Assembly: GCA_965204375.1 (NCBI GenBank)
Contig: OZ241986.1
Coordinates: 5,408,001-5,472,000, forward strand
DNA: 64,000 bases
Source: Candidatus Latescibacterota bacterium
Lineage (GTDB): Bacteria; Latescibacterota; UBA2968
Reading direction: 5' to 3'
Of the stretch, positions 1 to 64,000 are shown in pieces. The notes under the pieces are model-generated. The model saw only the letters and a program-made list of their open reading frames with translations, was not told where the DNA came from and did not search any database. The position numbers and the translations under genes are program-made. Positions within the stretch are counted from its first letter, which is position 1. Every line of letters begins with the position of its first letter.

Positions 1-95
1 CCGGTGATGACGACCAGGCGGTTGCGCGGAATGTCCAGGTCGATATTTTTGAGGTTGTGCTGGCGCGCACCTCTGATGGTGATTGTATCGCTCAT
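1..95 (-). CDS. uvrA: excinuclease ABC subunit A, 5' end (runs off window)
   Basis: Manual translation of minus strand from ATG at 95: [32 protein letters not shown], the typical UvrA N-terminus leading into Walker A. Confidence 0.93.
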
Positions 96-107
96 AGGTG
101 TGATGAT

Positions 108-145
108 AAAAAATTCAGGCACTTAAATTTTAAGTGCCTGAAAAA
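108..145 (-). terminator. intrinsic terminator after tRNA-Arg
   Basis: Inverted repeat tcaggcacttaa/ttaagtgcctga with a T-run following on the minus strand. Confidence 0.65.
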
Positions 146-150
146 TAAAG

Positions 151-224
151 TGCGGCAGAGAGGACTCGAACCCCCAACCCTCTGGTCCGAAGCCAGATGC
201 TCTGTCCAATTGAGCTACTGCCGC
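151..224 (-). tRNA. tRNA-Arg(UCG)
   Basis: Minus strand GCGGCAGTAGCTCAATTGGACAGAGCA TCTGG CTTCGGA CCAGA GGGTTGGGGGTTCGAGTCCTCTCTGCCGCA: cloverleaf, anticodon TCG, CCA not encoded. Confidence 0.93.
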
Positions 225-343
225 TGTGCAAATAATATACGGATTGTGGTCGTGTTTTGCAAGTGGATGAATTAGCTTGACAGTGAGAGGTGTAATTAAG
301 ATGTTGTCTTGAAATACCATTTGTCTTTTCACGGAGGTGTAAT

Positions 344-1633
344 TTGAATGCGCGTTCAAAAACGCTATTTGACGCAGCAAAACAGGTGATTCCCGGTGGT
401 GTGAATAGTCCCGCAAGAGCTTATGGTCCCGTAGGTGGTGATCCGCTCTTTATTGTGAAAGGAGAGGGGGCGCGAATTGTCGATGCCGATGGGAGATCTT
501 ATATCGATTTTGTGGGGTCCTGGGGACCGCTTATTTTGGGCCATGCACATCCGGAAATTGTTGCGGCTGTCAATGCAGCGGCTGCTGAGGGCACGAGTTT
601 TGGCGCGCCGACAGAAATCGAAGTGAAGATGGCCCAATTGGTCACTGAAATGGTGCCGAGCGTGGAAATGGTGCGGATGGTAAATTCGGGTACCGAAGCC
701 ACGATGTCGGCTATTCGGCTGGCTCGCGGACACACGGGGCGAAACAAAATTGTCAAATTTGAGGGATGCTGGCACGGGCATGCCGATAGTTTTCTGATTC
801 AGGCGGGGTCTTCAGCACTTACGATGGGCGCGCCGAGCAGTCCGGGGGTTACACCTGGAACTGCAGCGGATTCGATTACTGTGCCTTTTAATGATCTGGA
901 AGCTGTTGAAAAAGCCGTTGTGGAAAATAAAGATGAGATCGCTGCTGTTATTGTTGAGCCTGTGGCTGGCAATATGGGAGTGATTCCGCCAGCGCCGGGG
1001 TTTTTGCAGGGTTTGAGAGATATAACGGCAGAAATGGGCATTGTGCTGATTTTTGACGAGGTCATCACAGGGTTTCGCGTTAGTCAGGGTGGTGCGCAGG
1101 AGCATTATGGGGTGACGCCCGATTTGACGACTTTGGGAAAGATTATTGGCGGTGGGCTGCCCGTTGGTGCTTTTGGAGGTAGGCGAGAAATTATGTCAGA
1201 TATTTCACCGCTGGGAAAAATGGTGTCGCAGGCTGGCACATTGTCGGGCAATCCCCTGGCTATGACAGCGGGATATGAGACACTCCGACGATTGCAAGAA
1301 CCGGGTGTTTATGAGGCGTTGGAGGCAAGAGCGCAGGCGCTGGAGACTGGTATTCTGGAGAATTTAAAGGCTCTGGGACTGAATTATCAGACCAATCGGG
1401 TGGGTTCAATTATGACTTTGTTTTTTACGGAAGTACCTGTGACGTCATTCGATGCTGCCAATGCGTGTGATCAGGATTTGTTCGCCCGATATTTTCGAGA
1501 GATGCTCAATCGAGGTGTTTATCTGGCTCCGTCGCAGTTTGAGGCTGCGTTTGTCTCTCTGGCCCATTCTGACGCGGATATTGACAAGACTATAAAGGCA
1601 AATTACGAAGCTCTGAAAGCATGTATTCGATAA
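344..1633 (+). CDS. hemL: glutamate-1-semialdehyde 2,1-aminomutase
   Basis: [48 protein letters not shown] motifs; GGAGG SD before TTG. Confidence 0.96.
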
Positions 1634-2103
1634 AAAAAATACTGCCAGTACTTTTGCTTTTTTTATGTGGCTGTAGCTCTCCACATGGCGATTATCTTCG
1701 GCAATTGCGATCGGGGACGGTTGATCAGCGCGTTGATGCGGCTGCCTTTTTGGGTGCACAGCGCGTTTTTGAGGCTGTTCCCCATTTGCGCGCTGCTTTG
1801 CGCGATTCTGCCACACCTGTGCGCACAAAGGCCGCCTGGGCGTTGGGAATGTTGCGGGCGAAGGAGGCATTGCGCGACCTGATCCGAATGCTTGGAGACA
1901 AAGATCGGGATGTGCGCCAGATTGTCGCATGGACATTGATGCAAATTGAAGAGCCGGAAGCCATTTCAGCACTTGAACGCGCTATGGCGTCTGAACCCGA
2001 CGCATGGGTAAAAAAAGATATGGAGCGGGCAGTGCGCTATTTGAGGCAGTTTGATGGCGAAGCAGATGTTGAAGAAAGTCGTGTGAGAGGGGAGTTTTTT
2101 TGA
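1621..2103 (+). CDS. HEAT-repeat lipoprotein
   Basis: Lipobox-like LLFLCGC; repeated 'L.D....VR..AAWAL' HEAT units. Confidence 0.8.
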
Positions 2104-2243
2104 AAATAGTTTGACTTTCGCGCTCTTGTTTTATATATTTCGCGCTCTGCACCCAAAATGGTGTAGAATTTTGCTTGACTTGCGAAAGTCGATTTGATAA
2201 ATTTACTCTTCACCGGCACTTTGTAAGTCAAGAGTGCCTATTT

Positions 2244-2256
2244 TGTTCTTTGAAAA
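2244..2256 (+). promoter_or_regulatory. rrn leader boxA antitermination site (second copy in ITS at ~4240-4252)
   Basis: TGTTCTTTGAAAA upstream of 16S and TGCTCTTTGACAA upstream of 23S match boxA. Confidence 0.7.
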
Positions 2257-2363
2257 TCAAATAACGTGCATGTGTTATTCAAAAGCTTGGTAGGTTCTCA
2301 AGGTTTCTTGGGAATTTCAGTAATTTGCAAAAAAAGCCCATAATTATGGGCACTCTCATTTTT

Positions 2364-3913
<1,550 letters not shown>

Positions 3914-4029
3914 GGGAGACGCGATGTAAGGCTACAGGCGCTTACATCTACTCCTAAGGTCAATACCAGGTTTGGCATGTGCACGTTATTTGGTTTTTAA
4001 AGCCGGGATTTTTCCCGGCTTTTTAAGGC

Positions 4030-4106
4030 GGGCCTATAGCTCAGTTGGTTAGAGCGCGCGCCTGATAAGCGCGAGGTCAGTGGTTCAACTCCACTTAGGC
4101 CCACCA
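4030..4106 (+). tRNA. tRNA-Ile(GAU)
   Basis: GGGCCTATAGCTCAG...CTGATAA...GGCCCACCA in the ITS. Confidence 0.96.
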
Positions 4107-4121
4107 AACTACAAAATATTT

Positions 4122-4197
4122 GGGGATATAGCTCAGATGGGAGAGCGCCGGCTTTGCAAGCCGGAGGTCACCGGTTCGATCCCGGTTATCTCCACCA
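4122..4197 (+). tRNA. tRNA-Ala(UGC)
   Basis: GGGGATATAGCTCAG...TTTGCAA...TCTCCACCA in the ITS. Confidence 0.96.
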
Positions 4198-4337
4198 AAG
4201 ATGTAATGTATTTTATAGAACGCTCGGGATTTTCCCGACTGCTCTTTGACAATTGAATATGAATTGGGTATAAATTCGCCAAACTGAAGTATGGATTCTT
4301 TGCAGAGCACAGTAGTGATCTGCTGAAAACTTGTTTT

Positions 4338-7367
<3,030 letters not shown>

Positions 7368-7436
7368 TTTTATACATTTTTCAGCAGATCGCTTCTGTGC
7401 TTTGTTTGGCACCCAATTCGTATTCAATTAAATTTT

Positions 7437-7554
<118 letters not shown>

Positions 7555-7560
7555 ATTTTA

Positions 7561-7593
7561 AAAAGCCCGGACATAAAAATCCGGGCTTTTTTT
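7561..7593 (+). terminator. rrn operon intrinsic terminator
   Basis: AAAAGCCCGGA-loop-TCCGGGCTTTTTTT. Confidence 0.85.
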
Positions 7594-7707
7594 GTGTTAT
7601 ACAAGATCAAAAGAGTACTTGACAAAACCCATTTGTTTTGCAATTATACGCGCCTTATTTTCCGAATTTTAAAACGAGTATTTAATACTGGTATTAAGGA
7701 GGTTACA

Positions 7708-9789
7708 GTGAATAGATATACACCTGAAGATATCAGGAACATCGCCCTGTCGGGACACGGCGGCACGGGCAAAACGTCCGTTGCCGAAGCCATGATGTTT
7801 TCTGCCGGTGCGACCAATCGACTCGGGTCTGTGGATGAGGGGAATACGCTGTCGGATTATACCGATGCAGAGGTTGAGCGCAAAATCTCTATCAGTACGT
7901 CCATGTTGCACTGCGATTGGAAGGGCACCAAAATGAATATTCTGGATGCTCCGGGTTATGCCGACTTTATTGGCGATGCAAAAGCCGCGATTTGGGCATC
8001 TGATATTGCTCTTACGCTGGTCAATGCGGCCAGTGGCGTGGAGATTGGAACGGATAAGGCATTCGGTTTTGCCGATGAATTTAATCGCGCAACTGTGTTT
8101 TTAATCAATCACGTCGATAGGGAATTTGCCGATTGCGATGGTGCGTTTTCCGCAATTCAAGAGCATTTTGGAAATGGGGCTGTCCCCTTTCAGATTCCGG
8201 TCAATGCCGGTGAAGGGTTTAATCAGATTATCGATATTTTGCAGATGAAATTGGTAACCTATACCGATGGCAAAGCTGAGGCTTCAGAGATTCCCGAAGA
8301 ATGGCAAGATCAGGCTGAGGACTTGAGGGAACAGGTGGTTGAAGGGATTGCTGAGAGTGATGACGATTTGATTGAGAGCTATTTAGAAGAAGGGGAATTG
8401 ACAGATGAAGAGATCGCACAAGGGATAAAAATCGGGATGGCCAATCGCACTTTGTTTCCCATTTTTGTGAGTGCTGCCAGCAAAAATATCGGTGCCGACT
8501 TATTGCTCGATTTTTTGTCTTCCTTCGCGCCGGGTCCGCTCGACTTGCCAATTCCCACAGCATATAAAGAGGGATCTGAAGAAGAAGTGGCACTTGCCGT
8601 AAGCGATGATGACCCTCTGGCTGCTGTGGTGTTCAAAACGATTTCTGAGTCTGTGGGTGATCTGTCATTTTTGCGCGTGTATTCCGGCAGTGTCCAATCT
8701 GGCGACGATGTATTTAATCCCAATGGCCGAGTCAATGAGCGCATCGGTCAAATTTATTCGATGAGTGGCGGAAAGCGCGAGGATATGGACGTTGTGGGTG
8801 CGGGTGATATCGGCGCGTTGATCAAGCTAAAGGATACGCATACGGGCAATACCCTTTGCAGCAGAAACACGCGCTTGCAAATTCAGCCGGTCGAATTTCC
8901 ACATCCTTTGATTCGCGTGGCGGTAGAACCCAAATCGCGTGGCGACGAAGACAAAATTAGCGCGGGATTGCAGAGCATTCACGAAGAAGATCCGAGCTTT
9001 GTCGCCGGGTATGATTCGGAATTGCGTCAGATTATTGCCCAGGGGCAGGGCGAGTTGCATTTGACGGTTGTGTTTGACAAGTTGAAGAGCAAGTTTGGCG
9101 TGGATATAGAGGTGGGCGTACCGCGAATACCGTATCGCGAGACCATTCAGTCGCGTGCAGAAGCGCAGTATCGGCACAGAAAACAAAGCGGTGGACGCGG
9201 TCAATACGGCGAAGCTTATTTGCGCATCGCGCCCAGGCATCGCGGTGATGGCTTTGAATTTATTGACGAGGTTGTCGGCGGTGCGATTCCCGGAAAATTT
9301 ATTCCGGCAGTTGAAAAGGGTGTCGTGGAATGCATGCAACGCGGTGTGCTCGCCGGATATCCCGTTGTCGATACACAGGTCACGGTTTACGATGGGTCCT
9401 TCCATCCGGTTGACTCTTCTGATATGGCTTTTAAGCTGGCCGGTTCCTTCGCATTTCAAAATGCATTTATGGATGCCAGACCCATTTTGTTAGAGCCTAT
9501 TTACAAAGTCCACGTCGTTGTTCCCGATTCCTATATGGGGGATGTGATGGCAGATCTCAATGGGCGACGCGGGCGCATTCAAGGCATGGATCCCGAAGGC
9601 AATTTCCAGGTCATTCACGCTGAGGTTCCACTGGCCGATCTTTACAAGTATTCGACCTCTTTGCGCTCTATGACGCAAGGCACAGGCGATTATACCATGG
9701 AGTTTTCACACTACGAGCCTGCTCCCCACGATGTGACACAAAAAGTTATTGAGGATTCCGAACACGATCGCGAATTGGTAGAAGCGTGA
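7708..9789 (+). CDS. fusA: elongation factor G-like protein (EF-G2 paralog)
   Basis: IRNIAL.GHGGTGKT, DAPG, KQSGGRGQYG, FHPVDSS; switch I reads RKISI rather than RGITI and G4 reads NHVD; GTG start at 7708 after AAGGAGG. Confidence 0.9.
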   Translation: MNRYTPEDIRNIALSGHGGTGKTSVAEAMMFSAGATNRLGSVDEGNTLSDYTDAEVERKISISTSMLHCDWKGTKMNILDAPGYADFIGDAKAAIWASDIALTLVNAASGVEIGTDKAFGFADEFNRATVFLINHVDREFADCDGAFSAIQEHFGNGAVPFQIPVNAGEGFNQIIDILQMKLVTYTDGKAEASEIPEEWQDQAEDLREQVVEGIAESDDDLIESYLEEGELTDEEIAQGIKIGMANRTLFPIFVSAASKNIGADLLLDFLSSFAPGPLDLPIPTAYKEGSEEEVALAVSDDDPLAAVVFKTISESVGDLSFLRVYSGSVQSGDDVFNPNGRVNERIGQIYSMSGGKREDMDVVGAGDIGALIKLKDTHTGNTLCSRNTRLQIQPVEFPHPLIRVAVEPKSRGDEDKISAGLQSIHEEDPSFVAGYDSELRQIIAQGQGELHLTVVFDKLKSKFGVDIEVGVPRIPYRETIQSRAEAQYRHRKQSGGRGQYGEAYLRIAPRHRGDGFEFIDEVVGGAIPGKFIPAVEKGVVECMQRGVLAGYPVVDTQVTVYDGSFHPVDSSDMAFKLAGSFAFQNAFMDARPILLEPIYKVHVVVPDSYMGDVMADLNGRRGRIQGMDPEGNFQVIHAEVPLADLYKYSTSLRSMTQGTGDYTMEFSHYEPAPHDVTQKVIEDSEHDRELVEA

Positions 9790-9796
9790 GGAGATG

Positions 9797-10669
9797 ATGA
9801 TGTCAGCCGGGCGCAGGTTCAGGGCGGCACTGGACGCAGAACGCCCCTTGCAGATTGTGGGTACTATCAATGCCGTATCTGCGCTTATGGCAAGACAGGT
9901 GGGATTTCGCGCGCTTTATCTTTCTGGTTCGGGCGTGGCTGCTGCCTCTTATGGGTTGCCCGATTTGGGCATTACAACGCTGGATAATGTGGTCGAGGAT
10001 GCCCGGCGGATTACAGATGTGGTGGATTTGCCACTGCTGGTTGATATCGATACCGGGTTTGGCGGTACTTCTTTTTCCATTGGACGCGCTGTAAAGACGC
10101 TGGAAAAAATTGGCGTTGCCGCTGTTCACATTGAAGACCAGGTATTGCAAAAACGGTGTGGACATCGCCCGGGAAAACAGGTGGTGCCTGCCGGGGAGAT
10201 GTGCGACCGAATCAAAGCAGCGGTTGATGCGCGGTCAGACAGTGGGTTTGTGATTATGGCGCGAACGGATTCCGTGGCCAATGAGGGTTTGGAATGCGGT
10301 CTCAATCGCGCCCGGGAATACATTGCCGCAGGTGCGGATGCGATTTTTGCAGAAGCTCTGTGTTCGTTGGAGGATTTTCGCACCTTTGCCCAAAGGCTTT
10401 CTGTACCTGTACTGGCGAACCTCACCGAGTTTGGACAAACGCCTCTGTTTGGCTTGGACGAGATGAGAGGTACGGGTGTCGCCATGGTGTTGTATCCTCT
10501 CACGGCGTTTAGAATGATGAATGCGGCTGCTCAGCGGGCGTATAAAATACTGCGGATGCAGGGCACGCAGGGTGCGTTGATAGACGAGATGCAGACGCGG
10601 GAAGATCTCTACGAATTGCTGGATTATTACGGGTACGAGGCGCAGGTTAATCGACTTTATGGTGCGTGA
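9797..10669 (+). CDS. prpB: 2-methylisocitrate lyase
   Basis: KRCGHRPGK catalytic motif, DIDTGFG, ANLTEFG; next to prpC and prpD. Confidence 0.95.
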   Translation: MMSAGRRFRAALDAERPLQIVGTINAVSALMARQVGFRALYLSGSGVAAASYGLPDLGITTLDNVVEDARRITDVVDLPLLVDIDTGFGGTSFSIGRAVKTLEKIGVAAVHIEDQVLQKRCGHRPGKQVVPAGEMCDRIKAAVDARSDSGFVIMARTDSVANEGLECGLNRAREYIAAGADAIFAEALCSLEDFRTFAQRLSVPVLANLTEFGQTPLFGLDEMRGTGVAMVLYPLTAFRMMNAAAQRAYKILRMQGTQGALIDEMQTREDLYELLDYYGYEAQVNRLYGA

Positions 10670-10692
10670 ATTGCCTGAGGAGATTTTACGGG

Positions 10693-10729
10693 AAAAGGTC
10701 GTGAGTGAAAATGCTCACGGCCTTTTTTT
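10693..10729 (+). terminator. hairpin/terminator between prpB and prpC
   Basis: AAAAGGTCGTGAG...CTCACGGCCTTTTTTT. Confidence 0.6.
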
Positions 10730-10743
10730 GAGAGGAGGATACT

Positions 10744-11847
10744 GTGAGCAAACAGACGACAGGTTTGAGAGGAGTTAAGGCCGGGAGTACGTCGATTTGT
10801 ACTGTGGGGGCAGAAGGTCACGGTTTGCACTATCGGGGCTATGCTATTGAAGGTCTGGCACAATATGCCTGTTTTGAAGAGGTCGCGTATTTGTTGTTGT
10901 GGGGTGCGCTGCCCACTGAAAGGGAACTGGATGCGTTGAAGGCGCGGTTGCGGGCGCACCGGCAGTTGCCAGATCTGGTCGTGCAGGTTCTGTGTTCGCT
11001 GCCTTCAGACGCGCATCCGATGGATGTTTTGCGAACCGGTGTATCGGCGCTTGGTATTGCCGAGCCAGAGCGGGATTTGGAGGATGGTGAGGCTGTGGCT
11101 GTGCGGCTTTTGGGTGCATTGCCCTCTATGCTGGGGGTCTGGCATATAGGTGCCGATGTTCTGGATGTGGATGTGGATGATCACGCGACTTATATTTTGT
11201 ACATGCTCAAAGCGGAGATGCCTTCGGAGTTGGAATGTCAGATGATGGATGCGTCGTTGATTTTATATGCCGAGCACGAGTTTAATGCCTCGACATTTAC
11301 GGCGAGAGTATGCGCCTCCACGCTTGCCGATTTTTATGGATGCATCACCGGGGCAATCGGTACTTTGAGCGGGCCTTTGCACGGGGGCGCGAACGAGCGG
11401 GCAATGGAATTGATCGAACAGTTCGAGACCCCCGAAGACGCGGCAACAGGTGTGCGAGAGATGCTGGCGCGCAGAGAATTGATTATGGGGTTTGGGCACG
11501 GGGTTTATCGCGTGCGAGATCCGCGCAATGCGATTATTAAAGATTGGGCACGTCAGGTGAGTGAAGCGATGAGCGATATGAGTCTATACGAGATTTCCGA
11601 AGCGATTGAGCGGGTTATGTGGGATGAGAAGAAGTTGTTTCCAAATCTGGATTTTTATTCGGCAACAGCGTATCACATGGCCGGTATTGAGACGGCGCTT
11701 TTCACGCCCATATTTGTGCTCAGTCGCTGCAGTGGTTGGGCTGCTCATGTGGTGGAGCAGCGGGCGGATAATAGACTGATTCGGCCTCTGGCGGAATACA
11801 CGGGGGTAGAGACGCGAGATTATGTGTCGATAGAAGACAGGGGCTAA
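10744..11847 (+). CDS. prpC: 2-methylcitrate synthase
   Basis: YAEHEFNASTF, GPLHGGANE, GFGH, FPNLDF; prp cluster context. Confidence 0.93.
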   Translation: MSKQTTGLRGVKAGSTSICTVGAEGHGLHYRGYAIEGLAQYACFEEVAYLLLWGALPTERELDALKARLRAHRQLPDLVVQVLCSLPSDAHPMDVLRTGVSALGIAEPERDLEDGEAVAVRLLGALPSMLGVWHIGADVLDVDVDDHATYILYMLKAEMPSELECQMMDASLILYAEHEFNASTFTARVCASTLADFYGCITGAIGTLSGPLHGGANERAMELIEQFETPEDAATGVREMLARRELIMGFGHGVYRVRDPRNAIIKDWARQVSEAMSDMSLYEISEAIERVMWDEKKLFPNLDFYSATAYHMAGIETALFTPIFVLSRCSGWAAHVVEQRADNRLIRPLAEYTGVETRDYVSIEDRG

Positions 11848-11876
11848 GAAGTGTGAAGTAGGAAGTGTGAATAATC

Positions 11877-11900
11877 GTAGGGGCGAGGCATGCCTCGCCC
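11877..11900. repeat. GTAG-type REP palindrome (GTAGGGGCGAGGCATGCCTCGCCC)
   Basis: Identical core at 16769, 54679 and 62867; variants at 15634, 16739 and 61460. Confidence 0.85.
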
Positions 11901-11931
11901 GTCATCGCGGCATGATGTTAGCCGCGATCCA
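11901..11931. repeat. GTCATCGCGGC-N8/9-GCCGCGATCCA palindromic element
   Basis: Five copies: 11901, 33074, 61517, 62897, 62955. Confidence 0.85.
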
Positions 11932-11976
11932 GGATTTTTTAGCTGATTACTGATTGCTGATAGCTTGAGGACTGCT

Positions 11977-13404
11977 ATGAATAATCGGACACCGGATAGA
12001 GAACTGGTGGCTATCGCACAGTATGTGTTGGATTATGAAGTGAATTCCGAGGAGGCTTTTCAGACGGCTCGTTTGTGTCTGATGGATAGTTTGGGGTGTG
12101 CGGTGTTGGCATTGCGGTTTTCTGAGTGTGCGAAGATGCTCGGTCCCGTGGTGCCGGGAACAATTGTGCCGCACGGTGCGCGGGTGCCGGGTACTGATTA
12201 CGAACTCGATCCGGTGACTGCCGCGTTTAATATTGGGACACTGGTGCGGTGGTTGGATTTTAACGATACGTGGTTGGCGGCGGAATGGGGACATCCGTCG
12301 GACAATCTGGGTGCAATTCTCGGGGTGGCGGACTGGATGTCGCGCACGCAGCGGGCACAGGGGAGAGAAGTACTGGTCATGCGGGATGTGTTTGTGGCGA
12401 TGATCAAAGCGCACGAGATTCAGGGCGTGATGGCATTGGAAAACAGTTTTAATGCCCGGGGGCTGGATCATGTGATTTTGGTGAAGTTGGCGAGTGCGGC
12501 GGTTTCTGCTGGGCTGTTGGGCTGTGATGAGGCGCAGGTGGTTAATGCATTGTCGCAGGTGTGGTGCGATTTGGGTCCTTTGCGAACCTATCGGCATGCG
12601 CCCAATACGGGTTCGCGCAAGAGTTGGGCGGCGGGAGATGCGACAGCGCGTGGCGTATTTTTGGCATTGCAAACAAAGCGCGGTGAGATGGGATATCCAA
12701 CGGCTCTGTCTGCACCCGTGTGGGGTTTTTACGACCGCTTGTGGAATGGCGATCGGTTTCAGTTTCAACGCTTATACGGTTCTTATGTGATGGAAAATGT
12801 GTTGTTCAAGGTGTCTTTTCCCGCTGAATTTCACGCACAGACAGCGGTAGAAGCTGCGTTTGCGTTGCACGATGAAGTGGCTCCGCGGCTGGAGGCAGTG
12901 GAGCGGGTGGTGATTGAGACACACGAAGCCGCTATTAAAATTATCGATAAGACCGGTCCGCTGTACAATCCTGCAGACCGGGATCACTGTTTGCAATATA
13001 TGGTGGCTATTGGGCTGATTTTTGGCGATTTGACCGCAGATGATTACGAGGACGAGCGCGCGGAGGACGAGCGCATTGATATGTTGAGAGAAAAGATGGT
13101 GGTGACGGAAAACGCGCGGTTTACACGGGATTACCACGATCCGCACAAGCGGTCAATTGCCAATACAGTGCAGGTGTTTTTCAAAGATGGATCGGCCACA
13201 GAGGCCGTGATGGTTGAATATCCCATTGGGCATCGAAGAAGGCGGGAGGAGGCCGCGCCTTTGCTTGTGGAAAAGTTTGTGGAAAATATGAGTACGCGGT
13301 TTGAGGCGCAGCAGGTGCGAGATATTTTGGCTGTGTTTGAAGGGGCAGATTTGGATACGATGCCCGTGTGGGAATTTATGGATTTGTTGCAAGTTCGTAA
13401 GTAG
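11977..13404 (+). CDS. prpD: 2-methylcitrate dehydratase
   Basis: [56 protein letters not shown]. Confidence 0.96.
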
Positions 13405-13489
13405 CGTATTTCCTATTGCACAACTGCGGGCTTCTGACTACATTTGGATTGGGATAATAGGATATTGTTAAATAAAGGAGCATGGCAGG

Positions 13490-14239
13490 ATGGCTGGACA
13501 TTCTAAATGGGCAAATATCAAGCATCGCAAGAGCCGTCAGGACGCGGCTCGAGGCAAGGCGTTTACCAAATTGATCCGAGAGATTACTGTGGCGGCCCGC
13601 GAGGGTGGTGGCGATGAGGCGAATAACTCCCGTCTGCGTGCGGCTGTTCTGAGTGCGAAGGCAGAAAATATGCCTATGGTCAATATTGAGCGCGCGATTA
13701 AAAAGGGTACGGGGGAGCTTGAAGGCGAGTCTTATGAAGGTGCGATTTACGAGGGATACGGACCGGGTGGTGTGGCCATGTTTATTGAAACTCTGACGGA
13801 TAATCGCAATCGCACGGTGTCTGAAGTGCGGCATTTGTTTAGCAAATACAATGGCAGTATGGCCGAAAGTGGTGCCGTGGCGTGGGTGTTTGAGCAAAAG
13901 GGGTTGATTTCGGTGCCCAAAGAGGACGTGGAAGAAGAAGAACTGATGCTGATCGTTTTAGATGCTGGCGCCGAGGATATTGCAGAGGAAGAGAATATCT
14001 ACGAAGTTTATGCTTCTCTGCCCGATTTTGAAAGTGTTCGCAAAGCGATTGAAGAGGCGGGTATTGAAATTGAGCGCGCTGAATTGACGCGCGTTCCGCA
14101 AAGTACTGTGCCCGTTGAAGGCAAAACCGCGCAGCAATTGTTGACCTTGATGGAAATGCTCGAAGACAATGACGATGTGCAGCGGGTATATGCCAATTTT
14201 GAGATTGATGACAAAGAATTAGCTGTCCTGACTGAGTGA
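13490..14239 (+). CDS. yebC: YebC/PmpR family protein
   Basis: MAGHSKWANIKHRK, YEGYGPGG, TDNRNRT, LEDNDDVQ; upstream of ruvCAB. Confidence 0.96.
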   Translation: MAGHSKWANIKHRKSRQDAARGKAFTKLIREITVAAREGGGDEANNSRLRAAVLSAKAENMPMVNIERAIKKGTGELEGESYEGAIYEGYGPGGVAMFIETLTDNRNRTVSEVRHLFSKYNGSMAESGAVAWVFEQKGLISVPKEDVEEEELMLIVLDAGAEDIAEEENIYEVYASLPDFESVRKAIEEAGIEIERAELTRVPQSTVPVEGKTAQQLLTLMEMLEDNDDVQRVYANFEIDDKELAVLTE

Positions 14240-14336
14240 TTTCCCCTCCCCAGTTATGTCCCAGAACTGCTGGTAATACATCGCAGTTATACACTGTCCG
14301 CGTCTTTGTGTGAGAATTTTCTCTCCTTATCTCTCC

Positions 14337-14388
14337 ATCTGCATTTATCTGCGTTTATCTGCGTTCATCTGCGTTCATCTGCGGATAA
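14337..14388. repeat. decamer tandem repeat (ATCTGCGTTC)x5
   Basis: atctgcattt atctgcgttt atctgcgttc atctgcgttc atctgcggataa; reverse-oriented relative at 27522-27553. Confidence 0.8.
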
Positions 14389-14408
14389 CACTTCGAAAGG
14401 TGGTTTGC

Positions 14409-15032
14409 GTGATCATTCTGGGTATTGATCCGGGCAGTGTGGTAACCGGTTTTGGTCTGGTTGAGCACCAGAACCGGAAAAATCGGTTGCTGCAATGTGG
14501 CTGTATTCGGCCCGGTAATAAATTGTCTTTCCCCCAGCGCTTGCTCTATATCTACGATCACTTGCTCGCGCTGGTCGCGGATGCAGGCCCGCATGAAGTT
14601 GCGCTTGAATCTGTTTTTTACGGTGTCAATACGCAATCACTGATTAAGTTGTGTCAGGCGCGAGGGGCTATTGTGACGGCGCTGGCCAATTCCGATCTGC
14701 CCATTTTTGAATACGCGCCCCGCGAAGTGAAAAGAGCGGTTGTGGGCCGGGGTAGTGCGTCCAAAGAACAGGTGCAATTTATGATTCAGCGATTGCTGGG
14801 GAAAGAAGCAGTGGGTCAGGGATTTGATGCGACAGATGCCGTGGCGATTGCCCTGTGCCATGCGCATCAGAAGGTTGCTGCGCGTGGGCCTGGAAAACGG
14901 GACAATAAACTGGCAGAGAAGATTGAGGCATTGAAACAGGGCGGTAAAGAACAGAGTCGTTTTGATGAGAAACTCAAAGAAATCGGCGTTAGTGCAAAGT
15001 CGCGGCGGCGTTTGAATCGAAGGGGAAGATAA
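14409..15032 (+). CDS. ruvC: Holliday junction resolvase RuvC (with basic C-terminal extension)
   Basis: IILGIDPGS..TGFG, EYAPREVK..VVGRGSASKEQV, DATDAVAIALCH; GTG start. Confidence 0.94.
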   Translation: MIILGIDPGSVVTGFGLVEHQNRKNRLLQCGCIRPGNKLSFPQRLLYIYDHLLALVADAGPHEVALESVFYGVNTQSLIKLCQARGAIVTALANSDLPIFEYAPREVKRAVVGRGSASKEQVQFMIQRLLGKEAVGQGFDATDAVAIALCHAHQKVAARGPGKRDNKLAEKIEALKQGGKEQSRFDEKLKEIGVSAKSRRRLNRRGR

Positions 15033-15036
15033 TATA

Positions 15037-15633
15037 ATGATTGCGTTTTTAGAAGGGCGATTGGTGGAAAAACACCCGACCCATGTTATTGTCGATGTTC
15101 AGGGTGTGGGATATCACGTCAATATTTCACTGTCGAGCTATGAATCGCTTGCGGTTGAGGATGGGCGCGTCAATATTCTCACGCATCTCCATGTGAGGGA
15201 AGACGCGATGACGCTTTATGGGTTTGCCTCAGTGTCCGAGCGCGATTTGTTTGAGCGCCTGATCGCGGTTTCGGGTATTGGGCCGCCGATGGCATTGAAA
15301 ATTTTGTCCGGTATTCCCATTGCCGATTTCAGGCGGTTGGTTGCCGCAGAAGATTCCCGGGGGTTGACGCGCATCAAAGGCATTGGTCAAAAGCTCGCGC
15401 AGCGTCTGGTGCTGGAAATGAAGGACAAGATTGGCGATATTGCGCCAGAAGATTTTACTTCCGATGCGGTGGGGGATGCAGATCCCGATGTATTAGACGA
15501 AGCTGCTGCTGCTCTATCGGGTTTGGGCGCGAATCCGGTGCAGGCGCGCAAAGTTGTTGCAACGGTCTTGCAGGAGATGGGCGACGACGCGCCGATTGAA
15601 GAGGTTATTAAGCGCGCATTGAGGAGTATTTAG
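15037..15633 (+). CDS. ruvA: Holliday junction branch migration protein RuvA
   Basis: MIAFLEG, VQGVGY, VREDA..LYGF, VSGIGP, IKGIG.K.AQR. Confidence 0.96.
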   Translation: MIAFLEGRLVEKHPTHVIVDVQGVGYHVNISLSSYESLAVEDGRVNILTHLHVREDAMTLYGFASVSERDLFERLIAVSGIGPPMALKILSGIPIADFRRLVAAEDSRGLTRIKGIGQKLAQRLVLEMKDKIGDIAPEDFTSDAVGDADPDVLDEAAAALSGLGANPVQARKVVATVLQEMGDDAPIEEVIKRALRSI

Positions 15634-15662
15634 GTAGGGACAGGTTTGAAACCTGTCCTTAC
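15634..15662. repeat. GTAG-type REP variant
   Basis: GTAGGGACAGGTTTGAAACCTGTCCTTAC hairpin directly after the ruvA stop. Confidence 0.7.
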
Positions 15663-15701
15663 AAATCTGATGGCTGATAGCTTATTTTTCAAGGCTATTT
15701 T

Positions 15702-16727
15702 ATGGATGAACGATTTACCGATCCCGAGTTTCAGGATGGCGACGATTTTGAGCGCGATCAACGGATTCGCCCGATTCGATTTGACGATATGGTCGGGCAA
15801 GAGAAGGCGAAGACGAATTTGCGTATTGTTGTAGAGGCAGCGCGTCATCGCAATGAGGCTATGGATCACATTTTGTTGCACGGGCCTCCCGGCCTGGGCA
15901 AGACCACTCTGGCTTATGTGATCGCGCACGAGCTTGGGGTTGAAATTCATGTGACATCGGGACCGGTGCTGGAGCGTCCGGCTGATCTGGCGGGGATTTT
16001 GACGAATTTGAACGAGCGCGATGTGCTGTTTATCGATGAGATCCATCGCATGAATCGGGTGGTAGAAGAACATTTGTATTCGGCGATGGAGGATTTTACG
16101 CTGGATATTATGATCGATAGCGGGCCGAGTGCCAGGTCGTATCAAATTCCGCTTGAACCCTTTACTATGGTGGGCGCAACAACGCGAATGGGACTGCTCA
16201 CAGCGCCGATGCGATCGCGCTTTGGGTTGATGGAGCGGCTGGATTTTTACGCTCCGGAAGAGTTGCAGGCCATTGTTATAAGGGCGGCGCGTATTTTGGG
16301 TATTGAGATTGAAGAGGATGCCGCGCGCGTGATTGCCCACAGGTCGCGGGGAACAGCGCGCATTGCCGGACGTCAGTTGTCGAGGTCTCGCGATTATGCA
16401 CAGGTGCGCGCCGATGGGGTGATTACAGAAGAAGTTGCGGTTAAGGCGCTGGCATTGTTGGGGGTGGATGTAAAGGGATTGGATGAAATGGATCGGCGAT
16501 TGTTGGAAACGCTGATCGATAAATTCGAAGGGGGTCCCGTTGGCTTGAATAATCTGGGTGCTGCGCTGAGTGAAGAGACAGGTACGCTGGAGGAAGTGTA
16601 TGAACCCTATCTGATTCAGGAGGGGTTCCTGGTGCGCACGCCTCGGGGGCGTCAGGCAACGGCGCGGGCGTATTTGCATTTGGGGAAGACGCCGCCCGAA
16701 GATGGGTCACAAAGTAAGTTGTTTTGA
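15702..16727 (+). CDS. ruvB: Holliday junction helicase RuvB
   Basis: [35 protein letters not shown]. Confidence 0.97.
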
Positions 16728-16738
16728 GGTTTGACATT

Positions 16739-16792
16739 GTAGGGGCGAAAAATTTTTCGCCCGATGTTGTAGGGGCGAGGCATGCCTCGCCC
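16739..16792. repeat. tandem pair of GTAG-type REPs
   Basis: GTAGGGGCGAAAAATTTTTCGCCC and GTAGGGGCGAGGCATGCCTCGCCC, starts 30 bp apart. Confidence 0.85.
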
Positions 16793-16817
16793 GTTTGATC
16801 GACAGAGGTATTGCAAG

Positions 16818-17522
16818 TTGACAAAATTTTTGGGTATTGAGACTTCAACACCGGTGTGCAGTGTGGCTTTGGCCTGCGATGCCCGCGTGGTTGTGGAATA
16901 CACTTTGGAATTGGGCTCACATCATTCGGAACGGTTGCAGCCGATGGTTGAGATGGTGTTGCGGGAGGCGGGTTTAAGTGTTGGCGATCTGGATGGCGTG
17001 GCTGTGGCTGCTGGTCCCGGTTCGTTTACGGGATTGCGTATCGGTATGGGCCTGGCAAAGGGGCTGTGCCGCGGTGCGAATCTTGTGTTTGTGCGCGTGT
17101 CAACCCTTGCGGGCATGGCTTTTGGGGCGGGGGTAGAGGGGATGCCGGTTTGTCCGATGCTGGACGCCCGGCGCGGCGATGTGTATGCGGGGGTATATGA
17201 TCTCGTTGCGGGAGGTCCGATTTCGAGAATGCCCGATCGCGCAGATGCGGTTTCCAATTGGGTCACGCGTCTGCCGCGTCCCGTGACTGTAGTGGGAGAT
17301 GGTGCCCAGGCTTATCGCGATGTGATTGTCGATGTGTTGGGACGAGGTGCGTATTTTGCAAATGCAACTCTGGGTCGCCCCACTGCTGGGGCTGTTGCGC
17401 TGCTGGGGCAGGCGCGTTGCGAACGGGGAGAGGTGGATGATGCGGAGACGGCAGAGCCTTTTTATTTGCGGCGAACACAAGCAGAGCGCGTGCGAGAAGC
17501 GCGGTTGAGTGGTGATGGATAA
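16818..17522 (+). CDS. tsaB: tRNA threonylcarbamoyladenosine biosynthesis protein TsaB
   Basis: LGIETST, HSERL, GPGSFTGLRIG, LDARRGDVY, P.YLR; TTG start chosen after GAGG. Confidence 0.92.
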   Translation: MTKFLGIETSTPVCSVALACDARVVVEYTLELGSHHSERLQPMVEMVLREAGLSVGDLDGVAVAAGPGSFTGLRIGMGLAKGLCRGANLVFVRVSTLAGMAFGAGVEGMPVCPMLDARRGDVYAGVYDLVAGGPISRMPDRADAVSNWVTRLPRPVTVVGDGAQAYRDVIVDVLGRGAYFANATLGRPTAGAVALLGQARCERGEVDDAETAEPFYLRRTQAERVREARLSGDG

Positions 17523-18006
17523 TTCGATGATACCCGTGTTGGTGGAGATGATCCCTGCGCATCTCGACCGGGTTATAAAAATTGAAAAGGCTGTTTTTCC
17601 CGCTCCCTGGAAACGCCGTGATTTTGAGTTTGCGCGGAATCGCGAAAATGGTTTTTGCCGGGTGGTTATGGTCGAGTGCGAGATTGCGGGCTATGTCGTG
17701 GGTTTTTTGATTGGTCGGGAATTTCATCTGGTGAATTTGGCTATTGCGCCTGATTTTCAAAGAAAGGGGCTGGGCAGAAAAACGCTGAAAGCTGTATTTG
17801 ATCTGTTGGAGAAAATGGCGCAGGTGGTGTCTTTGGAGGTGCGTATGTCCAATTGTGCTGCGATTGATCTCTATAAGAAGATGGGGTTTGAGACTATAGC
17901 GATCAGAAAAGCGTATTATACACACCCCCGCGAAGATGCACTCGTGATGTTAAAACCGCTCAATACCCGATTGTCCGATTGGGTGTCGCAGGTGTTAGAA
18001 GTTTAG
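17509..18006 (+). CDS. rimI: ribosomal protein S18 alanine N-acetyltransferase
   Basis: IE...F..PW, FQRKGLG, LEVRMSN..AI.LY...GF, RKAYY..P.EDA; follows tsaB. Confidence 0.9.
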   Translation: MVMDNSMIPVLVEMIPAHLDRVIKIEKAVFPAPWKRRDFEFARNRENGFCRVVMVECEIAGYVVGFLIGREFHLVNLAIAPDFQRKGLGRKTLKAVFDLLEKMAQVVSLEVRMSNCAAIDLYKKMGFETIAIRKAYYTHPREDALVMLKPLNTRLSDWVSQVLEV

Positions 18007-19958
18007 TCTCCCCAATACAGATTGTGCCCTTGTCCGGGGAACCAGATGAGATCGACGCTCATGCTCACAATGAGCGATAGGGTGTATCCCACAATCATGC
18101 CGATGAAAAAGGGTTTTGCCCTGCGATACAGCGCGATTCCTCCCAGGCGGAAGATGATAAATTTAATCAGCCAGGTCAGAAATACGGATAAGATGGCGGT
18201 GCGCGCCGAATAAAAGGTTACGACTGTAAAACCGATGGGATGGAGAGGCCACCAGGTGAATCGGTATTGGCACAGGGTCAATATGCCCATTGTCAGCGCG
18301 CCAAATACCGTAAATGCCATCCGAAGACCGTAGTGGGTCTCTTTGCCAATGTCGCGGATGGATGATACTATGCCGTCGTAGTAACGGGGCGCGGCAACCC
18401 GAAACATGTACGAGCCAAAATTAAATGCGCCGTCGGTATAGCCCAGATAAATTGTCGATGCGGCGGCGGCGATGAGCGAAAACACAAATGCAAATGCGAT
18501 GGTTAAGCCCAGTACGCGCGCTCGATTGCCCAGGCCGATGCTCAACCGCGCGGCATGGGCGGCAGCAGGCATGGTAAAGCTTTTGCCGTTTTGATACATG
18601 CTGCCCACTTGTTGCCGCATGGCAATTGTATTTGATGATAGTGAATCGGGTGGTGCGAATCCCATTATGCCCGTGCCCAGGCTGCTGGGTGATTCCAGAA
18701 ATACGAGTCCGGTCATTGCTACAATTTTGGCAAATCCGGTGTAAAAAACAAACCAGAACACTGTGACCAATATGGCCCAAAACGGTGTCATCCCTCCTTT
18801 GAATAACCAGAACATGGCAAATAGAGCACAGGCGAGAAACACGATGGTTGCAGTGCGGTAGGACATCAATTCGCTCTGGTCGTCCATATTTTTCGTCTGG
18901 AGAAATGCCTGTTGAAAGACCGCTTTGATGTGGGTTCTCGCAATCCACAATCCCCATAGACAAAAGACGATGAACCCGCCCAGTGCTTGCTGTCGCGTGC
19001 CAGCAAACTCACCCAGGCCCTCTGCCAGGCCCAGGCGATTGGTCATCCCTATTTGCAGCCAGGTGAGTATCCAGAATACCCAGATCGAAAATAAGACCTG
19101 TAAGTCGGTGAAATACGCAAACCCGATAATTAAAAAGTTGAGCCGTCCGTGCAGGAAGGGCACGTACCGTCCCAATGAGATTGTGTAATTTTGGATCCCC
19201 ACGGTGATCACGGGGAAGCTGGGGTCGAAGTAGCCGATGATGTACCAGAGGACGATAACTGCGGGAATGGAGAAGCCAGCCCAGAATAGCGGCTGTTTCA
19301 TGTATTCGGGAAATCCCTTTGGTCCCGCTGTTTCGGCGAGTTCTTCGGCGACTTGTGCAAATGGAAATGGCAATCGCTCTTGTTCGACCCATTGCCGGCG
19401 CAAAATTGTCGCCAGTGCGACTGATCCCAGACCGAGTGCGGCGATAAAGCTCAGCCACCAGAATGTAGGGCGTATCCAGATTGCCCAGGGGATCGTTGCG
19501 TTGCGAGGCAGGCCCTCGTAAAACCAGGCCAATTGATCTTTGGCATCTTCGACGACGAGATAGGGTTGCACGAGGCCAAAGACGTATTCTTCCCAGAGGT
19601 TTTCCGGCGTTGCCATGTAGTGCATTACGGCATAGGTTGCCAATACGCGCCCGAGCAGTTCATTGATGGACATGCTCACGTAGCCAACGGCGAAAATGAA
19701 GATCAATTCCCAGGGTTGTAATGCATATCCCAGAGCGCGCAGCGCGGGATTTACGATAAAGATCAGTACCAAAAATGGCATTAAAATACCCATCGGTATC
19801 ATGCCTTCGACCAGTGATATGGTGTGCATGTAGTGATGGGTATAGGGTATGATTGCGTTGATTGATACGGTGATCAATACGGCCAATGCAATTGCCCACC
19901 AGGGCGATCGCTGTGTCAGAGGTTGGGGTTCCTGTATGTCGGTTGTTTGAACTGACAC
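18003..19958 (-). CDS. polytopic membrane protein, DUF6785/DUF6784-like putative transporter
   Basis: Many TM helices, 'RRQW..ERL.FP' and 'WWPLHPIG' motifs; GTG start at 19958 after AAGGAG. Confidence 0.72.
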   Translation of the reverse strand: MSVQTTDIQEPQPLTQRSPWWAIALAVLITVSINAIIPYTHHYMHTISLVEGMIPMGILMPFLVLIFIVNPALRALGYALQPWELIFIFAVGYVSMSINELLGRVLATYAVMHYMATPENLWEEYVFGLVQPYLVVEDAKDQLAWFYEGLPRNATIPWAIWIRPTFWWLSFIAALGLGSVALATILRRQWVEQERLPFPFAQVAEELAETAGPKGFPEYMKQPLFWAGFSIPAVIVLWYIIGYFDPSFPVITVGIQNYTISLGRYVPFLHGRLNFLIIGFAYFTDLQVLFSIWVFWILTWLQIGMTNRLGLAEGLGEFAGTRQQALGGFIVFCLWGLWIARTHIKAVFQQAFLQTKNMDDQSELMSYRTATIVFLACALFAMFWLFKGGMTPFWAILVTVFWFVFYTGFAKIVAMTGLVFLESPSSLGTGIMGFAPPDSLSSNTIAMRQQVGSMYQNGKSFTMPAAAHAARLSIGLGNRARVLGLTIAFAFVFSLIAAAASTIYLGYTDGAFNFGSYMFRVAAPRYYDGIVSSIRDIGKETHYGLRMAFTVFGALTMGILTLCQYRFTWWPLHPIGFTVVTFYSARTAILSVFLTWLIKFIIFRLGGIALYRRAKPFFIGMIVGYTLSLIVSMSVDLIWFPGQGHNLYWGD

Positions 19959-19962
19959 AAAG

Positions 19963-21009
19963 TCAGGCTCCTTCTCCCGGAAATCCCTCTTTGCGAATGC
20001 GTTCGCCCACTGCGAGCAGTACTGGTACATCTTTTTCATCGAGTGAGCCATCGGGCAGGGGTCCGGTGTTTAACAATAAATTGCAACCGCTTTCTCGCGC
20101 TGCTGTCAGTGCCTGCCAAACTTCATCTTCATTTTTGTGGTGGCCCCCTTCGGCGAGGTAGCCCCAGGATACGCCTTTTCCACCTGGTCCAGAACACATT
20201 GTCGTGCAGATTTCCATGGGTTTGTCGGTCTGTGTTACAGCTTGATGTTCGGGTGCCTGAAAGTCTTCGGTGCCCAGCAAGCCCTGTTTGTAGGAGACCA
20301 GCACTTGTGGTTGCATGCTGTGGATGTAGTCGTAGAGTTCCTGGCACTTAAATTTCTCTTTGTCGCCGTTGTTGAGAACGCCAATTCCATCCAGCCAGAT
20401 TGCGGCTACGGGTCCGTAATTTGTGAGTAGTTCTGTAATTTGCGCCTGCATGAAGTCGAGATAGATTTGCAGGTTGTGCGCGGAGCCAGTGGCATAGCTC
20501 GGTTCGGGCGGGTCGTATTTGGGTCTTGCCTGTCCGCCCCATTCGTCGTTGTTGGGGGCATGTGGATGTTTCCAATCCCGTCCGTGGGAGTAGTACAAAC
20601 ACAGTCCGAGTGCGTGTCGATCACAGGCTTCGGCCAGTTCTTTGATCAAGTCGCGGCCCACCGGGGCATTGGTGCTGCTAAAGTCCGTTTCCGCTGTGTC
20701 GAATAAGCAGAATGAGTCGTGATGCCGCGTGGTGATGTTGATGTATTTCATTTCGCAGTCAACGGCAAATTGCGCGATGCGCTCGGCATCGAAGTTTTCA
20801 GCGGTGAAGTCGTCCGTGAGTTTTGCGTATTCGGCTACGGGTATGAGTTCTCGCAGTTGCACCCATTCGTGCCGTCCTATTAGAGAGTAGAGTCCGTAGT
20901 GTAAGAACAGGCCGTAACGCGCCTCGCGGAACCACTGTAGTGCGGCAGCACGCGGATCATCGGCGTAAAGGTCGGCGTAATTTTTCAAATAATTGGGGAT
21001 ATTGCTCAT
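19963..21009 (-). CDS. alpha-L-fucosidase (GH29)
   Basis: WF..ARYGLFLHYG, TRHHDSFCLFD, LYYS..DW, IWLDG nucleophile, NLLLN.GP. Confidence 0.88.
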   Translation of the reverse strand: MSNIPNYLKNYADLYADDPRAAALQWFREARYGLFLHYGLYSLIGRHEWVQLRELIPVAEYAKLTDDFTAENFDAERIAQFAVDCEMKYINITTRHHDSFCLFDTAETDFSSTNAPVGRDLIKELAEACDRHALGLCLYYSHGRDWKHPHAPNNDEWGGQARPKYDPPEPSYATGSAHNLQIYLDFMQAQITELLTNYGPVAAIWLDGIGVLNNGDKEKFKCQELYDYIHSMQPQVLVSYKQGLLGTEDFQAPEHQAVTQTDKPMEICTTMCSGPGGKGVSWGYLAEGGHHKNEDEVWQALTAARESGCNLLLNTGPLPDGSLDEKDVPVLLAVGERIRKEGFPGEGA

Positions 21010-21037
21010 GGGAATCTCCGGTTGTAAGTGGGGTCAA

Positions 21038-21976
21038 CTATGCTTGTAAGAACTCCGGTACGCTGAAGTACCGCTCGCCCGAGTCGCAGATTATGGTTGC
21101 GACCCGCTTGTCAGGGCCGAGGTCGCGGGCGACTTGCAGGGCAGCGAATACATTTGCTCCGGCTGATATGCCGGCCAAAATGCCTTCTTCGCGACCGAGT
21201 TTGCGAGCTGTTTTGATGGCGTCTTCATCGCGCACGCATATTAGTGCGTCGAAAATATCGCGGTTGAGTACGGAGGGAACGAAGCCTGCACCGATGCCCT
21301 GGATGCCGTGTAGTCCTGGTTCTCCGCCCGATAGGACCGGGGATTTGGTGGGTTCGACGGCGACTACGAGTATGTGTTCTAATTCGGCTTTTAAGACTTC
21401 GCCCACGCCTGTGATGGTTCCTCCCGTGCCTATGCCTGCGACAAAGGCGTCGAGGCGGCCGTCAACGGCTTCTAATATTTCTCGGGCTGTGGTTTGTCGG
21501 TGTATTTCCGGGTTGGCAGGGTTGTTAAATTGCTGTGGCATAAAGGTCGTTTCGGGTGATTTATTTACGATTCGTTCGGCTTCTGCGACAGCGCCGGGCA
21601 TGTCGAGGTCGCCCGGGGTTAATATCAATTCGGCACCGTAACTTTCGAGCAGGTCGCGTCGTTCCCGGCTCATTGAATCGGGCATGGTTAGTATCAGGTG
21701 ATAACCGCGTGCTGTGGCAACCATTGCGAGACCGATGCCCGTGTTGCCACTGGTCGGTTCGACGAGGGTCATGCCCGGCTTTAAGTGGCCGTCGCGTTCT
21801 GCGGCTTCGATCATTGATAGGGCTATGCGGTCTTTTACCGTGCGGGCCGGATTTAAGGATTCCATTTTGACGACGATTTCGGCCATGTCGGATGTCGCCA
21901 GGCTGTTTAAGCGTATCAGGGGCGTGCCGCCGATCAGTTGCATGAAGTCATCGACAACGATGTTGTTTTCAGGCAT
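21038..21976 (-). CDS. cysK: cysteine synthase A
   Basis: IGGTPL, VKDRIA, EPTSGNTGIGLA, GTGGT, IQGIGAG, DSGERY. Confidence 0.93.
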   Translation of the reverse strand: MPENNIVVDDFMQLIGGTPLIRLNSLATSDMAEIVVKMESLNPARTVKDRIALSMIEAAERDGHLKPGMTLVEPTSGNTGIGLAMVATARGYHLILTMPDSMSRERRDLLESYGAELILTPGDLDMPGAVAEAERIVNKSPETTFMPQQFNNPANPEIHRQTTAREILEAVDGRLDAFVAGIGTGGTITGVGEVLKAELEHILVVAVEPTKSPVLSGGEPGLHGIQGIGAGFVPSVLNRDIFDALICVRDEDAIKTARKLGREEGILAGISAGANVFAALQVARDLGPDKRVATIICDSGERYFSVPEFLQA

Positions 21977-21990
21977 AAGCGTTTCCTTTT

Positions 21991-22503
21991 TTACCATCCT
22001 CCTACTTGTGTTCGATCTACGACGTCTTTGGAGAGCATGCGCAGCGCGTCACCGATGCCTTTTGTGCGGGCAAGGTCGCGTTGGCTTGCCGCGTCGTAGA
22101 TGCCGTAACCGCGCATGCGGTCCAGTTCCCAGAGGGTTTGTTTTTCCCGGGTGTCGTAAAAGGCCATTTTTACATAGACGGAAATTTGATATTGTTCGGC
22201 ACTCGCTTGTCCGCCATAGGTAAAGGGTTCTTCTTTGATTTCCAGTACAGTGCCCTGCAATACGGCATCTGCCTGGTCTTCTTCGACTACGCGCAGGGCA
22301 CCATCAGAGACAAATCCCTGAATTAAGCTGTCTGTCAATGCCTGGTGAATACCGGCTTCGAGGCTTTCGTTGTCGAGCAGAGGTACAGCAACGGAGCGGA
22401 TGCCACCACTGCCCGTGGCTGATGTGGAGTAATAAGCACAGCTTAACGGCAGATACATGATGAGCAGTAAGCAGCAAGCCGACCACTTTTGGGATGTGCT
22501 CAA
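21991..22503 (-). CDS. LptE-family lipoprotein
   Basis: Lipobox LSC-AY, 'IRSVAVP..N.S', 'ADAVL.G.V' pattern. Confidence 0.7.
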   Translation of the reverse strand: MSTSQKWSACCLLLIMYLPLSCAYYSTSATGSGGIRSVAVPLLDNESLEAGIHQALTDSLIQGFVSDGALRVVEEDQADAVLQGTVLEIKEEPFTYGGQASAEQYQISVYVKMAFYDTREKQTLWELDRMRGYGIYDAASQRDLARTKGIGDALRMLSKDVVDRTQVGGW

Positions 22504-22868
22504 TTTTTTTTCTCCTCTTCGTCCTCTGTGCTATTATCTGGTGCCTGATCTTCTGCCTGATCCTCCGCTTGCTCTTCTGGCGCTTCGTCCTTTTTGAGTT
22601 CATCTACATAATTCATTCGCAGTTCAAATAAGACGTGTTCCATTAATCTTTGCTCGTTGTCGTTTAAGTTGCCTTTTGTTTTTTCGTCTAACATGCCGAG
22701 GATGTCAATCATGTTTTTGGCCTGTTCCAGGTTGCGCTCGATCTGGTTGGTTACCGGGTTCATCACTTTGCCCAGGTTTTGCAATGCCATGCCCTGAAAC
22801 ATCATAACCAGTTGCATGAATAGCAGTTCGTTTTGTTGGTCTTGTGTCGGTATGTTTTGGTCAGCCAT
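22500..22868 (-). CDS. DUF1844 domain protein
   Basis: A...LG...P....NL..AK..ID.L..L.EKTKGNL...E...L...L.ELRM.YV. Confidence 0.85.
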   Translation of the reverse strand: MADQNIPTQDQQNELLFMQLVMMFQGMALQNLGKVMNPVTNQIERNLEQAKNMIDILGMLDEKTKGNLNDNEQRLMEHVLFELRMNYVDELKKDEAPEEQAEDQAEDQAPDNSTEDEEEKKN

Positions 22869-22988
22869 TTTGTGTTCTCCTTCTCGTTTGTCGTTACAGA
22901 TATATTGGGCTTTAATATTTCAAAACTTCTTATGGATGTCAAGGCGATGTTCGCTGTCCTTATGGGGTTGCACAAAATGCTGATTTTT

Positions 22989-23597
22989 TTATTTTAGTGC
23001 TGCTTGCAAATAGGCCGATACGGTTTCCGCGTCGTTATACCCTCGGGTGATGAAGGTGACGGACGCATTGTTTCTTATGACGAGACTTGGAAACTGATTG
23101 GCATTCATCGACCGCCTGATGTTAAATCCATCTTGCATCTGCTGTTCTGTTTCGGGTGAGGATAGATCGCATGCAAATCGCTTTGTGTCTAACCCGATTT
23201 CACCCGCCAATGCGACGAGGACTTCTGTATCTGATGGGTTGCGCGCTTCCCGATAATAGGCGCGTTGAATCGCCTCGAACATCGCTGTTCCAGCCCCTTG
23301 ATTTTGAGCCGCATAAAATGCCCTGCAAGATGGATATGTGCATCGCCGCGGTTTGCATTTTTCCCAAAAGTCCCAGTTAAAATTCGCGCCTGTTATGGCT
23401 GCGACTTCGCGCCATGCACGCTGGATATGCGCCTGCATCGCGTCGGGCATAGGGTCATCGGTGTCGCGCGCCAATCCACCCATGATATATACGGGTGATA
23501 ACTCTTCTGGTAAGGCTTCTTTTACTTTTTCAAGTACCGGCTGAAATCCCCAGCACCACGAACACATGGGGTCGGCGACGTAGTAAAGTGTTTTCAT
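22989..23597 (-). CDS. DsbA family (FrnE-like) oxidoreductase
   Basis: DPMCSWCWGF thioredoxin-fold motif, FPSLV cis-Pro loop. Confidence 0.88.
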   Translation of the reverse strand: MKTLYYVADPMCSWCWGFQPVLEKVKEALPEELSPVYIMGGLARDTDDPMPDAMQAHIQRAWREVAAITGANFNWDFWEKCKPRRCTYPSCRAFYAAQNQGAGTAMFEAIQRAYYREARNPSDTEVLVALAGEIGLDTKRFACDLSSPETEQQMQDGFNIRRSMNANQFPSLVIRNNASVTFITRGYNDAETVSAYLQAALK

Positions 23598-23783
23598 GGT
23601 TTTCTCCTGTTTTGGTTGGTTTATTTTTTAACATAATGGGAATGTAATGTTTTGCCAAGATATCTAATTCTGACCTTTGCACTAAAGCCTTCCAAAAATT
23701 GGTTGCATGGCGTTCTCATGCGCCATATCTTGCGATAGAGTGTAAGTTTATTTTTTCTTCCCCCCTTTTCAAAGGAGGCTTGC

Positions 23784-24248
23784 GTGAAAATTGAAGTCAC
23801 TGTGAACGGGGAGCATCAAAGCTACGACGTGGAATCTCGGATGTTGCTCGTGCATTTTTTGCGCGATGTCGTCGGGCTTACTGGCACGCATGTGGGCTGT
23901 GAGACCAGCCTTTGTGGCGCGTGCAGTGTGATGCTCAATGGAGATGCTGTCAAATCATGTACGGTTTTGGCAGTGCAAGCCGATGGTGCTGAAATTACTA
24001 CCATTGAGGGCCTGGCTCAAAATGGTGAATTGCACCCTATTCAGGAGGGCTTCTGGGAGTGTCACGGATTGCAGTGCGGTTTTTGCACCCCGGGCATGAT
24101 TATTGCCGCGCACCAGCTTTTAGAACGCAATCCCAAACCCAGCGAAGCCGATATTCGTCGCGGTATAGAAGGCAATCTGTGCCGCTGTACAGGGTACCAA
24201 CACATTGTCGATGCGGTTCAATACGCATCGAAAAAAATGACCACATAG
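23784..24248 (+). CDS. coxS: CO dehydrogenase-like small 2Fe-2S subunit
   Basis: GC...[21 protein letters not shown]. Confidence 0.9.
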
Positions 24249-24258
24249 GAGGCGCCCC

Positions 24259-26592
24259 ATGCCTGTTAGCAAATCTGTTGGCGCCCGTATTAAGCGCCGA
24301 GAAGACCCCCGATTGATTCAGGGCCTTGCTCATTATGTCGATGACATCAAGTTGCCCAATTTGTTGCATGTCGCGATTTTGCGAAGTCCTTATGCCCATG
24401 CGCGCATCAGTGGTATTAATACCGATGCGGCTCAAAATTTGTCCGGCGTCAAGTCTGTTGTCACTGGCGATGATGTCAAAGACGTCATTGGTGGGATTCC
24501 CTGTGCGGCTACAGATCCGGAGGGATTCCCCGGCATTAAGGTGCCCCACCATCCCGTGCTCGCAACCGGAAAAGTGCGTTTTGTTGGTGAACCCGTCGCC
24601 GCTGTTGCAGCGACAGATGCGTACATTGCCCAGGATGCACTGGATTTGATTGAGGTCGATTACGAACCTCTCGATGCCATAAACTCGGCTGAGGCGGCTT
24701 TTGCCGATGGCGCGCCTGTTATCCACGAAGATTGGGACGATAATATGGCTTTTACCTGGAGTATTGCCGGGGGCGATGTGGATGCGGCTTTTGCCGAAGC
24801 CGATCATGTCGTCAGTCAGCGGATTGACCATCAACGTCTGGTTCCCAATCCGATGGAGACGCGAGGCGTGGTTGCCCAATATTTGCCCGGCAAAGACCAG
24901 CTCAACTTATGGTCATCTACGCAAATTCCCCATCTTTTACGCACGCAAATATCCGTTATGCTGGGTATGGCCGAGAACCATGTTCGCGTTATTGCGCCCG
25001 AAGTGGGCGGCGGTTTTGGTTGCAAGCTCAATGTGTACGCCGAAGAAGCCCTGCTCGGGCATATGGCGAAATATCTCGGGCAGCCCGTGAAGTGGATTGA
25101 GGGGCGGCGTGAAAATTTTGTGCATACGATTCACGGACGCGATCAGACCGGAGATGTCGAACTCGCGGTGAAAAACGACGGCACGATCCTCGGTCTCAAA
25201 TACACGGTTACGGCGGATGTGGGGGCTTATTATCAGTTGCTCACGCCGGCCATTCCCACGCTTACGGGTTTGATGCTGTGCGGTTCTTATACATTTAAAA
25301 ATGTGCAGATGAATCTCACAGCCGCTTTTACGAATAAGATGGCGACGGATGCCTATCGGGGTGCGGGACGTCCCGAGGCTACGTATCTCATTGAGCGCAT
25401 GGTCGATGTGGTGGCGCACGATCTGGATCTGGATCCTCTGGAGGTGCGACGCAAAAACTTTATCGGCAAAGACGCTTTTCCCTATGAAACGGGTACTGCT
25501 CTGGCTTATGATAGCGGCGATTATACGGCTGCGCTCGACAAGGCACTCAAGATCGCCGATTACGACGCTTTGCGCGAGCAGCAGGCCGAATTACGCGAAG
25601 AGGGCCGATACCTCGGTATTGGATTTTCCACGTATGTGGAGATTTGCGGTATGGGTCCTTCGGCTGCGATGCCCGCTGGCGGTTGGGAGAGCAGCACTGT
25701 GCGCGTAGATCCCACGGGTAAGGTAACCGTGCTTACGGGTGTATCGCCCCACGGACAGGGGCAGGAGACCACTTTTGCCCAGCTTATTGCCGATGGATTG
25801 GGCGTTGATATCGACGATATTCGCATTATCCACGGCGATACCGATACAGTGCAATACGGTATTGGTACTTTCGGCAGTCGCGCGACGGCTGTGGGTGGTA
25901 CAGCGATGGTGCATGCGATGGGTAAGGTGAAAGACAAAGTGGTCAATATCGCCGCGCATCTGCTGGAGAGCAATCCACAGGATATTGTGATTGAAGACGG
26001 CAAATACTGCGTTCAGGGTGCGCCCGAGTCGGGTCTCACTTTGGGCGAAATTGCTATGGTGGCTCATGTGGGTGTGGAACTTCCCGAGGGTACAGAACCC
26101 GGTTTGGCTGAGTCGCACTTTTTTGAGCCGCCAAACTTTACCTATCCGTTTGGTACGCACATCGCCGTGGTCGAGGTCGATGCCGATACGGGTGAGGTTG
26201 AGATACAGCGTTATATCGCCGTTGACGATTGCGGAAATATTATCAATCCACTGATTGTTGAAGGCCAGGTACACGGCGGTATTGCACAGGGGGTGGGACA
26301 AGCCCTTTACGAGGAAGCCATTTACGACGAGAGCGGGCAGATGATCACCGGTTCATTTATGGATTATGCCTTGCCCAAAGCGCACAATTTCCCGCGCTTT
26401 GAATTGGCAAATACGGTTACGCCTTCGCCCGTCAATCCAATGGGTGTCAAAGGTGTGGGTGAAGCGGGTACGATTGGTTCCACGCCCGCGATAGCCAATG
26501 CGGTGATTGACGCGCTGAAACCTTTTGGCGTGCGACATATCGATCTGCCTTTGCGCCCCGAAAAACTCTGGAAACTCATGCAGGAGACTTGA
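24259..26592 (+). CDS. coxL: molybdopterin hydroxylase large subunit, form II CoxL-like
   Basis: VGGGFG, active-site loop AYRGAGR (form II, not AYxCSFR), GQGQET, GQVHGG, KGVGEAG. Confidence 0.88.
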   Translation: MPVSKSVGARIKRREDPRLIQGLAHYVDDIKLPNLLHVAILRSPYAHARISGINTDAAQNLSGVKSVVTGDDVKDVIGGIPCAATDPEGFPGIKVPHHPVLATGKVRFVGEPVAAVAATDAYIAQDALDLIEVDYEPLDAINSAEAAFADGAPVIHEDWDDNMAFTWSIAGGDVDAAFAEADHVVSQRIDHQRLVPNPMETRGVVAQYLPGKDQLNLWSSTQIPHLLRTQISVMLGMAENHVRVIAPEVGGGFGCKLNVYAEEALLGHMAKYLGQPVKWIEGRRENFVHTIHGRDQTGDVELAVKNDGTILGLKYTVTADVGAYYQLLTPAIPTLTGLMLCGSYTFKNVQMNLTAAFTNKMATDAYRGAGRPEATYLIERMVDVVAHDLDLDPLEVRRKNFIGKDAFPYETGTALAYDSGDYTAALDKALKIADYDALREQQAELREEGRYLGIGFSTYVEICGMGPSAAMPAGGWESSTVRVDPTGKVTVLTGVSPHGQGQETTFAQLIADGLGVDIDDIRIIHGDTDTVQYGIGTFGSRATAVGGTAMVHAMGKVKDKVVNIAAHLLESNPQDIVIEDGKYCVQGAPESGLTLGEIAMVAHVGVELPEGTEPGLAESHFFEPPNFTYPFGTHIAVVEVDADTGEVEIQRYIAVDDCGNIINPLIVEGQVHGGIAQGVGQALYEEAIYDESGQMITGSFMDYALPKAHNFPRFELANTVTPSPVNPMGVKGVGEAGTIGSTPAIANAVIDALKPFGVRHIDLPLRPEKLWKLMQET

Positions 26593-26595
26593 ACG

Positions 26596-27453
26596 ATGAC
26601 CCCCTTTGATTACCACGCACCCAAAACTTTGAGAAGCGCGATGCGGCTGGTGCAAGAGTTCGGCGACGATGCCAAAGTACTGGCGGGCGGTCACAGTCTG
26701 ATTCCGTCTATGAAATTGCGTCTTGCCGCGCCTTCGGTCGTTATTGATCTGGGCGGCATTGCTGGCTTAAAAAGAGTGACTGCGGGCAATGAGACCATTA
26801 CTATCGGTGCTCTGGCCACGCATTATGCTGTGGAAAGCCACCGCTTATTGCCTTCAAAATGTTCACTTTTGCCCGAGACCGCAGCAGAAATTGGCGATGC
26901 ACAGGTGCGGAATCGGGGCACTGTGGGCGGGAGTATTGCCCATGCCGACCCGGCTGCAGATTGGCCGGCGACTATGCTCGCCCTCGATGCACAATTCGAT
27001 ATTGCCGGTCCCAATGGTGAACGCACGGTGGCTGCGTCTGATTTTTTTGTGGATCTTTTTATTACGGATTTGCAACCCGGCGAAATTCTCACGCAGATTC
27101 GCATTGCGGTGCCAGCCGAATGTTCGGGTGGTGCGTATGTCAAGATGCGACAATCTGCGTCCGGTTTTGCCCTCGCAGGCGTTGCGGCTCATGTCACTCT
27201 GGATGACGCGGGCAACTGCGCTTCTGTGGCTGTGGGTGTTACCGGTGTTGCGCCAGCGGCGTATCGCGCACAGGCGGTCGAAGATGCGCTTGTGGGGCAG
27301 GGTATTGACGCTGTTGCCGATGCGGCAGCCCATGCGGCTGATGGCGTAGAAGAATTTCAGGAGGATCACCACGCTTCTGGCGATTACCGCGCCCATCTGG
27401 CGCGCGTGTTTGCACAACGGGCATTGAGCCAGGCAATTGATCGCGCAGCTTGA
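26596..27453 (+). CDS. coxM: FAD-binding medium subunit
   Basis: LAGGHSLIP.MKLRLA, QVRNRGT.GG..AHADPAAD. Confidence 0.9.
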   Translation: MTPFDYHAPKTLRSAMRLVQEFGDDAKVLAGGHSLIPSMKLRLAAPSVVIDLGGIAGLKRVTAGNETITIGALATHYAVESHRLLPSKCSLLPETAAEIGDAQVRNRGTVGGSIAHADPAADWPATMLALDAQFDIAGPNGERTVAASDFFVDLFITDLQPGEILTQIRIAVPAECSGGAYVKMRQSASGFALAGVAAHVTLDDAGNCASVAVGVTGVAPAAYRAQAVEDALVGQGIDAVADAAAHAADGVEEFQEDHHASGDYRAHLARVFAQRALSQAIDRAA

Positions 27454-27521
27454 TTTTACGGCTCTCTTCTCTTTTGGGAAGGGAGCCGTGTGTTTTTTCG
27501 GAAGAGATGGTGGAAAGAAAG

Positions 27522-27605
27522 TTATCCGCAGATGGACGCAGATGGACGCAGATGATAAAGGGGCTGGTGTGGGGTAACTGACAACTGACAACTGGTTACT
27601 GACTA
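27522..27605. repeat. decamer (GGACGCAGAT)n plus heptamer (ACTGACA)n tandem repeats
   Basis: ttatccgcagatggacgcagatggacgcagat followed by actgacaactgacaactggttactgact. Confidence 0.7.
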
Positions 27606-27621
27606 CTTACAAGGATGCGTT

Positions 27622-28065
27622 TTGAAACTTTCTGGTACACACACGATTGGCGCAACGGTTGAACGCGCTTTTGAATTGCTTATCGATCCCGAGGTGCTCG
27701 CTCGTTGTATGCCCGGTTGCGACAAGCTGGAACACAGAGCAGATGGGGTTTACGATATGGCTGTTTCCGCCGGGATTGGTCCCGTTCGCGGCAAATATAC
27801 GGGTAGTGTCACGCTTTCAGATATTCAACCGCCCAAGCGCTATACGATGGTGGTCGAGATCAAGGGCACGACCGGGTTCGTCAAGGGACAGGGCGTTGTG
27901 GAACTCGCTCCTGATGGTGAAAATACGCGGATTTCGTTTGAGGGCGATGTGCAAATCGGCGGGCCAATCGCCGCTGTGGGACAGCGCATGCACGCCAGTG
28001 CTGCCCGTTTGATGACGCGGCAACTCTTTGGCGCGATTGACGCAGAGGCGCGCGCGTCAACTTGA
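27622..28065 (+). CDS. coxG: CoxG/SRPBCC family protein
   Basis: L.DPEVLARC.PGC, GPV.G.Y.G, VQIGG..A.VGQR. Confidence 0.85.
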   Translation: MKLSGTHTIGATVERAFELLIDPEVLARCMPGCDKLEHRADGVYDMAVSAGIGPVRGKYTGSVTLSDIQPPKRYTMVVEIKGTTGFVKGQGVVELAPDGENTRISFEGDVQIGGPIAAVGQRMHASAARLMTRQLFGAIDAEARAST

Positions 28066-28073
28066 GGGATAAT

Positions 28074-28325
28074 ATGCAAATGTATGGATATCAGTGTGAT
28101 TATTGTGATGGCACAGTACAGGCTAAGCCATTAGAAAACGAAGTATTTAAACACAAGAATGGATTTGTGATTTTAGAAGATGTCACCATCGGTGTTTGCG
28201 ATTCGTGTGGCAATCGCTATTACTCTGCAGAACTGCTGCACGCGGTTCACGACATTGCTACAGGTGCTCAGTCTCCTGAGAGAACAGAAAATATTCCTGT
28301 TGCCCACTTTTCGAGAGCTGTATAA
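28074..28325 (+). CDS. YgiT-type zinc finger protein
   Basis: CDYC...VILEDV..GVCDSCGNRYY, C-terminal IPVA. Confidence 0.8.
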   Translation: MQMYGYQCDYCDGTVQAKPLENEVFKHKNGFVILEDVTIGVCDSCGNRYYSAELLHAVHDIATGAQSPERTENIPVAHFSRAV

Positions 28326-28326
28326 A

Positions 28327-28689
28327 ATGTCATTTATTGATTGGGATAAATATCCCGCTAATGAAGTGGCGCCAGGCGTGCACATTCGGACGCCTTATGG
28401 TGAGAATTTGATGCTCTCTCGCGTTGAATTTGATGCGGGTGCTGTGGTGCCGATGCACAGCCATCCCCATGAGCAGGGAGGGATGATGCTTGAGGGGCGG
28501 ATGAAGTTCACGATTGATGGGGAGACCCGCACGGTTGAACCCGGCGAAGCTTTTCTGATTCCCGCCCATGTACCACACCGGGCCGAGGCAGTCGATGGTC
28601 CCTGTGTCGCTCTCGATATTTTTTCGCCGATTCGCGAGGATTATGTCGAGCTTGCCAACCGCTATATTCCACCCGAAGACAAAACGTAA
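28327..28689 (+). CDS. cupin domain protein
   Basis: P.HSHPHEQ, IP..VPH, DIFSPIREDY. Confidence 0.88.
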   Translation: MSFIDWDKYPANEVAPGVHIRTPYGENLMLSRVEFDAGAVVPMHSHPHEQGGMMLEGRMKFTIDGETRTVEPGEAFLIPAHVPHRAEAVDGPCVALDIFSPIREDYVELANRYIPPEDKT

Positions 28690-28706
28690 TATTTTCCATT
28701 CACGGA

Positions 28707-29516
28707 TTGCCTATCTTGTTTTTCTTTTTGTTTCGCGCTTTTAAGACCTTTTCGATACTTTTGATATTTCTGCTGGGACAGCTTTGTGCGCAGAGTGATG
28801 TAAGTGAAAGAGTAAAAAAACTCGAGATCGGGACGTATGTCGAGGGTGCGTATTTTTCCGGCGCGCAAAAAAGGCGTTTTCGAGGCTATGTCAATCGCAC
28901 ACAGGGGTATGTGGTTACAATTGTCACAAATCAATTGCCCTATAGACGCCGCATCCCTTACCGATCTATTGATCATTTGCGCGTAAAGAAGACGAAAAGA
29001 ATTGCCGTGCAGTTCAATCCCCAGGCGCGTCGATTTTTGACCCGGACTGGCGTCATACCCGGGCACCGGGCTGTTATTGGCATTGCTGAAGTAGCAGATA
29101 GCCAGTTTGCGGGTATTATTGCGAGTGTGAGCGACTCTTTGATCGTTTTGGCAGATACACATAAGAGCGATGAGTATAAAATCCTGACGGCTTCGGAGCT
29201 GGATCAACTGTCGATTAATCTGAGCAAGACATCCCATATCGGGAAGGGATTCAAAGCCGGTCTGGTTACGGGTTTCTGCATTGGTGTTATTTTTTCTTCG
29301 TCCGATTTGAACAGGAGTACCGAGACCGGATGGTCAGCCCTTGCCAATATTGTTTTAAGCCCAAAAACTGTTGTTATTTCTGGGGTCGGTGCAGGTGTCG
29401 GTAGTATTATTGGCAGGCTTGCCAGCTACGAGACCTGGCAAGCTATCCCATTGGACCGCCTCAAATTCACCCGCTCTCACACGCCTTTGTCCCTCTCTGC
29501 ATCTTATTCTTTTTAA
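28707..29516 (+). CDS. hypothetical exported/membrane protein
   Basis: Hydrophobic N-terminus, Gly-zipper-like helices, C-terminal aromatic; start uncertain. Confidence 0.55.
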   Translation: MPILFFFLFRAFKTFSILLIFLLGQLCAQSDVSERVKKLEIGTYVEGAYFSGAQKRRFRGYVNRTQGYVVTIVTNQLPYRRRIPYRSIDHLRVKKTKRIAVQFNPQARRFLTRTGVIPGHRAVIGIAEVADSQFAGIIASVSDSLIVLADTHKSDEYKILTASELDQLSINLSKTSHIGKGFKAGLVTGFCIGVIFSSSDLNRSTETGWSALANIVLSPKTVVISGVGAGVGSIIGRLASYETWQAIPLDRLKFTRSHTPLSLSASYSF

Positions 29517-29613
29517 TTGCTTGTCCATATTTTTTTAATCCCTGTGATTGCATTTTTACAACAGTTTTGTAAATTTGCATTGTTTTTTTATAATAGTTTT
29601 GTAAATTTGCAAT

Positions 29614-30795
29614 ATGAAAAATACTTTGTTAAAACGCCTTCTGGAATTACCAGATCGCTCATTTTTTCTTTTTGGACCGCGCTCAACAGGCAAGAGTACC
29701 TATTTGCGCCAGGTTTTGCCCAATGCGATTTATCTCGATTTGCTCGATTCTTCGCTTTATTTCGAGCTTTCTCAGTCGCCCCATCACCTCGAGGCTCTGA
29801 TCGGCAATCGCCCAGAGCAGACCTGGATTGTTCTGGATGAAGTTCAAAAGATTCCCGCTTTGCTGGATGAAGTTCATCGTTTGATAGAAAATAAACAATG
29901 GCGGTTCGTGCTTTGTGGTTCTTCTGCGCGTAAACTGCGGCGGGGCGGTACTAATTTGCTTGCTGGTCGCGCAATTACACGCCACATGGAATCGTTTAGC
30001 AGTGCAGAACTCGGTGCGCTTTTCGATCTCGATTTTTCACTGCAATACGGTTTGTTGCCCACTGTGCAATTAGACCGCAAGTATGCCCGCGATATTCTCG
30101 ATGCTTATGTTAATACCTATATTAGAGAAGAGATTAAAGAAGAGGGGGTTGTGCGCAATCTGCCTCCTTTTCTCCGATTTTTAAGCATTGCTGGTCAGAT
30201 TAATGCCCAACAGGTTAACGCGCAAAGTCTGGCGCGAGATGCAGCGGTTTCTCGCAGCAGTATCGATATCTATTTTTCGATTCTGGAGGATACGCTTTTG
30301 GGGCACAAGCTTTTGGCTTATCGCCCGAATATTAAAGTTCGAGAGCAGACCCGACCCAAATTCTACTGGTTCGATCCGGGAGTTGCGCGTGCAGCCGCGG
30401 GATTGCTCGATGATCCGCTTGACCGCGTCTGGTTGGGGACGGCGTTGGAGACGTTGATTTATCACGAGTTGCGCGTGTACAATCACACGCGAGAAAGACA
30501 CCGTTCTATTGCATTTTATCGCACGGCTACGGGGGGAGAAATCGATTTTGTTATTGAAACGCGGAAGAGAACAGTATCTTCTCGGGCGCATGTGGTGTGT
30601 CTCGAAGTTAAGCTGTCTGATCGGTGGGATAGACGCTGGGAACGTCAGATGCGTGATATGAGTCAATCCCCACAGATTTGCGTTGATCGCATGGTGGGCG
30701 TTTATACGGGCAAGCGGAGCTATCATTTTGATGGTGTGGATGTTTTGCCTGTTGCAGAGTTTTTACAGCAGTTGTATCAGGGGAATATTTTTTGA
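29614..30795 (+). CDS. AAA_14 ATPase with DUF4143-type C-terminal domain
   Basis: GPRSTGKST, LDEVQK, CGSSARKL, LLAGRA, PKFY.FD.G, EIDFV...EVK. Confidence 0.88.
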   Translation: MKNTLLKRLLELPDRSFFLFGPRSTGKSTYLRQVLPNAIYLDLLDSSLYFELSQSPHHLEALIGNRPEQTWIVLDEVQKIPALLDEVHRLIENKQWRFVLCGSSARKLRRGGTNLLAGRAITRHMESFSSAELGALFDLDFSLQYGLLPTVQLDRKYARDILDAYVNTYIREEIKEEGVVRNLPPFLRFLSIAGQINAQQVNAQSLARDAAVSRSSIDIYFSILEDTLLGHKLLAYRPNIKVREQTRPKFYWFDPGVARAAAGLLDDPLDRVWLGTALETLIYHELRVYNHTRERHRSIAFYRTATGGEIDFVIETRKRTVSSRAHVVCLEVKLSDRWDRRWERQMRDMSQSPQICVDRMVGVYTGKRSYHFDGVDVLPVAEFLQQLYQGNIF

Positions 30796-30809
30796 TAAGG
30801 AGTTTCAAA

Positions 30810-31736
30810 ATGGAATATCGGCAACTCGGCAATTCGGGGCTTCAGGTTTCGGCGATTGGTCTGGGTACCAATAATTTTGGCTGGCGCCTTGACGCGAGGG
30901 CTACGGCGCGTGTTATGGGTCGGGCACTGGATGAGGGGATTACGTTGATCGATACGGCTAATATGTACGGGGACACGCTGTCGGAGTCCTATATTGGCAG
31001 GGCGATTAGAGGCAAGCGCGATGCGTTTATTCTGGCGACTAAGGTGTCGATGAGTACGGGGGATGGTCCCAATATGCGCGGCAATTCGCGGTACCATATT
31101 CTCAAAGAGGTGGAGGAGAGTCTCAGACGTCTCAATACGGATTATATCGACCTTTATCAGATTCACCAGACGGACGCCAATACGCCTATTGAGGAGACTT
31201 TGCACGCGCTTGACTATCTCGTTGCTCAGGGCAAGGTGCGCTATATCGGCTGTTCCAATTTTATGGCGTGGGAGGTCTGCGAGGCGATCTGGACTTCGCG
31301 CGCGAAGAATTTGGTTGCGTTTTCGACTGTGCAACCCCGCTATAGTATGCTCGACCGCGAGGTTGAGGCAGAGCTTGTGCCGTTTTGCAAGTCTTATGGT
31401 ATTGGCATTTTGCCCTATTTTCCCCTTGCCAGCGGTTTTCTTACGGGCAAATATCGCCGAGATGAACCAGCGCCCGAGGGTACGCGTTTGGCAGAGCGCG
31501 ACCGCGGGATGTTCACAGATAAGAATTTCGATATTCTGGAAGCGTTGGAAGAATTTGCACAGGGACGCGATCATACCGTTCTCGATCTGGCTTTTGCATG
31601 GCTTCTCGCCAATCCCTGTGTGTGTTCCGTGATTGCCGGGGCTACCACGCCCGAGCAAGTTACGGCAAATGCCGCGACTATTGGTTGGGATCTCAGTGAT
31701 GAGGAGATGGAAGAGATTGATGAGATTCTCTCGTAG
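30810..31736 (+). CDS. aldo/keto reductase
   Basis: MEYRQLG.SGL.VS.IGLG, IDTANMY, LATK, DLYQIH, GKVRYIG.SN. Confidence 0.92.
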   Translation: MEYRQLGNSGLQVSAIGLGTNNFGWRLDARATARVMGRALDEGITLIDTANMYGDTLSESYIGRAIRGKRDAFILATKVSMSTGDGPNMRGNSRYHILKEVEESLRRLNTDYIDLYQIHQTDANTPIEETLHALDYLVAQGKVRYIGCSNFMAWEVCEAIWTSRAKNLVAFSTVQPRYSMLDREVEAELVPFCKSYGIGILPYFPLASGFLTGKYRRDEPAPEGTRLAERDRGMFTDKNFDILEALEEFAQGRDHTVLDLAFAWLLANPCVCSVIAGATTPEQVTANAATIGWDLSDEEMEEIDEILS

Positions 31737-31757
31737 TCATTTAGAAATTATAAAAAC

Positions 31758-31791
31758 AAAAGGGACGCAGAATAAATGAGCGTCCCTTTTC
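31758..31791. terminator. bidirectional terminator
   Basis: AAAAGGGACGC...GCGTCCCTTTT between convergent genes. Confidence 0.75.
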
Positions 31792-31817
31792 TATTTTGAG
31801 CAGTTGAAGATTTGGTA

Positions 31818-32117
31818 TCAGGCAACAGGTATCCGCTCTCCATCTTTTTCCAAAATAATCCGAAAACCATAGGCTTGTACGATGTTCTTAAAGCTCTGCA
31901 GGCGAATGTCTTGCTGTTTTCCAGATCGGATATTTTGAATTGTATTGGCGGATAAGCCCGCTTCTTTTGCCAATTTTCGAACCGATTTGTCATCGCCATC
32001 CATGAGTGCCAGAATCAATTCTGAAAGGGCAAATTCTTTATATTCCTTTTCGTATTCTTCTTTAAACTCCGGGTCTTGCATCAGTCGCTCATAAGTAGAT
32101 ATCGGTTTTTTATTTAT
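31818..32117 (-). CDS. XRE-family HTH protein (antitoxin-like), non-canonical ATA start or 5'-damaged
   Basis: ..STYERLMQDPEFKEEYEKE...SVRKLAKEAGLS..TIQNIRSG; GAGGGG SD sits 8 nt before ATA at 32117; first in-frame ATG at 32081. Confidence 0.65.
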   Translation of the reverse strand: MNKKPISTYERLMQDPEFKEEYEKEYKEFALSELILALMDGDDKSVRKLAKEAGLSANTIQNIRSGKQQDIRLQSFKNIVQAYGFRIILEKDGERIPVA

Positions 32118-32157
32118 AATAGCATCCCCTCTCAACTTATTGCTCAAAGTGTCCGCG

Positions 32158-32997
32158 TTACCCTCGCGATGGCTCGGGCATTTCTGTTCTTGCGCGGGCA
32201 GAGAGTTCGGCGAGGTGACCGTCGTGCGCCATGACTTGTTCCAGATGTTTTTTGCGTTCGGGTCCAGCGGTGGCGAGCATGATTTTTCCGTAAGCGCGAT
32301 CGTTCCAGAATCGCGCGCGTGCGGCAATCTGTGTTTTTAACAGGTCAATATGTTCTTCATCTTCAGGGAAGCGTTCGCTGCAGTTGATGGTGAACATCCG
32401 CCGACGCGGACTGCCGCCAAAGGCCGCGTGTTTTAAGTTGTGATTGAATAAGACGACGTCGCCCGGATTGGTTTCCAGTGCTAATGCAGGTATGTCTGGT
32501 CCGTGAATATCCCATTCATTTTGGGAATTTCGGACGGTGTTTTCAATATTATTTGCATATTGATCTTTGAGATGGTGACTTCCTGGGATGACGCGCAAAC
32601 AACCCGTTTCGCGCGTTAAGGGGTCCAGGTACAGGGCGATTTTTACAAATCGAATTTCTTTGCCCCAGCCATCCGAATGCCATTGCGTGTCTCCGGCATA
32701 ATAATTTCCGTCTGATCCCATGTAGTTGAAATTTTCACCGAGTAATCCGACCAGGATTTCTTTTATCCGCGGATCATCTAAGAGGGCGCACAGCCGTTCG
32801 TGCTGGTCGATAAATGGCACAATGCACGATCGACGGATGCCGTCGTGCGGTTGCCCGTTGTGTCCACCACCCCGCTGGTCCCATATCGTTTCAAATGCAT
32901 CGATAATTTCGTCGATGCAGTCTGCCAATAACCCCGGAAATGCGAGAAATCCAAAGGTGTCAAAAAACGCTTTTTTTTGTTCGTTGAGGATGCCCAT
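32158..32997 (-). CDS. phytanoyl-CoA dioxygenase (PhyH) family protein
   Basis: F..FGFL, WHSD, LRVIPGSH, PGDVVLF...L.H. Confidence 0.88.
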   Translation of the reverse strand: MGILNEQKKAFFDTFGFLAFPGLLADCIDEIIDAFETIWDQRGGGHNGQPHDGIRRSCIVPFIDQHERLCALLDDPRIKEILVGLLGENFNYMGSDGNYYAGDTQWHSDGWGKEIRFVKIALYLDPLTRETGCLRVIPGSHHLKDQYANNIENTVRNSQNEWDIHGPDIPALALETNPGDVVLFNHNLKHAAFGGSPRRRMFTINCSERFPEDEEHIDLLKTQIAARARFWNDRAYGKIMLATAGPERKKHLEQVMAHDGHLAELSARARTEMPEPSRG

Positions 32998-33073
32998 CGC
33001 TCGCTCCTTGTGGTTGACCTGTGGAGAAACTTCTGTTAAATTGAAGCGTTGATACCTTTAGTACAGGAAAGCC

Positions 33074-33104
33074 GTCATCGCGGCGTGATTTTAGCCGCGA
33101 TCCA
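33074..33104. repeat. GTCATCGCGGC...GCCGCGATCCA element
   Basis: Same family as 11901, 61517, 62897 and 62955. Confidence 0.85.
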
Positions 33105-33151
33105 GAGGTTTTGGTTGTCATTACTTCCACCAATATATAAGGATAAACACC

Positions 33152-34441
33152 ATGCGCCAATATCTATTGTCCATCCCGATGATTCTACTTTTGCTCGTTG
33201 GGTCTGTCTCTGCACAAACGGTTAATTTTTCTTTGCGGGACCTCGATGGCAATACACATAACGCCTCTGACTATCGCGGCAAAGTGCTCGTGCTTGCGAT
33301 CATCGGGTATAGCTGACCGTCCTGTAGAGCGGCGGGTCCGCGACTCGAAAGTTTCTGGCAAGATCAAAAGAAAAAGGACGGCAATGTTGTGATGCTCGGT
33401 CTCGATGTTTGGAATGGTAGTCGTACTGGGGTTGAGGGTTTTCGCAGTAGCGGAAACATCACCTTTCCCATGCTTCTAAGTGCGCGTGGTGCTGTTTCTT
33501 TTTCGCATGATAACCTCGTTGTGGTTGGTCCCGATGGGACTGTGGCATTGCCCCCCACAGGCAGTCTGAGTACAAGTTCTCTTACTCGAGTGGAAGGTGT
33601 GGTTGATGACCTTGTGTCCAAAATACCCGCGAATGTGCCGGCGATTGCTATTCAGGAACAAGCAATTAATTTTGGCACTATTGACGCAGGTCAAACAGGT
33701 GAACAAGCTATTACGATCACGAATACGGGTACTGCAACGCTGGAGATTACAGGTATAGAGAGTGATGTGTCAGGTCTGACGTTTGATACTACGATGTTCA
33801 CACTGGCGCCCAATGGTTCGCAGACGGTGACGGTGACGTTTCCGAGTTCGACAGAGGGCACATTTTCGGGGAATATCACGATTTCGAGTAATGATCCGAA
33901 TAGTGCAACACAGACATTATCCGTTTCTGTGATCGTTCAACCACCACCTGTGCCGATGATCGCTGTGCAGCAAACAGCAGTTAATTTCGGTACTGTTGTC
34001 GCAGGTCAAACGGGTCAACAGACGATTGCGATCAGGAATACTGGTACTGCGCCGTTGGAGATTACAGGTATTGAGAGCGATGTGTCGGGTTTGACGTTTG
34101 ATACTACGATGTTCACACTGGCGCCCAATGGTTCGCAGACGGTGACGGTGATGTTTCCGAGTTCTGCGGAGGGCACGTTTTCGGGGAGTATTACTATTTC
34201 GAGTAATGATCCGAATAGTGCAACGCAGACATTGTCCGTTTCTATCATAGTTAAGATTTCTTCTGCTAATCCCAAGACCGATTTTAATGGTGATAAACAA
34301 GTGAATATTGTCGATTTTCTTCTTTTTGTGCAGGCATTTGGGTCAACCAATGCCAAATTCGATATCGATGGCGATGGCGCGGTTGGTATTACCGATTTTC
34401 TCCTTTTTGTGGAGTCCTTTGGAAAGGTGGTTGACGGATAG
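33152..34441 (+). CDS. secreted TlpA/AhpC-TSA-like selenoprotein (UxxC) with two ASH-like Ig domains and EF-hand/dockerin-like tail
   Basis: ATG 33152 gives MRQYLLSIPMILLLLVGSVSAQTVNFSLRDLDGNTHNASDYRGKVLVLAIIGYS-TGA(33314)-PSCRAA..., in frame with ORF 33389-34441; 315-bp internal duplication; DFNGDKQVNIVDF/DIDGDGAVGITDF tail. Confidence 0.82.
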
Positions 34442-34494
34442 ATTTGCGACTTTCAGCTTGACACCTGGAGCGCAAACCTCTATGTTTTGCCTTC

Positions 34495-34763
34495 AAAGCA
34501 ATGACGGAGGAAAGTAACCTGTTCCCAACTGGACAGAGAGGATGTGTCCCGGGCTGAGAACACATCTGCAGGATGCACAGGCGAAGTTCCCTCCCGAGCT
34601 GCAAAGCCGAATGGAAAGACAGTTTCCTATTAAGCCGAGCCGGTGGGTCCACCGACAATGGACAGGATGGTGATGGCCATCTGCTGAGTGGTGCTTTTAA
34701 GCGCAAATAGGGTGGTACCGCGGAGAAGCTCTTTCGTCCCTATGATGACGAAGGGGCTTTTTT
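34495..34763 (+). ncRNA. T-box riboswitch, Phe (UUC) specifier
   Basis: AGTA, AGAGA, GCTGAGA, GAA-G-TTC(34587-89); T-box AATAGGGTGGTACCGCG (34706-22) pairs with CGTCCCTA; terminator 34727-34763; promoter TTGACA-17-TATGTT upstream. Confidence 0.92.
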
Positions 34764-34792
34764 GTTGTCTAATACTAACATTGGAGTTTCTC

Positions 34793-36334
34793 TTGATTGA
34801 TCTCGCATCTTTACATGCGCTCGAAATTCGCATTTTGCGTGTGTATCAAAACAATGCCAGTGCCGAGCAGTCCGATGCACAACTTCAAAGTGGTGCTGGT
34901 CTCGGCGAGGGACAGGTTCGGCGTGCGGTTGAGTGGCTGATTTCCAAACAATTGCTCGAGGTTACCGCAGAAAATACGCGCGTGACGGTTTCGCTTACGG
35001 AAGTGGGGCGGGATTTTGCCTCAAAGGGTGCGACGCCAGAGACGGCACTTTTGGCCCGGGTGAGTGCAGAGCGCGTCGGGATCCAGGACTTGCAAGCCGA
35101 CGAGCGCTTTGATAGAGGTGCCTGGGGCAGTGCATTTGGCGGTTTGAAAAAGGATGGGGTTGTCGATCTGGACAAGGGGGCGGTTGTTATTGTCGATGCA
35201 GATCGGGCTTCTTTTTTTGTTGATCGACTTATGTCAGAACTTTTTGAGAAATTTTCCGATACCGGAATTGAGATTGATGATTTTCCCGGTGATATTGTCC
35301 AGTATATCGAAGCCAATGCCCGCAAACGCGGGGGGAGTAGGGCACCTGTTCGCCTGGACGAGCGCACAGAGCGGGTTTATTGCCTTACGGATGAAGGGCA
35401 GCGCGTGCTTGTGGAGGTTGTTAAAGCCAATCTTACGGGTGATGAGATTTCTCGTCTTACGCCCGATATGATTCAGAAGGGCACATGGCAGGGTGCGTCT
35501 TTTCGCCGATATGATCTGTCGATTAAGCCGCCTCGCGTGCTTATTGGAAAGCACCATCCCTATCGGGCGTATCTCGATAATGTGCGGCGCAGGTTGATGG
35601 CGCTCGGTTTTGAAGAGATGAAGGGGTCGCTGGTCGAGACCGAGTTTTGGAATATGGATGCTCTTTTTATGCCGCAGTTCCACGCGGCACGCAATATTCA
35701 CGATGTGTATTATGTGACGGAGCCGACGCAATCCCGAGAGGCTGAAGAACCCCATTTTTCCAGGGTGGCTGAGGCGCATCAAAACGGGGGTGAGACGGGT
35801 TCGCGCGGGTGGCGATATGAGTTCAATCCCGAACAGTCTCGCCGCCTTATTTTGCGGAGTCAGGGTACTGCGCTTTCGGGGCGTACGCTCGCTTCAGAAC
35901 CGAATATTCCGGGTAAATATTTCGCGCTTGCGCGTTGCTTTCGACCGGATGATGTCGATGCCACACACGCGGCAGATTTTTTTCAGGCTGAGGGTATTGT
36001 TCTGGGCGAGGAGATAAATTTTCGCAGTTTGCTCGGTTTGCTCAAGTTGTTCGCCCTTGAGATCGCGCAGTCCGAAGATGTGCGCTATGTGCCCGATTAT
36101 TTTCCTTTTACCGAGCCTTCGGTAGAACTTCAGGCGAAGCATCCCGTTCTGGGATGGATTGAGCTTGGTGGTGCGGGTCTTTTCCGTCCTGAGCTTACTC
36201 AACCTCTGGGAGTGGATGTTCCGGTTATTGCCTGGGGTCTGGGGGTTGATCGAATGGCGATGGTCGCGCTGGGTATTAACGATATACGCGATTTGTTCAG
36301 TACGGATTTGGATCTGGTCAGGAATACGCGGTAG
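34793..36334 (+). CDS. pheS: phenylalanine--tRNA ligase alpha subunit, archaeal/eukaryotic-type (long)
   Basis: About 513 aa with long N-terminal extension; FWNMDALFMPQFH, YFPFTEPS, ELGGAG.FRPE, AWGLG.DR; TTG start after GGAG. Confidence 0.92.
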   Translation: MIDLASLHALEIRILRVYQNNASAEQSDAQLQSGAGLGEGQVRRAVEWLISKQLLEVTAENTRVTVSLTEVGRDFASKGATPETALLARVSAERVGIQDLQADERFDRGAWGSAFGGLKKDGVVDLDKGAVVIVDADRASFFVDRLMSELFEKFSDTGIEIDDFPGDIVQYIEANARKRGGSRAPVRLDERTERVYCLTDEGQRVLVEVVKANLTGDEISRLTPDMIQKGTWQGASFRRYDLSIKPPRVLIGKHHPYRAYLDNVRRRLMALGFEEMKGSLVETEFWNMDALFMPQFHAARNIHDVYYVTEPTQSREAEEPHFSRVAEAHQNGGETGSRGWRYEFNPEQSRRLILRSQGTALSGRTLASEPNIPGKYFALARCFRPDDVDATHAADFFQAEGIVLGEEINFRSLLGLLKLFALEIAQSEDVRYVPDYFPFTEPSVELQAKHPVLGWIELGGAGLFRPELTQPLGVDVPVIAWGLGVDRMAMVALGINDIRDLFSTDLDLVRNTR

Positions 36335-36342
36335 GAGTAAAA

Positions 36343-38028
36343 ATGCCAACGATTACTGTTAATAAACCCGATTTTGAACGTCTTGCAGGGCGGGCTTATT
36401 CTTCGGAGAGTTTGGGTGTTGCTCTTGAAACGGCTAAGGCCGAGATTGATGCCGAAGAGGGCGATACGCTTCGCATTCAGCTCAAGGATACCAATCGTCC
36501 CGATTTGTGGTCGGCAGAAGGGCTTGCGCGGTTGCTCAAAAGCTATCGGGAGAATGTCCAACCCGATTATTCTTTTTTTGATGCGTCTGAAGTGTCGCAG
36601 GAACGAGAGGTTATTGTCGATCCCGGGTTGCGCTATGTCCGTCCCTATATTGCCGCTTTTGCGTGTGAGGGTATTGCGATTGACGAGGCGGCACTGGACG
36701 CGCTTATCGAGGCGCAGGAAAAACTCGCCGATGGGTATGGGCGCGGTCGTAGCATTGTTGCGATTGGGATTTACGATGCGTCCGATATTGTGTATCCGGT
36801 GCGATACGATGCGGTTGATCCCGATGAAACTGCTTTTGTTCCTCTGGAGTTTGAGTCTGAGATGTCTTTGCGACAGATTTTGTCCGATCATCCCACGGGC
36901 AGAACGTATGCACATCTTCTCGAAGGCAAGGATAAGTTTCCGCTGATACGCGATTCGCGCGGCGAGGTTCTTTCCATGCCTCCTGTGATTAATAGCCAGA
37001 GTCTGGGGCGCGTTGAAGTGGGGGATGCGTTTTTGTTTTGCGAGGCGACGGGGCCTGAACTCGATGCTATTCTTTTGTCTATGGCGATTATGGCGGTTAA
37101 TATGGCTGACCGGGGCGGCCGCATTTATCCCGTGACGGTGCGGTATCCATATCAGACGCCGAGAGGACAGGTTGTGACGTGTCCCTATGATCTGACCGAG
37201 CCATTGCAAGTTGATATAGATGAGATTTTCAAAGTGGTTGGATCACATATTTCGATGGGGCAGATTCAGACTGCGCTTACGGCAATGGGTTACCGGGATA
37301 TTGACGTGCGAGAGCGGAGTATTAAAGTGCGCCCTGCGCCTTATCGCGACGATATTTTACATCCCGTGGATGTTGTGGAAGATGTCGTGATCGGCGTGGG
37401 GTACGAGGCTTTTGAACCCGAGATGCCGCGGGATTTTACGGTTGGCAAAGCCGCGCCAGAAGAGGATCTTGCTGACCGATTTCGCAATCTCATGGTTGGA
37501 AGTGGATTTCAAGAGGTCTTTTTGCCGATTCTCTGTTCTCAAAAAGAACAGACTGTGGATATGAATAATCCGGATGCACAGATTATTTCGATTTCAAATC
37601 CTATGTCCGAAAATTACAGTGCGATTCGAGGGTCGTTGTTGCCCGGTTTGCTCAAGACCGAAGCCACAAGCCGCCGCGCGCTGTACCCGCATCGGATTTT
37701 TGAAGTGGGTGAGGTGGGGGTTCTCGCTCCAGGGGAAAATTACGGTACGCGCACGGATATTCATCTTTGCGCGCTCGAAGCGAGTGACGAAGCCAATTTG
37801 TCCGGTGTTCAGAGCTATCTGGAGGTGTTGTCCTATTATTTTGATTTTGAATACGCGATTGCGCCGATTGAGCATCCCACATTTTTGCCCGGTCGCAGTG
37901 GCGAGATCTGTATAGGCGAGCGCGTTTACGGGCTTATTGGCGAAGTTCATCCCAGCGTTCTCGAAATCTGGGGTATAAATTATCCCGTCAGTGCATTTGA
38001 GGTTGATATCCGCATTGTGTCTGATTAA
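36343..38028 (+). CDS. pheT: phenylalanine--tRNA ligase beta subunit, archaeal-type (short)
   Basis: 561 aa; MPTI, DTNRPDLWSAEG, VLSMPPVINS, YRDDILHPVDVVED; lacks bacterial OB-fold and anticodon-binding domains. Confidence 0.92.
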   Translation: MPTITVNKPDFERLAGRAYSSESLGVALETAKAEIDAEEGDTLRIQLKDTNRPDLWSAEGLARLLKSYRENVQPDYSFFDASEVSQEREVIVDPGLRYVRPYIAAFACEGIAIDEAALDALIEAQEKLADGYGRGRSIVAIGIYDASDIVYPVRYDAVDPDETAFVPLEFESEMSLRQILSDHPTGRTYAHLLEGKDKFPLIRDSRGEVLSMPPVINSQSLGRVEVGDAFLFCEATGPELDAILLSMAIMAVNMADRGGRIYPVTVRYPYQTPRGQVVTCPYDLTEPLQVDIDEIFKVVGSHISMGQIQTALTAMGYRDIDVRERSIKVRPAPYRDDILHPVDVVEDVVIGVGYEAFEPEMPRDFTVGKAAPEEDLADRFRNLMVGSGFQEVFLPILCSQKEQTVDMNNPDAQIISISNPMSENYSAIRGSLLPGLLKTEATSRRALYPHRIFEVGEVGVLAPGENYGTRTDIHLCALEASDEANLSGVQSYLEVLSYYFDFEYAIAPIEHPTFLPGRSGEICIGERVYGLIGEVHPSVLEIWGINYPVSAFEVDIRIVSD

Positions 38029-38040
38029 TTGGGGGTAACT

Positions 38041-39231
38041 ATGGATAAACTCAAGGTTGGTATTCTCGGTCTCGGTCGCGGTTTTACGCATTTCAGAAAT
38101 TTCCTCGCTCTGGAAGAGGCTGAGGTTATTGGTGCTTGTGACCGCTTTCCTCGCTTGAGAGAACGCGCCGAGCAACATCTGGCGTCGGTTGGTGCAACGG
38201 CTCCGATTTTGCCCGAGTTTGACGATTTGCTCGATCTCAAGCCCGATGCTGTTGTGGTTGCGACGAATGGGAAATTGCAGGTGGAACACGGTTGCCAGGC
38301 TATGCGCGCGGGTTGTCATGTGCTTTCTGAAGTTCCCGGTGCTTATACGCAGGAAGAGTGTATGAATTTGCGGCAGACCGTTGAATATACGGGCAAAACC
38401 TATATGCTGGGAGAAAATACCTGTTATTGGGATTTTTTTCGCTATTTCCGCAAATGGGTTGCCGAAGATCGCTTTGGTCCCATTTCTATTGCCGAAGGCG
38501 AATATATTCACCATTTGCCGGGTACGCTTTTTCGCCCCGATAGTTCGCGGCATACGCCGACTCGAGCGCGGGCAGCCGGTTATGCGGATACAATGCCGAT
38601 CTGGCGTGCCGATCAACCGCCTATTCAATATCTGACGCATGACCTGGGGCCATTGCTCGAAGTGATTGACGACCGCTGTGTTTCTGTTTCTTGTCGCAGC
38701 GCGCCGTTCCGAAGTGCTGACGCGCCTCTGCGTTCCGACGGCCAGATCGCGGTGTTCGAGACAGCAAAGGGCGCACTTATTAAAATTATGGTTACGCTGA
38801 ATACAGCCCGCCCTTCTGAACACCGCTATCGCATTTTTGGCGTTGAGGGCGGTGCCGAGTGGTTTAGCTATGAAAAACACGCGCGTCGCTTTTCCCGAGG
38901 GGCGGATCATCGCAGTGGTTGGGAGGTTTTACCCGTTGGTCTGGGCGCACATGGCGATGATACTTCTGCAGGTCACGGCGGTGCGGACTTAAAACTCGCC
39001 CGACATTTTACACAGTCTATTCTCGCTGGCAAGCCGTCGCCGATTGATGTGTATCGCGCCATTGAATACTGTCTGCCGGGGATTTTGGCAAATAAATCCG
39101 CTGAGTTGGGCGGTGCGCCAGTTCCCATTCCGGATTTTCGCCTCACGCCATTTGAACACACAATTTTTTGGGATAGTTTGGGGCTTCCCGAACGCGATCC
39201 AGAATCCCGGCCGTATCAGCCGCTTGGGTAG
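38041..39231 (+). CDS. Gfo/Idh/MocA family oxidoreductase
   Basis: LKVGILGLGRG, HVLSEVP, YMLGEN, HGGAD. Confidence 0.85.
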   Translation: MDKLKVGILGLGRGFTHFRNFLALEEAEVIGACDRFPRLRERAEQHLASVGATAPILPEFDDLLDLKPDAVVVATNGKLQVEHGCQAMRAGCHVLSEVPGAYTQEECMNLRQTVEYTGKTYMLGENTCYWDFFRYFRKWVAEDRFGPISIAEGEYIHHLPGTLFRPDSSRHTPTRARAAGYADTMPIWRADQPPIQYLTHDLGPLLEVIDDRCVSVSCRSAPFRSADAPLRSDGQIAVFETAKGALIKIMVTLNTARPSEHRYRIFGVEGGAEWFSYEKHARRFSRGADHRSGWEVLPVGLGAHGDDTSAGHGGADLKLARHFTQSILAGKPSPIDVYRAIEYCLPGILANKSAELGGAPVPIPDFRLTPFEHTIFWDSLGLPERDPESRPYQPLG

Positions 39232-39761
39232 ATCAAAGCGGTTTTGGCATTTCTGAAAATAAAAATATCCGAATCGCAATAATCCGGATTTTTTGTTGAG
39301 CGGATGGAATCTTTATTATTTCTCGAAGCCTATGATCGAGACCGCAGAAATTCGCTATCTTATGGTCTTTCCCATAAAAAAGTTGAACATAGGAGTCAAG
39401 GTGCGGTTATGGTTGATGGGCAACCTAATTTAACTGACGTTACGCAAGAACCACTGCGACAGCCACCTAATCAAGTGGTACATATCTTTCACATAACCGC
39501 CCATTCATTGATCAAAATATACACTCTTTCCGCCAACGCTTGTGCTCCTCCACCTCCGCTTCAACAAACATTCCACAAATTCAAGTTGTGAACCACAGCG
39601 CAATACTGCATATTGAAGACATAATGAGGTGCCTGAACTTCTTTCGAGCCTTTTTATCGTTCAATTTTGTGATAATTTCATTTTTTGGCCTGATATTTGC
39701 TTGGGGTCTGACTGTTGCGTTTGTCCAAAATACGACCAACCTTCAGATCAGGGCATCTCAT

Positions 39762-40706
39762 ATGGCCGAATTTGATGCAATATCCAAACACCTCATTCAA
39801 ACTTATCCCGACGACTTTGCCAACTTCACCCTCGGACGTGAGGACGTTGAAGTTCTCGCAGTCATTGACACAGAGCAACTCACGATTGAAGCACACCAGA
39901 CGGATAGCCTGATTCGCGTGCGTATGGATGACGAAGAAGTATTGGTCCACAACGAGTTTCAAACGACTGACAGCACCAATCCACCCATGCCGCGCCGCAT
40001 GGCTGGCTATATTGGACATGCTATTCGGCAACACGGTCTGCCGATTTATTCCAACGTGATCTACCTGCGTCCCAATGCCGGGCGGCGCGATCCCGGATAT
40101 TATGTCCAGGAGCGTTCCGGCTACCTGTTCGCGGTTCAGTACAGGGTGATCAGGCTGATTGAGATAGAAGGCGAGCGCGTCCTCGAATCGGGGCAATCGG
40201 GTCTGATTCCTTTCACACCTTTGATGAAGCCACCTGAGGGGATGGCCTTAGATGCGTGGTTGCAACAGTGTATTCACACGGCTCGGACGCGCCCTATCGC
40301 TCGGACATATAGGGCGGATTATCTGGCTGGCATGGTGGCATTGAGCGAGTTGGTATATAAGTCTGAAACGATTTCTGATATCATATTGAAGGAGGGCATC
40401 ATGGATCTGATCCGCGAATCATCTCTTTTTCAACACCTTACCCAACAAAGTAGAGAGGAAGCCAGAGAGGAGGGCAGAGAGGAGGGCAGAGAGGAGGGTC
40501 TTGAGCAGGGCATTAAGCGAGGTGAAAGAGACCGCGCTATTGCAGATATTCTCGAAGTGCTGGAGATTCGATTTGACCTGAACGAAGCGCATCCCCTATC
40601 CACCCGCATTGCCGCCATCGACGATTTACAACGCCTCAAGCAGTTGCACCGCGCGGCGATACAGGTGCCCAATCTCGAGGCATTTCAGCGCGTGCTATAT
40701 GCGTGA
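39762..40706 (+). CDS. Rpn-family (PD-(D/E)XK recombination-promoting nuclease/putative transposase-like) protein
   Basis: FD...K.L, TDSL.R......H.EFQT, MP.RM..Y; C-terminal REEG repeats and 'LE.RF...I..L..L' domain. Confidence 0.8.
   Translation: MAEFDAISKHLIQTYPDDFANFTLGREDVEVLAVIDTEQLTIEAHQTDSLIRVRMDDEEVLVHNEFQTTDSTNPPMPRRMAGYIGHAIRQHGLPIYSNVIYLRPNAGRRDPGYYVQERSGYLFAVQYRVIRLIEIEGERVLESGQSGLIPFTPLMKPPEGMALDAWLQQCIHTARTRPIARTYRADYLAGMVALSELVYKSETISDIILKEGIMDLIRESSLFQHLTQQSREEAREEGREEGREEGLEQGIKRGERDRAIADILEVLEIRFDLNEAHPLSTRIAAIDDLQRLKQLHRAAIQVPNLEAFQRVLYA
40401..40706 (+). CDS. putative nested small Rpn protein (RpnS-like) from an internal start
   Basis: AAGGAGG at 40389-95 followed by in-frame ATG at 40401 (MDLIRESS...). 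Confidence 0.6.
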   Translation: MDLIRESSLFQHLTQQSREEAREEGREEGREEGLEQGIKRGERDRAIADILEVLEIRFDLNEAHPLSTRIAAIDDLQRLKQLHRAAIQVPNLEAFQRVLYA

Positions 40707-40793
40707 CGTGATTTCCATAAGCCTGACGAGAGATATTGGGACACCGCACATCAGAATATAATTCAAAAAAAATACCACGTAAATCTCTCAGGG

Positions 40794-41423
40794 TTAGTTT
40801 CTTAGTGCAATATCATGAATCATCTGCGGATTTTGTCTGACTTCTTTAAAGATCTGCAATCCTTCACGACACGCGGTTTCACACAATTTCTTGAATAGGA
40901 ACCCTCTGAGATTATAAGTTTCGGCTCCCTTAAGTTCACTCGCTAATTTAGCTCCTGCTTCAACAAAGTGGATATTCAGTGAAGAATTAGAAGGAAGATA
41001 CTTCCTGTAAGTTGGGGCAAGTAGAAAAATCCAGTCTGTTGTACTAAGATACCGAAAAGACCACTTTTCACGGAGTTGTAGAGCTTCCACATGTTGTCCA
41101 AATAATAAAAACAAAACGAGGTCATATTTATTATTTTTAATTATGTCCAACAGTTTTTTCGAAACACAGTCGGGGACTTGGTTCCAGATGGCATCTTCAT
41201 TTTCAACATTGTAACGATCAATAACACAGTGTTCGCTGATCAGTCCATGTTTGGTTGACACAATAAATAAATCAATAGCTATCTTTCCAGACTGATCGCG
41301 TTTCCTGATTTTTCTTAAGCCTTCCATCAACAGCATATGATCCGGTCCTCTATACAGTTTCGCGGCATTTGTTGTACTATCGCCTTGTTTTTCTGTACAA
41401 GAGCTAATTACCAATATCTTCAT
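40794..41423 (-). CDS. DUF6884/YaaA-like protein
   Basis: MKILVISSCT.KQ...AAKLY.G..H...IVS.KHGLI......RYN; AT-rich. Confidence 0.65.
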   Translation of the reverse strand: MKILVISSCTEKQGDSTTNAAKLYRGPDHMLLMEGLRKIRKRDQSGKIAIDLFIVSTKHGLISEHCVIDRYNVENEDAIWNQVPDCVSKKLLDIIKNNKYDLVLFLLFGQHVEALQLREKWSFRYLSTTDWIFLLAPTYRKYLPSNSSLNIHFVEAGAKLASELKGAETYNLRGFLFKKLCETACREGLQIFKEVRQNPQMIHDIALRN

Positions 41424-41518
41424 AAAATTACGTTTCTCGTTGTTAATGTGTCTCAAGAACAGTAGGAAATCACTCCCGGCTTATCGGGCCAGGCATGGAT
41501 GTTGATCGCGGGCGATTT

Positions 41519-41857
41519 CTACGGAGAGTTCGTTATGTGGTGCGAAACGATGCTGGTCAATGCCTGCTCAAAGTTGGCACGCTGTGTTGAATCCTTACCT
41601 CCTGCGGCTCCCTTGCACCCAACTATCCAGCACTCTTTTTTTGATTCAGCCCTTATATCTGGTCCTTCCGTTTTTATATGAATATTCTTTTTAGGCACGC
41701 CAGCCTTTGTGAGTGCTTTACACAATTCGTCACCATTGTTCCGAAAAAGTCCCTTATTACGGCCGGGCACAGAAAAAAAGAGATTGCACTTACGTTCTTT
41801 TTTTAGCCAAAGTGCTGCGGTAATGAGTACCTTGTTATCTGAAATATTTCGGTTCAT
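41519..41857 (-). pseudogene. degenerate PD-(D/E)XK nuclease-like ORF
   Basis: GPDIRA......WIV[G]CKG with Gly at the expected Glu position; short ORF, AT-rich. Confidence 0.45.
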
Positions 41858-41936
41858 ATAAGTGGTCTTTCAAAAAAGTTTATTTTTTTATTTTATTGGA
41901 CACCTGCGCTCCCAGGATGAATTTTAAAACAGCTTC

Positions 41937-44798
41937 TTAGAATCGAACGTGCAAGCTGCTTGTAATCAGGCGTCCGATCCAGGGCGAACCGACAAATGAT
42001 CGATATCCCTGGTTTAGCAAATTGCTGGCATTTAGATTTAAGGAGGTCGTGAAGCGGTCATTTGAAAGTGGCAATTGATAGGTGAGATTCAAATCCAGAA
42101 CAGTATGAGAATCTACCTTGCCGACATATATACCCGATTGCATGGGGAAACCACCGCGATAGCGCAATTTCCCACTAATAGTAAGTGGTGTATTGGGCAG
42201 TTGACAATCGATACCGATGTTAAATTTGTGCCGGGGGGCATTGAGGGCTATGTCGCCGATGTTGTCTAAATTGGAGAACAAGTCCTTGCTGACGTAGGAG
42301 TAATTGCCGGTAAAAGCCCATATTTCGTTTGGATAATACGCAAACGATAGGTCAGCACCGTAGAGCGTTATATTGCCAAAATTGCGAGGTGCGACTATCA
42401 CTGCATTGGGGTCTGCTGCCTGTTCGGGCACTATGGTGCCAAAGGGGATCAGCGCGGCGTTGGCTACGAATAAATCCGTCAATTCATCCACGCCTGTGCC
42501 ATTGCCATTGCCAACCAGGCCGAATTCCGGTTCGTTGAGTTGATCTAAGAGACCGATGGCAATTGCGAGACTTATATTGGCCGGGTCTTTCAGGCTTTCG
42601 GTAATCGCGTCTGTTAGAGCCTCGTTCAAGGGACCGGGGGCGAGAAATACGTTGGGCGTTTCAATCCGCAACGGGCTGACGAAATTTTTGATTCTGGTTT
42701 GATAGACATCGGCTGCCAGGATCAGTTTGTTTTTGATGACGCCTTTGTATCCCAATTCAAAGGTTTCTGTTATGGTGGGTCCGAGTTTTTCTATGTCTGT
42801 CACTGCATTGGCGAGGTCGGGTATGGGATCGAAACCCTGCGTTTCTGCATTCAGTGTCGCAGCCGTATTTTGCAAGCCCGGTAGTTGTTCTGGGATAATT
42901 CCGGGAAAGATCTCGACGAGTTTTTCGACCAGTGCAATTGCTTGATCTGGCGGTAGCCCAAGCTCGACTGCGATAAGCTCTTTTGCGAGGGGTTCCAGTC
43001 CAGGTAGAAAGCCGTCCAGTATTACGCCTCTGGCAGCACCCCACATCAGATTGGTGGCCTGGGGATCGTGCAGAGAGAAGTAGTGGTCTTTTGACAATCC
43101 CGCTATGGGTGCGAAGGGCGTGCGAAACATGGGGAGCCCATTGTCGTCTCTGCGAAATGTGAACCCCGTGCCGGCATTACCCTGTGCGCGAAGGTCAATT
43201 GCTGGACTAAATCCCAATACCGGGCTAAAATTTGTCCTCAGCCTGAAGACATCGGGGACGCCGACTCGATCTACAAATAAGTCGGGGGTCAAGGGCGTGC
43301 TAAATGCGCGGTTATACGTCAATCGCAGGGTATTTTCCGGCGTGGGTTTGATGACCAGTGCTGCGCGGGGTGAGAAAAACAGATCTTCGATATGGCTGTG
43401 TTTGTCGATGCGCCCGGCCAATATCAGATCGATTTGATCGCTCAGGTTGGTTTCGCTTTGCAGGTAGATCCCGTATTCATCGATGTCGTCATTGTCTTCA
43501 TGCATGCCGTGTACTGTGCCCTGTGTTTTGGGCCGGGTCAGCAATACGTCAGCGCCATAAGCAAAGTGTTGTTTCTGTCCCAAACTGGCATTGTGTTGCA
43601 ATTGCAAGACCATCAAATGCGAATTATCTACAATTGGGTCTCCGGCTGTGATTAGTTCCGTATCACCTGCATCACTGGTGTTGTAGAAGACCTGTGCGAA
43701 CCATCCGCGATAGAGCAGGCGGCCTTGATAAAAACGATAGGTCCAGTCTTTGGCCTGGCCCGCGCCCAAATCCGTCTGTTGAAGGCCGCTCATTTTTGAA
43801 TAGCCCACCGATCCTATCAGTGTCAGGTCGTCTGTTGGTCGAAAATCGAGTCTGAACTCCCCATTTGTCCTTTCTGTGCTATAATCGCGTGGATTAAAAC
43901 CGCGTGATTCCACTTCCAGAGAATCGACATATTCCCAGTCATGGGTTGCAACATATCCACCCGAAATTTTGATCCCGATCTTGTTATTGAGGCTGCTGGC
44001 GTGTCGCAGTGATAATTTTCGCACACTGCGCTGGCCCCCAGATATGGAAATTGTATTGCCTTCGGATCCAAATGGTGAGCGGGTGATAATGTGCATCACG
44101 CCATTGGCGCTGTTGGGACCGTAAAGCGCGGATCCGGGTCCCAGAACGATTTCGATGCGCTCAATGTCGTCACTGGTAAGGGGGATCAAATCATAAGCAT
44201 TGAGGCGCAGGGAAGGGATGCGGGCAATGCGGTTGTCAACGAGTGTGAGCAATGCGCCAGAAAATACCTTGTTGAATCCGCGAACGACCATGCTGCCTTG
44301 CGATATGCCTGTTTGAGCATAGTCAACGCCGGGCAGGGTCTTGACATATTCACTCATGGTCAAGACTTCTCGGTTTCTGATTTCAGAGGCATCGACTATT
44401 GAAATTGAAGCGGGTGCGTCCAGAGCTTTTTCTTGTTTGCGGGATGCCGAGACGACGACTTGCTGACCAATGAGGGCTACAGCGGTCAACTTGAAATTTC
44501 GCGTCATACTTTCACCGGGGCGGATTTCTACGCCGGTTGCGACGATGGTTTCATATCCGATATAACTGATGGTGATTTCGTAAGTGCCCGGCGGCAAGTT
44601 GTCGATGCGATAGCTACCTCGTTCGTTGGTGATTGTACCCCGGGTACCTTTAATGGCCGGTCCTTTGACTACGATATTGGCCGCGAATAATGCTTCTCCG
44701 TCCTCGGTTTCCACTTTGCCCGTCAAGCTGCTGAAATCCTGAGCTACGACCGAGTAAGCATTCCACAGTACGAAAGCAAGGATATACAGTATGCGCAT
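41937..44798 (-). CDS. TonB-dependent receptor with carboxypeptidase-regulatory-like N-domain
   Basis: Signal peptide, VVVSASRK..., plug IERIEIV.GPGSALYG.N, C-terminal ..VRF. Confidence 0.92.
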   Translation of the reverse strand: MRILYILAFVLWNAYSVVAQDFSSLTGKVETEDGEALFAANIVVKGPAIKGTRGTITNERGSYRIDNLPPGTYEITISYIGYETIVATGVEIRPGESMTRNFKLTAVALIGQQVVVSASRKQEKALDAPASISIVDASEIRNREVLTMSEYVKTLPGVDYAQTGISQGSMVVRGFNKVFSGALLTLVDNRIARIPSLRLNAYDLIPLTSDDIERIEIVLGPGSALYGPNSANGVMHIITRSPFGSEGNTISISGGQRSVRKLSLRHASSLNNKIGIKISGGYVATHDWEYVDSLEVESRGFNPRDYSTERTNGEFRLDFRPTDDLTLIGSVGYSKMSGLQQTDLGAGQAKDWTYRFYQGRLLYRGWFAQVFYNTSDAGDTELITAGDPIVDNSHLMVLQLQHNASLGQKQHFAYGADVLLTRPKTQGTVHGMHEDNDDIDEYGIYLQSETNLSDQIDLILAGRIDKHSHIEDLFFSPRAALVIKPTPENTLRLTYNRAFSTPLTPDLFVDRVGVPDVFRLRTNFSPVLGFSPAIDLRAQGNAGTGFTFRRDDNGLPMFRTPFAPIAGLSKDHYFSLHDPQATNLMWGAARGVILDGFLPGLEPLAKELIAVELGLPPDQAIALVEKLVEIFPGIIPEQLPGLQNTAATLNAETQGFDPIPDLANAVTDIEKLGPTITETFELGYKGVIKNKLILAADVYQTRIKNFVSPLRIETPNVFLAPGPLNEALTDAITESLKDPANISLAIAIGLLDQLNEPEFGLVGNGNGTGVDELTDLFVANAALIPFGTIVPEQAADPNAVIVAPRNFGNITLYGADLSFAYYPNEIWAFTGNYSYVSKDLFSNLDNIGDIALNAPRHKFNIGIDCQLPNTPLTISGKLRYRGGFPMQSGIYVGKVDSHTVLDLNLTYQLPLSNDRFTTSLNLNASNLLNQGYRSFVGSPWIGRLITSSLHVRF

Positions 44799-44852
44799 TA
44801 CACTCTCCTTACCGCAATGGTCCGGATTTTTTTAGATGGGAGAGAGATAGCT

Positions 44853-47711
44853 TTAGAACCGAATATTCAGGCCAGTTAAGATTAGGCGTCCAATAAATGG
44901 CGCACCGATAAATGATCGATATTCCTGGTTTAACACGTTGCTGACTTCCACATTCCAGGTGATTTTGAAGCGATCATTTGAGAGTGGTAACTGATATGCG
45001 GTATTCAGGTCCAAAACAGTATAAGCATCTACATCGCCGATATATACACCCGATCGCATGGGAAAACCACCGCGATAACTCAATTTCCCGCGGATGGTGA
45101 GCGGTGTATTGGGCAGTTGACAATCGATACCGATGTTAAATTTGTGTTTGGGTGCATTGAGGGCTATGTCGCCGATGTTGTCTAAATTGGGGAAAAAGTC
45201 ATCGCTGACATAGGAGTAATTGCCGGTAAAAGTCCACATTTCGTTTGGGTAATACGCAAAAGATAGGTCGGCACCGTAAAGCGTTATGCGACCAAAATTG
45301 CGATATGCGACCATGACCGCAGTGGGGTCTGATGCCTGTTCGGCAGACATGGTGCCAAAGGGGATCCCCGCGGCGTTGGATACAAATAACTGCGTCAATT
45401 CATCTATGCCCGTTCCATTGCCATTGCCAACCAGGCCCAAATCCGGCAGGTTGAGTTGATCTAAAAGTCCGATGGCAATTGCGAGGCTTGCATTGGCGGG
45501 GTCTTTCAAGTTCTCGGTAATTCCGTTTGACAGAGCCTCGTTCAAGGGACCGGCTGCGAGAAATACACTGGGTGTTACAATCCGCAACGGGCTGGTGAAA
45601 TTTCTTTTTCTGCTCAGGTAGGCATCGGCTGCCAGAATGAGTTTGTTATTGATGACGCTTTTGTATCCCACTTCAAAGGTTTCTGAGATGGTCGATTCGA
45701 TTTTGTTTATGTCTGCCACTGCATTGGCGAGGTCGGGCTCGGGATCAAAACTCGCCGTTGCTGTATTCAGTGTGCCGGCCGTATTTTGCAAGCCCTGCAG
45801 TTGTTCTGGAATAATCCCGGGAAAGTCTCCGACCAGTTGTGCGGCTACCGCAGCCGCTTGATCTTGTGGTAGCCCAAGCCGCTCGACGAAAAGTCCTGTT
45901 GCGAGAGGTTCCAGTTCCGCCAAAAGGATACTCATTATTATTTCTCTGGCAGCGCCCCACATCAAATTGGTACCCTGGGGACTGTGCAGAGAGAAGTAGT
46001 GATCTTTTGACAAGCCCGCTATGGGCGCAAAGGGCGTTCGATACATGGGTAGGCCATTGTCGTCTCTGCGAAATGTGAATCCGGTACCGGCGGTGCCCTG
46101 TGCGCGAACGTCAATTGCTGGATTAAATCCCAATGACGATTGCAATGCCCCGAACCCAAAGGGATCGGGGAGGCCGATCCGGTCCAAAAATAAGTTGGTG
46201 GTCGAAGGCGTGCTAAATGCGCGGTTATACGTCAATCGCAGGGTGTTGAGCGGTCTGGGTTTAATGACCAGCGCTGCGCGGGGTGAGAAAAACGGATCTT
46301 CAATATGACTGTGTTTGTCGATGCGCCCAGCCAATACCAGCTCGATTTGATCGCTCAGGCTGGTTTCACTTTGCAAATAGATCCCGTATTCATCGATGTT
46401 ATCAATGTCTTCATGTATGCCGTTTATTGTGCCCCCTGTTTTGGGTCGGGTTCGCAGCACGTCAGCACCATAAGCAAAGTGTTGTTTCTGTCCCAGGCTG
46501 GCATTGTGTTGCAATTGAAAGACCATCAAATGTGAATTATCTACAATTGGATCGTTGGGTGCGATCATTCTCGTTTGACCTGCATCACTGGTGTTGTAGA
46601 AGACTTGTGCAAACCACCCGCGATACAGCAGACGTCCTTGATAAAAATTATAGGTCCAGTCTTTCGCCTGACCCGCGCCCAAACCCGTCAATTCAATGCT
46701 GCTCGTTTTTGTATAGCCCGTTGATCCTATGATTGTCAGTTCATCTGTTGGTCGAAAATCGAGTCTGAGTTCTCCCAATGTCTTTTTTGAGTTGTAATCG
46801 CGTGGATTAAAACCGCGAGCTTCCACTTCCAGGGGGTCGATATACTCCCAGTCATGGGCTGAACTATGCACACCTGAGACTTTGATCCCGATCTTGTCGT
46901 TGAGGCTGCTGGCGTGCCGCAGTGATATTTTTCGCACACTGCGCTCTCCGCCAGATATAGAGATTGTATTGCCTTCCGATCCAAATGGCGAGCGGGTGAT
47001 AATGTGCATGACGCCACTGGAGGTGTTGGGCCCGTAAAGCGCGGATCCGGGTCCCAAAACCACTTCAATGCGCTCAATGTCGTCACCGGCAACGGGGATC
47101 ATGTCAAAGGCATTGAAACGCAGGGATGGGACGCGGGCTATGCGGTTGTCAACGAGTGTGAGCAATGCGCCAGAAAATACATTGTTGAATCCGCGAACCA
47201 CCACGTTGCTTTGTGAGATACCGGTTTTGGAGAAATCTACTCCGGGCAGGGTTTTGATATGCTCAGTCGGCGACAAAACTCCCCGATCTCTGATTTCGGC
47301 TGCTTCGATCGTTGCGATCGAAGCGGGTGCGTCCAGAGCTTTTTCTTGTTTGCGCGATGCCGAGACGACGACTTGTTGACCGATGAGGGCTACGGCGGTC
47401 AACTCGAAATTTCGCGTTGTACTTTCGCCAGCGCGGATTTCTACGCCGGATACAACTGTGGTTTCATAGCCGATATAACTGATGGTGATTTCGTAAATTC
47501 CCGGCGGCAAGCGGTCGATGCGATAGATCCCCTGTTCATCGGTGATTACGCCCCGTATGCCCTCAATGGCCGGTCCTTTGACTACGACATTAGCCGCGAA
47601 TAATGCTTCTCCCGTCTCATCTTCCACTTTGCCCGTCAAGCTGCCCATATCCTGAGCTATGACCGAGTAGGTACTCCACATTATGAGACAGATAACACAC
47701 AATGCACGCAT
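44853..47711 (-). CDS. TonB-dependent receptor (tandem paralog)
   Basis: Same architecture; long identical peptide blocks shared with 41937-44798. Confidence 0.92.
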   Translation of the reverse strand: MRALCVICLIMWSTYSVIAQDMGSLTGKVEDETGEALFAANVVVKGPAIEGIRGVITDEQGIYRIDRLPPGIYEITISYIGYETTVVSGVEIRAGESTTRNFELTAVALIGQQVVVSASRKQEKALDAPASIATIEAAEIRDRGVLSPTEHIKTLPGVDFSKTGISQSNVVVRGFNNVFSGALLTLVDNRIARVPSLRFNAFDMIPVAGDDIERIEVVLGPGSALYGPNTSSGVMHIITRSPFGSEGNTISISGGERSVRKISLRHASSLNDKIGIKVSGVHSSAHDWEYIDPLEVEARGFNPRDYNSKKTLGELRLDFRPTDELTIIGSTGYTKTSSIELTGLGAGQAKDWTYNFYQGRLLYRGWFAQVFYNTSDAGQTRMIAPNDPIVDNSHLMVFQLQHNASLGQKQHFAYGADVLRTRPKTGGTINGIHEDIDNIDEYGIYLQSETSLSDQIELVLAGRIDKHSHIEDPFFSPRAALVIKPRPLNTLRLTYNRAFSTPSTTNLFLDRIGLPDPFGFGALQSSLGFNPAIDVRAQGTAGTGFTFRRDDNGLPMYRTPFAPIAGLSKDHYFSLHSPQGTNLMWGAAREIIMSILLAELEPLATGLFVERLGLPQDQAAAVAAQLVGDFPGIIPEQLQGLQNTAGTLNTATASFDPEPDLANAVADINKIESTISETFEVGYKSVINNKLILAADAYLSRKRNFTSPLRIVTPSVFLAAGPLNEALSNGITENLKDPANASLAIAIGLLDQLNLPDLGLVGNGNGTGIDELTQLFVSNAAGIPFGTMSAEQASDPTAVMVAYRNFGRITLYGADLSFAYYPNEMWTFTGNYSYVSDDFFPNLDNIGDIALNAPKHKFNIGIDCQLPNTPLTIRGKLSYRGGFPMRSGVYIGDVDAYTVLDLNTAYQLPLSNDRFKITWNVEVSNVLNQEYRSFIGAPFIGRLILTGLNIRF

Positions 47712-47808
47712 AAAATCCTCCTTTAATATTTCTTATAGTTATTTTGAAATAATAGAGAAAAAAAATACAAATGTCACGAACAAAAGCAGGAGTCAGGCAT
47801 GAGACCTC

Positions 47809-49140
47809 TTACGCCATAAAGATATATTTGAGAATAAATATGATGGCCAGTACATCGATAAAAAAATGTACCTCGGAGTCTTTTTTGCTCAGTCGCTTGA
47901 TTATGGGATAGGCGACAAATCCGAGCGCCAGCCCATCGGCAATGCTGAATGTCAGGGGTATTGCAATCAGCGTTAAAAAAGCGGGTACGGCATCCGACAT
48001 ATCATCCCAGGCAATGCGCGCAGCCGGGGCCATCATCATGACGCCTACGACTATGAGCGCGGGTGCTGTGGCAAAGGACGGTATGGCCTGGACCAGAGGT
48101 GTGAGAAATAGGGCACAGACGAATAGTCCGCCGGTCACCAGGCTGGCAAAGCCCGTGCGTGCGCCCGATGATATGCCCGCGGCACTTTCGATATAGGTCG
48201 TCACGGTTGAGGAGCCCAATACGCTGCCGCATACGGTTCCAATAGAGTCTGATAGCAGTGCTTTGTTGGCGCGCGGCAATTGTCCTCGTTTATCCAGGAA
48301 TCCCACGCGTTCAGATAATCCCACCAGTGTGCCCATGGTGTCAAATAGATCGACAAAGAGAAAAGCAAAGACGAGTTCAATGACTGCCGTGTGAAATGCG
48401 AGAGGCAGATGGTAAATGGCTTCTCCAAAGAGATGGGTGGGCCAAACGGGCAGGCTTACGACGCCTGTTGGCCAGGGTGTAAGCCCGAGGATCATGGATA
48501 ATAAGGTGACGCCGATCACGCCGAGTAAAATCGCCCCGCGGATGCCGCGCGTTAGCATGATGGCCGTGCCCAAAAGCCCCACCAGTGCCAGCCCAACAGG
48601 TCCTGTGCGTACATCGCCCAGGCTGACCAATGTGGCCTGATTATCGACAATTAAACCCGCGTTTTTCAATCCGATAAACGCAATAAATAGTCCAATACCC
48701 GCGGCGGCGGCGAGTTTGAGGGGTTGGGGCACTGCTGTGATAATCGCCTCGCGCACTCGCAATACAGTTAATAATAAAAACAAGAGTCCGGAGGCGAGGA
48801 CCACGCCCAGAGCCAATTTCCAATGTACGCCCATGCCCAGTACAATTGTGTAGGTAAAAAACGCGTTGAGGCCCATGCCGGGCGCAAGGGCAAAGGGATA
48901 ATTTGCCAGGAGGCCCATTAGTATTGTTGCTATTGCTGCAGAAGCACACGTTGCAAATAACAGTTCGGGAAATAAATCCACGCCCAATGCGTCGGATAAG
49001 ATGCCCGGATTTACGGCTACGATATAAGCCATTGTCACAAATGTCGTCACCCCACCTGTTGTTTCTGTGCGCCAATCTGTGTTTTGGGCGTTAAAATTAA
49101 AGAACTCAGCGATTGTTCCTGTAATTTTTTCTGTTCCCAT
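47809..49140 (-). CDS. NCS2/AzgA family purine permease
   Basis: TTFVTMAYI.VNP, ALAPGMGLNAFF, DLFDT.GTL, TTYIESAAG..GARTG. Confidence 0.92.
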   Translation of the reverse strand: MGTEKITGTIAEFFNFNAQNTDWRTETTGGVTTFVTMAYIVAVNPGILSDALGVDLFPELLFATCASAAIATILMGLLANYPFALAPGMGLNAFFTYTIVLGMGVHWKLALGVVLASGLLFLLLTVLRVREAIITAVPQPLKLAAAAGIGLFIAFIGLKNAGLIVDNQATLVSLGDVRTGPVGLALVGLLGTAIMLTRGIRGAILLGVIGVTLLSMILGLTPWPTGVVSLPVWPTHLFGEAIYHLPLAFHTAVIELVFAFLFVDLFDTMGTLVGLSERVGFLDKRGQLPRANKALLSDSIGTVCGSVLGSSTVTTYIESAAGISSGARTGFASLVTGGLFVCALFLTPLVQAIPSFATAPALIVVGVMMMAPAARIAWDDMSDAVPAFLTLIAIPLTFSIADGLALGFVAYPIIKRLSKKDSEVHFFIDVLAIIFILKYIFMA

Positions 49141-49175
49141 TTGTTTCTCCTTTTTTTGGTGAAACATTAAAGGCA

Positions 49176-49262
49176 GTGAGACGTAAAACGTGAGACGTGA
49201 AAATCAGCACCCGCCCTGGGGTGATGTTGGGTGGTCTTCACCCTTCACCCTTCACCCTTCAC
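49176..49262. repeat. heptamer tandem repeats (GTGAGAC)n and (TTCACCC)n
   Basis: gtgagacgtaaaacgtgagacgtga ... ttcacccttcacccttcacccttcac. Confidence 0.7.
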
Positions 49263-49367
49263 ATGATACTTGCGTCTGCAATCAAATGCAATTAGATTGG
49301 AACCTATAGCGCGTTCAGGTATTAGCAGTCCAGGGGATGTCTCTCCCACATATCAGGAGAACTTGCC

Positions 49368-50138
49368 ATGACTGAAGATATTGGCCCTTTGCTGAAGCAC
49401 TGGCCCTATGATCCCAAAAACAGCATTCGCAAAATTTTCTCGTCCAAAGGCGTTGAAAAAATTCAGGTACGCATAGATCAAGGTCCATTTCAAGGTATTC
49501 TACAAATGGAACTCGACGGGCGTCCCGATGGACGCAAACCACACAATAGTGCGTTTGCTCTGGATCATTTTACCGATAGGCTTCATCATTTTATTGAAGA
49601 ACACGGTACATCGGATGGTTTTTCACTAAAAAAGACGCACTGTAGTGAACTGTTTGATGAAAGTCGCTTGCTCTACGAGCGATATGTTTTTTTGCTCCAA
49701 ATACGAGACTATGACCGCGTTATTCGCGATACACAGCGCAATATGGAGCTGTTCCGTTTTGTCAATCAATACGCTGCCGCGGAGAAAGATCGTCTCAATC
49801 TCGAAAAATGGTGGCCTTATGTTTTGCGAATCCACGCGATTGCACGCGTGATGATTGCATCGCAAGAGAACAATTTTACGAAGGGCATCCAAATTATTCG
49901 AGATGTGCTCGACAAGATCGAGAATCTGGAAGAGGTCGATGCAGAAGAATTTGGTGTTGAAAAAAAACGCTCTGTTGAGTCTTTGAACGAATTGCTCAAC
50001 GAGCTCGAGCAACAGCGCCCTCTCACGAAATCTGAACGCCTGAAAAAAGAATTGCTCGAAGCGATTGACAACGAAGAGTTTGAACGCGCTGCCGAGCTTC
50101 GAGACCGCATTAATATGATGGGTGAGAAGGATGGGTGA
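49368..50138 (+). CDS. UvrB/UvrC-motif (UVR) domain protein
   Basis: LQMELDGRPDG, C-terminal L..AI..EEFERAAELRDRI. Confidence 0.8.
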   Translation: MTEDIGPLLKHWPYDPKNSIRKIFSSKGVEKIQVRIDQGPFQGILQMELDGRPDGRKPHNSAFALDHFTDRLHHFIEEHGTSDGFSLKKTHCSELFDESRLLYERYVFLLQIRDYDRVIRDTQRNMELFRFVNQYAAAEKDRLNLEKWWPYVLRIHAIARVMIASQENNFTKGIQIIRDVLDKIENLEEVDAEEFGVEKKRSVESLNELLNELEQQRPLTKSERLKKELLEAIDNEEFERAAELRDRINMMGEKDG

Positions 50139-50278
50139 GAAGTGTGAAGTGTGAAGTAATCCAGTGGAGCGAGATAGGGAAGGGCCTCTTACCTTTTTTA
50201 AGTGTAAAACGGAGTTTTCTTGACAGAATTGGACTAAGCCTGTATCTTCTCTTTCCCATTGAAAGAAAGCGCAAATTT

Positions 50279-50359
50279 ATGACACATCAGATCACCACAT
50301 CCCGCATTGCAATCACAACGGCTGTTGTAGGCCGTGTTGTAGTACTTGTACCTATGTGA
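50279..50359 (+). CDS. ilvB leader peptide (MTHQITTSRIAITTAVVGRVVVLVPM)
   Basis: 26 aa with 6 Val, 3 Ile, 1 Leu, 5 Thr; promoter TTGACA(50220)-17-TATCTT upstream; terminator downstream. Confidence 0.82.
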   Translation: MTHQITTSRIAITTAVVGRVVVLVPM

Positions 50360-50423
50360 TGATGGGATTGCATAAAAAACATCTTGTCCCGTCATCGCTA
50401 CAATGCAATGACGGTTTTTTTTT
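50356..50423 (+). promoter_or_regulatory. ilvB attenuator (antiterminator and terminator)
   Basis: Terminator CCGTCATCGC/GCAATGACGG + T9; GTGATGATGGGAT (50356-68) pairs alternatively with GTCCCGTCATCGC. Confidence 0.8.
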
Positions 50424-50446
50424 GTCTAACAAAGGAGATTGTTGCA

Positions 50447-52213
50447 ATGGCGAGCAAACCCCAGACTCCGGCATCTGGCTCCACCTCTGGCGAAATGAGG
50501 GGTGCCGATATTCTGGTTGAATGTCTCATCCGCGAGGGGGTCGAAGTGCTCTTTGGCTATCCCGGAGGGGCCAGTATGGAGATGCACCAGTCCCTCACGC
50601 GTTCCAATATCCAGGTTGTGTTGTGCCGGCACGAACAGGGCGAAATTTTTGCGGCTGAGGGATATGCCAAAGCTTCGGGCAAGGTTGGGGTGTGTATGGC
50701 AACTTCCGGACCGGGTGCTACCAATCTGGTCACGGGACTGGCCGATGCCAAGATGGACTCTGTGCCGCTTGTTGCTATCACGGGTCAGGTTCCCACTGCT
50801 GTTATTGGTCGTGATGCGTTTCAGGAAACTCCGATTATTGAGGTCACGCGGCAGATTACCAAGCACAATTATCTCGTAGATCGCATTGAAGATATTCCCC
50901 GCGTTGTCAAAGAGGCGTTTTATATTGCTTCTTCTGGACGGCCGGGTCCCGTGTTGATCGATATTCCCAAAAATGTGCAGCAAAGTGCTTGTGTGCCCGA
51001 TTTTCCAGAGACGATTTCTATTCGCAGTTATACCCCCAGCCATTTGCACGCCAGCCGCGCGCAAATGCAAGAGGTTGCGCAGGCGATTTTAGAATCCAAA
51101 CGCCCGCTTATTTATGCCGGCGGGGGTATTGTGACTGCCGAGGCGTCGGAAGAACTCCGCGAGTTTGCCCGAAAGACGCGTATTCCCGTGGCACAGACGC
51201 TGATGGGGCTGGGGGTTTTTCCACAAACTGATCCACAGTCTTTGCAAATGCTGGGTATGCACGGGTCGGTTTACGCCAATTACGCCATCAATCACGCCGA
51301 TTTGTTGCTGGCATTTGGCGTGCGTTTTGATGATCGGGTGACGGGCAAGCTCGAAGAGTTTTGCAAACACGGTCGCATTGTGCATATCGATATTGATCCT
51401 TCTGAGATTAATAAAAATAAGGTCGCCCATTTGCCGATTGTGAGCGATATTAAATATGCCCTGCAAGAGCTAAACAGTATTGTTGTGCCGGGCGATTATC
51501 AGACCTGGTGTGATGAGATTGAAACGTGGCGCGAAAAACATCCTTTTACATACAAAGATGTCGGAGATGTCATTTTGCCCCAGTATGCAATTGAGATGCT
51601 TTATAAGATGACGCAGGGTAAGGCCATTATTTCCACAGGGGTGGGGCAACACCAGATGTGGGCGGCGCAATTTTATCCTTTTGATGAGCCGCGCCGTTGG
51701 CTCACGTCGGGCGGTCTGGGGGCAATGGGTTTTGGTTTGCCCGCTGCGCTGGGGGCGCAATTGGCTTTTCCCGATGCGCTGGTTATTGATATTGATGGCG
51801 ATGGTAGTTTTGCGATGAATGTGCAGGAGTTGGCGACGCTTTATGCGGAGAAGATTCCCGTTAAGACGATGATTCTCAACAATCAGCATCTGGGTATGGT
51901 GGTGCAATGGGAGGATCGCTTTTACAAGAGCAACCGCGGGCATACGTTTATTGGGGATCCGGAAGCGGCGCAGGCGCATGAAGATATGAATATTCCGCCG
52001 AGTCACGCCATTTTCCCCGATTATGTGGCGATAGCAAAGGGTTTTCGCGTGCCTGCCGAACGGGCGGTACGCAAGGAGGATCTCGTGCCGGCTATTGATC
52101 GCATGATTTCTTCCAATGGTCCCTATTTGCTCGATGTGGTTGTTCCGTATCAAGAGCATGTGTTGCCTATGATTCCCTCGGGTATGACATTTGCCGATAT
52201 TATTACGGAGTGA
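50447..52213 (+). CDS. ilvB: acetolactate synthase catalytic (large) subunit
   Basis: [45 protein letters not shown]. Confidence 0.95.
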
Positions 52214-52232
52214 ACATCTGTGCTGCCAGAAA

Positions 52233-52265
52233 TGGACATTGCTTTGAGCGATGTCCATTTTTTTG
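52233..52265 (+). terminator. intrinsic terminator after ilvB
   Basis: TGGACATTGCT/AGCGATGTCCA + T-run. Confidence 0.8.
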
Positions 52266-52273
52266 TTTTATAG

Positions 52274-52302
52274 GGAACGCGAGAATTGATCTGGTGGTCT
52301 AA
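52274..52302 (+). promoter_or_regulatory. putative ECF (RpoE-type) promoter
   Basis: GGAAC-N18-GTCTAA directly upstream of the ECF sigma gene. Confidence 0.55.
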
Positions 52303-52368
52303 TCCTGCGAAACGGATAGACGCACAGGCGGAGCCTATAACGGATGGCTACTATAGGAAAAAGATAAA

Positions 52369-52962
52369 GTGGCTGATTTTGATGAACGAGACCTGATTCG
52401 TCTATGCCAAAAGGGCGATATGCAGGCTTTCCGCCATCTGGTTGAACATTATGAAGACCGAATTTACGGTCTGGCGTGTTCGATTCTCGGTGATCCGGAA
52501 GCGGCAAGGGATGCGGCGCAAGAGGCGTTTGTCAGAGTGTATAAAGCACTGGGGAATTTTGAGGGGCGGTCGAGTTTTTACACGTATTTGTATCGCATTG
52601 CCACCAATGTTTGTCTCACGTTTGCCCAGCGCGAGCAACGGCGGCCCGATAGGATTTCGATAGAAGGGATGCAAGAGGTGAATGAGATGACGCTGGATCG
52701 GTTTTTGGGTACGGATGAACCGCAAAATGATATTGAGCGCATTGGTTTGCGCGAGGAGATTCAAGAGGTGCTGGATCAGCTGTCGCCCGATCATCGCGCG
52801 GTGGTGATTATGAAAGATATAGAGGGTTTTTCTCAAGAGGAAATCGCCGATGTTTTGGATGTTTCTGTCGGCACTGTTAAGTCGAGACTTTCGCGGGCAC
52901 GGGCGCGTTTACGCGATTTGCTGATGCCGCTGTACCGCGAATGGCAAGGGGAGGATATATGA
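52369..52962 (+). CDS. ECF RNA polymerase sigma factor
   Basis: GD..AF..LV..Y, DAAQEAF, SSFYT.LYRIATN, GTVKSRLSRAR. Confidence 0.93.
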   Translation: MADFDERDLIRLCQKGDMQAFRHLVEHYEDRIYGLACSILGDPEAARDAAQEAFVRVYKALGNFEGRSSFYTYLYRIATNVCLTFAQREQRRPDRISIEGMQEVNEMTLDRFLGTDEPQNDIERIGLREEIQEVLDQLSPDHRAVVIMKDIEGFSQEEIADVLDVSVGTVKSRLSRARARLRDLLMPLYREWQGEDI

Positions 52963-53357
52963 CTGATCGCGATAAATTGTTGCTCTATGTTGACGGTAAT
53001 TTGTCTGCGGAGCACGCACGCGAGATTGAAGCGCGGATAGCAGAAGACGCTGAGTTTCGCGCCGAATACGATTTGCTTCGCCATGTGCAGAGACGGTTGA
53101 GTCAGCGTCCGATGGAGCCTTCGCCGGGATTGTGGGATGGCGTTCAGGCACAAATTCGGGAAGAGAGTTTATGGAATAGTCTGGTCTGGGCGGGCAAACG
53201 CCTCGTGCCTTTGGCCGCTGCCGCTGCTGTTATTTTTATGGTGCTGATAGATAATGGAGATACCGAGGCAAATACGGTGTCCGATTATTTTGATTCGCAA
53301 ACCGAGATGGTGCTGTCGGAGGTGCAAACCGATAGCCTGATTATCTATCCCGAGTAA
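52959..53357 (+). CDS. putative transmembrane anti-sigma factor
   Basis: LLYVDG.LS......E, single TM; overlaps the sigma stop. Confidence 0.75.
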   Translation: MTDRDKLLLYVDGNLSAEHAREIEARIAEDAEFRAEYDLLRHVQRRLSQRPMEPSPGLWDGVQAQIREESLWNSLVWAGKRLVPLAAAAAVIFMVLIDNGDTEANTVSDYFDSQTEMVLSEVQTDSLIIYPE

Positions 53358-53371
53358 ACAAAGGGACTATC

Positions 53372-53818
53372 ATGTTTTCTTTTTCTCCTCGCACACAGGC
53401 CATTCTTTTATTTATGGGTATTTTTGCCCTGGGGCTGGTGTGTGGTACGATTGTCGAGCGCAAGTTTTTACGCTCACCCGGTTCTGGTTCACCTGGGGCG
53501 CGTGGTGGACGTCCTTATGACTACAACCGCATGATTGAGCGATTGAGCGATGATCTCGCTCTGTCGGATGAGCAAAAAAGCGCTGTGCGGACTGCATTTC
53601 AGGAACACCGGCGCGAGATCGAAACGATGCGCCGACAGATTGGCGAAGATATGCGCTCTCAGGAGCAAAAATTGCGCGAGAAGTTGAAGACGATTCTCAC
53701 GCCTGAGCAGTTTGTAAAATTTGAAGAAAGAAACAAACGTCGAGGATTTCGCGGCCGAGGTGGCGGTCGCAGAGGTCCTCCGGGAGACCGTCCACCCGGT
53801 TCCCGCAGAGGGCCATGA
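53372..53818 (+). CDS. periplasmic heavy-metal sensor/Spy-CpxP-like protein
   Basis: TM anchor, LALSDEQK, ILTPEQ motifs. Confidence 0.75.
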   Translation: MFSFSPRTQAILLFMGIFALGLVCGTIVERKFLRSPGSGSPGARGGRPYDYNRMIERLSDDLALSDEQKSAVRTAFQEHRREIETMRRQIGEDMRSQEQKLREKLKTILTPEQFVKFEERNKRRGFRGRGGGRRGPPGDRPPGSRRGP

Positions 53819-53934
53819 CCAGCGATCTTTCGCGTTGTGAACAGATGCCGGCCTGAACATAGCCGAGGGTTGTTCGATTTTTACCACAGGCAGCATGTTG
53901 GGAATCTGCTGTTTAACCATGAGGAGTTGGTATC

Positions 53935-54648
53935 ATGAAACGCAAAATTATCTACGCAGTTATCGGTGTTTTTGTTATTGGCATGATTGGAAATGTCAAT
54001 GCAGAAGATCATAGAGGCAATCGTCGCGGTATGCGCGGTATGGCGGCACTGGAACTGACGGATGAGCAGAAGGAAAAGATGTCTGATCTGCGTTCTGCCC
54101 ATCAAAAGGCGATGGTCGATTTGCGCGCGGTACATGCGAAAGCGCGGATTGATTTGGGCGCGATTCGCAGGCAGGACAATCCATCGGCTTCGGATATTCA
54201 GGCTAAGGTCGATGCGGTGACGGCGGCGCAGGGGAAAATTATGGTGCGCGAAATTCAGCACAATATGGATATTAGAAATGTGCTGACCGCTGAACAAAAG
54301 GAGAAGCTCAGTGAGATGCGCGGCAGACGAGGGGTGCGCGGTGGTCCGGATTTCAGAGGTCGTGGTGGTCCTGGGTTCAGAGGTGACGATGGTCCTCGGT
54401 TCAGAGGTCGTGGCGGGCCTGGATTCAGGGGGCGCGGTGGTCCGGGTTTCAGAGGCCGTGGTCCGGGTTTCAGAGGCCGTGGTCCGGGTTTCAGAGGTGA
54501 CGATGGTCCCCGATTCAGGGGCCGCGGCTGGTTTCGCGGACGCCGAGGTGGAGATCGCGATCAGATGAAAAAGGAATCTGAGGCTCAGGAGAAGTCCGAG
54601 ATGCAAGAGAAGTCCGAACATCACAGTGAAGAATCGTCAGAGATGTAG
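53935..54648 (+). CDS. Spy/CpxP family chaperone with (GPGFRGR)n low-complexity tail
   Basis: Signal peptide, LELTDEQK and VLTAEQK LTxxQ motifs, about 10 F-R-G repeats. Confidence 0.8.
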   Translation: MKRKIIYAVIGVFVIGMIGNVNAEDHRGNRRGMRGMAALELTDEQKEKMSDLRSAHQKAMVDLRAVHAKARIDLGAIRRQDNPSASDIQAKVDAVTAAQGKIMVREIQHNMDIRNVLTAEQKEKLSEMRGRRGVRGGPDFRGRGGPGFRGDDGPRFRGRGGPGFRGRGGPGFRGRGPGFRGRGPGFRGDDGPRFRGRGWFRGRRGGDRDQMKKESEAQEKSEMQEKSEHHSEESSEM

Positions 54649-54678
54649 AGCATCGCAACAACGCCAGTAATCCGGATT

Positions 54679-54705
54679 GTAGGGGCGAGGCATGCCTCGC
54701 CCTAC
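54679..54705. repeat. GTAG-type REP, complete palindrome
   Basis: GTAGGGGCGAGGCATGCCTCGCCCTAC. Confidence 0.85.
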
Positions 54706-54723
54706 TTTACCATTTGAACGCAT

Positions 54724-54758
54724 AAGCGCGGCGGGTTTTTTCCCGTCGCGCTTTTTTT
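54724..54758 (+). terminator. intrinsic terminator of the ECF/Spy operon
   Basis: AAGCGCGGCGGG/CCCGTCGCGCTT + T-run. Confidence 0.8.
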
Positions 54759-54912
54759 ATTGGTATGAAAATTGCATTTGTGCGTATAATGAATAAAATC
54801 CCCGCTAAAACCGCGCTTGCATGTGGTGTTTTCGCTACAGGTGTGAATTTGATTCACACAGCGCGTGATCGCGTCTCGCGCAGAGACAACCCAAATAGGA
54901 GGGAAAATAGCC

Positions 54913-55776
54913 ATGAGGACATGTTGCACCTTTTTTTGCTTGCTCGTTTTGAGTGTTTCAACTGTGCAGGGTCAGGCACCCAGTTTTGCTCCCCAGGCGC
55001 AGTCGTTTTCGTTGGACGGTCAGAGTGGCAATGCGTCATCAGTCTGGATTGGCGATGTGGAACGCTATGAGGGTGAAGATGCACGCAAAATGATTGTTGC
55101 CAAAGATCGCTATGTGCGCGTGACCTATCGCAAGGAGGATGGCAAGACGGAGATAGCAGAGGGATTTGTCCGTGCGATGGATGAGACCGAGTTGACGATT
55201 TATCAGGGCGGCTTACGTAAGCGTATCGCACGAGAAAAGATTGTGGTGCTGATGGTCTGCGATTATCCAAGCCAACTTCAGCGTGCCGAGACTTCCATTG
55301 TAACACCTGCTTCAGGTATCACACACCGTATAGGGATGATGGACCCCAACAGTCGGATAGCCATGAAGGCGGGTAGTGGTCTTACGGTAGGCGTCCTTTT
55401 ATCAATCTTGGGTTTCCATGCAGGGGTACATATCGTCGACGACAATTGCGAAACCTTAGCATGCGCTTATGGCAAGGGGGCCATAGGTCTGTTGGCTGGC
55501 TATACAATCGGCGTGGCTACCGGTGTGAGCATGGTGGATGCTTATGATCAGTTTACGAGTTCGTTTGTGGGCTCTTTCATAGGAGCCGGAGCAGGTATTG
55601 GACTGGCCTATGTTGATGTTGAATTGTCGGCGGTAGCCGTTTTAGCTTTTCCAATTATCGGTGCGTTAATCGGCTCTGAGTTATCGCGCAGACCGCCTGA
55701 CGCGAGCTATTTTTCTGTGGGTGTGGTGCCCCACAGCAATGATCGTATCGCAGTGGCTGCGACCCTGCGCTTTTAG
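54913..55776 (+). CDS. hypothetical exported/membrane protein
   Basis: Signal peptide, Gly-rich helices, C-terminal LRF; SD GGAGG. Confidence 0.65.
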   Translation: MRTCCTFFCLLVLSVSTVQGQAPSFAPQAQSFSLDGQSGNASSVWIGDVERYEGEDARKMIVAKDRYVRVTYRKEDGKTEIAEGFVRAMDETELTIYQGGLRKRIAREKIVVLMVCDYPSQLQRAETSIVTPASGITHRIGMMDPNSRIAMKAGSGLTVGVLLSILGFHAGVHIVDDNCETLACAYGKGAIGLLAGYTIGVATGVSMVDAYDQFTSSFVGSFIGAGAGIGLAYVDVELSAVAVLAFPIIGALIGSELSRRPPDASYFSVGVVPHSNDRIAVAATLRF

Positions 55777-55805
55777 GCATGTTCAATATTTAACAAAAGG
55801 TAGCT

Positions 55806-56591
55806 ATGATTCACATTATTATTTTTATGATAGGCTTTTTTGTTTTTCCAGGTGTTGTGCAAGCGCAGGATCGCGTTGCCGTGGATATGGGGAGCGATTG
55901 GCTTCGGCGCGATTGGGACGATTGCGGCGAGAATGTTACAGGGCAATATCGAGATGGTGTGTTTGCGATTCGCAGCGATCATGCGGCGGCGCTTTTCTGG
56001 CAGGTGCCGACAAAGAATGGCACGGCGTTGGCTGTTGATCGCAGTCAGGATTGGATCAGGCGCTGTGACCGCCCGCCCAGGGGATTTGGGGAGGATGTCC
56101 GCAAACAGGCGCAGGGGCAGTATGATCTCATATCTGCAACTGAGTATCCATATCTTTCATGGCGGTGGCGGGTCAGCAATACGATTGATGATAGCGATAC
56201 GGCGGATCACAAAGGAAAAATTAAGAAGTCGGGCGATGATTTTGCAGCGAAGATCGGTATTTCGGTTCTCAATAATAGGGGGAAGTTGCGGGAGGTTGCC
56301 TATCTCTGGACGCGGACCATACCCGAGGAGACTTCGCTGACACAGGTGACGTCTGTTGCGCTGGGGATTGTCAAATATGAGTGGTACCGCATTGTTGCCG
56401 AGAGCGGGGATCAAAATGTGAATCAATGGGTTGGAGAATCGCGCAATTTTTACAGGGATTTCAAACGCTTTTATCCCGATGAAGAACCCGCAGAGGTTGT
56501 GCGCGTGTATCTTATGTCTGACTCAGATAATACGGGTAGTAAAGTGACGGGCGCGTTTGCGGATCTCGTTTTTCATCGGAAGCGACCTTAG
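55806..56591 (+). CDS. DUF3047 domain protein
   Basis: YPYLSWRWRV, DDFAA.I, YLW, W..E.RN...DF, MSDSDNTG. Confidence 0.8.
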   Translation: MIHIIIFMIGFFVFPGVVQAQDRVAVDMGSDWLRRDWDDCGENVTGQYRDGVFAIRSDHAAALFWQVPTKNGTALAVDRSQDWIRRCDRPPRGFGEDVRKQAQGQYDLISATEYPYLSWRWRVSNTIDDSDTADHKGKIKKSGDDFAAKIGISVLNNRGKLREVAYLWTRTIPEETSLTQVTSVALGIVKYEWYRIVAESGDQNVNQWVGESRNFYRDFKRFYPDEEPAEVVRVYLMSDSDNTGSKVTGAFADLVFHRKRP

Positions 56592-56675
56592 CGCGAAAAA
56601 CCCGCTTGACTTTACTGTATCCCCGATATATCTTCTGCACCATTCAGTTTTATTCGCAGATATAGTGAGAGTAAT

Positions 56676-56864
56676 ATGATTTTTGTAACCCACCAGAATA
56701 ATACCCAGCAAATGATGGATAACTGCGCCATCAGTGCAACCGTGCTGATGTCATTTATCCGTGCTACTGGCCATGCGTGCCCGGAAAGTGGCATTAATCT
56801 CGCGGTTTTCACGGGTAATGACAAAAATATTATTGGCGGGTTCAAAATGAGACGACAGACTTAA
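56676..56864 (+). CDS. putative 62-aa leader peptide upstream of the VOC gene
   Basis: ORF between a promoter-like TTGACT..TATCTT and a terminator; contains the antiterminator strand. Confidence 0.5.
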   Translation: MIFVTHQNNTQQMMDNCAISATVLMSFIRATGHACPESGINLAVFTGNDKNIIGGFKMRRQT

Positions 56865-56920
56865 GTGCAAATGAGTCTTGCAAAAACGAACCCGCTGAAG
56901 ATGCTTCGGCGGGTTTTTTT
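56833..56920 (+). promoter_or_regulatory. attenuator: terminator with antiterminator
   Basis: Terminator GAACCCGCTGAAG/CTTCGGCGGGTTT + T-run (56888-56920); TTGGCGGGTTC (56833-43) can pair with GAACCCGCTGA. Confidence 0.7.
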
Positions 56921-56962
56921 GTTGGTGGTTAGCTACCCCTTTGGGCAGAAAGGACATGCAAG

Positions 56963-57424
56963 GTGGAATCCGATTTCGACTACCAGATGCCGTCCTATAC
57001 AACTCTGATGGTTCACGATCTCAATATATCTACACGCTGGTATTGCGATACGCTCGGTTTTTCTCTGGTTTCACAGATGCCAGGTGCGAATGGCGATCCG
57101 ATTATGTCTCATTTGCGCTGGGCACCCCATGCGGATTTGATTCTGATGGAGGAGGGGCCAAACTCCTTGATAGCGTCCATAAGGGGTGCGGGCGTTACGC
57201 TCAATTTTACGGTGTTGCGCGAGTCGGTTGACGCGATTGCCGAACGGGTGCGACGCGATGGCAATGTCCAGGTTTCCGGTCCGCACGATCGCCCGTGGAA
57301 TGCGCGCGAGGTTATTGTGATAGATCCCAATGGGTATCGGCTGAATTTCACAGAGCCGCTACGCGCACCTGTTGATGGCGATGATTTGGTGGATGAGGTT
57401 AAAAAAGAAATCACTTTGAACTGA
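56963..57424 (+). CDS. VOC (glyoxalase/bleomycin resistance) family protein
   Basis: L.V.DL..S..WY...LGF, GP.DRPWNARE..V.DP.GY.L.F. Confidence 0.88.
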   Translation: MESDFDYQMPSYTTLMVHDLNISTRWYCDTLGFSLVSQMPGANGDPIMSHLRWAPHADLILMEEGPNSLIASIRGAGVTLNFTVLRESVDAIAERVRRDGNVQVSGPHDRPWNAREVIVIDPNGYRLNFTEPLRAPVDGDDLVDEVKKEITLN

Positions 57425-57440
57425 TAGGAGACGACGATCC

Positions 57441-59021
57441 ATGCCCGAATTGTCCTGGTCTTTTCCGTATGCTTCCCAACGCATGCCGGTTATGGCGTGC
57501 AATGTGGTTGCGACATCTCAACCGCTGGCCGCTCAGGCTGGGTTGCGGATGTTGCTCAAGGGGGGCAATGCCGTAGATGCTGCTCTGGCGACAGCGATGG
57601 CGCTTACGGTTGTTGAACCCAATATGAATGGTATAGGTAGCGATGCGTTTTGCATTTTGTGGGATGGTGAGCAAATGTATGGTCTCAATGCATCGGGGCG
57701 TTCCCCAAAAGCGTGGTCGCCCGAATTGTTTGCAGCCCATGCTCAGATGCCCCAGCGCGGTTGGGATGCCGTGACTGTGCCTGGCTGTGTTTCGGCATGG
57801 GCCGAGGCTTCAGAGCGGTTTGGCGTGTTGCCGTTTGAGGCGTTGTTTGAACCCGCGATTCACTATGCCCGCGATGGTTTTGTTATTTCGCCTATTACCG
57901 GGCATAGTTGGGCACAGGCTGTGTATAATTATGGCGATATGCCCGATTGGATGGCGACTTTTGCACCCGGGGGGCGTGCGCCGAAAATTGGGGAGAAATT
58001 TGTGTGTGAAGCGCAGGCGCGTACGCTTGAGCGGATTGCGGAGACTAAAGGAGAGGCGTTCTATGCGGGTGATCTGGCAGAGAAGATCGCTGCGCATGCA
58101 AAACGCACTGGCGGTGCGATGACAGAAGAAGATCTGGCAGAGCATCGGGCAGATTGGATGGATACGATGACGATGGATTTCGGGGATTATACGCTGCACG
58201 AAATTCCTCCAAATGGTCAGGGTATTGCGGCACTGATTGCACTGGGGATACTGGAGAATTGGGATTTGTCCGGGTATGCCGTTGATTCGGCAGATAGTTT
58301 ACATCTTCAGATTGAGGCGATGAAGTTGGCGTATGCGGATACGCACAGGTATGTGTCTGATCCGGGTACGCGGGATATTGAGTTCGCGCAGTTGCTCGAT
58401 CCGGATTATCTGGCGCAACGCGCGAGGTTGATTGATCTGAAAAGGGCAGGGATGCCCACTTTTGGCATGCCGCGTGGCGATACGGTTTATCTTACGGCGG
58501 CAGATGAAGATGGGATGATGGTTTCGTTTATTCAGTCCAATTATATGGGTTTTGGATCTGGTATTGTGATTCCGGATACGGGTATTAGCATGCAGAACCG
58601 GGGCGCGGGTTTTGTTTTGACGGAGGGCCATCCCAATCGCGTGGATGGGGGCAAGCGACCGTATCATACGATTATTCCGGCGTTTGCGACCCGAGAGGGC
58701 CAACCTGTGATGTCTTTCGGCGTTATGGGCGGGCATATGCAGCCGCAAGGTCACGCGCAGATGATGATTCGGATTTTTGCTTATGGTCAAAATCCACAGG
58801 CTGCGTGCGATGCGCCCCGATGGCAGGTTTTTGGCGGTTTGAGTGTGGGTATTGAGCCAGGTGTGGATGCGGGTGTGCTGGACGATCTTCGCGCCCGCGG
58901 GCACGATATCGAAATTCCGTCGGCTATTGGATATGGTGGGGGTCAACTCATTTATAAATTGGACGATGGCTATTGCGCGGCTTCCGATCCTCGTAAGGAT
59001 GGCCTGGCAGTGGGGTATTGA
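57441..59021 (+). CDS. ggt: gamma-glutamyltransferase family protein
   Basis: ATSQPLAAQAG..GGNAVDAA, PPNGQG, nucleophile TVYL, KRPYHTIIP, GGHMQPQG. Confidence 0.92.
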   Translation: MPELSWSFPYASQRMPVMACNVVATSQPLAAQAGLRMLLKGGNAVDAALATAMALTVVEPNMNGIGSDAFCILWDGEQMYGLNASGRSPKAWSPELFAAHAQMPQRGWDAVTVPGCVSAWAEASERFGVLPFEALFEPAIHYARDGFVISPITGHSWAQAVYNYGDMPDWMATFAPGGRAPKIGEKFVCEAQARTLERIAETKGEAFYAGDLAEKIAAHAKRTGGAMTEEDLAEHRADWMDTMTMDFGDYTLHEIPPNGQGIAALIALGILENWDLSGYAVDSADSLHLQIEAMKLAYADTHRYVSDPGTRDIEFAQLLDPDYLAQRARLIDLKRAGMPTFGMPRGDTVYLTAADEDGMMVSFIQSNYMGFGSGIVIPDTGISMQNRGAGFVLTEGHPNRVDGGKRPYHTIIPAFATREGQPVMSFGVMGGHMQPQGHAQMMIRIFAYGQNPQAACDAPRWQVFGGLSVGIEPGVDAGVLDDLRARGHDIEIPSAIGYGGGQLIYKLDDGYCAASDPRKDGLAVGY

Positions 59022-59025
59022 AAAC

Positions 59026-59068
59026 ACTGTCAGAATCAGGATTTTCAGGATGAAAGGATGAGCAGGAT
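59026..59068. repeat. AGGAT-core short tandem element; inverted relative at 61691-61733
   Basis: actgtcagaatcaggattttcaggatgaaaggatgagcaggat vs revcomp actgtctgaatcaggatttacaggattataggatttacaggat. Confidence 0.65.
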
Positions 59069-59124
59069 ACCCCCAATCCCCTTAGACCAGGAGTCAGGTT
59101 CGACATCAAATAAATGGAATTCCA

Positions 59125-59859
59125 ATGAATAAACGCAAAGATACAGCCTGGCAGGCGCGGGATCTGGCGCAGAAATATCTGAAAAATATTCGGCAGGCAA
59201 TTCCGTTGTCCGATGAGCAGATTGCCGTTATGTGCCGGGTGATCAATGCGGATGGTCACAGGGTCGATACTGTGCTGGACCTGGGGTGTGGAGATGGCAT
59301 ACTCGGGGCTGCGGTTATTGAATATCATCCGGAGGCGCGCGGCGTGTTTGTAGATTTTTCTGAGGCTATGATTGAGGCTGCGCGGAAACGGTTTGGGGGA
59401 ACGGCTTCACAGCATCGTTTTGTTATTGGGGATTATGCGACATCCGATTGGCTCAGTCTGATTATAGATGACGCGCCGTATGATGCGATTGTGTCGGGTT
59501 TTTCAATTCATCACCAGAGCGATGAGCGCAAACGCGAGGTTTATGGCGAGATTTTTGATCTGCTATCGCCCAATGGCGTGTTTGTCAATGTCGAGCATGT
59601 TCGCTCTCCGTCGAAGTGGGTTGAGTCGCGTTTTGCAGATCGCTTTATTGATGCGCTTTACGATTCTGTCACGCGGAGAGACCCGAACGCATCTCGCGAT
59701 GAAATCGCGCGGGCTTATTATTATCGCGATGACAAACAGGCGAATATTCTCGCGTCTGTTGAAGATCAATGCGAATGGCTCAGAGCCATTGGGTTTTCAG
59801 ATGTAGATTGTTATTTCAAGCTGTTTGAACTCGCTGTTTTTGGCGGGAGAAAAGTTTAA
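59125..59859 (+). CDS. class I SAM-dependent methyltransferase
   Basis: VLDLGCGDG, VDFSEAM, YDAIVSGFSIHH, L.PNGVFVN. Confidence 0.9.
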   Translation: MNKRKDTAWQARDLAQKYLKNIRQAIPLSDEQIAVMCRVINADGHRVDTVLDLGCGDGILGAAVIEYHPEARGVFVDFSEAMIEAARKRFGGTASQHRFVIGDYATSDWLSLIIDDAPYDAIVSGFSIHHQSDERKREVYGEIFDLLSPNGVFVNVEHVRSPSKWVESRFADRFIDALYDSVTRRDPNASRDEIARAYYYRDDKQANILASVEDQCEWLRAIGFSDVDCYFKLFELAVFGGRKV

Positions 59860-59865
59860 AAAAGC

Positions 59866-59928
59866 ACGAATCAACGGAACGGGGTACAACTGGCCGTCTC
59901 TCAGGCCAGTTCATCAACGAATCAACGA
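59866..59928 (+). repeat. ~60-bp hairpin element flanked by ACGAATCA octamers
   Basis: Hairpin AACTGGCC-N8-GGCCAGTT; inverted copy at 61781-61843. Confidence 0.8.
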
Positions 59929-59955
59929 AAATGTAGTATTTACCGGGTGAATATC

Positions 59956-60045
59956 ATGTACATACACTATTTCCAAATCGCCCAATTCATTGGCAATAAT
60001 AATGACGATAATAATCCGATCCGGCGACGGGCTGGACCGGCATAG
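59956..60045 (+). CDS. Asn/Asp-rich leader peptide (MYIHYFQIAQFIGNNNDDNNPIRRRAGPA)
   Basis: Manual translation; seven consecutive Asn/Asp codons at 59995-60015; upstream of terminator and aspS. Confidence 0.82.
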   Translation: MYIHYFQIAQFIGNNNDDNNPIRRRAGPA

Positions 60046-60112
60046 GTCGTCTTGTGCCAGCATGTAGAGTAAAGTGCCCGTTGTCAAAAAAATGTGACAA
60101 CGGGCTTTTTTT
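60023..60112 (+). promoter_or_regulatory. aspS attenuator (antiterminator and terminator)
   Basis: Terminator GCCCGTTGTCA/TGACAACGGGC + T7; GGCGACGGGC (60023-32) pairs with GCCCGTTGTC (10 bp, 2 GU). Confidence 0.82.
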
Positions 60113-60140
60113 GTGCCTGAAATTCAAAAAGGAGTCTGTC

Positions 60141-61448
60141 ATGAAATACATCGCAATATCTGAACTGTCCAAATACATCGGCCAAACCGTTACGCTTCAC
60201 GGATGGGTGCATGCCCTGCGCGACCAGAAGCATGTCCAGTTTCTCATTTTGAGAAATCGCACGGGAAGTGTACAGGTTGTTCACGAAAAGACAGGGGCGT
60301 TGGCAGAGCGGGTTTCTGCTCTCACGCGAGAATCGGCGGTGACTATAAGCGGATGTGTTGTAGAAAATTCAGGTGTTCGTCTGGGTGGTGTAGAGATTCA
60401 GCTTGAGGAACTGCGTGTTGTCAATGTAGCTGAATCTCCTTTACCCCTGGATCCGTTTTCCGAGAGTGCATCGGGTATCGACCATAGGCTGGATTGGCGG
60501 CATCTCGATCTTCGCGCTCCGCGCAATCGGTTGATTTTTGAGATACAGACCACTGTTGAAATAGCGATGCGCGAGTACTGGATGCAGAATCATTTTGTCG
60601 AGATCCACTCTCCCAAACTGATGGGTACAGCCAGTGAGTCGGGGGCTGAGTTGTTCGCGCTGCCGTATTTCAATTCCACAGCCTATTTGGCGCAATCGCC
60701 CCAGTTTTACAAACAGATGGCAATGGCGTCCGGTTTTGATCGCGTGTTTGAGATTGCGCCGGTTTTTCGCGCCGATCCCTCATTTACTTCGCGCCACACG
60801 ACAGAGTTTACCAGTGTGGATGTCGAGATCGCCTGGATTGATGGTCACGAGGATGTGATGGCATTTGAAGAAGCGTGGCTCCAGTATGTTATTCAAGTAG
60901 TGCGAGAAAGACACGGTGACGCTATTGCTGAAAATTACGGCGTTGAACTCACGGTGCCAGTGCTGCCTTTTCCGCGCGTCACGATGGCCGAGGCATTGAA
61001 GGTGTTGTCTGAACAGGGCCACGCGCCAGAGCGAGAAGGCGACCTCGATCCAAAGGGCGAGCGTTTGCTCGGTGAATATATTCGCGAAACCCGGGGATGC
61101 GATTATGTCTTTGTGATAGACTATCCAGTATCTGTGCGGCCATTTTACCACATGCGTCATCCAGAATATCCAGATTTGACCAGGAGTTTTGACCTGCTCT
61201 ATCGCGGTGTGGAAATTACCACAGGGGCGCAACGCGAACACCGTCCCGATGTTCTGAGGACTCAGGCAAGAGAGAAAGGGCTGGATTTAGAGGTTATCCA
61301 GTTTTATCTCGATTTTTTTAAGTACGGATGTCCTCCGCACGGGGGATTTGGTTTTGGCCTGTCGCGCCTGCTTATGGTTATGCTCGGGTTGTCCAATGTG
61401 CGCGAGACGACTTTTTTGTCCCGCACACCCAATAGGTTGCATCCATGA
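60141..61448 (+). CDS. aspS: aspartate--tRNA(Asn) ligase, archaeal-type non-discriminating AspRS
   Basis: 435 aa, no GAD domain; GWVH..RD, YLAQSPQFYKQ, FRAD....RH..EF, SFDL....EITTGAQR, PPHGGFG.GL.R. Confidence 0.9.
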   Translation: MKYIAISELSKYIGQTVTLHGWVHALRDQKHVQFLILRNRTGSVQVVHEKTGALAERVSALTRESAVTISGCVVENSGVRLGGVEIQLEELRVVNVAESPLPLDPFSESASGIDHRLDWRHLDLRAPRNRLIFEIQTTVEIAMREYWMQNHFVEIHSPKLMGTASESGAELFALPYFNSTAYLAQSPQFYKQMAMASGFDRVFEIAPVFRADPSFTSRHTTEFTSVDVEIAWIDGHEDVMAFEEAWLQYVIQVVRERHGDAIAENYGVELTVPVLPFPRVTMAEALKVLSEQGHAPEREGDLDPKGERLLGEYIRETRGCDYVFVIDYPVSVRPFYHMRHPEYPDLTRSFDLLYRGVEITTGAQREHRPDVLRTQAREKGLDLEVIQFYLDFFKYGCPPHGGFGFGLSRLLMVMLGLSNVRETTFLSRTPNRLHP

Positions 61449-61459
61449 TATTGTGGTTT

Positions 61460-61547
61460 GTAGGGGCGACCCCCTGTGGTCGCCCGCTGACTGCTGCCCG
61501 CAGTCTCCGTGCCTTCGTCATCGCGGCATGCTTTAAGCCGCGATCCA
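61460..61547. repeat. GTAG REP variant plus GTCATCGCGGC element
   Basis: GTAGGGGCGACC-N5-GGTCGCCC (61460-85) and GTCATCGCGGC..GCCGCGATCCA (61517-47). Confidence 0.8.
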
Positions 61548-61780
61548 GGAGGTTTTTGCTGACCAATATAATTTTAATGTTGCGGTACAACGACATATAG
61601 AGTTTTTTGTGATCGCGCCTTTTACTCTGTTCATCCCTGCTTACACCCGCAGGGACATGTCTGTGGTTGCTTTTATTGCTTTTGATTTTTATCCTGTAAA
61701 TCCTATAATCCTGTAAATCCTGATTCAGACAGTTTTTTGCCGTTTCATCTGTGGCTGCATTTTGGGGGGGCGGAGCGGGG

Positions 61781-61843
61781 TTCGTTGATGAACTGGCCTG
61801 AGAGGCGGCCAGTTGTACACCGTTCCGTCTATTCGTTGATTCG
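61781..61843 (-). repeat. inverted copy of the 59866-59928 element
   Basis: 48-nt core matches with 2 mismatches. Confidence 0.8.
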
Positions 61844-61856
61844 CCAAGGAGATCTC

Positions 61857-62852
61857 ATGCGTCAATACGATGTGTATGGGCTGGGCAATGCGCTGGTGGA
61901 TATTCAGTTTCGGGTCGATCCGTCGTTTTTTGAGGCGATGGAGATTGACAAGGGTGTGATGACGCTGATTGACGGAGACCGCCAGCGCGCGTTGATCGAT
62001 GCTTTGGGCGGGAAAGAGATGGCGCGTTCGTCGGGCGGTTCGGCAGCCAATACGATGATCGCGCTGGCCAATTGTGGTGGGAGGGGTTATTACGGGTGTA
62101 AGGTGGCTGAGGATGCAGATGGCGAGTTTTATCTTAGCGATCTCAATACTGCGGGGGTGGCGTGTAATCCATCACATCGCGGGCAAGGGGTTACGGGCAA
62201 GTGTCTGGTGATGATTACGGAGGATGCGGATCGCACGATGAATACATTTTTGGGGATTACGAGTACGTTTGGTGTGGCGCAGGTTGAGGATGCTGTGATT
62301 GCCGACAGCCAATTTATTTATATCGAGGGCTATCTAATTGCGGCAGACGATGGCTTTGAAGCGGCACAGGCGGCGCAAAAGGTGGCGCAGACGCACGGTA
62401 CAAAGGTCGCGCTTACCCTGAGTGATCCGTCTATTGTGGCTGCTTTTAAGGATAGGATGGCTGCGCTGGTGGATGCAGGCGTGGATATGCTGTTTTGCAA
62501 TGAAGATGAGGGTAGGATATTTACTGGTGCTGAGACGACAGAAGATGCTTTTGATGCGTTGCGACAACGAGTGGGCGGTTTGGCTTTGACGTATGGTGCT
62601 GAGGGTGCTCGGATTTGCGACGGTGGTGATGTGTTTCACGCGCCGGGTTTTGTGGTAGATGCTGTGGATACCAATGGCGCGGGCGACTCATTTGCCGGGG
62701 CGTATTTGTTTGCTGTGACCCGGGGGTATGACACGGCTCAGGCTGCGAGGCTCGCAACCTATGTTTCCTCGCGCGTTGTCGCCAAATACGGTCCGCGTTT
62801 TGAAAGGAAAATGAGTGGGACAGAGATCAACCGGATTTTGAAAATGCGTTAA
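61857..62852 (+). CDS. PfkB-family adenosine kinase-like protein
   Basis: YDVYGLGNALVD, SGGSAANT, DADRTMNTFLG, DTNGAGDSFAG. Confidence 0.9.
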   Translation: MRQYDVYGLGNALVDIQFRVDPSFFEAMEIDKGVMTLIDGDRQRALIDALGGKEMARSSGGSAANTMIALANCGGRGYYGCKVAEDADGEFYLSDLNTAGVACNPSHRGQGVTGKCLVMITEDADRTMNTFLGITSTFGVAQVEDAVIADSQFIYIEGYLIAADDGFEAAQAAQKVAQTHGTKVALTLSDPSIVAAFKDRMAALVDAGVDMLFCNEDEGRIFTGAETTEDAFDALRQRVGGLALTYGAEGARICDGGDVFHAPGFVVDAVDTNGAGDSFAGAYLFAVTRGYDTAQAARLATYVSSRVVAKYGPRFERKMSGTEINRILKMR

Positions 62853-62866
62853 CCTTACACATCAAT

Positions 62867-62985
62867 GTAGGGGCGAGGCATGCCTCGCCCGTGTCCGTCA
62901 TCGCGGCGTGTTTTTGAGCCGCGATCCACATCAATCAAGCCCATTAATAGTGCCGTCATCGCGGCAAGGTTTTAGCCGCGATCCA
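62867..62985. repeat. composite cluster: GTAG REP plus two GTCATCGCGGC elements
   Basis: Copies at 62867-90, 62897-928 and 62955-85. Confidence 0.85.
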
Positions 62986-63386
62986 GAAGGTTTTGGTTGT
63001 GATTTTTTTGAAGACCAGTGAGTTCTATAAATCAAAATATTTGTCCTGTTACAAATTTTAACAAACTTTTCCTTGACAAGGTTGTTTTAACTCTTTTATT
63101 CCTATTTGCTTACGCTTAATATCATATTTTAGAAGTTCTTATTTTTCGCATTGCATTTCATAAGATTTCGGAATCTGATATTTTCATAAATTATTGTTCT
63201 ATAATGAGATATATGTAGTTCCGTACACGAAAAATCAAAAAATTCTCGATTTTTAACACGGTTTTGGATACTTTTTGGGAAGAATAATTTGTCTTGCCAA
63301 GTGCTTTATAAATCGTTTGTTTTGCCTTTTATTTGGCATTATAATGTCCTCTCTGTTTTGCTCACCCCAAACCCAAGGAGGCACTT

Positions 63387-64000
63387 TTGAAAAGATTTTT
63401 AATTTTGTATGCCGGGGTATTCTTATTTGCTGTATCTTCCGTTGATGCCCGCGATGCAGACCTGTGGGCTATTGGCGGATTGGTGAACTATCACCAGCCG
63501 ACGGGTCCTTTAAATGGCTGGTATGCTGGTGATTTGAAGTTCGGCTTGAATGTGAGTTATGTGGTTTCTCCGCGTTTGACCACAGAGGTGGAGTATCACT
63601 ACTCGAAGTTTCGCAATTCAAATCTGCCCGGCCGCACGTTCGAATATAGAGGTCGTCAGGTTCCAAGTCCTCAGGCGGATTCGGAGATGACCTGGAATAG
63701 CGTGGCCTCGAACTGGCTGTGGTTTTTCAGGGAAAATGCCGAGACCATGTCCGAACGGAAGTGGTCGCCTTATCTGGGGTTGGGCCTGGGTTTTTACGAT
63801 TATAGCCACAGGGTGAAGCATGGCTTGATTATCCCAACCAATCCCAATATTCCAGAAGAAGTGGATCGCGGCGGCGTGCAAGTTCTGCTGGTGTATCCCG
63901 GGAGTCCGGACTTAGATGCTTCGACTATGACCGAAGCGCAAAAGAAAAGCATCGGTCTGCTTGTCAATGGTCAGGTGTTATTGTATGGGAAGGAACCCAC
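63387..64000 (+). CDS. outer membrane beta-barrel protein, 5' part (runs off window)
   Basis: AAGGAGG + TTG; manual translation MKRFLILYAGVFLFAVSSVDA..., beta-strand patterns such as FGLNVSY and WSPYLGLGLGFY; open to the window end. Confidence 0.7.
   Translation, partial: MKRFLILYAGVFLFAVSSVDARDADLWAIGGLVNYHQPTGPLNGWYAGDLKFGLNVSYVVSPRLTTEVEYHYSKFRNSNLPGRTFEYRGRQVPSPQADSEMTWNSVASNWLWFFRENAETMSERKWSPYLGLGLGFYDYSHRVKHGLIIPTNPNIPEEVDRGGVQVLLVYPGSPDLDASTMTEAQKKSIGLLVNGQVLLYGKEP

What the first reader, a model, noticed from the sequence alone, without database searches (positions are those of the whole stretch)
59956..61448. Asn/Asp-sensing leader-peptide attenuator on a non-discriminating AspRS
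Seen: an unannotated 29-codon ORF (59956-60045) with seven consecutive Asn/Asp codons (AAT AAT AAT GAC GAT AAT AAT). It is followed by a perfect 11-bp terminator + T7 (60076-60112). An alternative antiterminator strand (60023-32) lies inside the leader just 3' of the control codons. The downstream gene is a short archaeal-type AspRS. Established: non-discriminating AspRS charges both tRNA-Asp and tRNA-Asn (GatCAB then amidates), and this is the classic trp/his/pheM attenuator geometry. Inference: stalling on either Asn or Asp codons induces the one enzyme that feeds both tRNAs. I do not know of this being described for aspS2, which would make it a new aaRS attenuator class; a literature check is needed.
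Basis: partly seen in the sequence, partly recalled or inferred. Interest (0 to 1): 0.88.

Follow-up and report, generated by a model that had tools for sequence, protein, structure and literature searches.

The report
Asparagine-sensing leader peptide controlling AspRS2
A short conserved upstream reading frame, rich in asparagine and aspartate codons and ending in a motif known to stall ribosomes, most likely switches a terminator on or off so that a second aspartyl-tRNA synthetase, the enzyme that starts tRNA-dependent asparagine synthesis, is made only when charged tRNA runs short.

Summary
The attenuator reading survived every comparative test I could run.

- **Conservation.** An N/D-rich uORF followed by a terminator precedes aspS2 in 25 of the 26 genomes of the phylum that hold the gene. 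Record titles name the phylum Latescibacterota.
- **Antiterminator.** The terminator's 5' arm always pairs with the last leader codons, and the two sides change together.
- **Forced read-through.** Only 28 nt separate the T-run from the aspS2 start codon, so the gene can only be transcribed through the terminator.

1. The genome also has AsnRS and a bacterial AspRS, GatB and a tRNA-Asn with U1-A72, but no asnA and no asnB above cut-off. AspRS2 is therefore probably the inducible entry to tRNA-dependent asparagine synthesis, as in Deinococcus and Thermus. It is not "the one enzyme" feeding both tRNAs.
2. The leader ends in an invariant [R/Q]RRAGP, kept through synonymous changes only. RAGP is the arrest core of SecM and YwcI. 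A ribosome parked there would cover the antiterminator strand exactly. In most lineages outside the genus no other structure is predicted to do that.
3. A homologous N/D leader precedes the bacterial-type aspS in another family.

Nothing here is tested at the bench, and the arrest is an inference.

The parts
59956..60045 (+). Leader ORF: 29 codons plus TAG, MYIHYFQIAQFIGNNNDDNNPIRRRAGPA*
   Evidence: The ORF is conserved in 17 of 17 complete upstream regions of the first set and in 6 of 9 further ones. In its last eight conserved codons variation sits almost only at third positions, which is the pattern of a translated frame.
59995..60015 (+). Control codons N14-N20 (AAT AAT AAT GAC GAT AAT AAT), where a ribosome short of Asn-tRNA or Asp-tRNA would stall
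   Evidence: This is one of 3 runs of six or more N/D codons in six frames of the genome. N+D make up 4 to 8 of the 9 codons before the conserved P in every lineage. A ribosome with its A site on N14-D18 lets the antiterminator form.
60016..60039 (+). Codons P21-P28, PIRRRAGP: the conserved peptide end with the RAGP arrest-type core. In the proposed parked state G27 (60034-60036) is in the P site and P28 (60037-60039) in the A site.
   Evidence: Over 23 leaders the variable sites by codon position are 1, 1 and 8 of 8. All 26 columns after the Pro vary. RAGP is the arrest core of SecM and YwcI (passages of PMC12992588 and PMC10987492). The arrest itself is inferred.
60023..60032 (+). Antiterminator 5' strand, pairing with 60077-60086
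   Evidence: A 10-bp helix forms in the transcript cut at 60088 when the ribosome sits on N14-D18. That structure has -27.3 kcal/mol against -19.1 for the terminator. The equivalent duplex is found in 23 of 23 leaders. On alignment A1 92.5% of cells are paired and 3 pairs change on both sides; slid controls give 28-57%.
59988..60060 (+). Protector (anti-antiterminator) hairpin that sequesters the antiterminator strand when no ribosome is present
   Evidence: -28.5 kcal/mol. It is predicted to hold in 12 of 14 genomes of the genus but in only 2 of 9 leaders of other lineages.
60076..60112 (+). Intrinsic terminator: 11-bp stem, 8-nt loop, seven T
   Evidence: Across 22 sequences 98.3% of cells are paired and 4 pairs change on both sides; slid controls give 29-57%.
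60131..60134 (+). GGAG ribosome-binding site of aspS2, 6 nt before the ATG
   Evidence: Only 28 nt lie between the T-run and the ATG, so aspS2 mRNA must start upstream of the terminator.
60141..61448 (+). aspS2: archaeal-type AspRS of 435 aa, named aspartate--tRNA(Asn) ligase
   Evidence: NF003483 507 bits (cut-off 353) and TIGR00458 409.5 bits (cut-off 368.4). The closest solved structures are the AspRS chains 3nel and 1b8a, and 1n9w, which its entry titles a non-discriminating archaeal-type AspRS 2.

Best explanation
This is a ribosome-mediated transcription attenuator for aspS2, read mainly by Asn codons and secondarily by Asp codons.

**How it would work.**
- Transcription starts upstream of the leader. 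In most relatives it appears to run on from the upstream methyltransferase gene.
- When Asn-tRNA(Asn) and Asp-tRNA(Asp) are plentiful, the ribosome passes codons 14-20 and reaches RRAGP. There it stalls or dwells, with Gly27 in the P site and Pro28 in the A site.
- In that position it covers 60023-60032. The terminator at 60076-60112 then folds and transcription ends.
- When charged tRNA(Asn) or tRNA(Asp) is short, the ribosome stalls on the N/D codons. That leaves 60023-60032 free to pair with the terminator's 5' arm.
- RNA polymerase then reads into aspS2. AspRS2 makes Asp-tRNA(Asn) and GatCAB converts it to Asn-tRNA(Asn).
- The parked ribosome thus acts as the anti-antiterminator, or reinforces it.

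**Shown:** the anatomy, its conservation, the covariation, the peptide-level selection and the gene content.

**Inferred:** the stalling on hungry codons, the arrest at RAGP and the regulatory outcome.

My odds are about 0.85 for the attenuator core and about 0.5-0.55 for the RAGP parking role.
For: **Conservation.**
- 26 of 168 phylum genomes hold AspRS2 at E <= 1e-100.
- 23 of them have an N/D-rich uORF ending in RRAGP. Two have N/D-rich tandem leaders with a degenerate end. One has none.

**Peptide-level selection.**
- In the eight codons P-I-[R/Q]-R-R-A-G-P, all 8 third positions vary. Only 1 of 8 first and 1 of 8 second positions vary.
- The 26 nt after the Pro all vary. The stop lies 1 to 4 codons later, or far beyond in L040.
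- Within the genus, leader codons 14-30 are 98.6% identical in nucleotides. Third positions of aspS2 are 82% identical.

**Structures.**
- The terminator's 5' arm pairs with the I-R-R-R-A codons in 23 of 23 leaders, at -19 to -29 kcal/mol. Its 5' end lies 26-35 nt after the Pro codon.
- In truncated-transcript folds of the 23 leaders, the antiterminator forms with a ribosome on the N/D codons in 20-21. It forms with a ribosome at RAGP in 0. With no ribosome it forms in 9, of which 7 are among the 9 leaders outside the genus.

**Pathway.**
- asnS, bacterial aspS and gatB are present. asnA is absent, and the best asnB hit scores 111.9 bits against a cut-off of 267.
- tRNA-Asn has U1-A72 and tRNA-Asp has G1-C72.

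**RAGP as a known arrest core.**
- SecM ends in RAGP. In YwcI the ribosome stalls with Gly in the P site, and changing the Pro to Ala abolishes the arrest.

**Specificity.**
- None of 7 upstream regions (asnB in four genomes; asnS, gatB and aspS1 in this one) holds an N/D-rich window.
- Only one full-length match to the leader model exists in this genome.
Against: **Missing evidence.**
- There is no experiment.
- No promoter was identified.
- In the genus no clear Shine-Dalgarno sequence precedes the leader ATG.
- The RNA data available were contigs only and say nothing on 3' ends or levels.

**Against the arrest.**
- RAGP alone is often not enough. [quoted passage not shown]
- In this genome's long ORFs RAGP is only mildly rare: 18 occurrences, where the 24 permutations range from 12 to 38. 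RAPP and RGPP are the rarest of theirs.
- The homologous leader on bacterial aspS ends in RARWRWP-stop, without RAGP.
- In the genus a protector hairpin could make an arrest dispensable.

**Limits of the analysis.**
- Folding of the full-length leader gives the terminator in every state. The switch therefore rests on kinetic, truncated-transcript reasoning.
- Only about 10 independent lineages underlie the counts.
- Of two determinants of non-discrimination that I recall, only the His is present.
Confidence: 0.55

Rival explanations
1. It is a plain hungry-codon attenuator. The N/D codons, the antiterminator and the terminator work as in trp or his. The RRAGP end is kept for another reason, such as a mild pause or combined RNA and coding constraints. 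It does not arrest the ribosome; the ribosome at or near the stop codon, or the protector hairpin, is enough.
For: - In the genus the protector hairpin (-28.5 kcal/mol) already blocks the antiterminator without a ribosome, in 12 of 14 genomes.
- A ribosome with the stop codon in its A site also masks the antiterminator strand.
- The family-f4 homologue works with a different peptide end.
- RAGP is only mildly avoided in this proteome.
Against: - An RNA constraint alone does not explain why all eight third positions vary while the amino acids stay the same.
- The same RNA job is done in family f4 by codons for A-R-W-R-W. RRAGP is therefore not forced by pairing.
- The position of the stop after the Pro is free, and in L040 there is no nearby stop.
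- In 7 of 9 leaders outside the genus nothing but a ribosome on RRAGP is predicted to prevent the antiterminator.
Confidence: 0.3
2. The arrest is itself the sensor. The nascent N/D-rich peptide in the exit tunnel would make the RAGP stall depend on a ligand or a factor. Candidates are free Asn or Asp, or Asp inserted at Asn codons when amidation lags. The N/D residues would then matter as amino acids rather than as hungry codons.
For: - Arrest peptides that sense small molecules and control termination exist; TnaC and SpeFL are examples I recall, not read here.
- The peptide end is under amino-acid selection.
- The spacing between the N/D tract and RAGP is fixed.
Against: - The N/D tract varies in order and content between lineages: NNNDDNN, HNNDEHN, NPNDDNN, NPNENPH. 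That fits selection on codon content, not on a binding surface.
- A second tandem leader in genus g3 is N/D-rich without any RAGP.
- The geometry already gives a complete hungry-codon switch.
Confidence: 0.07
3. The hairpin is only the terminator of the upstream methyltransferase gene, and the uORF is a chance frame.
For: - In most genomes of the genus the uORF starts 7 nt after the methyltransferase stop codon.
- An RNA-library contig joins the methyltransferase 3' end to the leader (record 9). A contig across two genes does not show a single transcript.
Against: - The leader plus terminator stays with aspS2 behind unrelated upstream genes (L028, L034, L176, L038-L040).
- Only 28 nt separate the T-run from the aspS2 ATG.
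- The N/D run is expected about 0.09 times per genome.
- The frame shows coding-type conservation.
Confidence: 0.02
4. The leader senses decoding of NAY codons in general, for instance the queuosine state of tRNA-Asn, -Asp, -His and -Tyr, rather than the charging of tRNA-Asn and tRNA-Asp.
For: Several lineages mix His, and once Tyr, codons into the tract: DHHNNHHD, NHNHNDHN, PYNDNNNHN. That all four are NAY codons read by Q-tRNAs is my recollection.
Against: - The regulated gene is specific for Asp/Asn.
- His codons are one base away from Asn codons and may be drift.
- The genus and several other lineages have no His in the tract.
Confidence: 0.03

Closest known systems
Leader-peptide attenuators of amino-acid operons (trpL, hisL, leuL, thrL, ilvL, pheL) and of pheST (pheM), recalled from textbook knowledge; other leader-peptide attenuators are listed
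   Same: A short uORF with a run of codons cognate to the regulated function, an intrinsic terminator, an antiterminator that shares the terminator's 5' arm and, in the genus, a protector hairpin. pheM-pheST is the precedent for an aminoacyl-tRNA synthetase under such control.
   Different: - The codon specificity (Asn/Asp) is new, and so is the target, a second archaeal-type AspRS that opens tRNA-dependent Asn synthesis.
- The peptide end is conserved as amino acids.
- Most lineages outside the genus lack a predicted protector.
- No Rfam leader family matches the region: 4 matches at E <= 10, all far below their gathering scores.
SecM and YwcI, and the RAPP/RGPP arrest peptides ApdA, ApdP and ApcA (PMC12992588 and PMC10987492 passages; PMC10951299 and PMC10951233 seen as abstracts in the listing)
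   Same: An R-A-G-P core close to the C-terminus of a small uORF product. Conservation stops at the Pro. In SecM and YwcI the ribosome stalls with Gly in the P site and Pro-tRNA in the A site.
   Different: - There is no signal or membrane segment, and no sec or yidC gene downstream.
- The N-terminal context differs: N/D-rich followed by PIRR, against FxxxxWIxxxxGI in SecM.
- The proposed output is formation of an intrinsic terminator, not exposure of a ribosome-binding site.
- Arrest is not shown here.
TnaC and SpeFL, arrest peptides that control transcription termination (recalled, not read here)
   Same: A stalled ribosome on a leader decides whether transcription ends.
   Different: In those systems the stall blocks Rho and switches the operon on, in response to a free ligand. 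Here the parked ribosome would favour an intrinsic terminator, which is the off state. The signal would be tRNA charging, read further upstream.
T-box leaders, the usual regulators of aaRS genes in Firmicutes
   Same: They sense uncharged tRNA and choose between a terminator and an antiterminator upstream of an aaRS gene.
   Different: Here there is no T-box match in Rfam and the leader is only about 185 nt. Sensing is by translation, not by direct tRNA binding.
AspRS2 with GatCAB in Deinococcus radiodurans and Thermus thermophilus (PMC2330236 and PMC4206432 passages)
   Same: The genome holds AsnRS, a bacterial AspRS, an extra archaeal-type AspRS and GatCAB, has a tRNA-Asn with U1-A72, and lacks AsnA and AsnB.
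   Different: - The phylum differs.
- The gene is patchy even within the genus, in 13 of 20 relatives.
- A cis-regulatory leader is present. I found none described for those organisms, but I did not examine their loci.

Membership tests
Ribosome-mediated (leader-peptide) transcription attenuator | Short uORF with a cluster of codons cognate to the regulated function | tested here: met
   There are seven consecutive N/D codons. N+D make up 4-8 of the 9 codons before the conserved P in all lineages. Such a run is expected about 0.09 times per genome.
Ribosome-mediated (leader-peptide) transcription attenuator | Intrinsic terminator between the uORF and the gene, with no room for a separate promoter | tested here: met
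   An 11-bp stem plus seven T, then 28 nt to the ATG. Across 22 sequences 98.3% of cells are paired.
Ribosome-mediated (leader-peptide) transcription attenuator | Antiterminator mutually exclusive with the terminator and free only when the ribosome stalls on the control codons | tested here: met
   The duplex is present in 23 of 23 leaders and 92.5% of cells are paired with 3 double changes. It forms in 20-21 of 23 folds with the ribosome on N/D codons and in 0 of 23 with the ribosome at RAGP.
Ribosome-mediated (leader-peptide) transcription attenuator | Anti-antiterminator (1:2) pairing that gives termination without translation | tested here: inconclusive
   It is predicted in 12 of 14 genomes of the genus but in only 2 of 9 other leaders.
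Ribosome-mediated (leader-peptide) transcription attenuator | The uORF is translated | tested here: met
   The evidence is indirect: variable sites by codon position are 1, 1 and 8 in the last eight conserved codons. No ribosome profiling was available.
Ribosome-mediated (leader-peptide) transcription attenuator | Read-through responds to the charging of the cognate tRNA | not testable with these tools
   This needs reporter or in-vitro assays.
RAGP/RAPP-type ribosome arrest peptides | An R-A-G-P (or R-A/G-P-P) core near the C-terminus, with conservation ending at the Pro | tested here: met
   RRAGP is invariant in 23 leaders, and also in G088, G086 and G040. The sequence after the Pro is free.
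RAGP/RAPP-type ribosome arrest peptides | The ribosome stalls with Gly (or Pro) in the P site and Pro-tRNA in the A site | not testable with these tools
   This needs toeprinting or detection of peptidyl-tRNA.
RAGP/RAPP-type ribosome arrest peptides | A monitoring-substrate design: localisation signal and a sec, yidC or export-related gene downstream | tested here: not met
   The peptide has 29 residues, and by eye I see no long hydrophobic stretch in it (no predictor was run). The downstream gene is an aaRS. It is therefore not a member of the Sec/YidC monitoring class, although it may work like its arrest core.
T-box leader | A match to the T-box covariance model | tested here: not met
   Rfam at E <= 10 gives 4 chance-level matches and no T-box.
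Archaeal-type non-discriminating AspRS (AspRS2) | Scores above the cut-off of the equivalog models and has the short archaeal architecture | tested here: met
   NF003483 507 bits against 353; TIGR00458 409.5 against 368.4; length 435 aa. The closest solved chains include 1n9w.
Archaeal-type non-discriminating AspRS (AspRS2) | Anticodon-domain determinants of tRNA-Asn acceptance. I recall these as a His in place of the Trp of the discriminating enzyme, and a Pro in the L1 loop. | tested here: inconclusive
   His24 aligns with the His of 1n9w and 1wyd, and with a Trp in 1b8a. The loop Pro of 1n9w aligns with Leu81. The determinants themselves come from memory; the search found no paper.
Archaeal-type non-discriminating AspRS (AspRS2) | The partners of the indirect pathway are present | tested here: met
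   gatB scores 572.5 bits. tRNA-Asn has U1-A72 and tRNA-Asp has G1-C72. The U1-A72 requirement is stated in a passage of PMC4206432.

The most novel reading that the evidence does not exclude
The leader joins two paradigms that have so far been separate. A hungry-codon sensor (Asn/Asp) is followed by a SecM-type RAGP arrest. The arrested ribosome would itself be the anti-antiterminator: it parks on the antiterminator strand and so enforces intrinsic termination.

That would make it three things at once:
- the first arrest peptide used as the off-lock of an amino-acid attenuator;
- the first cis-regulator described for tRNA-dependent asparagine synthesis;
- one member of a phylum-wide habit of putting aaRS genes (aspS2, aspS, thrS, lysS) under leader-peptide control.
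Probability: 0.45. Interest if true: 0.85.

Novelty: new variant of a known kind. Interest (0 to 1): 0.72.

Why it matters
- **Pathway regulation.** The regulation of the indirect route to asparagine (AspRS2 and GatCAB) is essentially undescribed. This would be a simple and testable answer: the enzyme is made only when Asn-tRNA runs short.
- **Attenuator repertoire.** It adds Asn/Asp to the amino acids read by leader-peptide attenuators, and a second kind of aaRS after pheST.
- **Arrest motifs.** The invariant RRAGP end offers a natural case in which an arrest-type motif may serve transcription termination rather than secretion monitoring. It sits in a 29-residue peptide that is easy to test in a cell-free system.
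- **Uncultured phyla.** The related leaders on aspS, thrS, lysS and asd suggest that an uncultured phylum relies on translation-coupled attenuation where Firmicutes use T-boxes.

Tried and rejected
- **Rfam.** There were only 4 matches at E <= 10, all far below gathering score. No T-box, leader or riboswitch family matched.
- **Full-length equilibrium folding.** It gave the terminator in every ribosome state and so cannot discriminate. I replaced it with folds of the transcript cut just after the terminator's 5' arm.
- **Pattern scan of genome contigs.**
  - Of the 80 loci listed, 77 are chance matches in GC-rich genomes or inside real proteins.
  - Only 3 have the N/D context and AspRS2 downstream.
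  - The scan is therefore not a survey of all bacteria.
- **Stricter pattern in metagenome contigs.** It found one locus, L176, with an AspRS2 79% identical.
- **Sequencing runs.**
  - All four RNA runs laid are kept as contigs.
  - One contig covers 59950-60079. Another joins the methyltransferase 3' end to the leader as far as 60059.
  - Contigs stop at different places. I draw no conclusion on transcription, 3' ends, levels or habitat.
- **Other RAGP frames in the genome.** The two that looked similar, near genome positions 493612 and 192026, are off-frame readings of real genes.
- **N/D-rich uORFs elsewhere.** None was found upstream of asnB (4 genomes), asnS, gatB or aspS1.
- **RAGP avoidance.** It is only mild, so it is no support for arrest.
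- **Determinants of non-discrimination.** The search found no paper, so they remain recalled.
- **Literature searches.** Searches for the peptide end and for Asn attenuators found nothing relevant. In the main text of PMC12992588 the terms for tRNA synthetase, attenuation and terminator occur 0 times. The supplementary tables of that paper and of PMC10987492 list uORFs and could hold RAGP uORFs upstream of aaRS genes.
Full report
**1. The observation**

- The ORF 59956-60045 encodes MYIHYFQIAQFIGNNNDDNNPIRRRAGPA*.
- Codons 14-20 are AAT AAT AAT GAC GAT AAT AAT.
- An 11-bp perfect stem (60076-60086 with 60095-60105) is followed by seven T (60106-60112).
- aspS2 begins at 60141, behind GGAG, and ends at 61448.

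The hairpin is the strongest of 10 terminator-like sites in 59000-62500, where shuffles give 3.8 +/- 1.8. The intergenic RNA folds with z = -3.1.

The N/D run is not a composition effect. Six frames of the 6.34-Mb genome hold only 3 runs of six or more N/D codons, and about 0.09 runs of seven are expected.

The gene product scores 507 bits on NF003483, aspartate--tRNA(Asn) ligase, whose cut-off is 353. Its closest solved relatives are archaeal-type AspRS chains, among them 1n9w, titled non-discriminating archaeal-type AspRS 2.

**2. Surroundings**

- Bases 59866-59921 belong to a short repeat. BLAST finds 43 matches to this stretch in the genome, the locus itself included. An inverted copy lies behind aspS2 at 61781-61836.
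- The rest of the leader is unique in the genome.
- Upstream lies a class-I methyltransferase gene (59125-59859). Downstream lies a PfkB-family sugar kinase gene.
- Only 28 nt separate the T-run from the aspS2 ATG. Any aspS2 mRNA must therefore come through the terminator.
- Rfam finds no T-box, leader or riboswitch family in the region.

**3. Gene content of the genome**

| Gene or feature | Result |
|---|---|
| asnS | 491.8 bits, above cut-off |
| bacterial-type aspS | 763.6 bits |
| gatB | 572.5 bits |
| asnA | no match |
| asnB | best hit 111.9 bits, cut-off 267.1 |
| tRNA-Asn (single gene) | U1-A72 |
| tRNA-Asp | G1-C72 |

A passage of PMC4206432 gives U1-A72 as the feature bacterial GatCAB needs.

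This is the arrangement described for D. radiodurans and T. thermophilus. [quoted passage not shown]

Within the genus, AspRS2 is found in 13 of 20 relatives. asnB above cut-off is found in 4 of 21 genomes. Three of those four are among the seven without AspRS2. Kin are not independent, so this is only a hint that the two are alternative routes.

**4. Conservation of the leader**

- In the first set, 17 of 17 loci with a complete upstream region carry a uORF that ends in RRAGP. These are 14 from the genus and 3 from a second family.
- In the whole phylum, 26 of 168 genomes hold AspRS2 at E <= 1e-100, all in three families of one class.
- Of 9 further upstream regions, 6 have the same kind of leader. 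Two, from genus g3, have tandem N/D-rich leaders whose second copy ends in RRWRPP or RRRRHP. One, G079, has no leader, and aspS2 abuts the preceding gene.
- In one g3 genome aspS2 is frameshifted with a piece missing. The search reported in-frame stops in both. The degenerate motif there may therefore go with a decaying gene.
- A covariance model of the leader found 25 full-length matches of 85 bits or more in 151 genomes.
- One of these is in G012. There the leader and terminator remain but aspS2 is deleted down to its last ~25 nt.
- Others are in genus g9, which has NNNDDNNPNRRRAGPA* and NNNDDNNPNQRRAGPA*.
- One metagenome contig adds a variant behind a different upstream gene.
- The record titles of the three matching genome-contig loci name Latescibacterota.

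**5. The peptide end is selected as a peptide**

- Across 23 leaders (18 distinct cores), the eight codons P-I-[R/Q]-R-R-A-G-P vary at 1 of 8 first positions, 1 of 8 second positions and 8 of 8 third positions.
- The nine codons before them vary at 9, 7 and 8 of 9 positions, yet they stay N/D-rich, with 4 to 8 of 9.
- All 26 columns after the Pro vary. The stop lies 1 to 4 codons later, or far beyond in L040.
- Within the genus, leader codons 14-30 are 98.6% identical in nucleotides, and their third positions 95.5%. Third positions of aspS2 are 82% identical. Both the RNA and the peptide therefore seem constrained.
- RAGP is the C-terminal core of the SecM arrest sequence. In B. subtilis YwcI the ribosome stalls with Gly in the P site, and changing the Pro to Ala abolishes the arrest. 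RAGP also supports arrest in the ApdP and ApcA contexts (passages of PMC12992588 and PMC10987492).
- The same papers warn that most RAPP-like motifs in ordinary proteins do not arrest efficiently.

**6. RNA switch**

In 23 of 23 leaders the terminator's 5' arm is complementary to the codons for I-R-R-R-A. The duplex has 10-15 bp and -19 to -29 kcal/mol. It ends 2-7 nt before the end of the Pro codon, and the arm's 5' end lies 26-35 nt after that codon.

On a 22-sequence alignment:

| Helix | Cells paired | Pairs changed on both sides | Slid controls |
|---|---|---|---|
| Terminator | 98.3% | 4 | 29-57% |
| Antiterminator | 92.5% | 3 | 28-57% |

For the window I folded the transcript cut at 60088:
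- With no ribosome, a protector hairpin forms at 59988-60060 (-28.5 kcal/mol).
- With the A site on N14-D18, the 10-bp antiterminator forms. That structure has -27.3 kcal/mol against -19.1 for the terminator hairpin.
- With the A site on N20, on Pro28 or on the stop codon, the antiterminator strand is covered.

The same test on all 23 leaders gave:

| State of the ribosome | Leaders in which the antiterminator forms |
|---|---|
| On the N/D codons | 20-21 of 23 |
| Parked at RAGP | 0 of 23 |
| Absent | 9 of 23 (2 of 14 in the genus, 7 of 9 elsewhere) |

In most lineages outside the genus, then, nothing but a ribosome sitting on the RRAGP codons is predicted to allow termination. That gives the conserved arrest-type motif a job.

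**7. Mechanism proposed**

- When tRNA charging is good, the ribosome runs to RRAGP and dwells there on the antiterminator strand. The terminator folds and aspS2 is off.
- When Asn-tRNA (or Asp-tRNA) is short, the ribosome waits on codons 14-20. The antiterminator forms and aspS2 is transcribed.
- AspRS2 and GatCAB then restore Asn-tRNA(Asn).
- Asn codons dominate the tract in all lineages, which fits the role of AspRS2 in asparagine supply.

The anatomy, conservation, covariation, coding-type selection and gene content are shown. The stalling, the arrest and the response are inferred.

**8. Wider family**

Weaker full-length matches of the model lie in a fourth family, f4, which lacks AspRS2.
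- There a homologous 30-codon leader precedes the bacterial-type aspS, which scores 807 and 772 bits on NF001750.
- Genus g25 reads MTFRHKHTARAFAHNNDDNNPAIRARWRWP* and close variants in eight genomes. Genus g30 has a more distant form.
- Its antiterminator strand again lies in the last six codons, with -20 kcal/mol in seven of the eight g25 leaders, -22.7 in the eighth and -13.8 in g30. The peptide ends in Pro-stop without RAGP.
- Four of four g25 genomes checked have asnS and gatB but no asnB match. PMC4206432 describes this arrangement for Bdellovibrio. Three of these four carry the verified leader; G130 has only a weak, uninspected model match.

The same search also brought up uORF-plus-terminator units whose codon bias fits the downstream gene:
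- thrS with T-rich leaders (L199, L190);
- lysS with a K/N-rich leader ending in RWWGWP* (L192);
- asd with a T/K-rich leader (L185).

I did not test these for conservation.

**9. Against, and open**

- There is no bench evidence.
- No promoter was found.
- The leader ATG has a weak or absent Shine-Dalgarno sequence in the genus.
- The RNA data were contigs only.
- RAGP is only mildly rare in this proteome.
- The protector in the genus could make an arrest dispensable.
- Only about 10 independent lineages underlie the counts.
- Of two determinants of non-discrimination that I recall, the His is present and the loop Pro is not.

**10. Comparison and novelty**

In how it works, this is a leader-peptide attenuator of the trp/his/pheM kind. 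It meets that kind's structural criteria, except that a 1:2 protector is not general.

It carries the core of the RAGP arrest peptides but is not a Sec/YidC monitoring substrate. It is not a T-box.

I found no description of an Asn/Asp leader, of any cis-regulation of aspS2, or of an arrest-type motif inside an amino-acid attenuator (searches; term check).

My verdict is a new variant of a known kind. It is real as a conserved element, with an unusually interesting and cheaply testable peptide end.

Noticed in passing
window 59866-59921 and 61781-61836; also 59021-59069 and 61690-61738: A 56-nt repeat lies between the methyltransferase gene and the leader; BLAST finds 43 matches to this stretch genome-wide, the locus itself included. 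An inverted copy (93% complementary) lies behind aspS2, and a second 49-nt inverted pair lies further out. The leader-aspS2 unit is thus bracketed by inverted repeats. Relatives lack the upstream copy, and their leader starts 7 nt after the methyltransferase stop codon.
   Followed up: partly
L181 (G012:C19:1800-4300): An orphan leader. The intact uORF and terminator are followed directly by the last ~25 nt of aspS2, so the gene itself has been deleted.
   Followed up: partly
L174, L175 (genus g3) and L186 (G036): Tandem attenuators. A first N/D-rich uORF with its own terminator (for example MLDNNRNNNDRNETPERGV*) precedes the second leader. In g3 the second leader's RAGP is degenerate, and aspS2 looks broken in G022.
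   Followed up: partly
L187-L189, L191, L193-L197 (family f4): A homologous N/D leader (NNDDNNPAIRARWRWP-stop) with terminator and antiterminator sits upstream of the bacterial-type aspS. These genomes have asnS and gatB but no asnB match in 4 of 4 g25 genomes checked.
   Followed up: partly
L199, L190 (thrS), L192 (lysS), L185 (asd): Other uORF-plus-terminator units in the phylum have a codon bias that fits the downstream gene: T-rich before thrS, K/N-rich before lysS, T/K-rich before asd. This suggests that leader-peptide control of aaRS genes is common here.
   Followed up: no
genome position about 1523112-1523560 (outside the window), upstream of asd: By eye, the asd leader of this genome looks like a lysine riboswitch followed by a terminator. 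It was not run against Rfam.
   Followed up: no
leader tracts in L038, L167, L168, L170, L040: His codons, and once a Tyr codon, are mixed into the N/D tract. Asn, Asp, His and Tyr all use NAY codons, which by my recollection are the ones read by queuosine-tRNAs.
   Followed up: no
L030, L034, L036 (G004, G015, G018): An insertion of about 75 nt lies between the terminator and the aspS2 ribosome-binding site in three genomes of the genus.
   Followed up: no
whole genome, long ORFs: RAPP (7) and RGPP (7) are the rarest of their 12 permutations in stop-to-stop frames of 250 aa or more. This agrees with the avoidance reported in PMC12992588. RAGP (18) is only mildly rare.
   Followed up: yes
genus g1, 21 genomes: AspRS2 and asnB are partly complementary. 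asnB above cut-off is found in G011, G017 and G019, which lack AspRS2, and in G001, which has it. G020, a single contig 99% complete, shows neither.
   Followed up: partly
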